From Antedon mediterranea (Eukaryota; Animalia; Echinodermata): 64,000 nt of DNA. The translations under genes were made by a program, and so were the position numbers. Positions 1 to 64,000 of this stretch are shown here, in pieces. The DNA lies in NCBI RefSeq assembly GCF_964355755.1, contig NC_092672.1, positions 19,729,237-19,793,236 on the forward strand. Reading direction: 5' to 3'. The notes beneath the pieces are model-generated. The model did not search any database, was not told the DNA's origin, and saw nothing but the letters and a program-made list of their open reading frames with translations. Position 1 is the stretch's first letter; every line of letters begins with the position of its first letter.

Positions 1-563
1 TTGTAATTTACAGTGTACAGTAGTATAGAAGGCTGCAATGAGCAGGTTTGAAAATAAACACTGGAATACTGGATTTGAGTGCAAACAATTTTTGTAAATG
101 TAAAAATTATACAATTGTGGGGAGGTGTTAAGATTATGGGAGGAATGTCAGAGCCTAAAATTTGGGCAGTCTCTAGGCTTTATTGTTTTTTAACCTAGTC
201 ACCATGCATACAGATTTACGAAGCCAATTATAATTTGAAAGCAAATTCTATATAATTGACCAAAAAGTATGAAATTTAAAATTGTCATAATAAACAATTT
301 TTGAATGGCAACCGATTTCTCTTTTGTTGGGGCAGCCCACTTTTATTGCACATATTATGATAAACAATATGATAAAAGTTATATCTATCTATCAATGGAT
401 ATTTATGTGATACAGTAGTACACATCCTGAGGTTATAAGAGTATAGAAAATATTGTGATATTGTGTTAAAATCTAAATATGATAAAACAATTATACAGTG
501 AAAATTTATATTACAGAGCTAAAACGATATAAAGAACATTCAGTATTATAAATTTAGATTCAA

Positions 564-587
564 TATAATAATAATAATAATAATAAT
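564..587. repeat. (TAA)n microsatellite
   Basis: About 8 ATA/TAA units; source of the poly-Tyr in spurious ORF 511..747. Confidence 0.85.
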
Positions 588-1177
588 GATAAGATGTTTT
601 GTTTAATTCTTTGATAAAATTGTATAGTTTTAAATTGATAAAGAAAGACATTTTGAACATAATGCTTTCAAGATTTACATGAATTATATGATAAAATAAC
701 AAACTAATATACATTGAAAAACTAAACCCAAACCGAAGTATGGACATACGCCCTCGTTGCTAGCCAGGTTTATTAGCTAGCACCAGTTGTGTCTCGGTCA
801 TCCCGGACACGAACTTTGAATCCTCTGAATAAAATCAGTACTAGTAAAATGTTTGGAATAATAGTGCAATTTCCGGACAGATTCCATAATTCCCAAAATT
901 TTTCAGCATTAGCCTGAACCATGTAGGTGGGCTAATTTAAATTTACCAGTAGATCATTACCAAAACTAGCCCTTGATCCCCACAATGGCTCTCTGTATTA
1001 AACTACAAAATGATATCTTAAACCAGTCCATTGACAATGAAAAGACAAATCGGATAAACTTAAAGACACTATATATAGACCTAGATTGTTTGTAAAAATA
1101 AATAATATTACTATACAGACCTATTGCGAAAAAAAAAATTGATTCTAATAATTTTAGCGGCCTGTTTTAAATCCCAA

Positions 1178-1436
1178 CATGCATCGCGTGCGGATTGATA
1201 TTTCATATTGTGAGGTGATGATTGGTCACATGCATCGCGTGCGGATTGGTATTTCATATTGTGAGGTGATGATTGGTCACATGCATCGCGTGCGGATTGA
1301 TATTTCATATTGTGAGGTGATGATTGGTCACATGCATCGCGTGCGGATTGGTATTTCATATTGTGAGGTGATGATTGGTCACATGCATCGCGTGCGGATT
1401 GATATTTCATATTGTGAGGTGATGATTGGTCACATG
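1178..1436. repeat. 51-bp minisatellite, 5 copies
   Basis: Unit catgcatcgcgtgcggattg(a/g)tatttcatattgtgaggtgatgattggtca; the A/G variant alternates A,G,A,G,A. Confidence 0.95.
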
Positions 1437-2377
1437 AAAAGGTAAACAAATAAAAGAACCATAACTTTTCAGCTAAAATACCTGGTCTTGCTTACAAAAC
1501 TAAGCTCAACTAAGCTAGATCTAGAAACATCTAGAACTTTCAAAGCTACTTAGGGAGTGCATTAATTTTCTCTTTTATCATAATTAACCATAAAATGCAC
1601 ATTTAATGTTTTTAAAGTTATATATTATTTTTACAAAACGGCAACAATTGCAGATCTAGTGTCTTTAACCAATATTAAAACTGATGTTTTAATTTCTTCA
1701 ATTAAGTCGTAGATTGTATACCTTCCAAAACTCATAAGCGTCGGACGAATCCTTTTTTGTTAGGTTGTTTTCTGACTTAGTGTATTTATTATTATCAAGC
1801 TAAGTAAGAATGCAGTGGCACACCCTCCGCATCTCATTCGTAACGATTCTTACAAAGGACAGTGCTAAACAACCGCCATACAACCACCCCTATTGTATAG
1901 CTGACAGTCAGTAAGCATAAATAAAAGTGTATATACGTAAAAAATGAAACGCCGTGCTTAACTACATATCATCATCATAGAGGATATGTATAATATAGTA
2001 CACTAACTGTGGTAACTGTGTACTGTAGTATACATTATAGCAACCTATTTTTTTTCAAGGCCATCCACCCAACTGTATCAATACCGAGGCTATTTATATA
2101 TTTAATTTTTTCAACAAATTTATGTAAATAAATATTGAGCTATAATAAGCATTACATTTTGCGCTTTTTTCGGGGCTTCCCCTAGATGTACGTTTGCAAT
2201 GAACTTGAACGCAACGCAATAAAAACTAAATACTGAGTGAATGAAATCGGCAACAAAATGTTATAGGCCTATCGTCCTGCAATTAGTCATGTGTGTTTAT
2301 TGGAGGGGAAAAGTATGATCGTTTTGCTCATTGGTAGCATGCTACTGTACATATGAGAGTGTCTTTTCCTTAAAATT

Positions 2378-2675
2378 AGAGGTGCCATTTATCATGAATT
2401 TTATGTGCGAGAGTACCATTTCCAGCCATCTTGGGCGTCATTTAACAAAGTTCGCTTTGCCATAAGTCCTGTCGATGGCCTTGGACAAGCACCTTGAAGC
2501 GCCCTGTTGTGACGCTTTTACTTTTAATTGCTTTTAATAGGCCTATGGGGAAAATGTCACCATTTAGTAGGCTAGTACCTCAACCCATCCACAACCAAGG
2601 TTGGACTGAGTTGATGTGAATCTTTACAGTTGCGCCCCCTTCCCCTCTTTCACAAAATCCTGGATCCGCCCCCTG
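2378..2675. mobile_element. Remnant of a hAT-like non-autonomous element
   Basis: Ends in cctggatccgcccccctg. Related sequence at 4275-4497, 59810-59975 (ending ctggatccgcccttg) and about 63725-63780; similar termini at 19617-19631 and 58231-58245. CAG(G/T)GGCGGATCCAG-type ends are typical of hAT MITEs. Left end and TSD not found. Confidence 0.45.
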
Positions 2676-3912
2676 GAATGCATTAATTTATTTATTAATA
2701 GTAAAAGCCAAAGTTGTTTTTTGAAATGCTTATTGTCTGATTCAGCAGCCAGTTATCTAATGTATACGTTTTAGTTTTACTTAATTGTTTACAGGTATAA
2801 TAACCATTTTGACATACTGTATATCATAGGTACATACAGCACAACTTCGTTATAGTTTGTTTGTATTAATAATTCAAATGATCATTAGCTTTGATTTTGC
2901 CTGTGAACATTCAGTTGGTTAGATTTTGTCTTGTCTCTGATCATTAACTACTAATGCCTTGTTTGATAATGGATTTATTCAATACCTAATTACATAGAGT
3001 AAGAACATTACTGTTATCATCTTTTTTTATTTTATAATTGCATTATATTTGGTTTTATAGTCCAACCTCTTTCAAGAGCGTTATTCAACTAACTAACCCT
3101 TGATCCTCACAGTGCCTCTCTGTATTAAACTACAAAATGATAAAATATCATCTCAAACCAATCTATTGAAAATGTAAAAACAAATGTGATAAACTCAACT
3201 AATGTTAAACTGAGGATGCAATTTCTTGACTTAAGTTGTAGATTATATACCTTTCAAGCCATGTATCATAATGACATGATTTTAATCAAACATTTTTATT
3301 TATTAATACTTTGTATGAACCTCATCTTATTCAGTGTTCAAGTATTTTTAATAATTCTAAGTAAAAACACATTGTATTTTCACAAGACCTTAACCAATCA
3401 TTGTTTTTACTTAAGGTACCTTGATACACTATTATTGCTTTACCTAAAATGGTAATTCATGTTGGTTTGTAGTTCTAATCAACTACAGTATATGATAAAA
3501 CAAAGACTTTACCTAAAATGGTAATTCATGTTGGTTTGTAGTTCTAATCAACTATATGATAAAACAAAGACAACACTATGGTGTAAATTTTACAGAATAT
3601 ATTGAATTGCCCTGGTTATCAGATAAAAGTGTTGGTCTTTTGTACAACAATTTGCATTCAACTATTGATAGAGAAGCATTATATATTTTAGATTTTTTTA
3701 TTTCAGCATTACTCCATAGTATGACTAGAAATATTATAATGTTATTTGATAGAGGAGGCATTGGTTGAGGAAATTGTTGATAGATGAGATATTGGATTGT
3801 ATAATTATTTACTCTATTTCAACATCATGTTCAATTCTTGTAGTGTATTTCCATTTGTCACTTTAAAAATTAGAGGGAGGGGTGCTTTTTTAGGAAAAGG
3901 GTGATTTAAAGC
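2426..3912 (+). repeat. Local segmental duplicate; empty-site paralog of the DIRS insertion locus
   Basis: Colinear by eye with 4275-4575 + 10001-10064 + 15432-16260, and with 39415-39660 + 41205-41790. Confidence 0.85.
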
Positions 3913-4276
3913 CACAACAGTCTGTAGATGATTCTAATGATATCCACCTTGTTGTCATGAGCTGTTATCATCTATTATATCTACCATTAATATTCACAAC
4001 AGTCTATAGATGATTCTAATGATATCCACCTTGTTGTGATGAGCTGTTATCATCTATTATATCTACCATTAATATTCACAACAGTCTGTAGATGATTCTA
4101 ATGATATCCACCTTGTTGTGATGAGCTGTTATCATCTATTATATCTACCATTAATATTCACAACAGTCTGTAGATGATTCTAATGATATCCACCTTGTTG
4201 TGATGAGCTGTTATCATCTATTATATCTAGCATTAATATTCACAACAGTCTATAGATGATTCTAATGATATCCACC
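3913..4276. repeat. 82-bp minisatellite, about 4.4 copies
   Basis: Unit cacaacagtctgtagatgattctaatgatatccacc...ccattaatatt starts at 3913, 3995, 4077, 4159 and 4241. Confidence 0.95.
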
Positions 4277-4575
4277 ATCTAGGGCGTCATTTAACGTTTT
4301 AAGTTCGCTTCGCCACAGGTCCTGTCGACAGCTAACTTGCGCGAAGCGCCCTGTTGTGACGGAAAATTGGGAAAATGTCACCCTTTAGTAGGCTAGTACC
4401 CCAACTCATCCCCAACCAAGGTAGGGCTGAGTTGGTGTGAACTCTTTAGAGTTGCGACCTCCCCACCCCCCTTTCACAAAATCCTCAATCCCCCCTGGAA
4501 TGCATTAATTTATTTATTAATAGTAAAAGCCCAAGTTGTTTTCGAAATGCTTATTGGCTGATTCAGCAGCTGGTT

Positions 4576-4747
4576 GTCTATATCGTGCCTAGCTTACCTG
4601 TATAAACCGACAATAGCCCGTGCTCTCCAGAGGGAGGGCTTAGATACGAAAGTGAAAAGTTCCTGGAACACCCCTGTATTATAATGGACCCGTCCGCAAC
4701 CACGCCCTCATGTGGGAACGTACCAACGTACCACCGTCATCATTTTC
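4576..4747 (+). repeat. Left ITR of DIRS element 1
   Basis: Reverse complement of 9805-9974 except for a few mismatches in the outer ~14 bp. Confidence 0.95.
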
Positions 4748-5143
4748 TTTCGTAACGTGAGAACGTTACGACGTGTGAGAAAAGATACGCTGAGTGTTAG
4801 CCTTGTGTACGTTGTACATGCTATACTAGCCTACTTACGAACACCTTATAGAACGCCGGTTGCGGTACAGCTTGTGATAGTTTGATACTGTATATCGTTT
4901 TTTGCTTTGGATCCGTTTCAAATCGGGGTCTTCCTTATTTCGGGTAGAAATAAGAAAGATTAAAACAAGGAAAATACCAGTTTTCATTGGATTTCAGGCC
5001 GCTCAACGGCCACGCTACTAAACACAAAGGAAAGGAATTTTGCTTTGTCACCTGGACTGAGGCGTGGACGCACTGTTGCGTGAGGCAACAACAAAGGTTG
5101 TATTGTTCCTTATCTTGCTAGGTTGCGTGCTGTGTCCGCCGAT

Positions 5144-6670
5144 ATGCCTAAGTCTGAATGTGTGCAATGCAGGGGCCAGCGTGCGACAGTCAAGTGGGAC
5201 CGCCACTTGCTGTGCATTCACTGCCGCACCTGTAGCCAGGAGTCGCCGTGCGACATTTGTGTACATTGGACGGCTTCGCGGTTCCGGACGTTGCCTCGTC
5301 CGTCGGGGCGTGCGCGGGTGGTAGACCCCGCACCCGCGGAGGTTCAGGTGGAGCCCCCGGCCCCGCTAGTTGAAGAGATCGAAGCGCCGGAAGTTTTGCC
5401 GGACGCGCCTGCAACGGCCGCTGCGCCTCCACCGCAGAGTGGTACGCAGGACGAGGGTTTGTCCCCAGCCGTACTGGAGGCCATCGCAGCAGCGGTGCGA
5501 GCTCTACCGAGGGAGGCTGTGCCTTCGGCATCCTCGCTTAATTATCCCCCTGTGCCAGTACTGCCTCCGCAGTACTTTCAAGGTCAAGGGACGCACCCAT
5601 CGCCGGATGCCGGTGGGTACGACAGTGATAGGACCATGACCTCGCTGCCTAGTGAGGAGCGCTCCGAGGTTGCACAGGGTGGAGACGGTTTGCAGGCTCT
5701 GGTCAATCGTGTGGTTCCTGCTGTACTTTCGTACATTGGAGTGGAGTACGCTTTTGACGCGCCGACGCCCGCGCCGGCTTCGAAGAGGTACTCTACCTTT
5801 GGAGTGCGTGCTCCATTGAAGCGGGTCACGACCTGTCCAGTTGCGCCGCTGGATCCCGAACTGGTCGCTAGGGTTGAGGCTATAGCGAAGGAGCCTAAGA
5901 CCCGTAGAGCTGCTCCTCAAGATCTAGCAGCAGCCTTCCCGCTTCCGCAGGATCAGTTTCTACGATATATATCGGCACCACCGATCCCGGATGCAGCGAA
6001 AGAACGCGCGCGCGAGGATCAAGGTCTCGACGCCAATGGCAGATTTCTGTCTCCTTCGGCCGCTAAGACTGAGGAGGCGCTAATCGCGGTCGACCGTGGC
6101 GCACGCGAGACGTTACGCACGGTCTCGATGTCGGGCTACCTTTTGTCATTCCTCGCGGATCCGGACCATCCACAGCACCTTGACGCGGACGTGATCTGCT
6201 TGCTTCAGCAGATTACGGGCCTGGTCGCGGACCAACAAGCGACTATTGCAATGACCTCGGCCGCCGCGCGGAGGGTCAATTGCCTCCAGGCCACGGACAT
6301 CGCGCCCGCGCACTACCGCCGCTTCACAACTAGCGAGGCGTTCGGTGCTGTGGATCTCTTCTACGGTAATTTCGCCGAGAAGGAAGATAAGTGGGCTCGT
6401 GAGCGAGAGGCACGTCGCGAGACAAGATCGCGTTTTCCGAAACGCCAGGCGAGCCGTTCGCACTCGCGTCCAAAGCCTCCAGCCCCACTGCCGGTGGTGC
6501 CATCGCGTACTGTCTCACAACCGCCGCCGTCGGTCCATATTCAGTCTGAGGTTGGGCAGACTCCTGGGCCGTCGCGACCCCGTAATTCCCGCCCCGCGCG
6601 TGGCGGTAAGCCGGGTAGGGGAGCACGTCGGGACCGCGGTTCGCGACGAGGTGGCCGCAGGTACCGGTGA
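5144..6670 (+). CDS. gag: DIRS Gag-like ORF1 (element 1)
   Basis: ATG at 5144 (MPKSEC..., matches MPKQEC... of element 2). N-terminal C-x2-C-x11-H-x2-C-x2-C-x2-C-x5-C-x2-C; Arg/Gly-rich C-terminus; first ORF of the element. Confidence 0.9.
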   Translation: MPKSECVQCRGQRATVKWDRHLLCIHCRTCSQESPCDICVHWTASRFRTLPRPSGRARVVDPAPAEVQVEPPAPLVEEIEAPEVLPDAPATAAAPPPQSGTQDEGLSPAVLEAIAAAVRALPREAVPSASSLNYPPVPVLPPQYFQGQGTHPSPDAGGYDSDRTMTSLPSEERSEVAQGGDGLQALVNRVVPAVLSYIGVEYAFDAPTPAPASKRYSTFGVRAPLKRVTTCPVAPLDPELVARVEAIAKEPKTRRAAPQDLAAAFPLPQDQFLRYISAPPIPDAAKERAREDQGLDANGRFLSPSAAKTEEALIAVDRGARETLRTVSMSGYLLSFLADPDHPQHLDADVICLLQQITGLVADQQATIAMTSAAARRVNCLQATDIAPAHYRRFTTSEAFGAVDLFYGNFAEKEDKWAREREARRETRSRFPKRQASRSHSRPKPPAPLPVVPSRTVSQPPPSVHIQSEVGQTPGPSRPRNSRPARGGKPGRGARRDRGSRRGGRRYR

Positions 6671-8717
6671 CGTGCAGGCGAGGTCCGTGCCGTCGGGGGC
6701 CGGACCAGTGGGAGGTCGTCTCCTACGGTTCGTCCGAGAGTGGGAGAAGCTGATGGTAGACAGCTGGATTCTCTCCACACTAAGCTACGGCTACCGCATA
6801 GAATTCACGAGCCCTCCAGTGTGTGGAGGTCCTCGTCCGACCACAATCCCCAAAGATCCAATAAAGCAACGAGCGCTTATGGACGGGATTGCCGCGCTGC
6901 TCCAAAAAGGAGCCGTAGTAAGGGTCGAAGAACATCATGCGGGCTCGGGCCACGAATCAACCGTATTCTTAACCGAGAAGTCCTCGGGGGACTGGCGACC
7001 AATTTTAAATCTAAAACGTCTGAACAAGCGATTTATTCGGCCCCGCAGGTTTCGGATGGAGACAGTCTCATCGATCCTGTTAGGGCTAAGACGAGGAGAC
7101 TGGGCCGCGTCGATAGATTTAAAGGATGCGTACTTTCACGTACCAATCGCAAAAGAAGACCAACGTTGGTTGCGGTTTCGAATCAACAATTGTCTTTACC
7201 AGTTCGTCGCGATGCCGTTCGGCCTGTCAACGGCCCCGCGCGTGTTCACGCGCATAGTTCGGGCGCTCGGTGCGTTCTTTCACAAGCACGGCATTCGCAT
7301 ATTCATGTATCTAGACGACTGGTTAATCGTGGCTCAGTCCAAGGACCGGCTGGTGAGCAGTCTCAATTTCGTCCTTCTCGTAACGGAACGCGTAGGGTTC
7401 ATTGTGAACCGGGAGAAGTCGTGCCTGGTGCCGACTCAGCATCCCATTTATCTCGGAGCGCAGATAGATCTCGTGTCGGGCAGAGTGTGCCCCTCACAAA
7501 AACGAGTAACCAAAGCCCTTGCTGCTATACAAGGCCTGATTACCGCTTCCGCTCCGACGGCATACGACTGGCTGAGAACGCTAGGTTTCCTAGCCAGCTT
7601 TGTAGATCTAGTTCCGTTTTGTCGGCTACGGATGCGGCCGCTGCAACTTCATCTGTTAGCCTTCTACCGGCCAGGTTCAGACTCATTAGACAAAGTGGTC
7701 CCGATGTCGGCGTTCATTGTAACGCACCTCCAATGGTGGCTAACGGACGGCCGATTGTTAGTGGGCAGATCAATTCAGAGATCAATTCCGGACACCCGAA
7801 TAGAAACGGACGCGTCCGAAGCGGGTTGGGGCGGTTGCTCCAACCAAAGTCACGTCTCCGGCGTTTGGAGTGCCGAGGAGGCGTTAGCCCACATCAATCT
7901 CTTAGAACTTTGGGCAGTAGACCGAACGTTGAAAGCGCTACTTCCAAACATAGGAAATTCACACGTCCATGTCTGCTCGGACAACACAACCGTGGTCGCG
8001 TACATCAACCGACAAGGAGGCACGAAGTCTCCGACTCTTTGCTACCACACATGGACGCTCATACACTGGTGCATCGCGCACAGAATAACGCTGACTGCAT
8101 CGCATATTCCGGGCAGCCACAACGTAGTCGCGGACACGCTGTCCCGACTCGCTTTACGCCCGACCGAATGGCGTCTGTTGCCGAGCATAGCCACCCAAGT
8201 ATTCGACCACTTCGGACGGCCGCACATAGACCTGTTTGCGACGTCAGAGAACACGCAGCTCCCGACGTTCTGCAGTCGATTCCGGGATGCACGTGCGTGG
8301 GCGGTGGATGCCCTGTCCATGTCATGGGACGGTTTATGGGCGTACGCGTTCCCGCCAATATCGATCATACCAATAGTTCTGACTCACATTCAGCGCTTCC
8401 GATGCCGAGTTCTGTTGATCGCACCGTTCTGGCCTCGACAAGCGTGGTATCCGCTTCTTGCCAGTCTTCTTTACGATCACCCGCTGCGTCTTCCGGTCCG
8501 CGCGGATCTACTGACGCAAAATCGTGCGAGGTTCTCGACGATCAATCTACAATCCCTGAACCTGACTGTTTGGCCATTGTCAGGGATCAGCTCAGAGACT
8601 CGGGCATTCCGGACGGCCCAGCCGCCCTGGCGGCCAAATCTAGAAGAGAGTCGACTCTCACTGTCTACAACAGCCGTCTACGACACTTCTTTCGCTGGTG
8701 CAGACAAGATAACATAG
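6345..8717 (+). CDS. pol: DIRS Pol: reverse transcriptase - RNase H - adenine methyltransferase-like (element 1)
   Basis: RT motifs IDLKDAYFHVPI, PFGLSTAPRVFT, YLDD. RNase H residues in ETDAS, LLELWAV, SDNTT, ADTLSR. MT-like IDLFA, VDAL..W, YAFPP. Conserved part starts at VGGRL (GTG 6708); true start unknown. Confidence 0.95.
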   Translation: MLWISSTVISPRRKISGLVSERHVARQDRVFRNARRAVRTRVQSLQPHCRWCHRVLSHNRRRRSIFSLRLGRLLGRRDPVIPAPRVAVSRVGEHVGTAVRDEVAAGTGDVQARSVPSGAGPVGGRLLRFVREWEKLMVDSWILSTLSYGYRIEFTSPPVCGGPRPTTIPKDPIKQRALMDGIAALLQKGAVVRVEEHHAGSGHESTVFLTEKSSGDWRPILNLKRLNKRFIRPRRFRMETVSSILLGLRRGDWAASIDLKDAYFHVPIAKEDQRWLRFRINNCLYQFVAMPFGLSTAPRVFTRIVRALGAFFHKHGIRIFMYLDDWLIVAQSKDRLVSSLNFVLLVTERVGFIVNREKSCLVPTQHPIYLGAQIDLVSGRVCPSQKRVTKALAAIQGLITASAPTAYDWLRTLGFLASFVDLVPFCRLRMRPLQLHLLAFYRPGSDSLDKVVPMSAFIVTHLQWWLTDGRLLVGRSIQRSIPDTRIETDASEAGWGGCSNQSHVSGVWSAEEALAHINLLELWAVDRTLKALLPNIGNSHVHVCSDNTTVVAYINRQGGTKSPTLCYHTWTLIHWCIAHRITLTASHIPGSHNVVADTLSRLALRPTEWRLLPSIATQVFDHFGRPHIDLFATSENTQLPTFCSRFRDARAWAVDALSMSWDGLWAYAFPPISIIPIVLTHIQRFRCRVLLIAPFWPRQAWYPLLASLLYDHPLRLPVRADLLTQNRARFSTINLQSLNLTVWPLSGISSETRAFRTAQPPWRPNLEESRLSLSTTAVYDTSFAGADKIT

Positions 8718-9598
8718 ACCCTAAGGCGATATCCTTGGGTCAGATCTGCGCGTTTCTGCATTACCTGTACGAGTCAGGCTTGCAAGTGCGCACGGTGTCA
8801 GGCTACCGGTCCGCGATTGCGGCCATTACGCCGCCATTCAAGGATGGCTCGACGGTTTCAACTTCCGCAGTAATCACGCAGTTGTTGCGCGGTATGTTCA
8901 GAGAGCGACCTCCGTCTAAGGTCTTAGTTCCACGTTGGGACGTCAACGTCGTTCTATCCGCACTCACTCGCCCGCCATTTGAGCCAATGAGCAAGGCTTC
9001 ATTATACAATCTTTCGCTTAAGACAGCGTTTCTGGTGGCGTTGTCCTCATGTAAACGCCGAGGCGAGCTACATGCGCTCACGCTAGAGCCAGGCCATATA
9101 AGATTCGAGCGTGGCGGAGTTCGGTTAATATTCAGGAAGGACTTTCTGGCCAAGTCCCAGACGTTAAATTTTTCGCCGCCGGCTGTGTTCGTTCCATCAA
9201 TGTCCGCATTCTCGGGGGTAGTAGAGGACAAATTCTGGTGCCCGGTAAGAGCACTCAAATTCTACATCCACCGTACAGAGACGTTGCGAGAGGGTATATC
9301 TCACTTATTCGTCACATCGGTGCCCCCGTATCGGCCGGCCGCAAAATCCACGATTGCTAACTGGGTCGTGGCAGCGATTCGGGCCGCTTATGAGTCATCC
9401 AGCACTTTGCCGCCGGCACATATGCATGAGGTGCGGGGTGTTGCTACATCCTGGGCGTTGTACGCTGGCGTTGCTGTATCAGACATTATGACAGCGGCTT
9501 GGTGGCGGACACAGTCTACGTTTACTGCGCATTATTTAAGGGACATTTCTGCAACCATGGCGCCAGTAGCAGCAGCAGTGCTAAAGCCTAGGTTATAG
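6740..9598 (+). CDS. DIRS tyrosine recombinase ORF with long N-terminal part overlapping pol (element 1)
   Basis: C-terminal ~330 aa carry RRGEL (R), FLAKSQ (K), HEVR (H-x-x-R), AAWW (W) and TFTAHY (Y). The frame is open from 6671, directly after the gag stop and in the gag frame. Confidence 0.93.
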   Translation: MGEADGRQLDSLHTKLRLPHRIHEPSSVWRSSSDHNPQRSNKATSAYGRDCRAAPKRSRSKGRRTSCGLGPRINRILNREVLGGLATNFKSKTSEQAIYSAPQVSDGDSLIDPVRAKTRRLGRVDRFKGCVLSRTNRKRRPTLVAVSNQQLSLPVRRDAVRPVNGPARVHAHSSGARCVLSQARHSHIHVSRRLVNRGSVQGPAGEQSQFRPSRNGTRRVHCEPGEVVPGADSASHLSRSADRSRVGQSVPLTKTSNQSPCCYTRPDYRFRSDGIRLAENARFPSQLCRSSSVLSATDAAAATSSVSLLPARFRLIRQSGPDVGVHCNAPPMVANGRPIVSGQINSEINSGHPNRNGRVRSGLGRLLQPKSRLRRLECRGGVSPHQSLRTLGSRPNVESATSKHRKFTRPCLLGQHNRGRVHQPTRRHEVSDSLLPHMDAHTLVHRAQNNADCIAYSGQPQRSRGHAVPTRFTPDRMASVAEHSHPSIRPLRTAAHRPVCDVREHAAPDVLQSIPGCTCVGGGCPVHVMGRFMGVRVPANIDHTNSSDSHSALPMPSSVDRTVLASTSVVSASCQSSLRSPAASSGPRGSTDAKSCEVLDDQSTIPEPDCLAIVRDQLRDSGIPDGPAALAAKSRRESTLTVYNSRLRHFFRWCRQDNIDPKAISLGQICAFLHYLYESGLQVRTVSGYRSAIAAITPPFKDGSTVSTSAVITQLLRGMFRERPPSKVLVPRWDVNVVLSALTRPPFEPMSKASLYNLSLKTAFLVALSSCKRRGELHALTLEPGHIRFERGGVRLIFRKDFLAKSQTLNFSPPAVFVPSMSAFSGVVEDKFWCPVRALKFYIHRTETLREGISHLFVTSVPPYRPAAKSTIANWVVAAIRAAYESSSTLPPAHMHEVRGVATSWALYAGVAVSDIMTAAWWRTQSTFTAHYLRDISATMAPVAAAVLKPRL

Positions 9599-9673
9599 GT
9601 ATGTACACTTCACTTGCTCTGCTTTTTGTTAACTTACTCCCACCGCCGACTAGTTCTAGTCCGGTGCTAATCT

Positions 9674-9772
9674 GGCTATTGTCGGTTTATACAGGTAAGC
9701 TAGGCACGATATAGACTACACAAACCAGTAGTGGTGTTAGTAGTCTATGAGTGCTAGCTTACCTGTATAAAC
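9674..9772 (+). repeat. Internal complementary region (ICR) of element 1
   Basis: 9674-9716 is the reverse complement of the first 43 bp of the element and 9717-9772 of the last 56 bp; together they give the antisense circle junction ...TGTGTA|GTCTAT.... Confidence 0.95.
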
Positions 9773-9804
9773 TCCCTCCCGCCGTCCCCGCAGTCAAGTA
9801 CGCG

Positions 9805-10000
9805 GAAAATGATGACGGTGGTACGTTGGTACGTTCCCACATGAGGGCGTGGTTGCGGACGGGTCCATTATAATACAGGGGTGTTCCAGGAACTTTTCAC
9901 TTTCGTATCTAAGCCCTCCCTCTGGAGAGCACGGGCTATTGTCGGTTTATACAGGTAAGCTAGCACTCATAGACTACTAACACCACTACTGGTTTGTGTA
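9805..10000 (+). repeat. Right ITR plus 26-bp right extension of element 1
   Basis: Inverted copy of 4576-4747 (9805-9974) followed by tactaacaccactactggtttgtgta. Confidence 0.95.
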
Positions 10001-10064
10001 ATTTAATGTATACGTTAGTTTTACTTTGTTGTTTGTAGGTATAGTAATCATTTTGACATACTGT

Positions 10065-10250
10065 GTCTATATCGTGCCTAGCTTACCTGGATAAACCAAC
10101 ATAAGCCTCTCTCTCCGACGAGAGGTAAACATTACGAAAAGAAGAACATTAATAACATTAATTTTTCCCCACCCCCGTCGGATAATGGATCAGTCCGCCA
10201 CCAGTACGCCCTCAAGTGAGACACACCCACTTATCATCGTCATCATTTCT
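10065..10250 (+). repeat. Left ITR of DIRS element 2
   Basis: Reverse complement of 15223-15405 except at the outer end. Confidence 0.95.
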
Positions 10251-10556
10251 TTTCGTAACGTCGTTGTGTACGTACGTCTTTTTCTGAACACATTCCTGGA
10301 ATTCCTGAGGAATTTGCGATAAAGACTTTTATACTGTAGACTGGAAGAGAAGAATAGGGCAAGAAAACGAAGCTAAGTGTAGTAGATCGTTATCTTGTGG
10401 TTGGATACGTTTAGAATCGTTACCCTTGGCTAGTTGCCAGGAGTTAAAATTTAGCGTTGTAAGCCGTTATCCAGAGTGTTTCACCTGGATAGAAATACTG
10501 GAAGATCTTTTGTTGTTCGTTAGGCTAGTGGGTAGAAGTAGGTCTGTTAGATCACC

Positions 10557-12086
10557 ATGCCTAAGCAGGAGTGTGTTAAATGTGGGGGTCCCCGCTCTAC
10601 CGTGAAGTGGGACCGCCACTTGGAGTGCATACATTGCCGCACGTGTACCGAGTTGTCGCCGTGCGATGTTTGTGTCCGCTGGACACCGTCCAAGTTCAAA
10701 TCGCTCCCTAAGCCTAAGGAGCGCACGGAAGCTGTACCACCTCCGGAGGTGGGTACCGCCGATACGGCAGGCCCTCCTGCCGTCGCGCCGGAAGTTAGCC
10801 TTCCAGATATGCCTGCACCGGCTGCGGCCTCTGCGGTTCCGGGGGTGAATGAGATTTCTCCGGGGTTACTGCAAGCCATTGTTGCAGCTGTGAGAGCTCT
10901 GCCGAGGGATGAGCCTGAGGTACCCTCTCAGATTAGACCTCCTCCCCATATTCCATACATTGATGTTGGCCCACAGCAGACCTCGTTTTTCGATGGTTCG
11001 TCCGTCCGGCAAAGGGATTACGATAGTGACAGGACGATGGCCTCGCTCTCTGACGATGATAGAGATAGCTTACGAGAGCAGGCCGGGCCAGGGGAGGAAG
11101 GTCTGCAGGCGCTAGTTATGCGGACGGTCCCCGCGGTGCTGTCCTTTCTCGGCGTCGATTTCACGTATCGCGAGCCTAAGCATACTCCTTCGTCTAAGCG
11201 GTTTTCCACTTTTGGCGTACGCACGCCCTTTAAGAAGGTATCTTCGTGCCCGGTTACGCCTCTCGATCCAGAACTTGTGGAACGTGTGGAGCTGATCGCT
11301 AAGGAGTCCAAGATTCGTAGGCCTATGCCTTATAGCCTGTCATCGGCTTTTCCGGTGCCGCAGAAACAATTCGAACTGTACATCGCGGCGCCGAGCGTCC
11401 CGGAGGCAGCAAAGGAACGGGTCCGTGAGGACCAGAACCTGGACCCGTCCAGGACTAATTTTTTGAAGCCTTCGGAATCCCGGACAGAGGACGTCCTTAC
11501 GTCCGTCGACAGGGCCGCACGCGAGACGCTTAGAGCCGCCTCTATGGCCGGGTACTTGCTATCCTTTCTGGCTGATCCAGAACATCCGCCCCAGGGCGAT
11601 TCGGACGTGATAGCTCTACTACAGCAGATCATGGGCCTGGTTGTTGATCAACAGGCAACGATCTCATTATCTGCGGCCGCGGCCCGTCGCGTTAACGTCT
11701 TGGGTGCAACTGACATCGCACCGACCGATTTCCGTAGGTTTACTACGTCTGACTCCTTCGGGGCGCAGGACTTGTTCTTTGGCTCCTTCTCACAGAAGGA
11801 GGATAAATGGGCTCGTGAGAGGGAAGCTCGTCGGGAGACAAGGGCGCGCTTCCCGCAAAAACGCCGAGCTAGCAATTCACGCTCAAGGACAGCCGCACGA
11901 CCGCCGCCTGTCCCTGCTGCTCCTCAGCAGATGCAGCCTCCCCCGCCGCCACCGGCTCAGCCTATGCAAAGTCAGGCTTCTACATCAAGACAGGCTTCAC
12001 ACCCCCCTCGCGGAATGCGAAATAGGGGTGGCAAAGGCAACACCAACAGGAGTGGTCGCCGGTATTATAATGTGAAGCGCCGGTGA
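10557..12086 (+). CDS. gag: DIRS Gag-like ORF1 (element 2)
   Basis: 509 aa; same Cys/His finger and shared blocks with element 1 Gag (DSDRTM, PLDPELV, GYLLSFLADP, KEDKWAREREARRETR). Confidence 0.9.
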   Translation: MPKQECVKCGGPRSTVKWDRHLECIHCRTCTELSPCDVCVRWTPSKFKSLPKPKERTEAVPPPEVGTADTAGPPAVAPEVSLPDMPAPAAASAVPGVNEISPGLLQAIVAAVRALPRDEPEVPSQIRPPPHIPYIDVGPQQTSFFDGSSVRQRDYDSDRTMASLSDDDRDSLREQAGPGEEGLQALVMRTVPAVLSFLGVDFTYREPKHTPSSKRFSTFGVRTPFKKVSSCPVTPLDPELVERVELIAKESKIRRPMPYSLSSAFPVPQKQFELYIAAPSVPEAAKERVREDQNLDPSRTNFLKPSESRTEDVLTSVDRAARETLRAASMAGYLLSFLADPEHPPQGDSDVIALLQQIMGLVVDQQATISLSAAAARRVNVLGATDIAPTDFRRFTTSDSFGAQDLFFGSFSQKEDKWAREREARRETRARFPQKRRASNSRSRTAARPPPVPAAPQQMQPPPPPPAQPMQSQASTSRQASHPPRGMRNRGGKGNTNRSGRRYYNVKRR

Positions 12087-12126
12087 CGGCCCGGGGACGC
12101 CCGTCCCTCCAAGCGAGGGCGGGCAG

Positions 12127-14154
12127 GTGGGGGGTCGCTTGAAACGGTTTTCACGGGTTTGGGAGACCCTGACCACAGACAGATGGGTTCTCTCCACCGT
12201 GACACACGGGTATCGTATCGAATTCTCGAGCCCTCCGGTGAGCGGAGGTGCCCGGCACACGAGGATTCCGTCAGAGCCGGAAAAGAGTCAAGCGCTCATG
12301 ACGGGCCTCGAAGCACTGCTCCAGAAAGGAGCTGTGGTGCATGTTCAAAAGGAACAACTTACGATCTCGGGACACGAATCCACCGTTTTCCTCGCCCAGA
12401 AAAAATCGGGCGATTGGCGACCCATCCTAAACCTCAAAAGTCTGAACAAGCGGTACATCCGGCCCCGCAGGTTCAGGATGGAGACTGTCTCATCTATCCT
12501 GTTGGGGCTAAGACGAGGGGACTGGGCAGCCACAATAGACTTGAAAGACGCGTACTTTCACGTGCCTATTGCGCAAGAGCACCAGAGTTGGCTGCGCTTC
12601 CGCATTCACGATCAGGTATACCAATTCGTAGCTCTGCCGTTCGGCCTCTCAACGGCCCCACGAGTGTTTACTCGTCTAGTGAGAACCCTGGCGGCGTTCT
12701 TTCATCAACACGGCATCAGAGTATTCATGTACTTAGACGATTGGTTGATCGTGGCCCAGTCCAGGGACCAGCTGCTGAGCAGCTTATCTTTTGTCCGCCT
12801 CGTGACGGAACAAGCAGGGTTCATAATAAACGAGGAGAAGTCATGTCTTCACCCTTCTCAGAACCCTCTGTATCTCGGAGCCCAAATAAATTTGGTTACG
12901 GGCCGTGCGTGCCCATCCATCGAGCGTGTGGCCAAGGCAAGAACTGCAGTGCTACATCTTATCAATGCTCAGGCTCCGACGGCGTACGACTGGCTACGCA
13001 CCTTGGGGTCACTGGCCAGCTTCGTCGCCCTCGTTCCGTTCTGCCGGTTAAGGATGCGGCCTCTACATCTGCACCTTCTGGCAGCATACCGCCCAAGATC
13101 AGACTCTCTACACAAAGTGGTTCCAACGAATGCGTTCATTATCTCGCATCTCGAATGGTGGCTCGTGGAAGACAGGTTACTTGTGGGCACACCTATACAA
13201 AGGTCAATTCCGGATGTCCGTGTGGAAACGGACGCATCCGAAGTAGGCTGGGGCGGTCACATACCGTCTCCGGACATTCGCGTCTCCGGCCTCTGGTCGC
13301 CCGAGGAGACGCGCGCCCACATCAACCTGCTCGAACTTTGGGCAGTCGAGCGCTCGTTGGAGGCTCTTCTTCCCCATCTGGCAAATCGCCATGTTCTCGT
13401 CAATTCCGACAACACAACCGTCGTGGCATACATAAACAGGCAAGGGGGTACACGGTCCCCCACGCTATGTTGCCACACGTGGACGTTGCTAATGTGGTGT
13501 ATAAGACACAACATCCAACTGTCAGCGGCCCACATTGCGGGTCGTCTGAACATAGTGGCGGACGCACTGTCCCGTCCACTTCTACGTCCTACGGAATGGC
13601 GTCTTCTTCCAATAATCGCCACCCAGATCTTCAACCACTTTGGGCGGCCCCATGTAGATCTGTTTGCGACGTCAGGCAACACGCAGCTCCCGACGTTCTG
13701 CAGTCGATATCGGGATGCACATGCGTGGGCGGTGGATGCCCTGTCCATACCATGGGACAACCTTTGGGCATATGCCTTTCCACCGATTTCAATACTGCCA
13801 CTGGTCCTGACGCACATTCAGCGCCATCAATGCCGAGTCCTACTAATAGCGCCGTATTGGCCCAGGCAGCCGTGGTTTCCACTGCTTCTAGGCCTTCTGT
13901 ACGATCAGCCGTTACGTCTTCCGATTCGGAACGACTTGCTGACGCAGGGCCGAGCTCGGTTTGCTCTACCGAACCTCATATCCCTCGACCTGACTGTATG
14001 GCCATTGTCAGGGATCGTTTCAGAGACTCAGGCATTCCAGATGGTCCGGCCGCCCTCGCGCCGAAATCCCGACGGGAATCCACTCTTGCTGTCTACAATA
14101 GCCGATTTAAACACTTTTTCGAATGGTGCAAGCGCCAGAAGACCGACCCTATGA
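12127..14154 (+). CDS. pol: DIRS Pol: RT - RNase H - methyltransferase-like (element 2)
   Basis: IDLKDAYFHVPI, YLDD, ETDAS, SDNTT, ADALSR, VDLFA, YAFPP. Frame is open only from 12076; the listed start is a GTG. Confidence 0.95.
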   Translation: MGGRLKRFSRVWETLTTDRWVLSTVTHGYRIEFSSPPVSGGARHTRIPSEPEKSQALMTGLEALLQKGAVVHVQKEQLTISGHESTVFLAQKKSGDWRPILNLKSLNKRYIRPRRFRMETVSSILLGLRRGDWAATIDLKDAYFHVPIAQEHQSWLRFRIHDQVYQFVALPFGLSTAPRVFTRLVRTLAAFFHQHGIRVFMYLDDWLIVAQSRDQLLSSLSFVRLVTEQAGFIINEEKSCLHPSQNPLYLGAQINLVTGRACPSIERVAKARTAVLHLINAQAPTAYDWLRTLGSLASFVALVPFCRLRMRPLHLHLLAAYRPRSDSLHKVVPTNAFIISHLEWWLVEDRLLVGTPIQRSIPDVRVETDASEVGWGGHIPSPDIRVSGLWSPEETRAHINLLELWAVERSLEALLPHLANRHVLVNSDNTTVVAYINRQGGTRSPTLCCHTWTLLMWCIRHNIQLSAAHIAGRLNIVADALSRPLLRPTEWRLLPIIATQIFNHFGRPHVDLFATSGNTQLPTFCSRYRDAHAWAVDALSIPWDNLWAYAFPPISILPLVLTHIQRHQCRVLLIAPYWPRQPWFPLLLGLLYDQPLRLPIRNDLLTQGRARFALPNLISLDLTVWPLSGIVSETQAFQMVRPPSRRNPDGNPLLLSTIADLNTFSNGASARRPTL

Positions 14155-15026
14155 AAGTGACTTTGGGCCAGGTCTGCGCTTTCCTACATTACCTGTTTGA
14201 GTCAGGTCTGCAAGTTCGCACCGTATCCGGCTATCGGTCTGCCTTGGCTGCAGTAATTCCGAATTTTAAAGACGGCTCGACCATCTCTTCATCCCCTGCA
14301 ATTTCCAGTTTGCTTCGCGGGATGTTTCGAGAACGGCCTCCTACTAAGGCCCTGATTCCACGTTGGGACGTCAATGTCGTCCTAGCCGCTCTTATGCGTC
14401 CACCCTTCGAGCCCCTGAGTAGGGCATCACTTTACAACCTGTCTCTCAAAACTGCCTTTCTGATTGCACTAGCCTCGTGCAAGCGCAGAGGTGAACTGCA
14501 CGCTCTTTCTCTGGAGCCAGGGCACATCAGGTTTGAACGGGGTGGCGCGCGGTTAGTTTTTAGGAAAGATTTCCTTGCAAAATCTCAGACATTGAACTTC
14601 TCGCCGCCGACTGTATTTATTCCCACCATTGCTGCATGTTCAGGGGTTGAGGAAGACAGATTTTGGTGCCCAGTGCGGGCACTAAAGTTTTACATCAAAC
14701 GCACACAGTCCATTCGGGTCTCAGCGTCACATCTGTTCGTATCGACTGTTGCACCCTTCCGACCGGCTGCTAGGTCGACGCTGGCAAACTGGGTCGTGGC
14801 AGCCATCCAGGCTGGTTACGACTCCACAAATACGCCTCCTCCGGAACATATGCACCAAGTGCGTGGCATAGCCGCTTCATGGGCGCTGTTTGCTGGGGTG
14901 CCCCTTCCAGACATCCTGCAAGCGGCATGGTGGCGATCACAGTCCACCTTCACATCCCACTACCTGTCGGATACCTCCGCAAACCAGTCTACGGTGGCAG
15001 CTTCAATCTTGAAGCCCAGGCACTAG
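12159..15026 (+). CDS. DIRS tyrosine recombinase ORF overlapping pol (element 2)
   Basis: RRGEL, FLAKSQ, HQVR, AAWW, TFTSHY. The frame is open from 12087, directly after the gag TGA and in the same frame. Confidence 0.93.
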   Translation: MGDPDHRQMGSLHRDTRVSYRILEPSGERRCPAHEDSVRAGKESSAHDGPRSTAPERSCGACSKGTTYDLGTRIHRFPRPEKIGRLATHPKPQKSEQAVHPAPQVQDGDCLIYPVGAKTRGLGSHNRLERRVLSRAYCARAPELAALPHSRSGIPIRSSAVRPLNGPTSVYSSSENPGGVLSSTRHQSIHVLRRLVDRGPVQGPAAEQLIFCPPRDGTSRVHNKRGEVMSSPFSEPSVSRSPNKFGYGPCVPIHRACGQGKNCSATSYQCSGSDGVRLATHLGVTGQLRRPRSVLPVKDAASTSAPSGSIPPKIRLSTQSGSNECVHYLASRMVARGRQVTCGHTYTKVNSGCPCGNGRIRSRLGRSHTVSGHSRLRPLVARGDARPHQPARTLGSRALVGGSSSPSGKSPCSRQFRQHNRRGIHKQARGYTVPHAMLPHVDVANVVYKTQHPTVSGPHCGSSEHSGGRTVPSTSTSYGMASSSNNRHPDLQPLWAAPCRSVCDVRQHAAPDVLQSISGCTCVGGGCPVHTMGQPLGICLSTDFNTATGPDAHSAPSMPSPTNSAVLAQAAVVSTASRPSVRSAVTSSDSERLADAGPSSVCSTEPHIPRPDCMAIVRDRFRDSGIPDGPAALAPKSRRESTLAVYNSRFKHFFEWCKRQKTDPMKVTLGQVCAFLHYLFESGLQVRTVSGYRSALAAVIPNFKDGSTISSSPAISSLLRGMFRERPPTKALIPRWDVNVVLAALMRPPFEPLSRASLYNLSLKTAFLIALASCKRRGELHALSLEPGHIRFERGGARLVFRKDFLAKSQTLNFSPPTVFIPTIAACSGVEEDRFWCPVRALKFYIKRTQSIRVSASHLFVSTVAPFRPAARSTLANWVVAAIQAGYDSTNTPPPEHMHQVRGIAASWALFAGVPLPDILQAAWWRSQSTFTSHYLSDTSANQSTVAASILKPRH

Positions 15027-15089
15027 GTACGTATGACAATGTTTACCTTGCCTCCCGCCTCCGACTAGACTCTAGTCCGGTGCTACACT

Positions 15090-15187
15090 GGCTTATGTTG
15101 GTTTATCCAGGTAAGCTAGGCACGATATAGACTACACAAACCAACAGTGGTGTTGGTAGTCTATGAGTGCCGCTTACATGGATAAAC
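15090..15187 (+). repeat. ICR of element 2
   Basis: 15090-15132 is complementary to the left end; 15133-15187 is complementary to the right end with one mismatch. Confidence 0.95.
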
Positions 15188-15222
15188 GCCCTCCCTACCG
15201 TCCCCTCAGGCAGGTGGTCTTG

Positions 15223-15431
15223 AGAAATGATGACGATGATAAGTGGGTGTGTCTCACTTGAGGGCGTACTGGTGGCGGACTGATCCATTATCCGACGGGG
15301 GTGGGGAAAAATTAATGTTATTAATGTTCTTCTTTTCGTAATGTTTACCTCTCGTCGGAGAGAGAGGCTTATGTTGGTTTATCCAGGTAAGCGGCACTCA
15401 TAGACTACCAACACCACTGTTGGTTTGTGTA
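15223..15431 (+). repeat. Right ITR plus 26-bp right extension of element 2
   Basis: Inverted copy of the left ITR to 15405, then taccaacaccactgttggtttgtgta. Confidence 0.95.
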
Positions 15432-16228
15432 ATAGCATTTATTTGAATGGGTACATACAGCACAACTTCATTAACTGTATTAATAGTTCATAGTACACAA
15501 CTGTATTAATAATTCATTATGATCATTTTCTTTGGTTTTGTCTGTAAACATTCAGTTGGTTTGGTTTTGTCTTGTCTCTGATTATTAACTACTAATGACT
15601 TGTTTAATAATGGATTTATTCAATACCTAATTACATAGAGTAAGAAAATTACTGTTACCATCTTTTTTTATTTTATAATTGCATTATACTGTATTTGGTT
15701 TTATAGTCAAACCTGTTTCAAGATCATTATTCATCATGCATACAGATTTACGAAATGTAAAATTGTTTTAATAAAAATGCTAAAGTAATTTTTGTGTATT
15801 TCTTGAAACACATAAAACGGTTATGTTTTTTAAAGAAACCTATGTTGGATCGCATTGTACTTTATTTCCTTGCACCTGTTTTTAACTGTATATGAGACAG
15901 TATGCGTTTGTAGTTCTAATCAACTATATGATAAAACAAGGACAACCTATGGTGTAAATTTTACAGAATATATTGAATTGCCCTGGTTATCAGATAAAAG
16001 TGTTGGTCTTTTGTACAACAATTTGCATTCAAGTATTAATATAGAAAAAGCATTATATATTTTAGATTTGTTTGTATTTCAGCATTACCTACTTGTAGAG
16101 CTAGAATTAATATATTATTAATTGATATAGGAGGCATTGGTTGAGGAAAGTGTTGATAGATGAGACATTTATTTACTCAACATCATGTTCAGTACTTTTA
16201 GTCCTAGTACTGTATTTATATTGATTAT

Positions 16229-16530
16229 TGTCAAAATTAGAGGAAGGGATAGTATATAGGTTGAGTTTAAAGCCACAATCTACAGATGATCCCAATGATT
16301 GCTTCATTCTTTGCCATTGTGATGAGCTGTCAACATTAGAGGAAGGGATAGTATTTAGGTTGAGTTTAAAGCCACAATCTACAGATGATCCCAATGATTG
16401 CTTCATTCTTTGCCATTGTGATGAGCTGTCAACATTAGAGGAAGGGATAGTATTTAGGTTGAGTTTAAAGCCACAATCTGCAAATGATCCCAATGATTGC
16501 TTCATTCTTTGCCATTGTGATGAGCTGTCA
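16229..16530. repeat. 99-bp minisatellite, 3 copies
   Basis: Unit gtcaa(a/c)attagaggaagggatag...gccattgtgatgagct, period 99. Confidence 0.95.
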
Positions 16531-16744
16531 CACAAGTTTCTTTTTATAATTAAGTATCTACCACTAGTATTCAAATAACTCATAATATTATCATCATGTT
16601 TTAATGTCTGTGAAAAGAAGCTGTGTATTTATTAATGCAGTTTACTTTAATATAAAAAATATTTTTATTTGAATTGAAAATTTTCAAATAATATAAACAA
16701 GCATTATACATTGTTTTTGTATTTTCTTTCAGTTTAGCAATACA

Positions 16745-16795
16745 ATGGATCTCCATGGATATCTGGTTAATCTTTGTGCAGAAAATGCTCTTGAG
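16745..16795 (+). CDS. Ankyrin-repeat gene copy A, first coding exon (MDLHGYLVNLCAENALE)
   Basis: Acceptor ttttctttcag ends at 16732, ATG at 16745, donor GAG|gtaggc, phase 0; conserved in the paralog at 42966. Confidence 0.7.
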
Positions 16796-17436
16796 GTAGG
16801 CAAGTTTACACTGTTTTAGGATAATAGCATTTAACCAGCAACAATTTAAGCAATGCTATCACATTAACAACTTAATAAATTGTTCTATTAGCTTATGATA
16901 TGGAAACAAAAGAGAACTAAAACAAGTAACTAAATAAATTAAATAGTGACAACAAATTACAGTATTACAATGAACAAAATAATCACTGTAGTGCTTCTAT
17001 GCTGTTGGCTCATTTGATGTGATTGTTTTGATTTATTTGACCAGCATGATATATCAACACATTAACATACAATACAACATAGAGATGAAAAATGCTGGGC
17101 AGGGGCAGCTTAAGCAAAATACATTGCTGTAAATCAAATGAACCAGCTACCCCTCATACAAAAATAAATATTAAACAAATAATTAAATACAAATTTCATT
17201 AAAAAAATTTTATAAAAATATGTTTACAAAATTAATGTAAATACAAAATTTAAGACAAGAAGAAAAAAAAAACTTATTTATTTGGGCAATCTAATATATT
17301 ATGATAATATTGTAATATAATGGCTGTAATTTAATACAACATGGAATGTATGTTATTGTCTATGTTTACTATAGTATATGTATTTTTAAGAAAAATGTAA
17401 CTGAATGCATATTGATCTATCTGTTTTATTTCATAG

Positions 17437-17511
17437 ATTGCAGGGGAAAAAACTGCTGAAGAAATTTGCCATTTCATTGTCAGCAACAATGCTGTCAACA
17501 TCAAGAACCAG
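17437..17511 (+). CDS. Ankyrin-repeat gene copy A, exon 2 (IAGEKTAEEICHFIVSNNAVNIKNQ)
   Basis: tttcatag| ... CAG|gtatac, 75 bp, phase 0-0; resembles the second half of an ankyrin repeat; conserved at 43625. Confidence 0.75.
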
Positions 17512-17998
17512 GTATACATCAATTTGTTTTCCTTTGTAATGAATTTGATATACAACGTTAAATTACTTGACACTAATTAAAATACATCAATATACTAATT
17601 TGTTTTTAAGATCTTTTATAATTGTTCTCTGGTTGCATATTTGCAGTTAACATTCACACTGATTGTTAAAAGCATCATTTTTTTTTAAATCATAATTGTT
17701 TCACTTCTTTCTTCTTCAGTTTTTAGTGTTAAAGTATATTGTGTGTTTATATTGTATCTTACCTGTATGTTAGATGGTTTGTCAATATAATTTAGTCTTT
17801 CAGTACAATTTGCTTAGACAATTTGATTGGCTAATACCGGATTTGAATAATGGCTTGGTAACCCAATCCCCTGTAATTGTAATTAATTTCAGAATCTGAG
17901 CGATGATATAATTATTCATCTGTTAATAATATAATAATAATGTGATAACTAAAAAAACTTTTATTAACATCATACTAGAGTAGTAGAAATATATACTT

Positions 17999-18322
17999 GA
18001 GTGAGCGGCCGAGCGGTTAAGACAGTGGAACCGTAATCACGTAGCCATAACACCGGCAGGGGTTCGAGGCTCACTCACTCCATGGTTCTGGTGGTAGAAC
18101 GAGTCTTCTCGGATAAGGACTATAAACCGTAGGTCCAGTGTACACAACTTGCTTGTGTGCACTTTAAAGAACCTAGTACATCTTTCGAGACGAGTAGGGG
18201 GTTACCCCGGTGTATTAGTACAGTACATCACAGCCACTGATCACCAACTGGGCCCTCTGGGAGATCAGTCTTTGACTGAAGAGGTCACCCAGTATAAAGA
18301 TAAAACAAACAAACAAACAAAC
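17999..18322 (+). mobile_element. tRNA-derived SINE with Nin/Deu-type central domain
   Basis: A-box-like gcggccgagcggttaag, B-box-like ggttcgaggc, core gataaggactataaaccgtaggtcc...ttaaagaacc...gagtagggggttaccccggtgt, and (AAAC)n tail; absent from the paralog near 44140. Confidence 0.85.
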
Positions 18323-19828
18323 TTTTCATTTATTAAACTTTATCACTGAAAGAAAAATACAAGGCACAAGACAGTGAAAACAAGTTATGAACAGGTGGCA
18401 AGCACTTCTATCCACATTGGACCCCTTGTACAAATAACAAAACATAAAAACACAAACATTTAAGATATAAAAATAGCTGAAATTATACTATTTTCAGTTT
18501 GATATATAAAGCGCAACATTTAAGACCTGGCCACAACAAGCATAATGTAGGTACACATCTAATTGGTGACAGTGTCTTTATAGGCTGCTTTTGTGCTTTC
18601 CTGGTAGCTAGTGACTATGATTTTATATTTTCTTCTTGCATTGTGTTTGTTTAATTTGTTGATTTGTATTATATTTTGTAAAATGTATCTTTTGCTTGAA
18701 TAAATAATAATAAATAATATAATACCTACAATGAGAACAGGTAATACCCATGTGCATGTAATGTCTGGGTCAAAGTTATTTAACAATTTTTCTCTTGTAA
18801 AGTTTACATATAGTTTAATGAATTGTGGAATATTATTCGATCTGATACAAAACGTTAGTAGATTCCAAATGGAAATAATCCTTTGAAAAATATGATTAAT
18901 TTAGGGGATTTAGCTTTACACTTCACAGACTTCTTATTTAATGTTACCATTTAAGTTATTGTAAATGTATGCTTCTTTTATTTCTTGATAAATATAAATA
19001 TTTCTAAATAAATGTTGAATGAAACTTATAAAGAGACATAAGAACAAACAGATGCAGTTCTGGTAACCCTGCAGCCTTCAGTAGAAAAGGTAAAATTATA
19101 CAAAATTATCAAGATGAATATCATAGATGGCCATAATTACACATGCTGTGCTTTGCACGCTTTTCTCCCTAAAATTAGCCACTGATTGTAACATGAAAAT
19201 AGGTATGATGGTTTATGTGAAATAGTACAACACACTCTATTATTCAGCTCTATACTAAATTGATTTTAAATATAATCTTTCAGATGATTAAGTCCTACAT
19301 TATCATTCATGGTTATATTAATAAATATTGCCTATTTTTCTCTCTCTCTCTTTTGAAAATAGATTACTTTTTTAAGGCAAGTAATTTAGCTCATCGGCTT
19401 TTGTATTTTTATTAATATGAAAGAACGAATTTCACACAGCAGTTTGAAACTATGGGCCCATACAAACAATTCAATTGTCCATTTATAAAATGTACCATAA
19501 CATTAACAAATTGACAAAACCTAACCACTAAAAACTTCCCACTCCCCCACCAGTTCCTGAGGCCGATTGTTCAAACTTTGTCACAAACCCCTTTTCCCCC
19601 TCCCTATTTTTCAAGGCTGGATCCGCCTCTGGGATTTATTAACAATTTAGTTGATATGATCATCCCAACATATTAAAGTCTGATGCTATTTTGACACCAA
19701 GATCAGTTAGTGTTCTCTCAAAGATACAACCATTCAACTGATACAAATATGTGATGAGATGTTTAGAATGTGATATAGAAATAATTTGAAAATTAATTTC
19801 CCATGTTACTCCATTGAATAAGAACATC

Positions 19829-20358
19829 AGTTTCACATTCAGTTTTTATATTCCAATATAAACAAGTGTCATGAATATAAGCAAAAATGGAAGGATGACC
19901 AAAAAAGAGCAAAGCTTGTACAGTATTTGGCCACCTTAACAAAATAATTAATACATGATACAAACATAATTGAAGCACAGGACGAGACAATACTAGCTAA
20001 ACATGTTGACATATGAACTCAAAGATAGTGCGATAAAACCAAAAAAGCAAAAGAACAATGTAAATGTAAACATATTTGTAACTCATTGATAAGTTAAGAG
20101 CAAATTATTTTTATACAACTTTTTAAATACTTTGACAGATGATGAATTACGAATAGAAGCATCAATACTGTTCCATAAACTTGGACCATGTCCTCGGATA
20201 GTGTTTCTACCCATATCGGTAACAAAATTATAAGGACGATAAGTATCAAAGGACCTGATGCCATAATTATGAACTGAGTTCACTTTAACAAAATAATTAG
20301 AAAAGTTAGCTGGTAATAAATTATTCTTAAATTTGTACATGAAAACACCTTTTGATAA
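19829..20358 (-). mobile_element. 5'-truncated LINE 3' end (CR1/L2/Crack-like)
   Basis: ORF 20083-20385 has FMYK..NNLLP..F..YF..V...HNY..R and GPSLWNSI...IR.S.S...FKK; insertion relative to the paralog at 45127. Confidence 0.8.
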
Positions 20359-21997
20359 ATGTCCATCAATGTCCATCTGAGGCAAATGACAGTCATCAAT
20401 GTTAATGATTGACTTGTAACATTTTCCCTATTTAAAATATACGTCATGAACCAATCATGCAAATTAATATAGATATTGACACAAACTACTTGTGGTAGTT
20501 ACCAACATGTTGGTGCACTACCCACTGCTTCTTGAGGCTGAAATCAAACCCTATCAGCTCAAGCATGTCATGAGTGGTGGTCAGCGCCAAACCCACGCAT
20601 TTCATAATAAGGTCGGAAAAATGCATTTCGTAGACAACCCTACGATGTTTTTTGTGAGGTAACAAGGTGTGCAAAATTAATGAGTCAAATTTGACTGACG
20701 GAGGACCAAGTTGTAAATTACTCGGAAGCATTTATTAATAAATATTATTAATCGTTTAAATGTTTTTTTATCTACTCGACTGATGGCGAATATATAAATA
20801 AATTGAAATTTCCCACGGTAGAGGCATGATGGCACCACTCGGTGAACCACAATGAACTAGTAGTAGTAAATAGGCTTAGGCAAACTTCTAAAAATAAAAC
20901 GTCCAGTCGAACCAGAAACGATGCCGACAACAAAAGATCGTTAACATTCTAAATATAGTTATCGGAACGTCGATCGCGCACAGACCTAGAATTTTTTTTT
21001 CTTCATATTATTGAAAAACGCGACGAAGATTTTGTGTCTCATGACATCAAACGCGATACTCTCTCTCCAAATTAACAGTACCACCTATACGTAGCACATG
21101 TTTTCTTCACTCAAAATTAATTATGGTCGGGGTTAGCTACAGAATACTAGGGTCATTTTCTTTACACAGTGACATGTCGTAATAATTGGGCCTACTAGCC
21201 TATGTTAAATCTTAACATGGAATATATTGATTTTGCATATATTTGTTTATGTTTACGTCGGCGTATTTATAATTTGCTAAGCCAAGGTAGGAGTAAATAA
21301 TTTAGCGTTAGCCTAGGCCGCCGAAACTAGACTCCACTCCGATGTCTATTCGGTGCACGATGTCGTCTCGTACGGCTAAATTAGGCTAACCACTAACATG
21401 TGTCGTCTCCTACTAGGCCTAGCCTAGGTAGGATTTTTAGGCGGCGATTTTAATTAAATTAGTGAACAGTACATTGTTAATTTCCATTGTCCATGCGTTT
21501 TCAAAAAAGGCGATGACAATTTAGGCGCTTAGCACTTTTTTTGTGCACTTCGTGACAAAAGCACCAAACTTGGCAGAAACCTTCTTTAGGACCTAACTAA
21601 CAATTCTAGAAGGGTGCCCAAAAATTTGAACAATTTAATGACGTCATAATGTATTATGTAAAAATATCTAAAAAATATAAATTACATAAATATGTCAAGT
21701 TTGTTATCAAATCATAGCTTATGACATGTGAAATACTTCTAGCATGAGAAAAATATAATTTCACAATATAATGACGTTATCAAGCCACACCCATTATATA
21801 TTACATAACTTCGTGGGAAAGTTTAAGAAATCAAATTAATATGGCATGTTTGGTATTAAATTAAAGCTGACATGTACAAAACCACGGAACTATATAAAAT
21901 ATAATTTGAACAATATAATGATGCCATTACTAAAGCCACACCCATTATATAATATTACATAACTTTCAAAATTTTGAACTACTGTAGATCATTATAA

Positions 21998-22128
21998 AGC
22001 TCTGTCTACCACTATCAAACTTTATGTGAGAAATAAATGTGATGTGCACATATATGGCGATGATGATATTTGGACATAGAGCACACTTTTTTTTGTCAAA
22101 CTTATGTAGTGATAGTGTAGACATAGCT
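21998..22128. mobile_element. PIF/Harbinger-like MITE
   Basis: TIR agctctgtctac(c)actatca / tgatagtgtagacatagct with TAA on both sides; paralogous copy at 45612-45723. Confidence 0.7.
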
Positions 22129-22596
22129 TAAGATTGAGCAACATGACAGAAAGATAAACCGCAACAGGCACAGAACATGATTTTTAAACCGCCCGGTGAT
22201 ATGCTGAAATTTGATAAATTAATTTGAAACAATAAAGATGAGGAAACATAAGAATATTTAAATTACAAATAAATTGATTGATTTGTCCTTATGACACTCA
22301 AATCTTAAAATATTACATTAACATTAATCCTCTAAACATTTTAAAAATTCTATAAAAATGATATTTAATATAATGTTGTTTTACTCTTACTTTGTTCTAT
22401 ATTTATTATTTGTACTGCATGTTTGTGTCTCTGTTGTGTTTGAAATTTAGTTTTGAAATAAATGAGAAACCCTTTCAGATTCTGAAATATTTAAAGTTAT
22501 TAAATCAGTAGGCACATTGTAAATAAACTATAGAAATTGATACCAAGAACTATGTTTATCCTCTTTCTTTAAGAGATTCAAGAGGGATTTTGTGGA

Positions 22597-22945
22597 TTTT
22601 ATTTATTTATTTTTATTTTATGTCTTTAGGCAATGTGGCCAAGGATTACCAATAGTGAATTAATCACTGTCCTATCAGATAGGTGGTAATCCCCCTGATA
22701 CAGGGGCTATTGTGTGAACCAGTTCACCGGGGTAACTCCCTACTCTTTTTCGAATAATGAACTGGGTTCTTTAAAGTACACACAGGTTATAACTGTGTAC
22801 ACTGGACCTACGGTTTATAGTCCTTATCCGAGAAGACTTGTTCCACCACCAGAACTAGGAGCGAGTCGGCCTCGAACCCTTGCCGATGTTGTTGTTGGCT
22901 CTTTAGGTACGGTAAACGGCGTCCCTGCCTTAACCGCTCGGCCAT
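22597..22945 (-). mobile_element. Nin/Deu-domain tRNA SINE, second subfamily
   Basis: Same head and core as 17999-18322 on the minus strand, but an unrelated 3' tail ending in (TAAA)n. Confidence 0.8.
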
Positions 22946-24214
22946 ATGATATGGATTCATTTATTTCAAGATGGATGTTCTCAATAATCAACCTTATGGT
23001 ATAATTTTATAAATGTTTTAGCACTGTGAGTGTGAGAGTGATAATAAACAAACCTAGTTCACAAAAAAAAATGTGTATAACTATAATAATCTTATTTAAT
23101 TTTGAATGAAATAGATTAGGGTTATGACTGGTAGATGGTATACATTACAATTCATAATAATTGTGATAATATAATTAAGACACACTAGTATCACTATATG
23201 CACTAATACATAGTAAACTGGTTCAACAAATTAAACTTGTATAAATGATGGCAAATAATCACAATAAACTAAGCTTAAAAAATGATTGCTCATTTAACTG
23301 GCACATAATTAGTATGTTATGTTCAGGCCTAATTTGTCTTAATTTATGATGATAACATACTGTCTTATCATTTCATAGATTCTAAATGTATATCAAAGCA
23401 ATGCTGAAAATTAGTATATACAATGTTTGTTATAAAGACATTAAGTTTTAATTGATTAATTTTATTGATTTAAAAATTTTATTAGATTTATATTTTTTAC
23501 ACGACAAAATAATATGAAAGAAAATATATACTAAATAATTCTGAATAAAAGGAGAGGTTATGATTACATTGTCAACAATTGTGATGTACAAAATAGAAAT
23601 GCCTTACACACAAAACACAAACTAATACAGTAGGCCTAAATGATTATAAACAAGCTATTACAAGTTGGAGTGGTGTAATTGAATACACACACATAATGCC
23701 TACCACAAACACACACTAATAAACAGTAGGCCTAAATCATGGAGATATCTCCATGCCTAAATGATTATCAACAAGTATGCCTATTACAAGTTGGAGTGGT
23801 GCAATTGAATAGTGAAAACCTGTCTTATTAATAACAGCTACAACACAATTTGAAATTTAAAATAAATGTTATAGTTTTATACTATAATTACACTTAATAA
23901 TCCTATAAAGAAAATTGTTTAAAACATGTAGGATAGCTTTTCTTTACACAATAGTTTGCATTCAATCCAACTATTTCAAAATAAAATTTATCATAATAGA
24001 TGATATAGATAGTATAATAATAATAATACATTTTACAATGCTTGGTGGAAATAAAAATCATTTAAAGTTGATTGTTGTCAATATTGAAAAAAATATTAAC
24101 TTTTATTAAATTAAGGATATTTATAAGATTATTAGTCATTTTTTTTTTGTTAGATATTAAGGAATATGAGTTACATGTTTTGTAACCTTATTTATTATTT
24201 AATATTTTCAATAG

Positions 24215-24313
24215 GATGGCGATACAGCATTAATATGTGCTGCTCTAGAAGGTAATACAACCATCTGCCAACTGGTCTTAGATGGTGGAGCTGATGTCAA
24301 TATGCAGAATAAT
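24215..24313 (+). CDS. Ankyrin-repeat gene copy A, 99-bp ankyrin exon (DGDTALICAALEGNTTICQLVLDGGADVNMQNN)
   Basis: ttttcaatag| ... AAT|gtaagt; 33 codons, phase 0-0; G-x-TAL-x2-AA-x2-G and GADVN consensus. Confidence 0.9.
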
Positions 24314-24909
24314 GTAAGTCATACACACAGTTTATAACATTAATTTAAACCGTCAGTGAAATAAATCAATAAATTGAAACTATTGTTTTTAGAATTTAGA
24401 TGCTACCACCACTATAAGACTTTAGGAAAATCATATATAATATCTCTATGGGAAGATTAATTTAGTTGACAATACACTACTGTAGTATCCATGTTATTAT
24501 ACTATTGTAGTTATGTTATAATAATACCAATTCTCATAACAAACATATTTTAAATATATCTTGTACATTCTTAAAATGAATAGAATAACACAATACTGGT
24601 GTGTATATATAGGTCAATAAAGAAATGATGAATATTATAAGTTATAAACACATGCGTAATAACTTATTTTCTTCTTTTTTTACAAATTCTCATACTATTC
24701 TGTTTAAATTTGCAATCAAATTTTTTTATTAAGAACATGTATACTTCAAGTTACTTGTTTACACACTGTTATACCATAACATTAATATGTGTATTCAATA
24801 ATATACACATTTATTTTCCATAATTCATTGCCGAATGCTGCTTTAGAAATAAAGTGTGAAATGAATTTTACACCACAGTTTTTAAATATTTTTGCTATTG
24901 ATTATTAAT

Positions 24910-26106
24910 TCCCAGGGTGCTAATTTTAGTTGACTACATAAATCATCCTGTCTATTTATTCGTTTCTGTAAATGACAATGTATTGTAGTCCTGCGGTACG
25001 TACATTTGAAATCGCCAGTTTTGTTACGCTGAAATTACTGTGTATTCGAGAACCATCTGTGGGCACGATTCGCTCGCGTACCATCTAGTAAAGTAAATTA
25101 AAATTGCATTTTCTCGAACTACTTGTCCAAAAAACTTCATTTTTGTACAAGAGTCAAGAGTTATTATTTGTGATTTAAAAACATAATTAGATTTAAAGAC
25201 CCCTTCCCTGCAATTTTGGACGTTTTTTGGAAAATAATACATATATATCACTTTAAAAACATTAAACCATGTCATTCCTTGTCTTAAATGTACGTTTTAT
25301 GGTAAATTATGATAAAAAGTGAGAAACAATGCACTACCTAAGTAGCTCGCGGCGATCGACCTCTCGTGGACGGTCTCAGGCCTAGCCTAGCTAGGCTTAG
25401 TTTTGTAGGCCTAGCTGGTAAACATCGGTAACGTACGAACATCGTACGCTAGCTATATACCTAGCCTGACGTTGTATAGTTGCTGCATTAATTGTCTTTC
25501 TATTTTTGCCAGACTCCGTTGATACAAATTGGGGAACACCCGGTATTTTCGCTGAAAAGTTAGGAGTCTTCCATTTGTTTTGGCTTCACGATCGATCGAA
25601 AAGTGGGCGAATTACAGGTGAAAAACAAAAATATCAATCCGCGCGCAATGCATTTTGGGATTTATAGCGGGCCGCTATAATTATTAAAATCGATTTATTT
25701 TTCACATTTTTAACCGTTTAAAGACGAAAAAAGTTATCGCAATAGGACCATATAGTATTATTTTTACATTAAATATAGTTTGTGATCTTAAATTAGATCT
25801 AAAAAACGTAGGGAATGGGGCTTTAATATACAGGTTTTTTGATGCGAGTAGTTGAAAAGGCTTATTTCTTTTCAAATTCACCCGTGTGTTTTTCGCGTTG
25901 CTGTTCTATTGTTAGTCAACTGAAGCTATTGTTAATTGAAAGGCGGGTTACATAACCTTTACACCAAACTCGCATACACATGCTTGTAGTGAAATTAGCC
26001 TAAATCACACACAGCATTATAAGACACACACTTTCCGGTGACTAAATCTGATGTAGAAGAATTTTACAGCAGGCGGAGGTATGCACTCTCGGAGTGTCTT
26101 CCTAGT
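24910..26106 (+). mobile_element. Helitron/Helentron-like non-autonomous element remnant
   Basis: 3' end ggcggaggtatgcactctcggagtgtcttcCTAGtt (short hairpin then CTAG). Homology to the paralog resumes right after it (48831). 5' end uncertain. Confidence 0.55.
25197..25822. mobile_element. Kolobok-like non-autonomous element nested in the Helentron-like remnant
   Basis: TTAA on both sides; imperfect TIRs agaccccttccctgc / gtagggaatggggct. Confidence 0.6.
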
Positions 26107-27761
26107 TGTTTATGTGCATACTGTAGTAGGCTACATAATAAGCAGCTCTTAGCACGATCAATTGATTGTCTACAAGATTCCAATTGTACAACTCTGTCAA
26201 TAACCAATGCTAATTACATATAATTCAAGCAGGCAATAGATAACAGAATTGTTTCTATGAATTAAAATGCCCACATCAAATATCCAACACAAGTAACAGA
26301 TTTAATGTCTAAAGTATCATCTCTTTAAAGCCTTACCGAAGAGATTTTTAGTCATATTCACTGACAACATAGATGAAAAGGTATAGCATGTACTGTATAA
26401 TGAACACAATGATGATGAAAACAATTATGAAGTATCATATTAAGAAGATGTATACTGTCACACTTTGTAATAAACAATGCACTTTATAACAAGTTTGTAT
26501 CACTTCGGAATAACCTGTCACTTTGTAACTAATAATTTGTGTGAGAAGTGTGATAATTACAGGATATTACAACAATAGTGAAACAGTAAAACAGGATTAT
26601 ATACAAACAATGAGGACATTTTTAATTTAAATAAATGTTCAATACGATTTATAAAGTTTTATTGTGAGACAAATTTCATTATTATCATATAGCATTCCAT
26701 TATTCTGTACATTTTCATCAATTTTATCTCCAATAAAGTAATGTTTTTACTTATCTATAGTAGAAGGTATGTGATGTATGATATGTACGCCTATTTTTAA
26801 TAATAGGATTAGGAGGACCAAATCATCAATAGTTGCAAATTGTTAAAAAATGTTGAGTCTAATTTAATTTTTCATGTTCAATCACAGCTAATGCTATAAG
26901 ATCATAGAGGTAATCATTGTATTTAACTACTGTGGAGTAGCTTTGTGTCACTTATTACTGTTCTATTGATCAGATCACAGTACATAATATCTCTGATTAA
27001 AGTGAATTTATTTGTTTCATAATGATTCCTCTACATACTGATCTTAATAAAAATGTCATGATGACAATTAATTCATTAGATAAACACCCACACACATTAA
27101 AGTAAATCTGATAAATTGTTGTCTCATGTAAATTATTTTCAATTGTCAAATAGATCTAACGTCATTCTAACAGTTTTGTTTCATTTGCTTCTTTATTGTC
27201 AATTATTAATATTATTTTTTTTGGTGCATATTATATACAGTACATACATAAATCATTTATATTGGACCTTATCAAAAATATTTCAAAGCATATCACAGAT
27301 AACTAAAACTAAATAGTTAAAAAAAAGAATGTCAAATATTTTGTATGCTATTTTTTACCCAAAATAGTTTTGCTTTATTTATTTTCTTTGGCCTTATATT
27401 TATTTTGACCAATATTCTATCTATGCATATAGAACAAACAAAATGCCAAAGTAACAAGCTATTTTTTTATTAACCGCATAATGTATATTTTCAAATGTAA
27501 AACAAATCGGAATAGCTCACACAAAACAACAAATTGTACATGCTTTATAAAACAATATTTAAAAATGTGTTGTTTAGAAAATTAACTGAAGACATTGTTG
27601 TGGGAAAATAGGACAAGTAGATCAAAATGCAAGATAAACATTTATTATTCAATAAGGATGTTGTATAAAACTATAAGATATTTAATCATTTTATTTTATT
27701 ACGTATTAACATGTTGTACTGTATGTTTTGTAATATTGTTAATGTTTAATATATTCAATAG

Positions 27762-27854
27762 AATGGTCATACACCATTACATGTTGCTGCTCAAGTGGGC
27801 AGTACTGAAATCTGCAATCAGATATGCCTGCATGGAGCAAAATGTTCAAAATAA
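27762..27854 (+). pseudogene. Ankyrin-repeat gene copy A, damaged or terminal ankyrin exon (NGHTPLHVAAQVGSTEICNQICLHGAKCSK*)
   Basis: Acceptor attcaatag and canonical GHTPLHVAA..G; consensus is lost after HGA, TAA at 27852-27854, normal GTAAGT donor disrupted. Confidence 0.75.
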
Positions 27855-29748
27855 GTCATACATTCATTATTTTTCATTATATGTTAATCTGAAATTTCAC
27901 TCTTCATTTTACTTATAATCGAATAGTAATACATTCTTAAAATGTTTAAAAAAAAAAACAGAATTGATCAATAAATGTGTAATAATATGCCAAAATAGTA
28001 TGAATAATTTTATTCTGAAATAATTATGAACAACACTTGTTATTTGTATAAAATAAAATTCTCAAAATCATCTATTAAAACTTTTAATCAACTGTTTGTA
28101 TTAGCAAATGTACTTCACGTTTGTGCAGGCATGATCTTATATACACATAAAACACAATATTTTTGATGTGAGTAAAAGATTTCATCATTCAATGCTAAAA
28201 TGAGAACTTGAGTTGTACAACACAGTTTTTAAATGTTTGTTATTTTATTTCATTTCATTTATTCATTCGACCAATATTAAAACAGATACAGAACAGAAAA
28301 AAGCACATGGTCAGGGGCAAATAAAGCAAAACAATTACTATAACCGCCCTGGCTTTTAAACACGATGTAGCTCTCGTTCTGCAAAACCTAGCAACTAACG
28401 AAAAACAGTGACGTAAAGCTTGAAAATCCCCTTTTAGAAGGTGACATCTTTTGTGCCTTCTATTTGCATAAGCGATGTTTAGGTAGTAATACGCAGGGTG
28501 GTTTTGGGCAAAGAGCAATAGATATACTGTAAATTAAAACAACAAAATACAAAAAATATTGCACCAAGTAAAACATTTGTACAAGCTTATTAAAAAGTCT
28601 CTTGATGTTCAAAATTAGTATAAGGGACCTATACATAAATAAACAAAATTAAATAATTAAAAGATTAATAATCGGTTATTGAAAATTTAACTACTGTAAT
28701 TTAATAGAAGTTGCCTTAACATAGTAGCACAAATTAAATTGTAAATTTTGATTAAAATCTTTATTAACTCAAGATCCTGTATATAATTTAAAGGATAACG
28801 GAACAATAGACATAAATTGGCATTTCTCAACATTGGGACAATTAAGAATTGAGAATAGAGTTGTAGCTTGATGATAGCAATCTAAGGGTCCTGTGTTTCA
28901 TGTTTTTAAGAATAAAAACTTATTTCATTGTATCCTATAACTATTTTAAACATTGATGCTTTCAAGTAAATTTAAAACAATTAATGGATATTATAATTGA
29001 AGACTATCTAAGTTGTAATCCAGCAGATGCGGACATTCAGGCAACCCTTGTGAATCACAAACGTTAAAGAGTGAAAAAGTTCATTAAATGATGAAGCCTT
29101 GTCATAAAACAGTAGAATTGAAGCAATTTTATGATACATTACAGAAGGATAATCACTAGATTTATTTTTACATTTCATCTGACTCCAAAATCTTATTTCT
29201 ACAGTAGCCTTGTATGTTTAGCTAAAGAATATATTTACACTGACAGTACAGTATCTCAAGCTAACTTTAAATTATTTTTGTCATTTCTTAAAATATAAAA
29301 CAAAACAGAAGAGCACAAAACAGGTCAATGTCAAAATTAGGACGGGTTTCAAAATTAATTTATCTCCCTATTCTTCTCAGTGCAAATCAAATTCAATTCA
29401 ACTTTAGCGTCTAAATGAGAGGGGTATACATAGCTATGATATGCCTATAGTTTAAGTACGTTGTAAAGTGTGTAAATGAATAGGTGTCATATTAGTTGAT
29501 AATTAAAATATCCAATTTTGATACTGCGGTTCCCCACCCTTCTCCTCTCACCATCCCAGCCACAATCAACAAACCTTAACTCCTTCCCTGGACAGTTCAA
29601 AAGTAGTAACTTTCCCTATAGTACAATTTCAATCATATAGGCTACTTCATTCGGCCAGTATTTCCGCTCCTCCTCCCTCCCAACACACCCCAGATACTGG
29701 GTGATGTGCTTAAGACGGTTCCAGTACAAATTATGTTAGCCATCATTC

Positions 29749-29950
29749 AATTGAATTGAAATATATATTTATACTGGGTAACCTCTTCAGTCAAAGACTG
29801 GTCTCCCAGAGGGCCCAGTTGGTGATCAGTGGCTGTGATGTACTAATACACCGGGGTAACCCCCTACTCGTCTCGAAAGATGTATTAGGTTCTTTAAAGT
29901 GCACACGAGCTAGATGTGTACACTGGACCTACGGTTTATAGTCCTTATCC
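29749..29950 (-). mobile_element. 5'-truncated copy of the Nin/Deu SINE at 17999
   Basis: Reverse complement matches 18111-18297 closely. Confidence 0.85.
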
Positions 29951-30033
29951 CATAATCCCTCAGTGGCAGTTTTCAAATGTAGTTTAAAACATTCCCAGTA
30001 CAGTTTCGGTCATGATGATAGGCCTACATCCCC

Positions 30034-31119
30034 GGGTGTCACGAAAGCTCAGACCACGAAAGCTCAGACCCCCTAAGACCTAAGATCACGAAAGCTAAGA
30101 CCCAACACCTAAGATTACAAATACTAATATATACTACAGCTTAAAAACAATACTTGTTTATCCATACATAATTTTAAACACAGTAGGTTTCATTTATTAC
30201 CATAAATATAATTTAATACTACCGCAAAACATAGATAAACTCACATTATTTTCGCCCGTTGAGTAAATGTATATTTTTTCTTTACAACAAACAAACTTGA
30301 CGGGTTGTTTGTTGGTATATATTTACTCCATTGTGTTGCTTCAGAGGATGTTTTTCTTACGCACCTGCCTTTCTTGTATTTTGACTCCAAATTTGTTGAC
30401 TAACTTTATCCTGAACACCACACTTTAAAATTAGGACTTATAAGTACTTTCAGAAGGAGAAACACATAATAACAAATAAATAAATCCTTCAAATTGATGA
30501 TTTAACAGATGTGTTTCTTTGTATACTGTAATGACAATGTAACTCCTCGAGCTCCCCATGCTCAATGTTTTTGTTTCTATGGAGCGCCAAAAGAGCAACA
30601 ATAATAGTACAAGTATAAAAACAGAAAGAAAACGAAACAAAAAAACTTATCATGATTTTTAAATTAAAATTTATTTGCCAGTATTTATTTCTTCGTACTT
30701 GCATGATTATACTATTATCATTACAATTTTAATTTTACATTGTTCCATCCACACTGTAGATGGACTCCACAGAGTTTTCAGCCCTCTATATAATTTTTGC
30801 TCTTTTGACGTTCCATAGAAACAAAAACATTGAACATGGCCCATGGAGTAGGCCTACTGTACTGTAGGCTAGTCATTTTGTGTGCGAGAAAAACGTCTGT
30901 AAAATCATCAATTTAAAAATGTATTTGTTACTTTTTATGTGATTCTTTTTCATGAAAGTGCCAATTCTAAGGTGTGGTATTCAGAATAAATGTTGGGAGT
31001 TAAAATACAAGGCAGGTGCGAAAGATAAATATTTGTAATCTTAGGTGTTGGGTCTTAGCTTTCGTGATCTTAGGTCTTAGGGGGTCTGAGCTTTCGTGGT
31101 CTGAGCTTTCGTGACACCC
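30034..31119. mobile_element. MULE-like non-autonomous element, copy 1
   Basis: About 90-bp TIRs gggtgtcacgaaagctcagacc...; 10-bp TSD ctacatcccc (30024-30033, 31120-31129). Confidence 0.9.
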
Positions 31120-31594
31120 CTACATCCCCATCCCAAACTCAGCCCCTTCCCAGGGAATAAATAAAATACTTTTTCCAACCACAATTCTGGTCAATTTGAT
31201 AGCCTACTACCCCTAGCCTAAGCAAAATCCCCACTATCCCTTGAACCCCAATTCCCAACCCCCTCCCCCTCTCCCACCAAATCCCCGGACTTTTTTTAAT
31301 GTAGTTTAAAACCTTCCCGGTACAATTGCGATCATTTTGATATCCCATATGTATGGTTACGTGCAGAAACAGAAATTTGTATAACGAACAAACATCGAAA
31401 GTGGGGAAAATTGGGCCATTTTGACCACATTTTGGCCCCTAACTTGGATCCTAGATGGCGGATGATGTTGAAATGTAGTTTAGAACCTTCCCGATACAAT
31501 TACGGTCATTTAAATCAATTAAATCAATTATAATCAAACCACTCACAATAATTATAAATCAAATGATAAACTGAAAATAGCCAGAGTTATACCT

Positions 31595-32527
31595 TTGTTT
31601 AAAAATGGTGATAACTCTTGTTTTACAAATTATCGTCCAATTTCGTTGCTCCCTGCAATATCCAACATTTTTGAAAAAGTAATTTACAACCAATTATATT
31701 TGCACTTTCAAATAAATAAATTATTTTATAGCAGCCAATATGGTTTTCGGTCAGGCCATTCTACGGAATTAGCTGCACTTGAGCTTGTAGATAAAGTTAT
31801 TCAAGACATGGACAATTATGAAATACCAATTAACATATATTTGGACCTATCAAAAGCATTTGATACATTGGATCACAAAATAATGTTGCATAAATTGAAT
31901 CATTATGGCCTTCATTCGAATTCACTTAATCTTATGAAGGATTATTTAACTAATCGTAAACAATATGTGGACATTAATGGAACTCAATCTGATATTTTAC
32001 AGATAACTACAGGTGTTCCACAAGGATCAATACTGGGTCCGCTTTTGTTTATCATATACATAAACGATATCGCAAACGTTAGCACTATTTTTAAAACTAT
32101 AATATATGCAGACGATACAACACTTATAAGCACCCTCAGGACATGTAATCCAATTAACAACATTCTCAACATTGAACTTGATAAAGTTAGTGAATGGCTT
32201 AAATTAAACAAATTATCTTTAAATGTGTTGAAATCGAAGTATATGATATTTCATATGAGTAAACGTCGTGTTGATACGTTGGATATAGAAATTGACAATG
32301 TTAAGATTCAGCGGGTTCATAATTTCAACTTCCTTGGTATAATAATTAATGAACATCTAAATTGGAATAGCCATGGTGATTATATTTCAAATAAGATTTC
32401 CAAAACTATTGGCATTTTAAATAAACTCAAGCGCTTTATCCCAGCAAATGTTATGAATATTTTATATAACTCTTTAGTTGTTTCACACATAAATTATGGT
32501 ATACTGCTTTGTATGTTTATACAGTAG
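31595..32527 (+). pseudogene. LINE reverse transcriptase fragment (CR1/L2/Crack-like), truncated at both ends
   Basis: NYRPISLLP, QYGFR, YLDLSKAFD, GVPQGSILGP, YADD, FLG. No ORF1 or endonuclease; internal deletion just upstream (about 31570); stops at YGILL. Confidence 0.9.
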
Positions 32528-32845
32528 TACAGTTAAAACTTAAGAAAGCGATAAAATGGCAAGAGGCAATAATAAAAAGATTAAAATGTAGGCCTACAAT
32601 AAAAATGCAAACATTTTTTTTAATTTGGAATAATTTATATAACTTTAAAAGTCATTGCAGTCATTTCCCAGGTACGTACTTCTCAAGATCCAGGTCATAG
32701 AATGTAGAGTAACTCTACTTCAGCAGCAGCACACGTGTGTGATGGCATGATGGTTCATCAAAAAAAGTTCTCAAAATGAAACATGGATGTGGTGAACAAG
32801 TTGTTACGTTTGTTACTGGTAATATTTTGTGGTAATAATGTATAG

Positions 32846-33922
32846 GGGTGTCACGAAAGCTCAGACCACGAAAGCTCAGACCCCCTAAGACCTAAGATCA
32901 CGAAAGCTAAGACCTAACACCTAAGATTACAAATACTAAGATATACTACAGCTTAAAAACAATACTTGTTTATCCATACATAATTTTAAACACAGTAGGT
33001 TTCATTTATTACCATAAATATAATTTAATACTACCGCAAAACATAGATAAACTCACATTATTTTCGCCCGTTGAGTAAATGTATATTTTTTCTTTACAAC
33101 AAACAAACTTGACGGGTTGTTTGTTGGTATATATTTACTCCATTGTGTTGGTTCAGAGGATGTTTTACTTACGCACCTGCCTTTCTTGTATTTTGACTCC
33201 AAATTTGTTGACTAACTTTATCCTGAACACCACACATTAAAATTAGGACTTATAAGTACTTTCAGAAGGAGAAACACATAATAACAAATAAATAAATCCT
33301 TTAAATTGATGATTTTACAGATGTGTTTCTTTGTATACTGTAATGTAACTCCTCGAGCTCCCCATGCTCAATGTTTTTGTTTCTATGGAGCGCCAAAAGA
33401 GCAACAATAATAGTACAAGTATAAAAACAGAAAGAAAACGAAACAAAAAAACTTGTGATTTTTAAATGAAAATTTATTTGCCAGTATTTATTTCTTCGTA
33501 CTTGCATGATTATACTATTATCATTACAATTTTAATTTTACATTGTTCCATCCACACTGTAGATGGACTCCACAGAGTTTTCAGCCCTCTATATAATTTT
33601 TGCTCTTTTGACGTTCCATAGAAACAAAAACATTGAACATGGCCCATGGGGTAGGCCTACTGTACTGTAGGCTAGTCATTTTGTGTGCGAGAAAAACGTC
33701 TGTAAAATCATCAATTTAAAAATGTATTTGTTACTTTTTATGTGATTCTTTTTCATGAAAGTGCCAATTCTAAGGTGTGGTATTCAGAATAAATGTTAGG
33801 AGTTAAAATACAAGGCAGGTGCGAAAGATAAATATTTGTAATCTTAGGTGTTGGGTCTTAGCTTTCGTGATCTTAGGTCTTAGGGGGTCTGAGCTTTCGT
33901 GGTCTGAGCTTTCGTGACACCC
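32846..33922. mobile_element. MULE-like non-autonomous element, copy 2
   Basis: Near-identical to 30034-31119; own 10-bp TSD taatgtatag (32836-32845, 33923-33932). Confidence 0.9.
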
Positions 33923-34421
33923 TAATGTATAGTATAGTGAATGTTGATAGACAAAAATGGCGAAATAAATGTAAAGGTACACTCTACTAAACTACTAGGC
34001 TAGCCTAGGCCTAAATACTACTCTACTACTACTAGTCTAGGCCTAGCTAAGCCCTAGGCTAAGTGTCTGTAGGCGTACTACTACTTATGTAGGGTGATGT
34101 AGGCCTATGGCTATACTAGACAAAAAGGGTGCTGGAGTAATAGTATCGTAGAAGGAACAGGTAGGCTGGCCCAGGCCTAGTACAAGTTAGGCCTATAGCT
34201 AGCTAGGCCTAGGTACTGTTTAGGCATAGCATACTACGTACTAGGCCTGTCTTGCTTACTAGGCCTAGGCATAATATTAGGCCTATACAGTAGGATAGAT
34301 AATCATAGCACTTTTCCTACTGGAATTACGGAAAGACTTAAAAAAAAAGGTTTCAAGATGATTTTAGGGGCCAAACCATATCATATAATATAATTATAAA
34401 TAAAGGAAGTACATTTGTTAA

Positions 34422-35199
34422 CGCCGTGGCTAAAGATACGGTACCGTATTCTAACTTCTGTTTACTAAAGGTACGGTAAAATTGCATTACGTCATAACCA
34501 GCCAATGGGGTGCTGGTACGTGTGTGACGTCATCGTATAAGGACTTTGGATTTTTTCATATCACGAAAACAGTGATCAACCGCATTTTCTTTATGCTTCA
34601 TTTATCGCGATTATCGCCGTCGTGTGTGACAAAAACTAAATGTAGCCTACGTCTGTTATTATTATTAAATATTATTGAAAAGCCAAAACATGTTGATTTT
34701 AATTCTAGAATACAAAAAACCGTTTCAAAAGAGGCCTAGGCCTACTTACTACGTACTATATAACCTCATTATATGAGTTTGTTTGTGTAGGGAAAGCGAT
34801 GCCAGGCTGGGTATGTTGACATGTGTGCGCTGATTTCTGTGACTCAGACCTGGGGCTACTGTCTAAAAATCATAGTATTTGAGGGCCCCTTTATTGTCCG
34901 CATTTGCTTGTTGTTTATGGTCACCATTGTAAACAAAGTTTAATAAAAAATATAGGCCTAAAGGCCATTTGGAATAAAACCCTCATCAGCGCACACACGT
35001 ACACCCATGCAGCCTGGCGCCGCCGTCAGGAATTCTCAACATACACAACAGACGCGATATGAAAAAAAAATCAAAAGTCCTTATACGATGACGTCACACA
35101 CGTACTAGCACCCCATTGGCTGATTATGACGTAATGCAATTTTACCGTATCTTTAGTAAACAGAAGTTAGAATACGGTACCGTATCTTTAGCCACAGCG
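34422..35199. mobile_element. MULE-like MITE with long TIRs
   Basis: TIRs of at least 130 bp, cgc(c/t)gtggctaaagatacggtaccg...; 9-bp TSD atttgttaa (34413-34421, 35200-35208). Confidence 0.88.
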
Positions 35200-35636
35200 A
35201 TTTGTTAAACATCTTTGTATAAAAATTGATTAAATTCACATCTTTAATGAATGGTGGTACAGAATAGTTGTAGCTCTGTTGTTAAGAAAGCTAATTGTAA
35301 TACTGTACTCCCTGTCCAAATTGGTGGGCTGCCTTTTGATGGATTACTTCCTGGCCTAGCCTTTGATGATAAGATGGAAGCAATGGATTAACTGAATAAA
35401 GTTTACTTAGAACAGTAGGTGTGTGTTTATAACAAAGAAAGATGAATGTTTTCATTTTTTAGTGAATTACTGATTCTATTTAACTCAGCACTGCCTTGAA
35501 AATTTCTCCCCATTACATTCAAGTCACAAACATTAACTAATGCCAAGGCATGATAACATGCTGCCACAGCTGCCAGCTATACTGCAGTATCACCTAGTTT
35601 ATTTAGCAGGGTTCTGGAATATCAGCAGAAGTTGTA

Positions 35637-37079
35637 GCAAAGCATCTTGCATCTTATGGTTTGTTACCTTCAGTAGCTATTAAATCAAATCAATATCACA
35701 GGCAGAATAGCAAAGAATCTTGCATCTTATGGTTGTTACCTTCAGTAGCTATTAAATCAAATCATTATCACAGGCAGAATAGCAAAGCATCTTGCATATT
35801 ATGGTTGTTACCTTCAGTAGCTATTAAATCAAATCAATATAACAGGCAGAATAGCAAAGCATCTTGCATCTTATGGTTGTTACCTTCAGTAGCTATTAAA
35901 TCAAATCATTATCACAGGCAGAATAGCAAAGCATCTTGCATCTTGTGGTTGTTACATTCAGTAGCTATTAAATCAAATCAATATCACAGGCAGAATAGCA
36001 AAGCATCTTGCATCTTGTGGTTGTTACCTTCAGTAGCTATTAAATCAAATCATTATCACAGGCAGAATAGCAAAGCATCTTGCATCTTATGGTTGTTACC
36101 TTCAGTAGCTATTAAATCAAATCATTATCACAGGCAGAATAGCAAAGCATCTTGCATCTTGTGGTTGTTACCTTCAGTAGCTATTAAATCAAATCAATAT
36201 CACAGGAAGAATAGCAAAGCATCTTGCATCTTATGGTTGTTACCTTCAGTAGCTATTAAATCAAATCAATATCACAGGCAGAATAGCAAAGCATCTTGTA
36301 TCTTATGGTTGTTACCTTCAGTAGCTATTAAATCAAATCAATATCACAGGCAGAATAGCAAAGCATCTTGCATCTTGTGGTTGTTACCTTCAGTAGCTAT
36401 TAATTCAAATCATTATCACAGGCAGAATAGCAAAGCATCTTGCATCTTGTGGTTGTTACCTTCAGTAGCTATTAAATCAAATCATTATCACAGGCAGAAT
36501 AGCAAAGCATCTTGCATCTTGTGGTTGTTACCTTCAGTAGCTATTAAATCAAATCAATATCACAGGCAGAATAGCAAAGCATCTTGCATCTTGTGGTTAT
36601 TACCTTCAGTAGCTATTAAATCAAATCATTATCACAGGCAGAATAGCAAAGCATCTTGCATCTTATGGTTGTTACCTTCAGTAGCTATTAAATCAAATCA
36701 TTATCACAGGCAGAATAGTAGCAAAGCATCTTGCATCTTATGGTTGTTACCTTCAGTAGCTATTAAATCAAATCATTATCACAGGCAGAATAGCAAAGCA
36801 TCTTGCATCTTATGGTTGTTACCTTCAGTAGCTATTAAATCAAATCATTATCACAGGCAGAATAGCAAAGCATCTTGTATCTTATGGTTGTTACCTTCAG
36901 TAGCTATTAAACCAAATCAATATCACAGGCAGAATAGGAAAGCATCTTGCATCTTATGGTTGTTACCTTCAGTAGCTATTAAATCAAATCATTATCACAG
37001 GCAGAATAGCAAACCATCTTGCATCTTGTGGTTGTTACCTTCAGTAGCTATTAAATCAAATCAATATCACAGGCAGAAT
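35637..37079. repeat. 72-bp minisatellite, about 20 copies
   Basis: Unit gcaaagcatcttgcatctt(a/g)tggttgttaccttcagtagctattaaatcaaatca(a/t)tatcacaggcagaata. Confidence 0.97.
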
Positions 37080-38949
37080 GGCAACATTTTATTTTAACAT
37101 ATTTAAAAACACTATATTTAAAACTGTACCTTAGTATATGAACATAATAAAAACTGTAAATCAAGAAAAACAACATAAAAAAGGTAAGTCACAATGTGTA
37201 CATCATTCAACAGTCTGATGGAATATGAATTGATGATACAAAATGAATTTAAATATCTTGTCACCTGACCATTGCACAATCTTAGTGAATTCAGTCTTTT
37301 ATCTCATTTTTATTTACCAAATAAAGAGTGATTTAAATCCTCACATATTTTCATAGCCTTTGTCAGCTTATTGGGGTTTGATCATGTCATCTGGACTGAT
37401 TTTAATAATATTTGTTTTTCTCTTTTATTCTCTATCTAGAAAATCATGGCACTTTCAACTTTTAAATCCCAAAAAATAAAAAAATTATTATAAACACTCA
37501 TGTAAAGAATTTGTCAAATTTTATATAAAATTATAAATATTTATTAACATTGTAAATAAGTCAATACAGTAATTGTGTCATATTTGTTGTGATTGTTTGT
37601 TATCCAAACATGATCAATATTTGTATACATTACCTTTTTTTTATACATCATTAATGATCATAAACAGTTTAAATTTGTAACTTTATCATATAGATTTTGC
37701 CTCTTTCACTGTAAATGAATTGATAAAATGCACTTTGTGAAGTGAAACAAATTAATGTAATAAAATTCACTTAATTAAATAAATTAAATCAATAAATTTA
37801 AACTCAGATTACAAATACTGCCACCAGTGTCCCAACATTTGAGATCACTTTTTTCTTATAAATACTGCCACCAATGTAAGCTTATTTGTTTTCTTTGCTG
37901 TTCTATATTTGTAATCAATACAAAGGTTAAAGTGTAAATATTACCTTTTATGGATTCTCTGCCTACAGTGTTGAGCCTAATCTAATACTGTTTTACTTAA
38001 ATTGTACAAAGGGTTCTTAAAACTTATCCACATGTCTAAATTAGATTGAAGTTCTTCAATTCAATTGTTATTTACAGTTTTGCTGAAAGAAATTGATAGG
38101 TTGCAAATTTAAATTGATTTAACAAAGTTACGAATGTGAATTAAGAGATTGTTCCAAATGGCTGGAATGACATTAAAAAAGAATATTTAAGAGAGTTACA
38201 ATGGACAAAAGGGATACAGAAAGTGGGGAAATTTCTTCTTTGATTAATAAAGTATTACTGACAAAAACGTTTCATTATTTTGTGCTTTGGCCTATAGAGG
38301 GCGTTTTTAAGAATGGTGTTGTTAATTGTTCAAACATTTTAAAAGATTACTTTGTACTGCTCATATTTATTTTGCAGGGTGTGAGTGAGTGTAGCTACTG
38401 TATGACACAAAGTCCAATGTTATTGAACTTCCTTCAATACAGACTTGTAAACAATTACTATTATGTAATTTGCACATTTTGAGCTTTGCTGTCATGTGAC
38501 TATAAAATCACATAAAATCAATTTTCAATAAAATCATTAAATTCATTTTTAAACATTATATTTGATTAATTTATTCACCATATGACATGATCAAAAAGAA
38601 AAATCAATATGCATCTGTACTATAAGATGCTTTTATTAAAATGTCATTATAGCACATGGCAGAATTGGAAGTAAAGTTTGACAATAGTAAAAAATAGTTG
38701 AAATGGTAAATCATACAAAATGATAATCTATACAAAATTAACAAATCAGGATAACAAGAAACAAACATGATACAAATAAGATAACAATTTATTTGACATT
38801 GACATTATCTTATATTATGACCTTTGTATTTTCTATTTATTTTACCTTGTCTTTAACCAATATTACATTTGAAATTGTAGGGCAATGATAAAATGAAAGC
38901 AAACATTAAATTATGCGACTTTGAATACTTGATTGACACAAACAATTTA

Positions 38950-39205
38950 TAACAATTCTTGTCCAGTATTGGTCTTCATTATTCCATATCTTTAAAAGTA
39001 AAATGTTCACTGTAGAGTATTTGTGTTGTAGCTGTTTAACAATTCCTGTCCAGTATTGGTCTTCATTTCATGTCTTTAAAAGTAAAATGTTTACTGTAGA
39101 GTATTTGTGATGTAGCTGTTTAACAATTCTTGTCCGGTATTGGTCTTCATTTCATGTCTTTAAAAGTAAAATGTTCATTATAGAGTATTTGTGTTGTAGC
39201 TGTTT
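38950..39205. repeat. 84-87-bp tandem repeat, 3 copies
   Basis: taacaattc(t/c)tgtcc(a/g)gtattggtcttcatt... at 38950, 39037 and 39121. Confidence 0.9.
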
Positions 39206-41752
39206 GTCATGTTGGTTTACCTGCTTGTCTTTACATTCTATTAGTATGTTAAACATTTTCTACAGTAAAGAGTTAAGTTGTACATTTTACCCAGTTGTTT
39301 CTTGTGTATGGGCAAAGTGTAATAAATAATAATCTTTATTGAAAATGATACCTTAATATTTTCATCTGTTGCAACTGATATTACAATTTCTTGAGTTGTA
39401 GATTGTATACCTTTGAAATCTCCTGTCTGATTCAGCAGCCGGTTATCTAATGTATACATTTTAGTTTTCTTTATAGTTGTTTAACTTCATAGGTAGAATA
39501 ATCATGTTGTCATGCTGTATGTCATAATATTTGAATGGGTTCATACAGCACAACTTAGTTTGTTTGTATTAATAGTTTATATGATCATTTTCTTTGGTTT
39601 TTTGCCTGTAAAAATTCAATTGGTTAGATTTTGTCTTGTCTCTCGTTAAGTAGGCCTACTAAAATTGTTTAATAAAGAATATATTTAACACCAATGTTGG
39701 CCCTGCCTGTTGTGTGAACTTAGACTACATTAATCTAATAACCTTTGCCTTAGTTTACTGTTTGTTTGTCACCCTGTTATTCCCCTTAGTAATATCATCT
39801 GATAAGCTTTTTAAAGCAATTAAACCAGGCTTTAATTGTTGCACTATTGTACTTGTAGCATTAAATATAGTAGGTTTATTTATATACTTTTTTAAACACT
39901 CTAAAGTAAAATTCACAATAAACTTTTTACAGTTTGTCTTCTGTCTTTATACAATTTTGTTTCAATATTACTATCAACCAAATTACAAAATAGTGTATAA
40001 TTTACTTTATTAATATTTAAAACCAAAGTTGTTTTTTTAAATCTTTAAATTCAACGATCAAAGTCTTTTATCAAATTGTTTGTTGACTGATTAGCAATTG
40101 TGCTCTGTATTTTATTTACTATAAATTTATAAAAATTGACAAGTTATATTATCATTCAAGCAATATAAGTTTTTTATTTTTTTTTTACACAATAAACGTG
40201 AGTCTTTGAAGAATTTCATTTCGCTTCTAAGTGTATCAAAGCAAGAGTAAACGGAGAGTACTTTCCTCAAACGTTTAAATCTCTATATGAAATCTTTATC
40301 AACTCACGTCATGACATCATCAGTTGTTGATGATGTTGTATTGAAGGTCATGCGGTCCCTGGCCAGGTGAGAATGCAATTAGGTGATTGTACAGATTGTT
40401 CATTGTTTTATCTATCTTCCTTCTAATGTTTGACTCTCTAATTGACTCTGTCTATCTTTCCATTTTGTTTCCTTAGATAGGATGTTTGCCTCCCAGTTTG
40501 GTACATGATTTTCACCTGGCCAGGCACCGTACAACCTCCAATCTACAACCGGAAGAGGCGTACGACGTCAGCATCCTTTAATAATTCACCTTTGACACAG
40601 AATGTGATAGAGTTAAGTTATGAATCATTGTTATGTTGTTCAAAGATCTAGAGCACAAAATATCTATTCTATTATTGGAATAGCGTTCAGTAGGACCAAC
40701 ACAATTTCAGTCGGTATTTGATTTTCACATTTATTTTCGTTTTTTCTTAACTTTAATTTTTTTATCGTGTGCTTCACTTTGTATCATTTATACTTGTTTT
40801 TATTACAACAGAAAATTTATTTAAATAAAAATGTAAAATTGAATGCAAAACTTTCTTTGTTTTGTTGATTACAGCTTTAATTGAAGCCATAATGAAAAAA
40901 AAAACCAAAAAACTCTGGCATATAGTAATGTAGGAAATATAAATAAGTGAATATTTACAATTAAAACAAATTTATAAATTTACAAACTACCCATTAACAA
41001 TGCTGAAGTATTCAAAGTCCAAATACAGTGTATTTTGTAAGGACCTTCTGTTATCAGTATTAGTGGTTGCAGGTTATACTTACACCACCTGATTTACAAA
41101 AACCTATACATTTATGTTGATATTGTTTTTGTTATCCTAACTCCAGGGAAGTGACTTGAGTTTCTTGCAGTGGCACTCTTTGTTGTAATGTTCATTTGAA
41201 TAATGTCTTGTATGAACCTCATCTCATTTAGTGATTGTATTATAGTATTTTGTCTAATTTCAAGTACAATTATATAATTGTATTTTCACAAGACCTTAAT
41301 CAGTCATTATTAGAGTTTACCTGAGGTACCTTGCTACACCTTGTTTGCTTTACCTAAAATAGTAATTCACGTTGGTTTGTAGTTGTAATCAACTAAATGA
41401 TAAGAACAAAGCAAACACTAAGTCACGCTATGTTGTAATTTGTATAGAATCCATTGAATTGCACTGGTTATCACTATATAAATAATGATATAAAAGTGTT
41501 TGGTCTTCTGTACAAAAACCACTTGCATTCAACTTTTGAAGAGGAAATGTTGCATATTTTGGATTTCTTTTATTTTAGCATTGCTCCACTGTAAGTGTTG
41601 TAGGTCTAGAAATATTATAATATTATTTGATAGAGGAGGCATTGGTTGAGGAAATTGTTGATAGAAGAGACAATGATTGGATTATATATTTACTCTATTT
41701 CAACATCATGTTCAGTACTTTTAGTCCTAGTACTGTATTAATATTGATTATT

Positions 41753-42757
41753 GTCAAAATTAGAGGAAGGGATAGTATTTAGGTTGAGTTTAAAGCCACA
41801 ATCTGCAGATGATCCTCTAATGATGTGATGAGCTGTCAAATTAGAGGAAGGGGTAGTATTTAGGTTGAGTTTAAAGCCACAATCTACAGATGATCCCAAT
41901 GATTGCTTCATTCTTTGCCATTGTGATGAGCTGTCAAAATTAGAGGGAGGGGTAGTATTTCGGTTGAGTTTAAAGCCACAATCTACAGATGATCCCAATG
42001 ATTGCTTCATTCTTTGCCATTGTGATGAGCTGTCAAAATTAGAGGGAGGGGTAGTATTTAGGTTGAGTTTAAAGCCACAATCTGCAGATGATCCTCTAAT
42101 GATGTGGTGAGCTGTCAAAATTAGAGGGAGGGGTAGTATTTAGGTTGAGTTTAAAGCCACAATCTGCAGATGATCCTCTAATGATGTGATGAGCTGTCAA
42201 ATTAGAGGAAGGGGTAGTATTTAGGTTGAGTTTAAAGCCACAATCTACAGATGATCCCAATGATTGCTTCATTCTTTGCCATTGTGATGAGCTGTCAAAA
42301 TTAGAGGGAGGGGTAGTATTTAGGTTGAGTTTAAAGCCACAATCTGCAGATGATCCTCTAATGATGTGATGAGCTGTCAAAATTAGAGGGAGGGGTAGTA
42401 TTTAGGTTGAGTTTAAAGCCACAATCTGCAGATGATCCTCTAATGATGTGATGAGCTGTCAAATTAGAGGAAGGGGTAGTATTTAGGTTGAGTTTAAAGC
42501 CACAATCTACAGATGATCCCAATGATTGCTTCATTCTTTGCCATTGTGATGAGCTGTCAAAATTAGAGGGAGGGGTAGTATTTAGGTTGAGTTTAAAGCC
42601 ACAATCTGCAGATGATCCCAATGATTGCTTCATTGTTTGCCATTGTGATGAGCTGTCAAAATTAGAGGGAGGGGTAGTATTTAGGTTGAGTTTAAAGCCA
42701 CAATCTACAGATGATCCCAATGATTGCTTCATTCTTTGCCATTGTGATGAGTTGTCA
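41753..42757. repeat. Compound minisatellite of ~99-bp (L) and ~82-bp (S) units, 11 units
   Basis: Order S L L S S L S S L L L; the L unit matches that at 16229-16530. Confidence 0.95.
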
Positions 42758-42965
42758 CACAAGTTTCTTTTTATCATTAAGTATCTACCTCTAGTATTCA
42801 AATAACTCATAATATTATCATCATGTTTTAATGTCTGTGAAAAGAAGCTGTGTATTTATTAATGCAGTTTACTTTAATATAAAATTATTTGAATTGAAAA
42901 ATTGTTTTTTTTTATAATATAACATTATACATTGTTTTTGCGTTTTCTTTCAGTTTAGCAATACA

Positions 42966-43016
42966 ATGGCTCTCCATGGATGGCTCGTTGATCTTTGTAA
43001 AGAAAATGATCTTGAG
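42966..43016 (+). CDS. Ankyrin-repeat gene copy B, first coding exon (MALHGWLVDLCKENDLE)
   Basis: Acceptor ttttctttcag ends at 42953, ATG at 42966, donor GAG|gtagcc. Confidence 0.7.
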
Positions 43017-43624
43017 GTAGCCAATTTACACTGTTTGGATAATAGCATTTGACCAGCAACAATTATAGCAACACTATCACATTAGCAACTTAAAAAATTA
43101 TTATAATTATTAGCTTATGATCTGGAATCAAAAGAGAACTAAAACAAGTAACTAAATAAATTAAAAATTTAACTTACAGTATCACAATGGATCACAATAA
43201 TCACTGTAGTGCTTATAGACACTGTTGGCTCATTTGATGTGATTGTTTTGATTTAATTATTTGACCAGCATAATAATATCGACACAATACAACATATGAA
43301 AGATGAAAAATGCTGGGCAGGGGCAGATTAAGAAAAATGCATTGCTGTAAATCAATGAGCCAGCTACACCTCATATAAAAATAAATATAAAAACAAATAA
43401 TTAAATACAAATTTTATTAAAATTTTTCTATAAAAATATGTCTACAAAATTAATGTAAATACAAAATTTAAGACAAGAAGAAAAAAAAACTTATTTATTT
43501 GGGCAATCTAATATTATTATAATGATAATATTGTAATATAATGTCGTCTATGTTTACTATAGTATATGAATTTTAATGAAAAATGTAACTGAATGCATAT
43601 TGATCTATATGTTTTATTTCATAG

Positions 43625-43699
43625 ATTGCAAGAGAAAAAACTGCTGAAGAAATTTTCCATTTCATTGTTAGCAACAATGCTGTCAACATCCAAGATCAG
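43625..43699 (+). CDS. Ankyrin-repeat gene copy B, exon 2 (IAREKTAEEIFHFIVSNNAVNIQDQ)
   Basis: tttcatag| ... CAG|gtatac, 75 bp. Confidence 0.75.
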
Positions 43700-46600
43700 G
43701 TATACATCAATTTGTTTTCCTTTGTAATGAATTTGATAATACAAACCTTAAATTACTTGACACTAATTAAAGTACATCAATACTAATTTGTTTTTAAGAT
43801 CTTTTATAAGTGTTCTCTGGTTGCATATTTTCAGTTAACATTCACACTGATTGTTAAAAGCATCATATTTTTTTCACTTCTTGAGCATTTTTTAGTGTTA
43901 AAAAGTATATTGTGTGTTTATATCTTATCTTAGCTGTCTGTTAGATGGTTTGTCAAAATAATTTAGTACATTTGTCTTTCAGTACAATTTGCTTAGACAA
44001 TTTGATTGGCTAATACCCGATTTGAATAATGGCTTGGTAACCCAATCCCCTGTAATTGTAATTAATTTCATAATCTGAACAATGATATAATTATTCATCT
44101 GTTGAACAAATAACTAAACAAACTTCATAAGAAATATATACATCACTGAAAAAAATACAAGGCAGTGAAAAAAAAGATGAACAGGTGTCAAACACTTCTA
44201 TCCACATTGGACCCCTTGTACAAATAACAAAACATAAAAACACAAACATTTAGGATATAAAAATAGCTGAAATGGTACTATTTTCAGTTTCATATATAAA
44301 GCACACAGACGCAACATGCCAACATTTACGACCTGGCCACAACAAGCATAATGGAGGTACACACCTAATTGGTGACAGTGGCTAAGGCTGCTTTTGTGCT
44401 TTCCTACATTGTCATTCATGCTTATATTAACAAATAAGGCCTATTTTTTTCTCTCTCTCTTTTGAATATAGATTACTTTTTAAAGGCACATAATTTAGCT
44501 CATCAGCTTTTGTATTTTTGTTATATGAACAAATTTCACACAGCAGTTTCATTTATTAAACTTTATCACTGGAAGAAAAATACAAGGCACAAGGCAGTGA
44601 AAAAAGTGATGAACAGGTGGCAAGCACTTCTATCCACATTTGACCCCTTGTACAAATAACAAAACATAAAAACACAAACATTTAAGATATAAAAATAGCT
44701 GAAATGATTCTATTTTAAGTTTCATATATAAAGCATACAACATGCCATCATTTACAAACTGGATTTCACACAGCAGTTTGAAACAAACAATTCAATTTTC
44801 CATTTATAAAATGTACCATAACATTAACAAATTGACAAAACCTAACCATTTAAAAAAAAAAAGGAGCCTAAAACATGGTAGAACACTGGAGGCCTTTTGT
44901 TTCCCCTTCCACCACCAGTTCCTGTGGCTGATTGTTCAAACTTTATATGATCATTTATATGATCATCCCAACATAGGTATGATGCTATTTTGACACCAAG
45001 ATTAGTTTGTGTTTTCTCAAAGATACAACCATTCTTCTGATAAAAATATGTGATGAGATGTTTATCATGTGATATAGAAATAATTTGAAAATTAATTTCC
45101 CATGTTACTCCATTGAATAAGAACATCATGTCCATCTGCAGCAAATGACAGTCATCAATGTTAATGATTGACTTGTAACATTTTCCCTATTTAAAATATA
45201 CGTCATGAACCAATCATGCACATTAATTTAGATGTTGGTGCATTACCCACTGCTTCTTGAGGCTGACATCAAACCCTATCAGCTCAAGCTCTGTGTTGTA
45301 TACAGATTTAACCACCAGACTAGTGACTGTTTTATTACTACAGTATTACTATTTTATTATTGTATTCAATTATTCAAGACCCAACAGTGTATCAAAACAC
45401 CAATACAGGATCAAAATAAAAGTACAGTATAACATATTTACATGGTAAAAATATTAACATAATTAAAAAACTATTCATTAAACATTAACAATTCAACAGA
45501 TTTAGTTATTCAAGTTATTAAAAATGACATTAAATGCTGTATAAGTATTAATGTATAAGTATTACAACTAAAAATATCAATGTTAGGAAAAATTTAACTA
45601 GATCATTATAAAGCTCTGTCTACACTATCAAACTTTATGTGACAAAAAAATGTGATGTGCCCATATATGGACAAGGCACACTTTTGTTGGTCAAACTAGT
45701 CTAGTGATAGTGTAGACATAGCTCAAGATTGACCAACATGACAGAAAGAACTATGAATGCAAAGAACATGAATTTTAAACCGCCCGGTGATATTGTCAAA
45801 ATTTGATTAAATAATTTGAAACAATAAAGATGAGGAAACATAAGAATATTTAATAGTTTAGGGTTATGACTGGTAGATGGTATACATATACAATTCATAA
45901 TAATTGTGATAATATAATTTAAAAATGATTGCTCATTTAACTGGCATATAATTAGTATGTTATGTTCAGGCCTAATTTGTCTAATTATTCTTAAGTACTT
46001 GACTACAGTCGGTATAACAAAGTATAATAGCAATAATAATTGTTATTCTTTCAATGATTATGATAACATACTGTCTGTTAGATCCTAAATGTATATCAAA
46101 GCAAGGCTGAAAATTAGTATTATACAATGTTTGTTATAAAAGACATTAAGTTTTAATTGATTAATTTTATTAGATATATTTTTGACACAGCAAAATAATA
46201 TGATTGTAAAAAGGTGATGTTATAATTACACTGTGTATAAAATAGAAATGCCTACACACAAACACACACTAATCAGTAGGCCTAAATGATTATCAACAAG
46301 TATGCCTATTACAAGTTGGAGTGGTGCAATTGAATAGTGAAAACCTGTTATTAACAGCTACAACACAATTTGAAATTTAAAATAAATTTTCCAGATTTAT
46401 AATTGCACTGTAAAATAATACTATAAAATTGTTCAAAATATGTAGGATGAAGGTTTATTTTAAAATAGCTTTTACTTACAGTCTGCCCAACTATTTCAAA
46501 ATAAAATTGATTATAGATGATATAGTTAGTATTATCTGTTTTATATTTCAGAATTCAAGTATACCTTGATCATGAGCATAACAATAGTTTACACAAACAA

Positions 46601-46807
46601 TACATTTTACAATGCTTATAGAAATAATCATTTAAAGTTGATTGTTAGTTATTAGAAAAATATCTTTCAACATTGAAAACAAAGTAATAAACTGTTATCA
46701 ATTAAGGATATTTATTTACAAGATTATTAGTCATTTTTTTGTTTAGATATTAAGGAATAAGATGTACATGTTTTGTAACTTTGTTTATTATTTAATATTT
46801 TCAATAG

Positions 46808-46906
46808 GATGGCACTACAGCGTTGATGTTTGCTGCTTATGTAGGTAATGCAGCCATCTGCCATCAACTTATTGATGGTGGAGCTGATATTAACCTACAA
46901 GATAAG
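46808..46906 (+). CDS. Ankyrin-repeat gene copy B, 99-bp ankyrin exon (DGTTALMFAAYVGNAAICHQLIDGGADINLQDK)
   Basis: ttttcaatag| ... AAG|gtaagt; ankyrin consensus; no further exon of copy B recognised. Confidence 0.9.
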
Positions 46907-47030
46907 GTAAGTAATACACACATTTTTTAAATAAAATTATTGAACCTTCAGTGAAACAAATCAATGAATTGAAACTATTGTTTTAGAATTTATATGCTAC
47001 CACCACTATAACTTTAGGAAAATCATATAT

Positions 47031-47280
47031 TATCTCTTAGTGTACGTGAATTCTGTAATCCGATTGGTCAATATATATGAGATATAATTCCGTATTACGC
47101 CCATTTACTCAGTCAAGTGGATCAGAAGGGTAATATATCCCGTATTACCTGTTTGATGTTTCTACGCGCGCGTTGTTTATGTATTGTATTTTTGTCGTTG
47201 AGCGCATGCGTAGTTGTGATTTCAACCATCGAATATGAACCAGTCTCTTGTCCAATTGCTTATGTGTACACTAAGAGATA
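47031..47280. mobile_element. Small MITE-like insertion with 15-bp inverted ends
   Basis: tatctcttagtgtac ... gtacactaagagata; absent from copy A (about 24440); family not assigned. Confidence 0.55.
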
Positions 47281-49124
47281 AAATCGTTGCACCCTATAAT
47301 AACACAATACTGGTGTGTGTACTGTATATAGGTCAATATAGAAATGATGTAATAACTTATTTTCTTCTCACATAAAACATTTTACAAATTCTCAAAATAT
47401 TCTGTTTAAACTTGCAATCAAATTTTTGGATTAAGAAAATGTATACTTCAAGTTACTTGTTTACAACATTAATATGTGTATTCAATAATATACACATTTA
47501 TTTTCCATAATTCGTTGCTGAATGCTGCTTTAGAAATAAAGTGTGAAATGAATTTTACAGCACAGTTTTTAAATATTTTTGGTATTGATTATTATAATTT
47601 AACTACTATACTGTAAAATAAAAAATGCTGATAGCATACCTAATCATCAAAGTTTGTACAGTGAAATGGTATAGTCAGTATGTTTTTATAAATTGATAAC
47701 ATTCAATAGAATGCTCATAACACAAACTTTATTCTTTTGAATATTTAACTGTATTTTAGTATTAGGCAGGTTAGATAACAGGAATAACATTTGTTAATAT
47801 AAGTTTTAAAAAAAAATGTACATTTTAAAAAAAGGTTGTGAATATTAATCACGTCTATCATCAACCTTCACCTTGATTCCTTTGCTCTTTATATTTTAAG
47901 GATATTTCTAGATTAAAATGATATATCTATGCTGAAATGAAAGGTTGTGAAGATTAGTTTTGGTAGAAGGGCTCTTTCATAAGCCCATAACACCATAATA
48001 ATATTATGACAAAATATATATTACATATACGCACACATATATTATACAAAATTTCATATTTTTGGTGGTATATTGTTCTGTATAATTTTGAAGATTCTAA
48101 GTTGTTTAAATTTAACCAATGGCAGCATATCATAATTAAAATTGAGTTGCTCCTACAGCCTTGTGTTAAATGTTAGTTGGAACCATTGTTATAATTTGAA
48201 ATCTTTCGGTTTATGAACCAAATCCAAGCCTATTAAATTCTATTGGCTTGCTACTCATATATCTTCGTAATTTTTTGAATAAATTTAGCCATTAGGCCTT
48301 TCAACAATCTACAACATTCTAATTTTTATGGGCTAATTAAAATGCAGTATTATTATTATTTGAATTTTCGAAATCTACAGTATTCTAGCTAATCTTGGTT
48401 TATTTAAAACTGATTGTAAATTGCTAAAAGATCACATAACCAAAAAAAACTTGTAATTTTTATTTTTTGGTGTTAAACAGTTTATGAGAAAAAATTGCCT
48501 TACTTGAAGCGTAGCAGTATTGTGGTTATAATCAAGAAATTGCAAATTTCAAGGCAATTAAATTAGTTTACACTGATAAAGATGCACACAAGTGTTGCCA
48601 ACAATTCTTGTGTAAGCTACATTTTAATTTCTACATAATGCATTGCTCTATAGTTCTAAATTTACGACTGAACCTCGCTCTTCAATATTAGTTTGAATTA
48701 TACTAAATTATTTGGTCTATAAATGAAAGGAAAACAATTTCTTATATAGTAGTTTTCATTAATTCATTTATTTTTAATCCCATGAATTATTAAACAAATA
48801 ATTACATACTGTACATCTATTGTGTATTTTTGTTTATGTGCATAGTAGGCTAGATAATAAGCAGCACTTAGCACAATCAATTGATTGTCTACAAGATTGC
48901 AATTGTACAACTCTGTCAATAACCAATGCTAATTACATATAATTCAAGCAGGGAGTTGTTTCAATTTGTTATCAAACAATAGATAACAAATTTAATACAT
49001 AGCAAAGCAGAATTGTTTCTATGAATTAAAATGTACCACATGTATAGTAATGAACACAATGATGATGAAAACAATTATGAAGTATTATATCAAGAAGATG
49101 TATACTGTCACACTTTGTAATAAA

Positions 49125-51768
49125 TCAAATCAAATCAAATCAAATCTTTATTCGTTCCATATATACTAAATTGTACATGGAAAAATTGTTTTCCTCGATA
49201 GAAAAATATGGTAAAACATTCATAATTACATCATACATAGAACAAATTTACAATTTAAAAACATTAATTAAAACATCCATCAACAGTAAAATTTTAAAAT
49301 ATATATTGCATGTGCGCTATTATGATCTAACAATTTTTGAGTTAAAAATATGAGTTGAATTTGGTACAAAAGACAGTCGGTTTCTTGACGTATCAGCTCT
49401 AGGAGCCCGTAACCGGCCTGACTTGTTCTTAAAAAATCTCATATGTAATGGATGTTTCATATCTTCTAAAATTTTACTTAATTTACTTAGGACCTGTTTT
49501 TCATAAAGATATTTTAAATCATTACCGTACAACCAATTATATTTGATGCTATCTTAGTAATTCTAATGAGACCTTTCTTGTGTGTTTCATTTAAATTACC
49601 GAACCAAGCAATAAAAGAGATAACTAGTACTGATTGAATAACTGTTTCTTAGAATAATTTTAGAGTACCACAGCTAACATTAAATTTATTGAGTGTTGAC
49701 AAAGTGCGAGGCAGCGAGGCACGCGAGGCAAGCGAGGCATGCCAAATATTTGTGCGAGGCATCATTTTATCATTTCCAAAAGTGCGAGGCATATAGTTTA
49801 CAATTTCAAAAAGGTGCGAGGCATATCTTAACGTGCTATTATGCTATATTATAGGCCTAATAATCAATCGATACAAGCGTATCTAAATAGATTCGTGTAT
49901 ACACTCATCCTGTTGTTTATTTTTATGTAACGATTGTTTTTTCATTCAAGTCATATCGTGTCAAATTTTACTTTTACAAAAGTGCCCAAACTACGGTTCA
50001 AAAATCTGAACGACAGTCTTCAACTTTCGATAAACAATAATTGTTATAGCGACACACTCATCAAATGACTGCAATGTTTGTTGGCATTTCGAGCGTGTGT
50101 GAAAATAATATTTTGTCACACCCCTGCGCCTAGATCCGGTAGACCCGAGAGATGGAAAATCCCTCTGTACTATTTAGCAGGTAGCGGAATGATTCAGCCC
50201 TCAGCTCAGAGGATTGTGGTGCATTCCCCTCCTATAGCACGTGGTTTCAGCAGCAACGCACAGACTTCTCTCTGAGCGGCGTGCCAAAGACATTTTTGAC
50301 ATTCCATTCTCTAGCAACAACACGTGTACCTATCTCGCAAATAAGGTGAACAGCGATTGCCAGGACAAGTTCAGTGACTGGCGGTGAATAAAAGGTAACT
50401 GATATGGCGATCCAATAACATGCCGCAAAGAAAAAAATTGCGACAGAATTCTGGAGCGCGTGTGAAAAAAGACTTACGTCCGACAATTGCCGACTAGGCC
50501 TAAAATTAAACTTTAGCTAATATGCTTAGCCCTAACCTAGATAAGAGGCCTATGTAGAAAATAATTTAATAAATTTTGATATAATAATAATTGGTGTAAT
50601 ATTTAATAATGATACACTATTCCTGTTTTAGTAAGCTAGGTATATTACGAACGATTTTTATTTATTGTTGTCCATGTACGTACTAATAAACCTGGCGCTA
50701 GTTTCCTTCGCTTGTATTTTTACTCCAAATTTGATAACTAACTTTATCGTGTGAATACCACACCTTAGAAGTATTCCTCATGAGTACTTTAATGAAAGAA
50801 TCACATAAAAAGTAACAAATAAATCCTTAAATTAATGATTTACAGGCGTGTTTCTCGCACACTGTTCGCGAATTTCACTTATTCAATGTTCAATATTTTT
50901 GTTTCTATGGAGCGCCAAAAGAGCAACGATAATAGAGGACTAAAACTCAGTGGAATGCGTCAATTTCTCATGCATTTATTGGTGAAAAACACGTTTTATT
51001 TCAATATATTTGTTAATTTGTCAATAAAAATGCTGTAATATGTTATTGCTGATAATGTTCTGTTTTCAAAGAATAATAATCGATCCTAAATCAACATCAC
51101 TACCTAGTCTAGACCTAGGACATCCTACTAAGGATATTATGATGAATTGTTCTATTTTATTCTTTAAAAGGTTACCGAAACCGTGTACATTATCAACAGT
51201 ACACCGGTGAACAGTAACATTTTTCCTTACTGATAGTGACAAAATCTATTGAAATTGTACTTGATTTTCACCAAATAATGCGTTAAATATAAATGGATTC
51301 CACAGAGTTTTTAGCCCTCTAATTAATTTTGCTCTTTTGGCGTTCCATAGAAATCAAAATATTGAACATTGAGTGTGCAAAATGCGAGAAAAACGTCTGT
51401 AAAATCACCAATTTAATGGATTTATTGTTACTTTTATGTGATTTTTCTTCATTAAAGTAGGCCTACTAATTCTAAGCTGTGGTATTCAGGATAAAGTTGG
51501 TTAAAATACAAGGCAGGTGCAAAAGGAAACTAGCCTAGCGGGCCTAGGCCTAGGCTACTTCAATTTCGGTGATTTCCTGCCTTGCAATTTTGAGAAATGA
51601 TAAAATGATGCCTCGCATTTTTTGATGATGGTAAAACGATGCCTCGCATAAATTTCTGACTTGCCTCGCATGCCTTCCCTGCCTCGCGTGCCTCGCTGCC
51701 TCGCACTTTGTTACTACCCAAATTTATTTAGCTTTCTTAGGAAATATAACCTTTGGTGACCTTTCTTA
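49125..51768 (-). mobile_element. 5'-truncated Rex1/Babar-like LINE, split by a MULE-like insertion
   Basis: Joined minus-strand translation KKGHQRLYFLRKLNKFNVS...AWFGNL...HPLH..F...SGRLR...R...SFVP; (TTTGA)n tail; TSD aataaa; empty site at 26461-26480. Confidence 0.8.
49691..51719. mobile_element. MULE-like non-autonomous element (2.0 kb)
   Basis: TIRs with gcgaggca subrepeats; 9-bp TSD aaatttatt (49682-49690, 51720-51728). Confidence 0.88.
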
Positions 51769-52251
51769 AATAAACAATGCACTTTATATAGTTTGTATCA
51801 CTTTGGAATAACCTGTCACTTATAATTTGTGTGACAAATATTTGAAAGTGTGATAATTACAGGATATTACAACATTATTGAAACAGTAAAACATAAGAAC
51901 ATTTTAAAATTAAATAATTATTATGTTAAGTTTGATTTATAAAGTTATTCTTGACATTTTCATCGATATTTAAACTATTGAACAAGCCAACACTACAGTA
52001 CATAAATAGCAAAGCCTATTACAATGCTATCACAATATCTCCAATTAAGTAATGTTGAAAGTTTTTACTTATTATATAGTACTACAGTAGTAGAAGGTAT
52101 TTGATATGTAATGCCTATTTTTAATAATAAGACCTATATGAATATCAATAGTTACAAATTGTAAAAAAATGTTGAGTCTTAATTTAATTTTGTTTGCATG
52201 GTCACTCACTACGCTATAAGATCATAGATGTAATAATTGCATTTAGCTTAA

Positions 52252-53893
52252 AGGGGGATTCTGGGTTTAAAATTGCTTTTAAATATCGTTTATTTATTAA
52301 ATAAAAAATATTATAACAATATAGACATGTCAGAATGAAGAAGTAATAACGAGAAATTAAAAAAATTTAATTTCATATACATTTTAGGGTAAATTCATGG
52401 AAAGTCTGTTTTTCAGCAGCTTAGGGAAGCTCATTAATATTCATGAGATATTCACAAAATCACGTCATCAGTGGATTCCAAACTCGCGACGTCAAGCTTG
52501 TACGTTATGTTCTCTCGCCTCTGTCAAACGATGACCACCCGATCATTGTGAAATACATTTTTTTGTAGATTTGCTAAGCTAGGCCTAAAGTGTAATAATA
52601 ACAGTAGTAGCATATATTTATTTGACATTTAATGAAATACAAAATTTAGTACAGATTACGGAGTCATAAATTATACTATTTTTATACCTCGAATTAATAG
52701 TACAGATCGTATATCGGCTTCACGTACTAGTAGGCTAGGCCTAGCCTAAATCATTTTATTCATGCCGGGGTGAGAGCCATTTCTGACTAGGGATTCCATG
52801 CCACGATGGCTACGTTAAAACATTGCATTGGGGCCATCATTCATGGGCCTAGCTAGCCTATTACTAAACGATTGGCCCATAAATAACAAAACTCAGTGGA
52901 TTCCAAACCCATCCTATCAACCAAACTCCTATTCCTAAACAATCTAGGCCTAAACCTAAAACGTTCTACAAAAATCGGCTGTAAATATTGAGGCAAAACA
53001 AGGTCCGATCGCCGTCCGCACGTCTAATAAGTAGGCCTAGTTAGTTTACTCTCCAAAAAAGCGGATACTGCATGCATCAAGCAAGTAGACCGGTAGTAGG
53101 AAGGAGACCTAGCTAGCCTAGCCTAGCCGATCCGGCCCAGTTAAAAATTGAGCTAGCTAGTGTAGTAGACCCTATGCGAATTGATACTACCAGGCCTTTT
53201 ACTATATAGGCTACACTTGTTAAAATTAGCAATACTGTACTTATGTTTACAAATATTCCAACTCTCTCATTCGAGCTATATTATCTATACCATTCCGGTA
53301 GGTTGAGTCGACCTTCAATCAAATACTGTACATCGTTCATGTTGTGATATAGACGGGGTATACTCGACCCGACCAGTTTGGTATTGTATACTGTATCTGC
53401 TTATCACGTGACGATGCCAGGCATGGGCAGAGAGAGCACGTGTATCGTCGTCTCGCTCTCCTCGCTCAGCAGGTGGTGCAGGATTGTATACGTTACGCTT
53501 CATTGATTTTGAAGGCTTTCCCTAAGTCAGTGCGAAAATCGGCAAACGTAAAGTGCAAACTTTTTTAATTTTTCACTGTTTTGATGGATTTTCATAGAAA
53601 ATTGATTTTATAAATGGGAAGACCGACTAAAATTACATAAGATAAGTATAATTTTACAAAAGTAATTGATATGGTTAATGATAACGAGTCGTCGGAAGAT
53701 TGACCATTTCACGAATTTCGTATTCTGTAACCACAGTGTGATTTTGCCGTAGCTGCACTTGTAATCTGGCCTCATTTCACAGCCTTCGTTCTGCTTCACT
53801 GGGCGCTTATATAAATTGAAACTTTTACCGTTCAAGAGACAAACAAATATATTTTACATTTTTTACTATTCATTTTAAACCCGGAACCCCCCT
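52252..53893. mobile_element. Kolobok-like non-autonomous element
   Basis: TTAA TSD; TIR agggggattctgggtttaaaa / ttttaaacccggaacccccct; empty site at about 26921-26950. Confidence 0.8.
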
Positions 53894-53990
53894 TTAACTG
53901 TGGAATAGCTTTGTGTCACATAATACAACTATTCTATTGATCAGGTTTTTCAGTCACATACTATCTCTGATTAAAATAAATTTATTTGAC

Positions 53991-54456
53991 CATACAGTAG
54001 CTTGATTTGCTTCTTAATGATTCCTCTACAGTAGTGTACTTAATAACAATGTCACTATACAGTAGCTTGATTTGTTTCTTAATGATTCCTCTACAGTACT
54101 GTACTTAATATTAAACAATGTCACCATACAGTGGCTTGATTTGTTTCTTAATGATTCCTCTACAGTACTGTACTTTAATAACAATGTCACTATACAGTAG
54201 CTTAATTTGTTTCTTAATGATTCATCTACAGTACTGTACTTAATAACAATGTCACCATACAGTAGCTTGATTTGTTTCTTAATGATTCCTCTACAGTACT
54301 GTACTTAATAACAATGTCACCATACAGTAGCTTAATTGGTTTCATAATGATTCCTCTACAGTACTGTACTTAATAACAATGTCACTATACAGTAGCTTGA
54401 TTTGTTTCATAATGATTCCTCTACAGTACTGTACTTAATAACAATGTCACCATACA
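53991..54456. repeat. 65-bp minisatellite, 7 copies
   Basis: Unit (c/t)atacagtagcttgatttgtttcttaatgattcctctacagtactgtacttaataacaatgtcac; single homologous unit in copy A at about 27010-27058. Confidence 0.95.
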
Positions 54457-57400
54457 CTAAATTGATTTTTTTCTTAAAATTAAAAAAGGTGGCCCAGGTA
54501 GTTCCTAGCTCAATTCACAGTTGAGTGCACATGTAGGTCATAAGCATAACACAACTGCAACAGATTTGGACTGGTCCATTAATTTAATTTTTTTTTTTTT
54601 TATACTCATCCAACAGCGAGTAACCCGCCAATTACAGGATGGATAAACTATTTAATAATTTCACAAGACAAACATATACACAAGATGCTCTACATAAACA
54701 AAGACTTATTATTAAGTCTTTGGGAGTGGAGTTGTAAATTGTCATGAGAAAAAAACCCTGACATATGACAGGACCCTTAGATTGGTAGCCAAGCATCATA
54801 ACCACCAAGCCACAGCTCCACTCCTACCACCAAGCCACAGCTCCACTCCTACTTTGTACAGAGTATAAGCTAAATTGTACTGTATTTATTTGGATTGAAT
54901 ACTACACTTTTTTAACAATATATTGAAACTATAAAACAATTGTACAAGAAAAATAATAGTAATATCTGAAGTCAAATAATAGAAAAAAGTAATTAATTTA
55001 CAATATCAACCTATTACAAATAATGGACCAGTCCAAGCTATTCTGAATTGACCAATCATGTGTTACTTTGAATTGTTGTGAAGTAGTTAAAGGTTATAAC
55101 AAGTAGATAGGCTTTTGATATGCTGCCAAGAAACTTCAGGGATTAACTCAGAATACCAAGTCTCATACAAATTTGAATTCCTTATAAAATTCTCTAAATT
55201 TTGGTATAAAAATGAATTAAATCGGCTAAATTGTAGTGTATACATAATACATAATCAATCAAGCGTAAACAAGTAATTTTTATGAAATGAACTTATATTT
55301 TTTAAATATAATTTATTTGAAATTGGTAAAACCAATGACAATTACATTCCAATGTTTGAATTTTTCATTTAGCTATTTCCATTGAGGAGATAATTGTATA
55401 TACACTTGTAGGTGTAGTAGGAGTAAAATATGTATTGTAATTAGGTAATAATAGTTAATTGTAACCCAACAATGACTTTAATCTTCAAATCCTTTGGCAG
55501 AAAGATGTATATACTTTTAAATATGCTATAATAAAAAAATTTTCTTTTAAATATCAATTTTTTGGAAAAATAATTAAAATTAATTAATTTATTATTTTTG
55601 TATAAATAAAAAATTATTCTTAACATGATGCATATCATATGAAAATGCATGAAAATGTCTTTTATATAAAACATAAATCAACTCATGTTCAGGTGTTTTA
55701 TAAGCCAAAAGAAAATATTTATTCAGCCACCTTATGATTCCACTACAGTACTGTACTTAATAACAATTTTTGATACAGAGATGCTGTACTGACAGCTGTA
55801 AGTTGCTAACTTTTTGTATTAAAATTGATTAGGGAAAAATAAAATCACAACACATTTTAATCTCTTGTAGTTTATTGTAAAGAACATATTGTTTTTATTT
55901 CATTTTCATAAATAGTAGAATACACTTACATATAAATAAATTTCTGTACCGTAATACTTAAAAACATAGGCCTACAATGTTTCAAGCAGTTAAGGTAAGG
56001 GGAATCATTGGGCAGTATTAAACAGTTAACATTTTAAAAAAAAATTAAATTTATTGTATTTCGGATCTCAAACAACAAGTGTTGTTCAGTGACTTTATAG
56101 AGATCATCACTGCTATGATATGTTTTTCTTGGTTCTGTGAGATTTTGTTTAGTACATGCTGTTGTATCTCTACACATTTCCGAATTCCTTTATTGCTTTA
56201 TTAATCCTTCTAGCTTCATTTTCATTTTGTTTGTCATTTCTGTCATGGTCTGTTTAATGAATATGAAAAAATATACCATTTAGTGACATGATTTATATAT
56301 TTATACTTTTATTGTACATGAATGTTATTAAAGTGAAATTAGGTTGGTTATATTTTTTTAACATATGTACAAAATTGAACTATGGTGAAATGCATGCAGT
56401 ACATGAATGTTATTATAAAAAAATGTTACACCTTTGTACCAGTAACTTCCATAATGAATGAAGGAATGTTGAATACTTTGATTTGGGTGAGGGTGGGGCT
56501 ACTGATATTTTTTACCTACCGGTAATAGCTTACTTAATATTATTTTATTTTTATTTTTTAATTTTAATTCATATATCAACTGACAGATATGAAAACAATT
56601 CCACTAAAAAGTTGATAAACATGAAACAGTAACATCTTTATCTCATTGTAACATTAAACAACGGAAGCAGGTTAATAATACTGCAGTGTAATTCTTTAAT
56701 ATAATAAACAGTATGAATATTATTATTATAAAGTGTTGTACATTAAACAAGCATTGCGGATTGTTTGTATCAGAAATATGCACAAAATTAAATTATGACA
56801 AAGTGCCGGTGTAACTTGGTAACAACAGTTTCTACTAGGCCGACATTACAATTCCTTAATCTAATAAAACAGTGCATGAATCTTATAATGAATTGATGCA
56901 CATTACACAGGAGGTGGAGGATGGGTAGGGTTAATTTAAATAAGCACAATGGTGGTACTTACCTGACTGAATGTTGAATACTGATTGTTGAATGTGTCTC
57001 TCCTGGCGGAGGGAAACAACAATTTACAAAAGAATGCCACAACATGTGGAGTAGCGTGATTGTTGTTCACCTAGTTGTGTGTGTATGTTATTATAAAATT
57101 TATTTTATCAAAATATTAAAACCACTTTAAAAATGAAATAAAAAATGTTTACATGGAACTACATGTAATACACAAAACAGTGATATTTATTAGGCCGTCA
57201 TCCTTTCACCCACTAACAAGTTTTACAATAACAAACCTTTTTTCTCATACTTTCTCTCTCTCTCTCTCTGTAAATGTGACTTATCTCCAACTTTCCATAC
57301 GGAAAGTCTTACGATTACAAAATTGATGACCGGATGGGCACGGACTGATAATTTTAAAAATGAAAATTTGTTTTAAGATTAAAATTTACATTTCCATCTG

Positions 57401-58589
57401 ATAATTAAGATACTGTCAGGTTAAAACATTGAAGTATAGATAAGTAAACAAAGATTTTGGTTAAGTTTAATTTAGTAGTCAAACCATTATTTATCCAACA
57501 AGAGTTGGCGGACAAACAAACGTAACTCAAATCCTAGATTTCCAACTTTCAAAACATAACAAATATTCTAGTGGTTAAACTGTTGTTATGTTTGGTAATG
57601 TATTACATTATTGAATGCTATATTAGTGGTTAATTGTTGTTATAAATGTGTCATTTTAACAGAACAAATACTAAGAGATACATTATAGCATTTATGTTAT
57701 AAGACTTCAGTTAATAGTCCTATTTTGATATTTATGTCTTTTTTGCTTTCATTAATTCTAAAAGCAAGTAATATAATTTAAAATACAAATTGCAGAGTTG
57801 TAAAATAAATGTTTCAAACATGCAGTTGCGAATAAAAAAAAAGGCAAATTACTAAAAATAATGACAATGCTGTGGGTGGCTGGATCTCAATGGAAAAAAA
57901 ATTAGCAAAAAGCTAAATCAAAACGATAAAGTAAAAGTTAAAACAGCCAGACATTTTAATATAGATATCTTCTCTATTGTTTGTGTGTAAATGGACATTT
58001 ATTTATGTTTTGTTAATATTTTTTAATCACATATTTTCCATCCTCGTTTTTGGTGTAGGACATTAAAACTGCATCCATTGTCATGTTTTCTGAGCTTTCA
58101 AAGCCTGTTCTTTAATATCAGTTCAAACTGGAGAACAACAACCTGGTTGAATATTCTAGCACTCTAATATTGTTCAATGTTTTTAATGTCTTGATTTGTG
58201 GTGAAAGGAATGTTTGATAATTGGTCTTAACAGTGGCAGATCCAGAGGGAGAAAGTAAAGTACTTTCAATTCATTAATTAAAACACATTGTTTCAGCGCC
58301 GTGCTAATTTAGTCTTTATTAGAGGTTGCCATTGCTGTTGCTGTCGTCACACAAAATTATTGTTATGGGTGTTTTGCTAAGTGGTATGACACATGTTCTT
58401 TTCCTGTCTAGCTAGATAATTCTGAAGAATATTATCAGCCTAGACAAAGAGCGCACAGGAGAAATATTTGAATACTCATTTAACCAAGCGATTCCTATAC
58501 TGTAATTTGAAAACAGTCCTGATAGTCTCTCCAAAACATTGGAGAATTTGTGTGTTTGAAAACTACTGAAAAGATGTTCAATTGCATTT

Positions 58590-58745
58590 TTTGATGACTA
58601 TAAACCCTGCAACCAGTGCATCAGCAGAGCGAGAAAATTTAGCTCTAGAGACTGTAAAAAATTATCTTTGAGGTACCATAATGGAAGATCGACTAAATGC
58701 ATTGTTATTGATGTTTGTTCATCAGGACATTAAACTTAATTACGA
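58590..58745 (+). pseudogene. Degenerate hAT transposase C-terminal dimerisation domain
   Basis: Frameshifted PATSASAER..FS...VKNYL...EDRLNALLLMFVHQDIKLNYD. Confidence 0.65.
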
Positions 58746-59151
58746 TGTCATTTAAGTATGTGAATATGTATCCCCGCTGGATGAAGTATGTAGGCTTATT
58801 TTTATTTATTAAATTTACAGCATTGTTATTACATGTTATTGTTAAGATAATAAATTAATAAGCAGTATAGAGATTCAGCCACTGATTACCACAGCATTGT
58901 CATTTTTTATTGAAGTCGCGTCATTTTTTAAAAGTAGTTAATAGGCAGCTTTCGAAACACACAACGCGGTGATTATCGAGATGCGAAAGACTGTGAAATC
59001 CTACTGCGTATGCGAGAGCAAAGCCAGTTTGTTCGGCCTGCTCATCACGAGACGAGATTTGGCTGATTTGGAAGACACGACTTGTACTACTGATTGTATT
59101 TTATTTAGAAAGATATTTAAGAACTGTTGTGTGATGACAATGTGTTATTAA

Positions 59152-59470
59152 ATTTCCTACCAAGGAACACATATTTGGAACAATTTAACAGACTATATAA
59201 AACAATCCCCCACTTTAAGTTTGTTTAAACAGAGATTAAAGCAATATTATAACAATAGAAATATTTAAGTTAAGTAAATCACATTATGTTATTTTGGTCT
59301 GTTCTTTTTGTTTGTTCTAATTGTTTGATCTTTTTGTTAGGGTTACATGCTTAAAGCACTTGTGCTTATTTTGTATCCCATTCCATTATCTTATTATTTG
59401 TATTGTATTTGTATATGTATTTATTTTGATTATGGAATAAAAATGTCGATGAATTGAATTGAATTGAAAT
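59152..59470 (+). mobile_element. LINE 3' end (CR1/L2/Crack-like)
   Basis: ISYQGTHIWNNLTDYIKQSPTLSLFKQRLK, then AT-rich UTR, aataaa and (GAATT)n tail. Confidence 0.7.
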
Positions 59471-62400
59471 TAGACCCTAGTAGTAGGGAAATGCGATCAT
59501 CATCATGAATCATGGTGATGGCAGGTGCTTTGGTATTAGCGATCCTGTGACAATGACCTGATCGCGTTTTCATAAAATTGAAACAGTTTATAATTCGTGA
59601 TGCGAAAGGCATGCAACGGTATCCATGGTTGACTGACTTCCGCGTCTCGCGTCGCCACTTCGAAAGCTCACTATTGCCATACCGGAAGTACCTTTATCAG
59701 GGAATTCCCCCAGATGGTCACATTGAACGTGTGTTTACAAGCGGAAAAAGTAGACTACGATCTTTTTACCAATTGTTAACACGCTATGGGAGTGTCATTT
59801 CCGGCCAACTATAGGTGCCATTTATCATAAATTTTACGTGCGAGAATACAATTTCCAACCGTCTGGGGGTGTCATTTAACAAAATTTGCTTCACCACAGG
59901 TCCCACCTGTGCCTCATGTACTTGATGACTGGTTGCGTCCCCTCTCCCCTTTACTAGAAGGCTGGATCCGCCCTTGTTTATGATGAGCAACAATGCCTGT
60001 TTCCTGTGTGGTGTAATTAAAAAGAAGTAAATATGATTGCAACTTCATTCTCCTTGTACCTCCTTTTACACCCCTTGAAAATAAATTACATAAATGAATA
60101 ATTAAATATCAAAATGAATAATTATAAACATAATGTAAGTCCATCATGTACTTCATATTTCATATCATAAAACGCTACCACAGGCACTAATAATAGAATT
60201 AGAAGCCAGGCATATACAGTAGGCACATTGGTGGGCTAGTTTGTCCTGTCACATCTGGACCGATTCGTCCTGAATTCAACTAGTTATAGTAGCCTAGGCA
60301 GTAAGTAACGTAATGCTAAACATAACCTAGTGTTAATTACATGCATTAGGTGTTTCAAGCTTATTTTTGGCAAGATCGGCGTACATGAGTTAGAAACATG
60401 AACAAACCATACTTACCACCGATTCGAAGTTTGAAATGTGCGCTGAGCACATGCTATCTCTCAATATTTGCTAGCAATGACTTCTTAAGTGATTTGATTG
60501 TGACGCAAGATTTATCGAATGCAGCATTTGACAATTTGCAAATAAATTGGTCTAAAAACACATTTTTCGCAAAAATGTGCCGTTCTAACATCGATTAATA
60601 AATAAAAGGAACTAAAAGGTGTCCCAGCTCTAACGGCGCTAGCGGTTTTATTATATTAGGAGAAGATAGAGTAAATAGGCTTAATTGGTTATTGATTAGG
60701 CCAAATAAAACCTCCTTTTTAAAAAACTTTTTTTTGTAAAGTTGCCCAAGAAACACCACTGAGAAGATCATTTTTTACTTTTATAACTTAATTGCTAAAT
60801 TGTGTGTGCGGCCAAATATTATTTGAAAGGTATTAAATTTCTAGACTGGTATTTTGTTTGGATATCATAGATGAAACTACCCCTACAGCATCGCAAAGAA
60901 GAATATTAATAGTTCTGAAGATTTTTTTTGTAATTATGATTTTATATAATTAGTATGTCACGACACCATTGCCAGTGGGTTTGGTGTGTTGTGGAGGGTG
61001 GACTCAAGACAAGAATAATATACATATAAAACACTATAATATTATATGTCCAGATTATCTTCACGTGAATTATCTTCACGAGTCCATTTCCAATTTTACG
61101 TCGAAATACAGTACTCTTTGTTCATGTCACTCCCATATTTCCACTCCATCTTATCCATAATTTCTTCGGTGATTTCTCTGATGTTTTCTAAGCTGAATCT
61201 TCTTAATCTTGGCACTTCTCTATTCTCAAGTGGCACTGTAACACAGACAAATATACCGTAGTATACAGTTCATTTACAGTACCCTATAACATTCATTAGA
61301 CCAACAATCTATTTTATAAATATAACTATTCTACTTACAATGCAGCCTAATTCATTACTCGTACGCAAATCCCAATTTCATTGTCTTATGGTGACAATGC
61401 TCACTCGCTTCCCGTTGTCTACAAAAAGACTGTATGCGCTACTCCGCAGTCTACACAAAACATCGTTATTCAAATAATTTGCTCATTACCATAATTATAG
61501 TGATCACCTGTTGGATTATTATTATTTTGTGACAAAGTAGTCAAATTTTGAAAATCATATTTCACAGTGTAAACTTTTTAATCAAAAATACTATGTAGAA
61601 ATGTTGTCATCAGTGACTTAACTATCAATACTGTGCAACTCCTTTTCATAATAACTGTCTCAGTTGGGTTCACTTCCAGGATTCAACATTTTTTTAAATT
61701 ACTACTTTTCTGAAATATGGTGAGGGACCTGAATGATGTATCTCTACAAAACATTAAAGACCCCCACCCTGCATTGAGTAACTCTTTTAGAACAATTCTG
61801 TCTAACATTTTATAGTATGTAAATACAGGTTCCTGGCAAAGAAGCATAAAGTGGACGTAGTTGTGCAAACATGAGGGAGGTTTTGCGACACGGATACGTC
61901 ACACCAACTTATTCGTTTTTGTAAGCCAGTACAAATCTGTTTCGAAATATTGAGGGCGCCATCCAAAATATGACTGCTGTAAATTTGAATGAAGCGCATG
62001 TACATGTTGTAATGGAGGTTGCCTATAGGCCTAGTATAGTGAGAGAGGACTTTAAAAACTGCTATTTATCAAAATTGACTTGGCATTTTTACTAAATTAC
62101 TTTCAATAAATTATCTATAATTATATTAAATAATCATGAATCATTTTTTATTCAATGCAAAGTGTGCAAAATAGATAAAAAAACTATGACTCAGCTCAAA
62201 AGTTTAATAAATGTATGACCTATCCGTTTCCATTATCGTATTCGTAAGGTTGCGAAACCTCCATATTAGTTGGTGCCATCATATATCAACATCTTTATAG
62301 GCTATGTAGAATCTGTAGCAAAACTAGCATCGATATGACTTGCGGTTTTAATCAAATACTATAAATGAAAATAGAGAATATTTAATCTTCTATTTTTCCT

Positions 62401-64000
62401 ACACCCCTCTTGCTTGTCTTCGTTCGGCTGATCAAAACCTACTACTTGTTCCTAGAATTAACACCAAATCTTATGGACAAAGGTCTTTTATGTTCTTCGT
62501 GAGGTGGTTTCCCGAAAGATCGTAAAATCAAAACGGTACTGGGTATGACCAACTAGCGTTATTGTCACCGGCTAGTCATCCATTCATAGAAGTACTGATG
62601 TAGTAGCCTACCTGTATATTTCTTGCACCTTTCTGCTGCCTTATGAATATACCATCTATATTGTTCACCCATAACACAAGGTTTGTTAAACATACCCTAC
62701 TTAGAACAATTACTAAAATGTCACAGTGGACTGAAAATGTTAAGATATTTGCTCTATTTACATGTGATAGAACCGAGGTTTCAGGGTAATAACAGGAGAT
62801 GTGGAGTTTGGTTATCGTCAAAACAAGTGAACAGTAAGCAGTACAAAACAGCAAACAGACCATGGACAATGACTGCAAGTTGGGTAGACACAGGGTTTTC
62901 CGGTCCCATAGGGGATTTTGAGGGATCGAACCATAGCTATCTATTCCTCAATCCATACAATCCCACAAAGTAGTTTTCAAAAGAAACGGGTCACCAAATT
63001 ATAATTCTAATATATTATTATGGTATGTTTATGCCGTACATATTGTAGCAGAAACAGGGCCTATTTTACATTAATGGCTCATTGGGATGACTAAAGGTTG
63101 GTATTAATAGTAATACCTAAGGGTAGACTCACAGCGTTAGGTTTGTTATCCAACACAAGGTAATCCTCTCTTGCTAGGGTTACTATTAACGCAAATGGCG
63201 AGGCGTAACAGCTTCCTAACGGTAATCTGCAGCTTACATAACGCCACCGTGAGTCTGAACATACCCTAAGACACTGAACAGTACTATGTTTAAAAATAAA
63301 GGTGATTAATCAAAGACTCCAGCTGATAACTCCTCCACATAAAACTCCTAGAAAGTAGGAAGCCTTTTGTCCTCTTCCCTGACTGACTGAGCAGATATAT
63401 ATGATCTCTCTATTAATAATTTATATTGTAAACCTTATTATGTAAACAGAAATATCAATGAAAATTCTTCTTCACTAAAAAGTTTTTAAAGATATGCTAC
63501 ATTATTAGCAATTTACACCTAAATCCAGCCCTCAGTCTTAACCCTTTTCCAACATGCAATTTGTTTTTTGAGGATATTCACTACATTATTAGCAAATTAC
63601 CCCCTAAATCCACCCTTTTCCAACATGGCTGTTGAAAAAGTGTGTCATCCATTGGAATAGTTTTATTGCCAGTATTGTATGTCTGTGGATTTTCCATCTG
63701 AATTGACATAGCAGCAATCAATCATTGTGCCACTTATGAATTTCATGTGTGAGAGCATTTCCGGCCATCTAGAGGTGTCATCTATATATAAATTTACGTA
63801 AGGGCAAAATTCGGTAAATCGCGCCTTACTTTTAGAATTTTTACTCGATGGTATGTAAAGTTGGTTCGTACTTTCGGTACTGATTTTAACCACCTGATGT
63901 AACCCTGTTTACTAATTAAATTAAGTTAGATAATTAGTTATTGACGATTAAAACGAATTTAGGTTCAAAGATTTGCCCCAAATAGGGGTGTTTTCCGATC

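Follow-up and report, generated by a model that had tools for sequence, protein, structure and literature searches.

We analysed a 64,000-nt stretch of the Antedon mediterranea genome (NC_092672.1, positions 19,729,237 to 19,793,236; hereafter the window, whose numbering is used throughout). The window contains two intact DIRS1-like retrotransposons, element 1 (E1) and element 2 (E2), whose features are collected in Table 1. Pfam searches recovered a reverse transcriptase (RT) in both pol frames (RVT_1, E = 8e-22 and 1e-22 for E1 and E2), and RNase H-type families matched pol below their own cut-off. The putative methyltransferase region carries DLFA and YAFPP motifs without a Pfam match, and AFPP is given as a pol motif in the supplement of PMC3266345. 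The tyrosine recombinase (YR) gave Phage_int_SAM matches in Pfam and a Cre-like fold (E = 1e-9), with the catalytic motifs present, and in E1 its frame stays open for 975 codons past the gag stop, up to a terminal TAG at 9596-9598. No integrase or protease family matched E1 or E2 in Pfam, nor did any family match the gag-like open reading frame (ORF), which we take to be gag from its position and the known DIRS layout; its N-terminal Cys motif is common to loci L004 and L006, and the match between E1 and E2 gag stops at residue 442 of 508. Membership of Ngaro or PAT was rejected, since those groups require split direct repeats and the ends of E1 and E2 are inverted repeats. Two scans of viral contigs found no relatives.

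Table 1. Features of the two DIRS1-like elements, in window coordinates (ITR, inverted terminal repeat; ICR, internal complementary region)
Feature	Position	Strand	Remarks
E1, full-length DIRS1-like retrotransposon	4576..10000	+	termini from ICR complementarity; three intact ORFs
E1 left ITR arm, 159 nt	4589..4747	.	100% complementary to 9805-9963
E1 right ITR arm	9805..9963	.	pairs with left arm
E1 ICR	9674..9772	.	complementary to both E1 termini
E1 gag-like ORF, 508 aa	5144..6670	+	Cys/His-rich N-terminus, Arg/Gly-rich tail
E1 gag stop TGA, then CGT	6668..6673	+	predicted readthrough, possible +1 shift site
E1 hairpin, 9 bp, 5' bulged U	6682..6706	+	11 nt 3' of stop
E1 pol frame, +1 to gag	6255..8717	+	RT, RNase H and methyltransferase-like motifs; VGGRL 6708, first ATG 6753
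E1 linker frame without stops, overprinted on pol	6671..8566	+	about 632 codons; Ser/Arg/Gly/Pro-rich; predicted disordered
E1 tyrosine recombinase domain	8567..9598	+	Cre-like fold; R, K, HxxR, W, Y motifs present
E2, second full-length family	10065..15431	+	pol 72% identical to E1
E2 left ITR arm, 170 nt	10081..10250	.	100% complementary to 15223-15392
E2 right ITR arm	15223..15392	.	pairs with left arm
E2 ICR	15090..15187	.	complementary to both E2 termini
E2 gag-like ORF, 509 aa	10557..12086	+	ORF reading
E2 pol-frame stop	12073..12075	+	11 nt before gag stop
E2 gag stop TGA, then CGG	12084..12089	+	exact type II readthrough context (PMC3159437)
E2 hairpin, 10 bp, 5' bulged U	12099..12124	+	12 nt 3' of stop
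E2 pol frame, +1 to gag	12076..14154	+	VGGRL 12127, first ATG 12298
E2 linker and YR frame, 979 codons	12087..15026	+	YR domain from about 14016

The gag stop in E1, E2 and their relatives

A sequence-only reading of this DNA had placed gag and the recombinase in one frame with a single internal stop, and its coordinates and frames are correct for E1 (ATG at 5144, 508 codons, TGA at 6668-6670 in CGG-TGA-CGT) and for E2 (ATG at 10557, 509 codons, TGA at 12084-12086 in CGG-TGA-CGG), as is its first YR-frame ATG in E1 at 7733, codon 355 past the stop; the corresponding ATG of E2 is codon 33. It had missed that the pol frame of E1 and of E2 is +1 relative to gag, and that pol, too, would require recoding at this place. 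Both hairpins fold as it described, with 9 bp and an 11-nt spacer in E1, 10 bp and a 12-nt spacer in E2, and one 5' bulged U in each. The flanks of the stop, which it had called unalignable, are so for the gag tail but not on the 3' side, where they align; the two hairpins are homologous, and two compensatory changes leave 8 of 8 pairs intact. This covariation was equalled by 119 of 500 shuffles, and hairpin stability showed no excess over shuffles in six windows (z from +0.34 to -1.62). Contigs of runs X8, X9 and X11 retain the TGA-CGT of E1; a contig copy in run X2 has TAA in place of TGA, and copies of that organism also carry frameshifts. No joint across the gag stop was seen among the contigs listed (15 of 31), an observation with no bearing on splicing.

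Of 28 long-overlap loci examined, 25 show the succession of gag, one stop and an open YR frame; they represent about ten lineages (a number from a quick tree used for lineage counting alone), and most pairs of long-overlap loci have less than 45% pol identity. Four of the 25 loci show fewer than 120 gag codons at contig ends (L016, L017, L037, L062), five are cut downstream and two have later frameshifts (L003, L005). Excluded from the counts were L015, which lacks the start of RT, those loci among L018-L056 that are duplicates or unrelated RTs, the distant RT loci L081-L094, and L076, L078 and L080, which are divergent or decayed; L068, in which gag and pol share a frame, and L075 entered the acceptor count only, except that L068 was also included in the YR-frame stop count. 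The three remaining long-overlap loci depart from this layout. In L002 and L013, both decayed copies, gag is in the third frame. L004 has a 1626-codon Gag-linker-YR frame with no stop; it was not taken for a natural fusion because gag of its sister L002 is in the third frame and the third frame of L004 has a similar tail, pointing to a possible homopolymer indel. P0099, an NCBI record of 1366 aa containing gag, part of the linker and YR, was also left uncounted, since it may represent a spliced gene model. No long homologues of gag turned up when they were searched for.

The stop itself is TAG in 16 of the 25 loci, TGA in eight and TAA in one, the apparently intact element L029. Among stop triplets in the vicinity TAA accounts for 34.5% (binomial p = 0.0004, without correction for kinship), and among 19 terminal YR stops for ten; as judged from these counts, TAA is avoided at the gag stop. 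At +4, 21 of the 25 loci carry a C or a G. The UGA-C and bulged-hairpin cassette had been put forward as conserved, and this holds within the E1/E2 pair; elsewhere it does not, UGA-C occurring in three of the 25 loci and being absent from 22. The commonest context is UAG-G (9/25), and most loci other than those with UGA-C have UAG-G or UAG-C. We looked for a shared RNA structure across lineages and found no single consensus. Structure 3' of the stop is only weakly enriched over 21 elements (mean percentile 0.37, Fisher p = 0.086), and z near -1 also occurs at unrelated offsets.

Selection against stops in the recombinase frame

Downstream of the gag stop, the YR frame runs through pol without a stop. 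In E1 it has 0 stops over pol against 17.4 expected and in E2 0 against 19.9, and the stretch of E1 that lies 5' of the first YR-frame ATG has 0 against 8.9; in each case none of 2000 synonymous shuffles of the pol codons was as open. Over 20 long-overlap elements the count is 0 in 10,252 overlap codons against 343.8 expected, whereas nine elements of the sister clade with short overlaps, taken as a control, have 438 against 445.4 in 4,562 codons. Shuffles that preserve the pol protein and its codon use left 11-28 stops per element, and the observed number was 0 in 20 of 20. Trp is depleted (34 vs 82), and conservation at fourfold sites is somewhat higher within the overlap (0.45 vs 0.33 between E1 and E2). 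These sequence comparisons show that the YR frame is held open by selection against stops. The linker lacks a predicted fold and has little sequence conservation; models give it as disordered (pLDDT about 30), followed by a Cre-like YR domain.

This openness extends up to the gag stop. From that stop to the Trp that is the first to be conserved in pol, 646 codons over the 25 loci, the YR frame has 0 stops (about 17 expected) and the pol frame 0, as against 26 in the third frame. The position of the first YR-frame ATG varies from codon 19 to codon 507 and differs among close relatives (39 vs 466, 29 vs 507, 28 vs 334), and in E1 17 ATGs stand between the gag start and the first YR-frame ATG. 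Database ORF starts that cluster about ten residues into the linker were rejected as a start site because NUG codons arise there at the conserved pol Trp.

Candidate routes to Pol and recombinase

The roughly 640 stop-free codons through pol suggest that ribosomes likely pass the gag stop and so produce a Gag-recombinase. The sequence-only reading had proposed such a product, and the comparative data strongly favour it, namely the 25 loci, the selection on the linker, TAA avoidance, the variable position of the first ATG and the sister clade; readthrough of the gag stop into a Gag-linker-YR protein is, in our judgement, the probable route. With YR at -1 to pol and pol at +1 to gag, gag and YR are bound to share a frame, so that this sharing adds no independent weight. 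A minority of ribosomes would likely decode the gag stop as sense, giving a protein of about 1485 residues in which the disordered linker of about 630 residues would tether the recombinase to Gag, presumably so that the recombinase is packaged with the cDNA at a low ratio to Gag; the 3' hairpin may help readthrough.

In the sister clade the same product would be reached differently. A -1 slippery heptamer lies in the gag frame of 11 of 11 elements (13 seen vs 1.8 expected), the highest-scoring donor-like site lies just 3' of the gag stop, in phase 0 relative to the pol frame, in 11 of 11, and a pyrimidine-rich AG stands at a fixed place about 230 nt 5' of the YR domain in 12 of 12 (six by pattern, six read by eye), compared with two of 19 long-overlap elements. 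The YR frame of L067 opens exactly at this AG, and the splice is predicted to join Gag to YR in frame, removing an intron of about 1.65 kb whose acceptor would lie at the FPPFS codons of pol. A T-rich AG just 5' of the RT start was rejected as acceptor, as in two elements only 18-19 nt separate it from the donor, and it encodes a pol motif. That the sister clade appears to reach Gag-YR by another route would amount to convergence and lends support to a fusion.

The expression of pol also bears on this stop. Pol is open across it in 25 of 25 loci and in most has no ATG 5' of its conserved N-terminus (VGGRL, which precedes the first pol ATG in E1 and E2). The pol-frame stop of E2 limits entry from gag to the last gag codons or later, and the open length of pol upstream of the gag stop does not exceed chance in 15 of 16 loci tested. 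Pol most likely starts from gag, either at the gag stop itself or no more than a few codons away. With pol at +1 and no usable ATG, the same stop may double as a +1 shift site, and the codon before it is TTT, AAA or CCC in seven of 25 loci against a 7-12% background (p 0.002-0.02); no conserved +1 motif for pol was found in these loci, and we hold a +1 shift at the gag stop to be an evenly balanced proposition. The signal may thus act in a +1 shift, whether in addition to readthrough or in its place.

Four other routes to the recombinase were weighed. The linker-YR frame could be translated alone, with no Gag fusion, beginning at an ATG or a near-cognate codon near the stop, either by reinitiation after gag or on a subgenomic RNA. 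The conserved pol Trp creates NUG-G in the YR frame 15-39 codons past the stop in every element, and in nine of 25 loci an ATG lies no more than 40 codons past the stop; work on Tca2 shows that such junctions can conceal a promoter (PMC2194720), and Dictyostelium ORF II, cloned by itself, is expressed from a vector promoter (PMC3950715). However, the base before this Trp is A in only five of 25 loci (G in nine, C in seven, T in four), so ATG is not selected, the frame is free of stops upstream of the Trp codon too, and a separate start leaves both TAA avoidance and the kept disordered leader unexplained; we consider this route unlikely. By analogy with antizyme and closteroviruses, the stop and hairpin could instead serve mainly a +1 shift into pol, with YR reached otherwise, for example by a second shift, out of pol and back, shortly past the stop. 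The lack of an early pol ATG, the opening of the E2 pol frame 11 nt 5' of the stop, and the TTT, AAA and CCC codons fit a +1 shift, but CGG before the stop in E1 and E2 cannot re-pair at +1, and a shift back needs a -1 site, whereas a conserved slippery heptamer is absent from the 25 loci. A +1 shift is compatible with readthrough alongside; in the exclusive form it is decidedly improbable.

Splicing from a donor over the gag stop (CCG/GTGACG in E1 and E2 alike) to an AG immediately 5' of the YR domain (8573 in E1) would remove the stop and the linker. The sister clade appears to splice, the donor-like site of E1 and E2 matches six of nine consensus positions, and the phases would fit. Such a donor overlaps the gag stop in only six of 25 loci, precisely the ones in which G is the final base of gag before the stop, and the best donor-like sites of the long-overlap clade have mixed phases and lower scores. 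Splicing would also make a stop-free linker pointless, and in the apparently splicing clade the frame is closed; the probability of this route is, if anything, a shade lower again. Finally, the absent fold and low conservation of the linker would suit an open frame that goes untranslated and merely reflects codon use in pol or a constraint on the RNA, with YR starting near its domain. The pol-preserving shuffles, the match of the control clade to expectation, Trp depletion and fourfold-site conservation speak against this, and we find it hardly credible.

If the recombinase is indeed made by readthrough as a Gag fusion, a single rule explains both overlap architectures, a 630-codon overprinted frame is kept purely as a spacer, animal genomes hold a new class of natural readthrough sites, and two kinds of recoding possibly occur at one codon. 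A wider model, which we advance tentatively and rate somewhat below even, would make the gag stop a three-way switch that yields Gag, readthrough Gag-linker-recombinase and +1 Gag-Pol from one mRNA, the overlap only ferrying ribosomes, while short-overlap elements would use a -1 shift and an intron that removes pol. The Dictyostelium element DIRS-1 has a working retrotransposition assay (PMC7192593).

Comparison with known systems

The closest known elements are DIRS1-like (Dictyostelium DIRS-1; Piednoel et al. 2011, PMC3266345), which have the same Gag, RT-RH-MT pol, YR, ITRs, ICR and long overlap. The DIRS1 pol/recombinase overlap of about 1.9 kb has been described for decades, how the proteins are translated being left unexplained in the literature examined, and it is present in half of 28 annotated DIRS1-like elements (PMC3266345). 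The accessible parts of that paper describe the overlap and give no translation route for either YR or pol. Our analysis links the overlap with the gag stop, and shows frameshift and splice signals in relatives with a short overlap. A search of the open literature, with key papers of Poulter and Goodwin outside its coverage, did not find the idea of a Gag-recombinase.

Among viral signals, E1 and E2 resemble type II readthrough, as outlined by Firth et al. 2011 (PMC3159437) for alphaviruses, tobraviruses, furoviruses and coltiviruses. E2 has UGA-CGG and E1 UGA-CGU, CGG in E2 and CTA in L005 being the type II context after UGA and CGT in E1 differing from it, and the 11-12 nt spacer, 9-10 bp stem and single 5' bulge compare with an alphavirus geometry of a 10-12 bp stem, 1-nt bulge and 8-12 nt spacer (PMC3159437). 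They differ in a short loop, against 100-150 nt, in relatives that mostly have UAG-G or UAG-C, and, unlike type II signals, in a putative readthrough frame overprinted on another gene. The similar gag-UGA-pol junction of Candida Tca2 did not direct readthrough in a yeast reporter and contained a cryptic promoter (PMC2194720). In the type III signal of MuLV gag-pol, UAG-G with a pseudoknot (PMC3159437), gag of a retroelement is likewise followed by one stop, and the UAG-G of gammaretroviruses is the commonest context among the relatives of E1 and E2 (9/25). Unlike in MuLV and Tca2, the in-frame partner of Gag in these elements is the recombinase, with pol at +1.

Chance and selection in the YR frame of two adjacent elements

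E1 and E2, two full-length DIRS1-like retrotransposons (see table), are 72% identical in pol protein, and only 64 nt lie between them. The arms of their inverted terminal repeats (ITRs) are 100% complementary over 159 nt (E1) or 170 nt (E2), and the internal complementary region (ICR) of each matches both its termini; both are therefore probably recent insertions. Their pol contains a reverse transcriptase (RT) domain and their last ORF a C-terminal Cre-like tyrosine recombinase (YR) with catalytic motifs present, for which the closest named protein among the matches listed, from the feather star Antedon mediterranea, shows 80% identity over the YR domain, which makes an echinoderm host likely. 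E1 and E2 belong to different families, yet their same orientation, proximity and near-identical termini and ICR (91% over 100 nt) suggest a shared target preference.

Coordinates of features in the window and in related loci (L numbers)
Feature	Location	Description
E1	about 4576-10000	Full-length DIRS1-like retrotransposon
E1 gag stop; hairpin	6668-6670; 6682-6706	
E1 VGGRL; first pol ATG	6708; 6753	
E1-E2 gap	10001-10064	
E2	about 10065-15431	Full-length DIRS1-like retrotransposon
E2 gag stop; hairpin	12084-12086; 12099-12124	
E2 VGGRL; first pol ATG	12127; 12298	
Separate retroelement fragment	31523-32527	334-codon ORF, RVT_1 domain, E 2e-31
Repetitive ORF	35607-37097	496 codons; Pfam matches all repeat-driven
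Long-overlap sister pair	L002:814-901; L004:3316-3412	-1 slippery heptamers and homopolymer runs at gag end
L064-L075, L077 (assembly G001)	gag end; about 230 nt upstream of YR domain	Slippery heptamer, phase-locked candidate donor, fixed candidate acceptor in pol
Short-overlap L068	817-4077	gag and pol as a single 1087-codon frame

In E1 and E2 the YR frame is open across pol, a real feature that lies well beyond chance. Synonymous shuffling of pol codons predicts 17.4 YR-frame stops in E1 and 19.9 in E2; none is observed, and 0 of 2000 shuffles reached zero. Relatives, found on metagenome contigs and on eukaryote-type repeat contigs within MAGs, which we infer to be host DNA, split into a long-overlap group, of the E1/E2 type, and a short-overlap sister clade. 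Nine short-overlap elements have 438 YR-frame stops against 445.4 expected, so the null model is well calibrated; against it, the complete lack of stops in 10,252 codons from 20 long-overlap elements (343.8 expected) argues that the linker, the stop-free stretch between the gag stop and the YR domain, is under selection as a frame. Among the matches listed in the protein database, 120 long YR homologues comprise 81 linker-plus-YR ORFs and 39 mixed pol/YR gene models. Ser, Arg, Gly and Pro abound in the linker and Trp is depleted (34 versus 82 expected); its sequence is only slightly constrained and it is predicted to be disordered, which points to a spacer rather than a domain.

Entry into the YR and pol frames

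Of 28 long-overlap loci, 25 have gag in phase with the YR frame and separated from it by one stop, and a quick tree spreads these loci over about 10 lineages. Frame sharing by itself proves little, because it follows from the -1 position of YR relative to pol and the +1 position of pol relative to gag. A stronger test looks at the codons between the gag stop and the first conserved Trp of pol, which is the earliest start-like codon to recur. Across the 25 loci these total 646 codons, with 0 stops in the YR frame (about 17 expected), 0 in the pol frame and 26 in the third frame. The first YR-frame ATG falls anywhere from codon 19 to 507, varying even among close relatives. Gag terminates at TAG in 16 loci, at TGA in 8 and at TAA in one (L029), while TAA accounts for 34.5% of the stop triplets nearby and for 10 of the 19 stops that end the YR frame; C or G follows the gag stop in 21 of 25. 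All these counts are uncorrected for kinship. The TAA of L029 counts against readthrough, as do three further loci: gag lies in the third frame in L002 and L013, although the YR frame still extends back across the gag end, and L004 has no stop between gag and the YR frame. At the gag ends of L002 and L004 the pol and YR frames are both open, so one site there might permit both a -1 shift into pol and a -2 shift into YR.

The sequence-only reading overlooked that pol is at +1 to gag in E1 and E2. The conserved pol start VGGRL precedes the first ATG in both, and the E2 frame opens just 11 nt upstream of the gag stop, so that neither downstream protein has an ordinary start. The simplest source of pol would be a +1 shift at the gag stop or close to it: the pol frame is open across that stop in 25 of 25 loci and reaches upstream no further than chance predicts, E2 sets a limit on where the shift can lie, and in 7 of 25 a slip-prone codon directly precedes the stop. 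We consider the chances evenly balanced, because the preceding codon in E1 and E2 is CGG and no +1-shift motif common to the 25 long-overlap loci was found.

In retroelements, most ribosomes terminate and release Gag, and DIRS elements have no protease. In long-overlap elements the majority of ribosomes would stop at the gag stop to yield Gag, and pol may arise by the +1 shift at or near the same stop. It is fairly probable that a few read through, aided in E1 and E2 by the +4 C and the hairpin, to produce linker and recombinase. As a Gag fusion the recombinase would be carried into the particle, the site of cDNA synthesis; given the missing protease, the fusion would stay whole, and its long flexible tether would allow assembly of recombinase domains on DNA. 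A caution is that junctions of this kind do not always work in reporters, as the available part of PMC2194720 reports for the Tca2 gag stop.

A candidate spliced route in the short-overlap clade

Elements with a closed linker frame appear to have a different route from Gag to YR. Short-overlap elements, mostly from the single assembly G001, have gag at +1 to pol, and several carry ITR/ICR-type repeats. Each of the 11 whose gag end is mapped carries a -1 slippery heptamer in gag frame within the gag/pol overlap (13 seen versus 1.8 expected). The best donor-like site around the gag end lies, again in every one of the 11, 2-35 nt past the gag stop and at phase 0 relative to pol. In 12 of 12 elements checked, a pyrimidine tract and AG occur at the pol FPPFS codons, some 230 nt upstream of the YR domain. 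Relative to the YR frame this AG is at phase 0 in five of six measured, the sixth having a later frameshift, and it is exactly where that frame opens in L067. The FPPFS Ser codon is always AGY, and one element retains the AG with an Arg codon; among long-overlap elements, AG is found at this position in 2 of 19. We predict that unspliced RNA yields Gag-Pol and spliced RNA Gag-YR, each after one -1 shift, with an intron of about 1.65 kb in L064-L075 and L077 removing pol and fusing Gag to YR.

G001 (loci L006, L009, L010, L057-L094), a bacterial MAG, has 141 reverse-transcriptase matches on short contigs resembling eukaryotic repeat consensus pieces, and is therefore probably contaminated with host DNA. 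In the more distant RT elements L084, L085 and L090, TTGAAAAAAACTAG is common to the first-ORF ends near the RT start; beside the stop, it is likely another -1 frameshift site.

Novelty, the gag stop and known readthrough sites

Overlap of pol and YR in DIRS1 elements is already known. The novelty of a Gag-YR expression route is provisional, since Goodwin and Poulter (in 2001) and Poulter and Butler (in 2015) reportedly discussed the overlaps and may have suggested such a fusion. In the open full-text literature we found no proposal of readthrough, frameshifting or splicing for DIRS1 Gag-YR, and the terms 'Gag-YR' and 'Gag-recombinase' did not occur among the matches listed. The available parts of PMC3266345, PMC7192593, PMC5633606, PMC3950715, PMC12440569 and bioRxiv 2021.08.05.455354 give no such route, nor do those of PMC5941688, PMC6681497, PMC3783388 and PMC2685390; that of PMC13517186 does not mention DIRS. 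The element family is a known one, and its expression strategy is probably undescribed.

Re-reading E1 and E2 bore out every coordinate of the sequence-only reading, including gag and YR frames in phase and split by a single TGA. The hairpins fold as it drew them but are no more stable than shuffles, and the 3' flanks it called unalignable do align, the stems being homologous. Eight of eight stem pairs are kept with two compensatory changes, a covariation that, from two sequences and matched by 119 of 500 shuffles, is suggestive only. The single conserved stop-codon cassette it proposed does not hold across the long-overlap loci, where UGA-C occurs in 3 of 25 and post-stop structure is only weakly enriched (p 0.086); several loci (L001, L003, L011, L012) have long stems after the stop. 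Among sequencing runs with E1-type contigs, X8, X9 and X11 retain TGA-CGT and the stem unchanged; the X2 copy has TAA at the gag stop, which speaks against readthrough, and copies from that organism are also frameshifted. Set against the readthrough classes in the available part of PMC3159437, E2 is by sequence an exact type II site and E1 a near type II site, while the commonest context among their relatives is UAG-G, that of type III.
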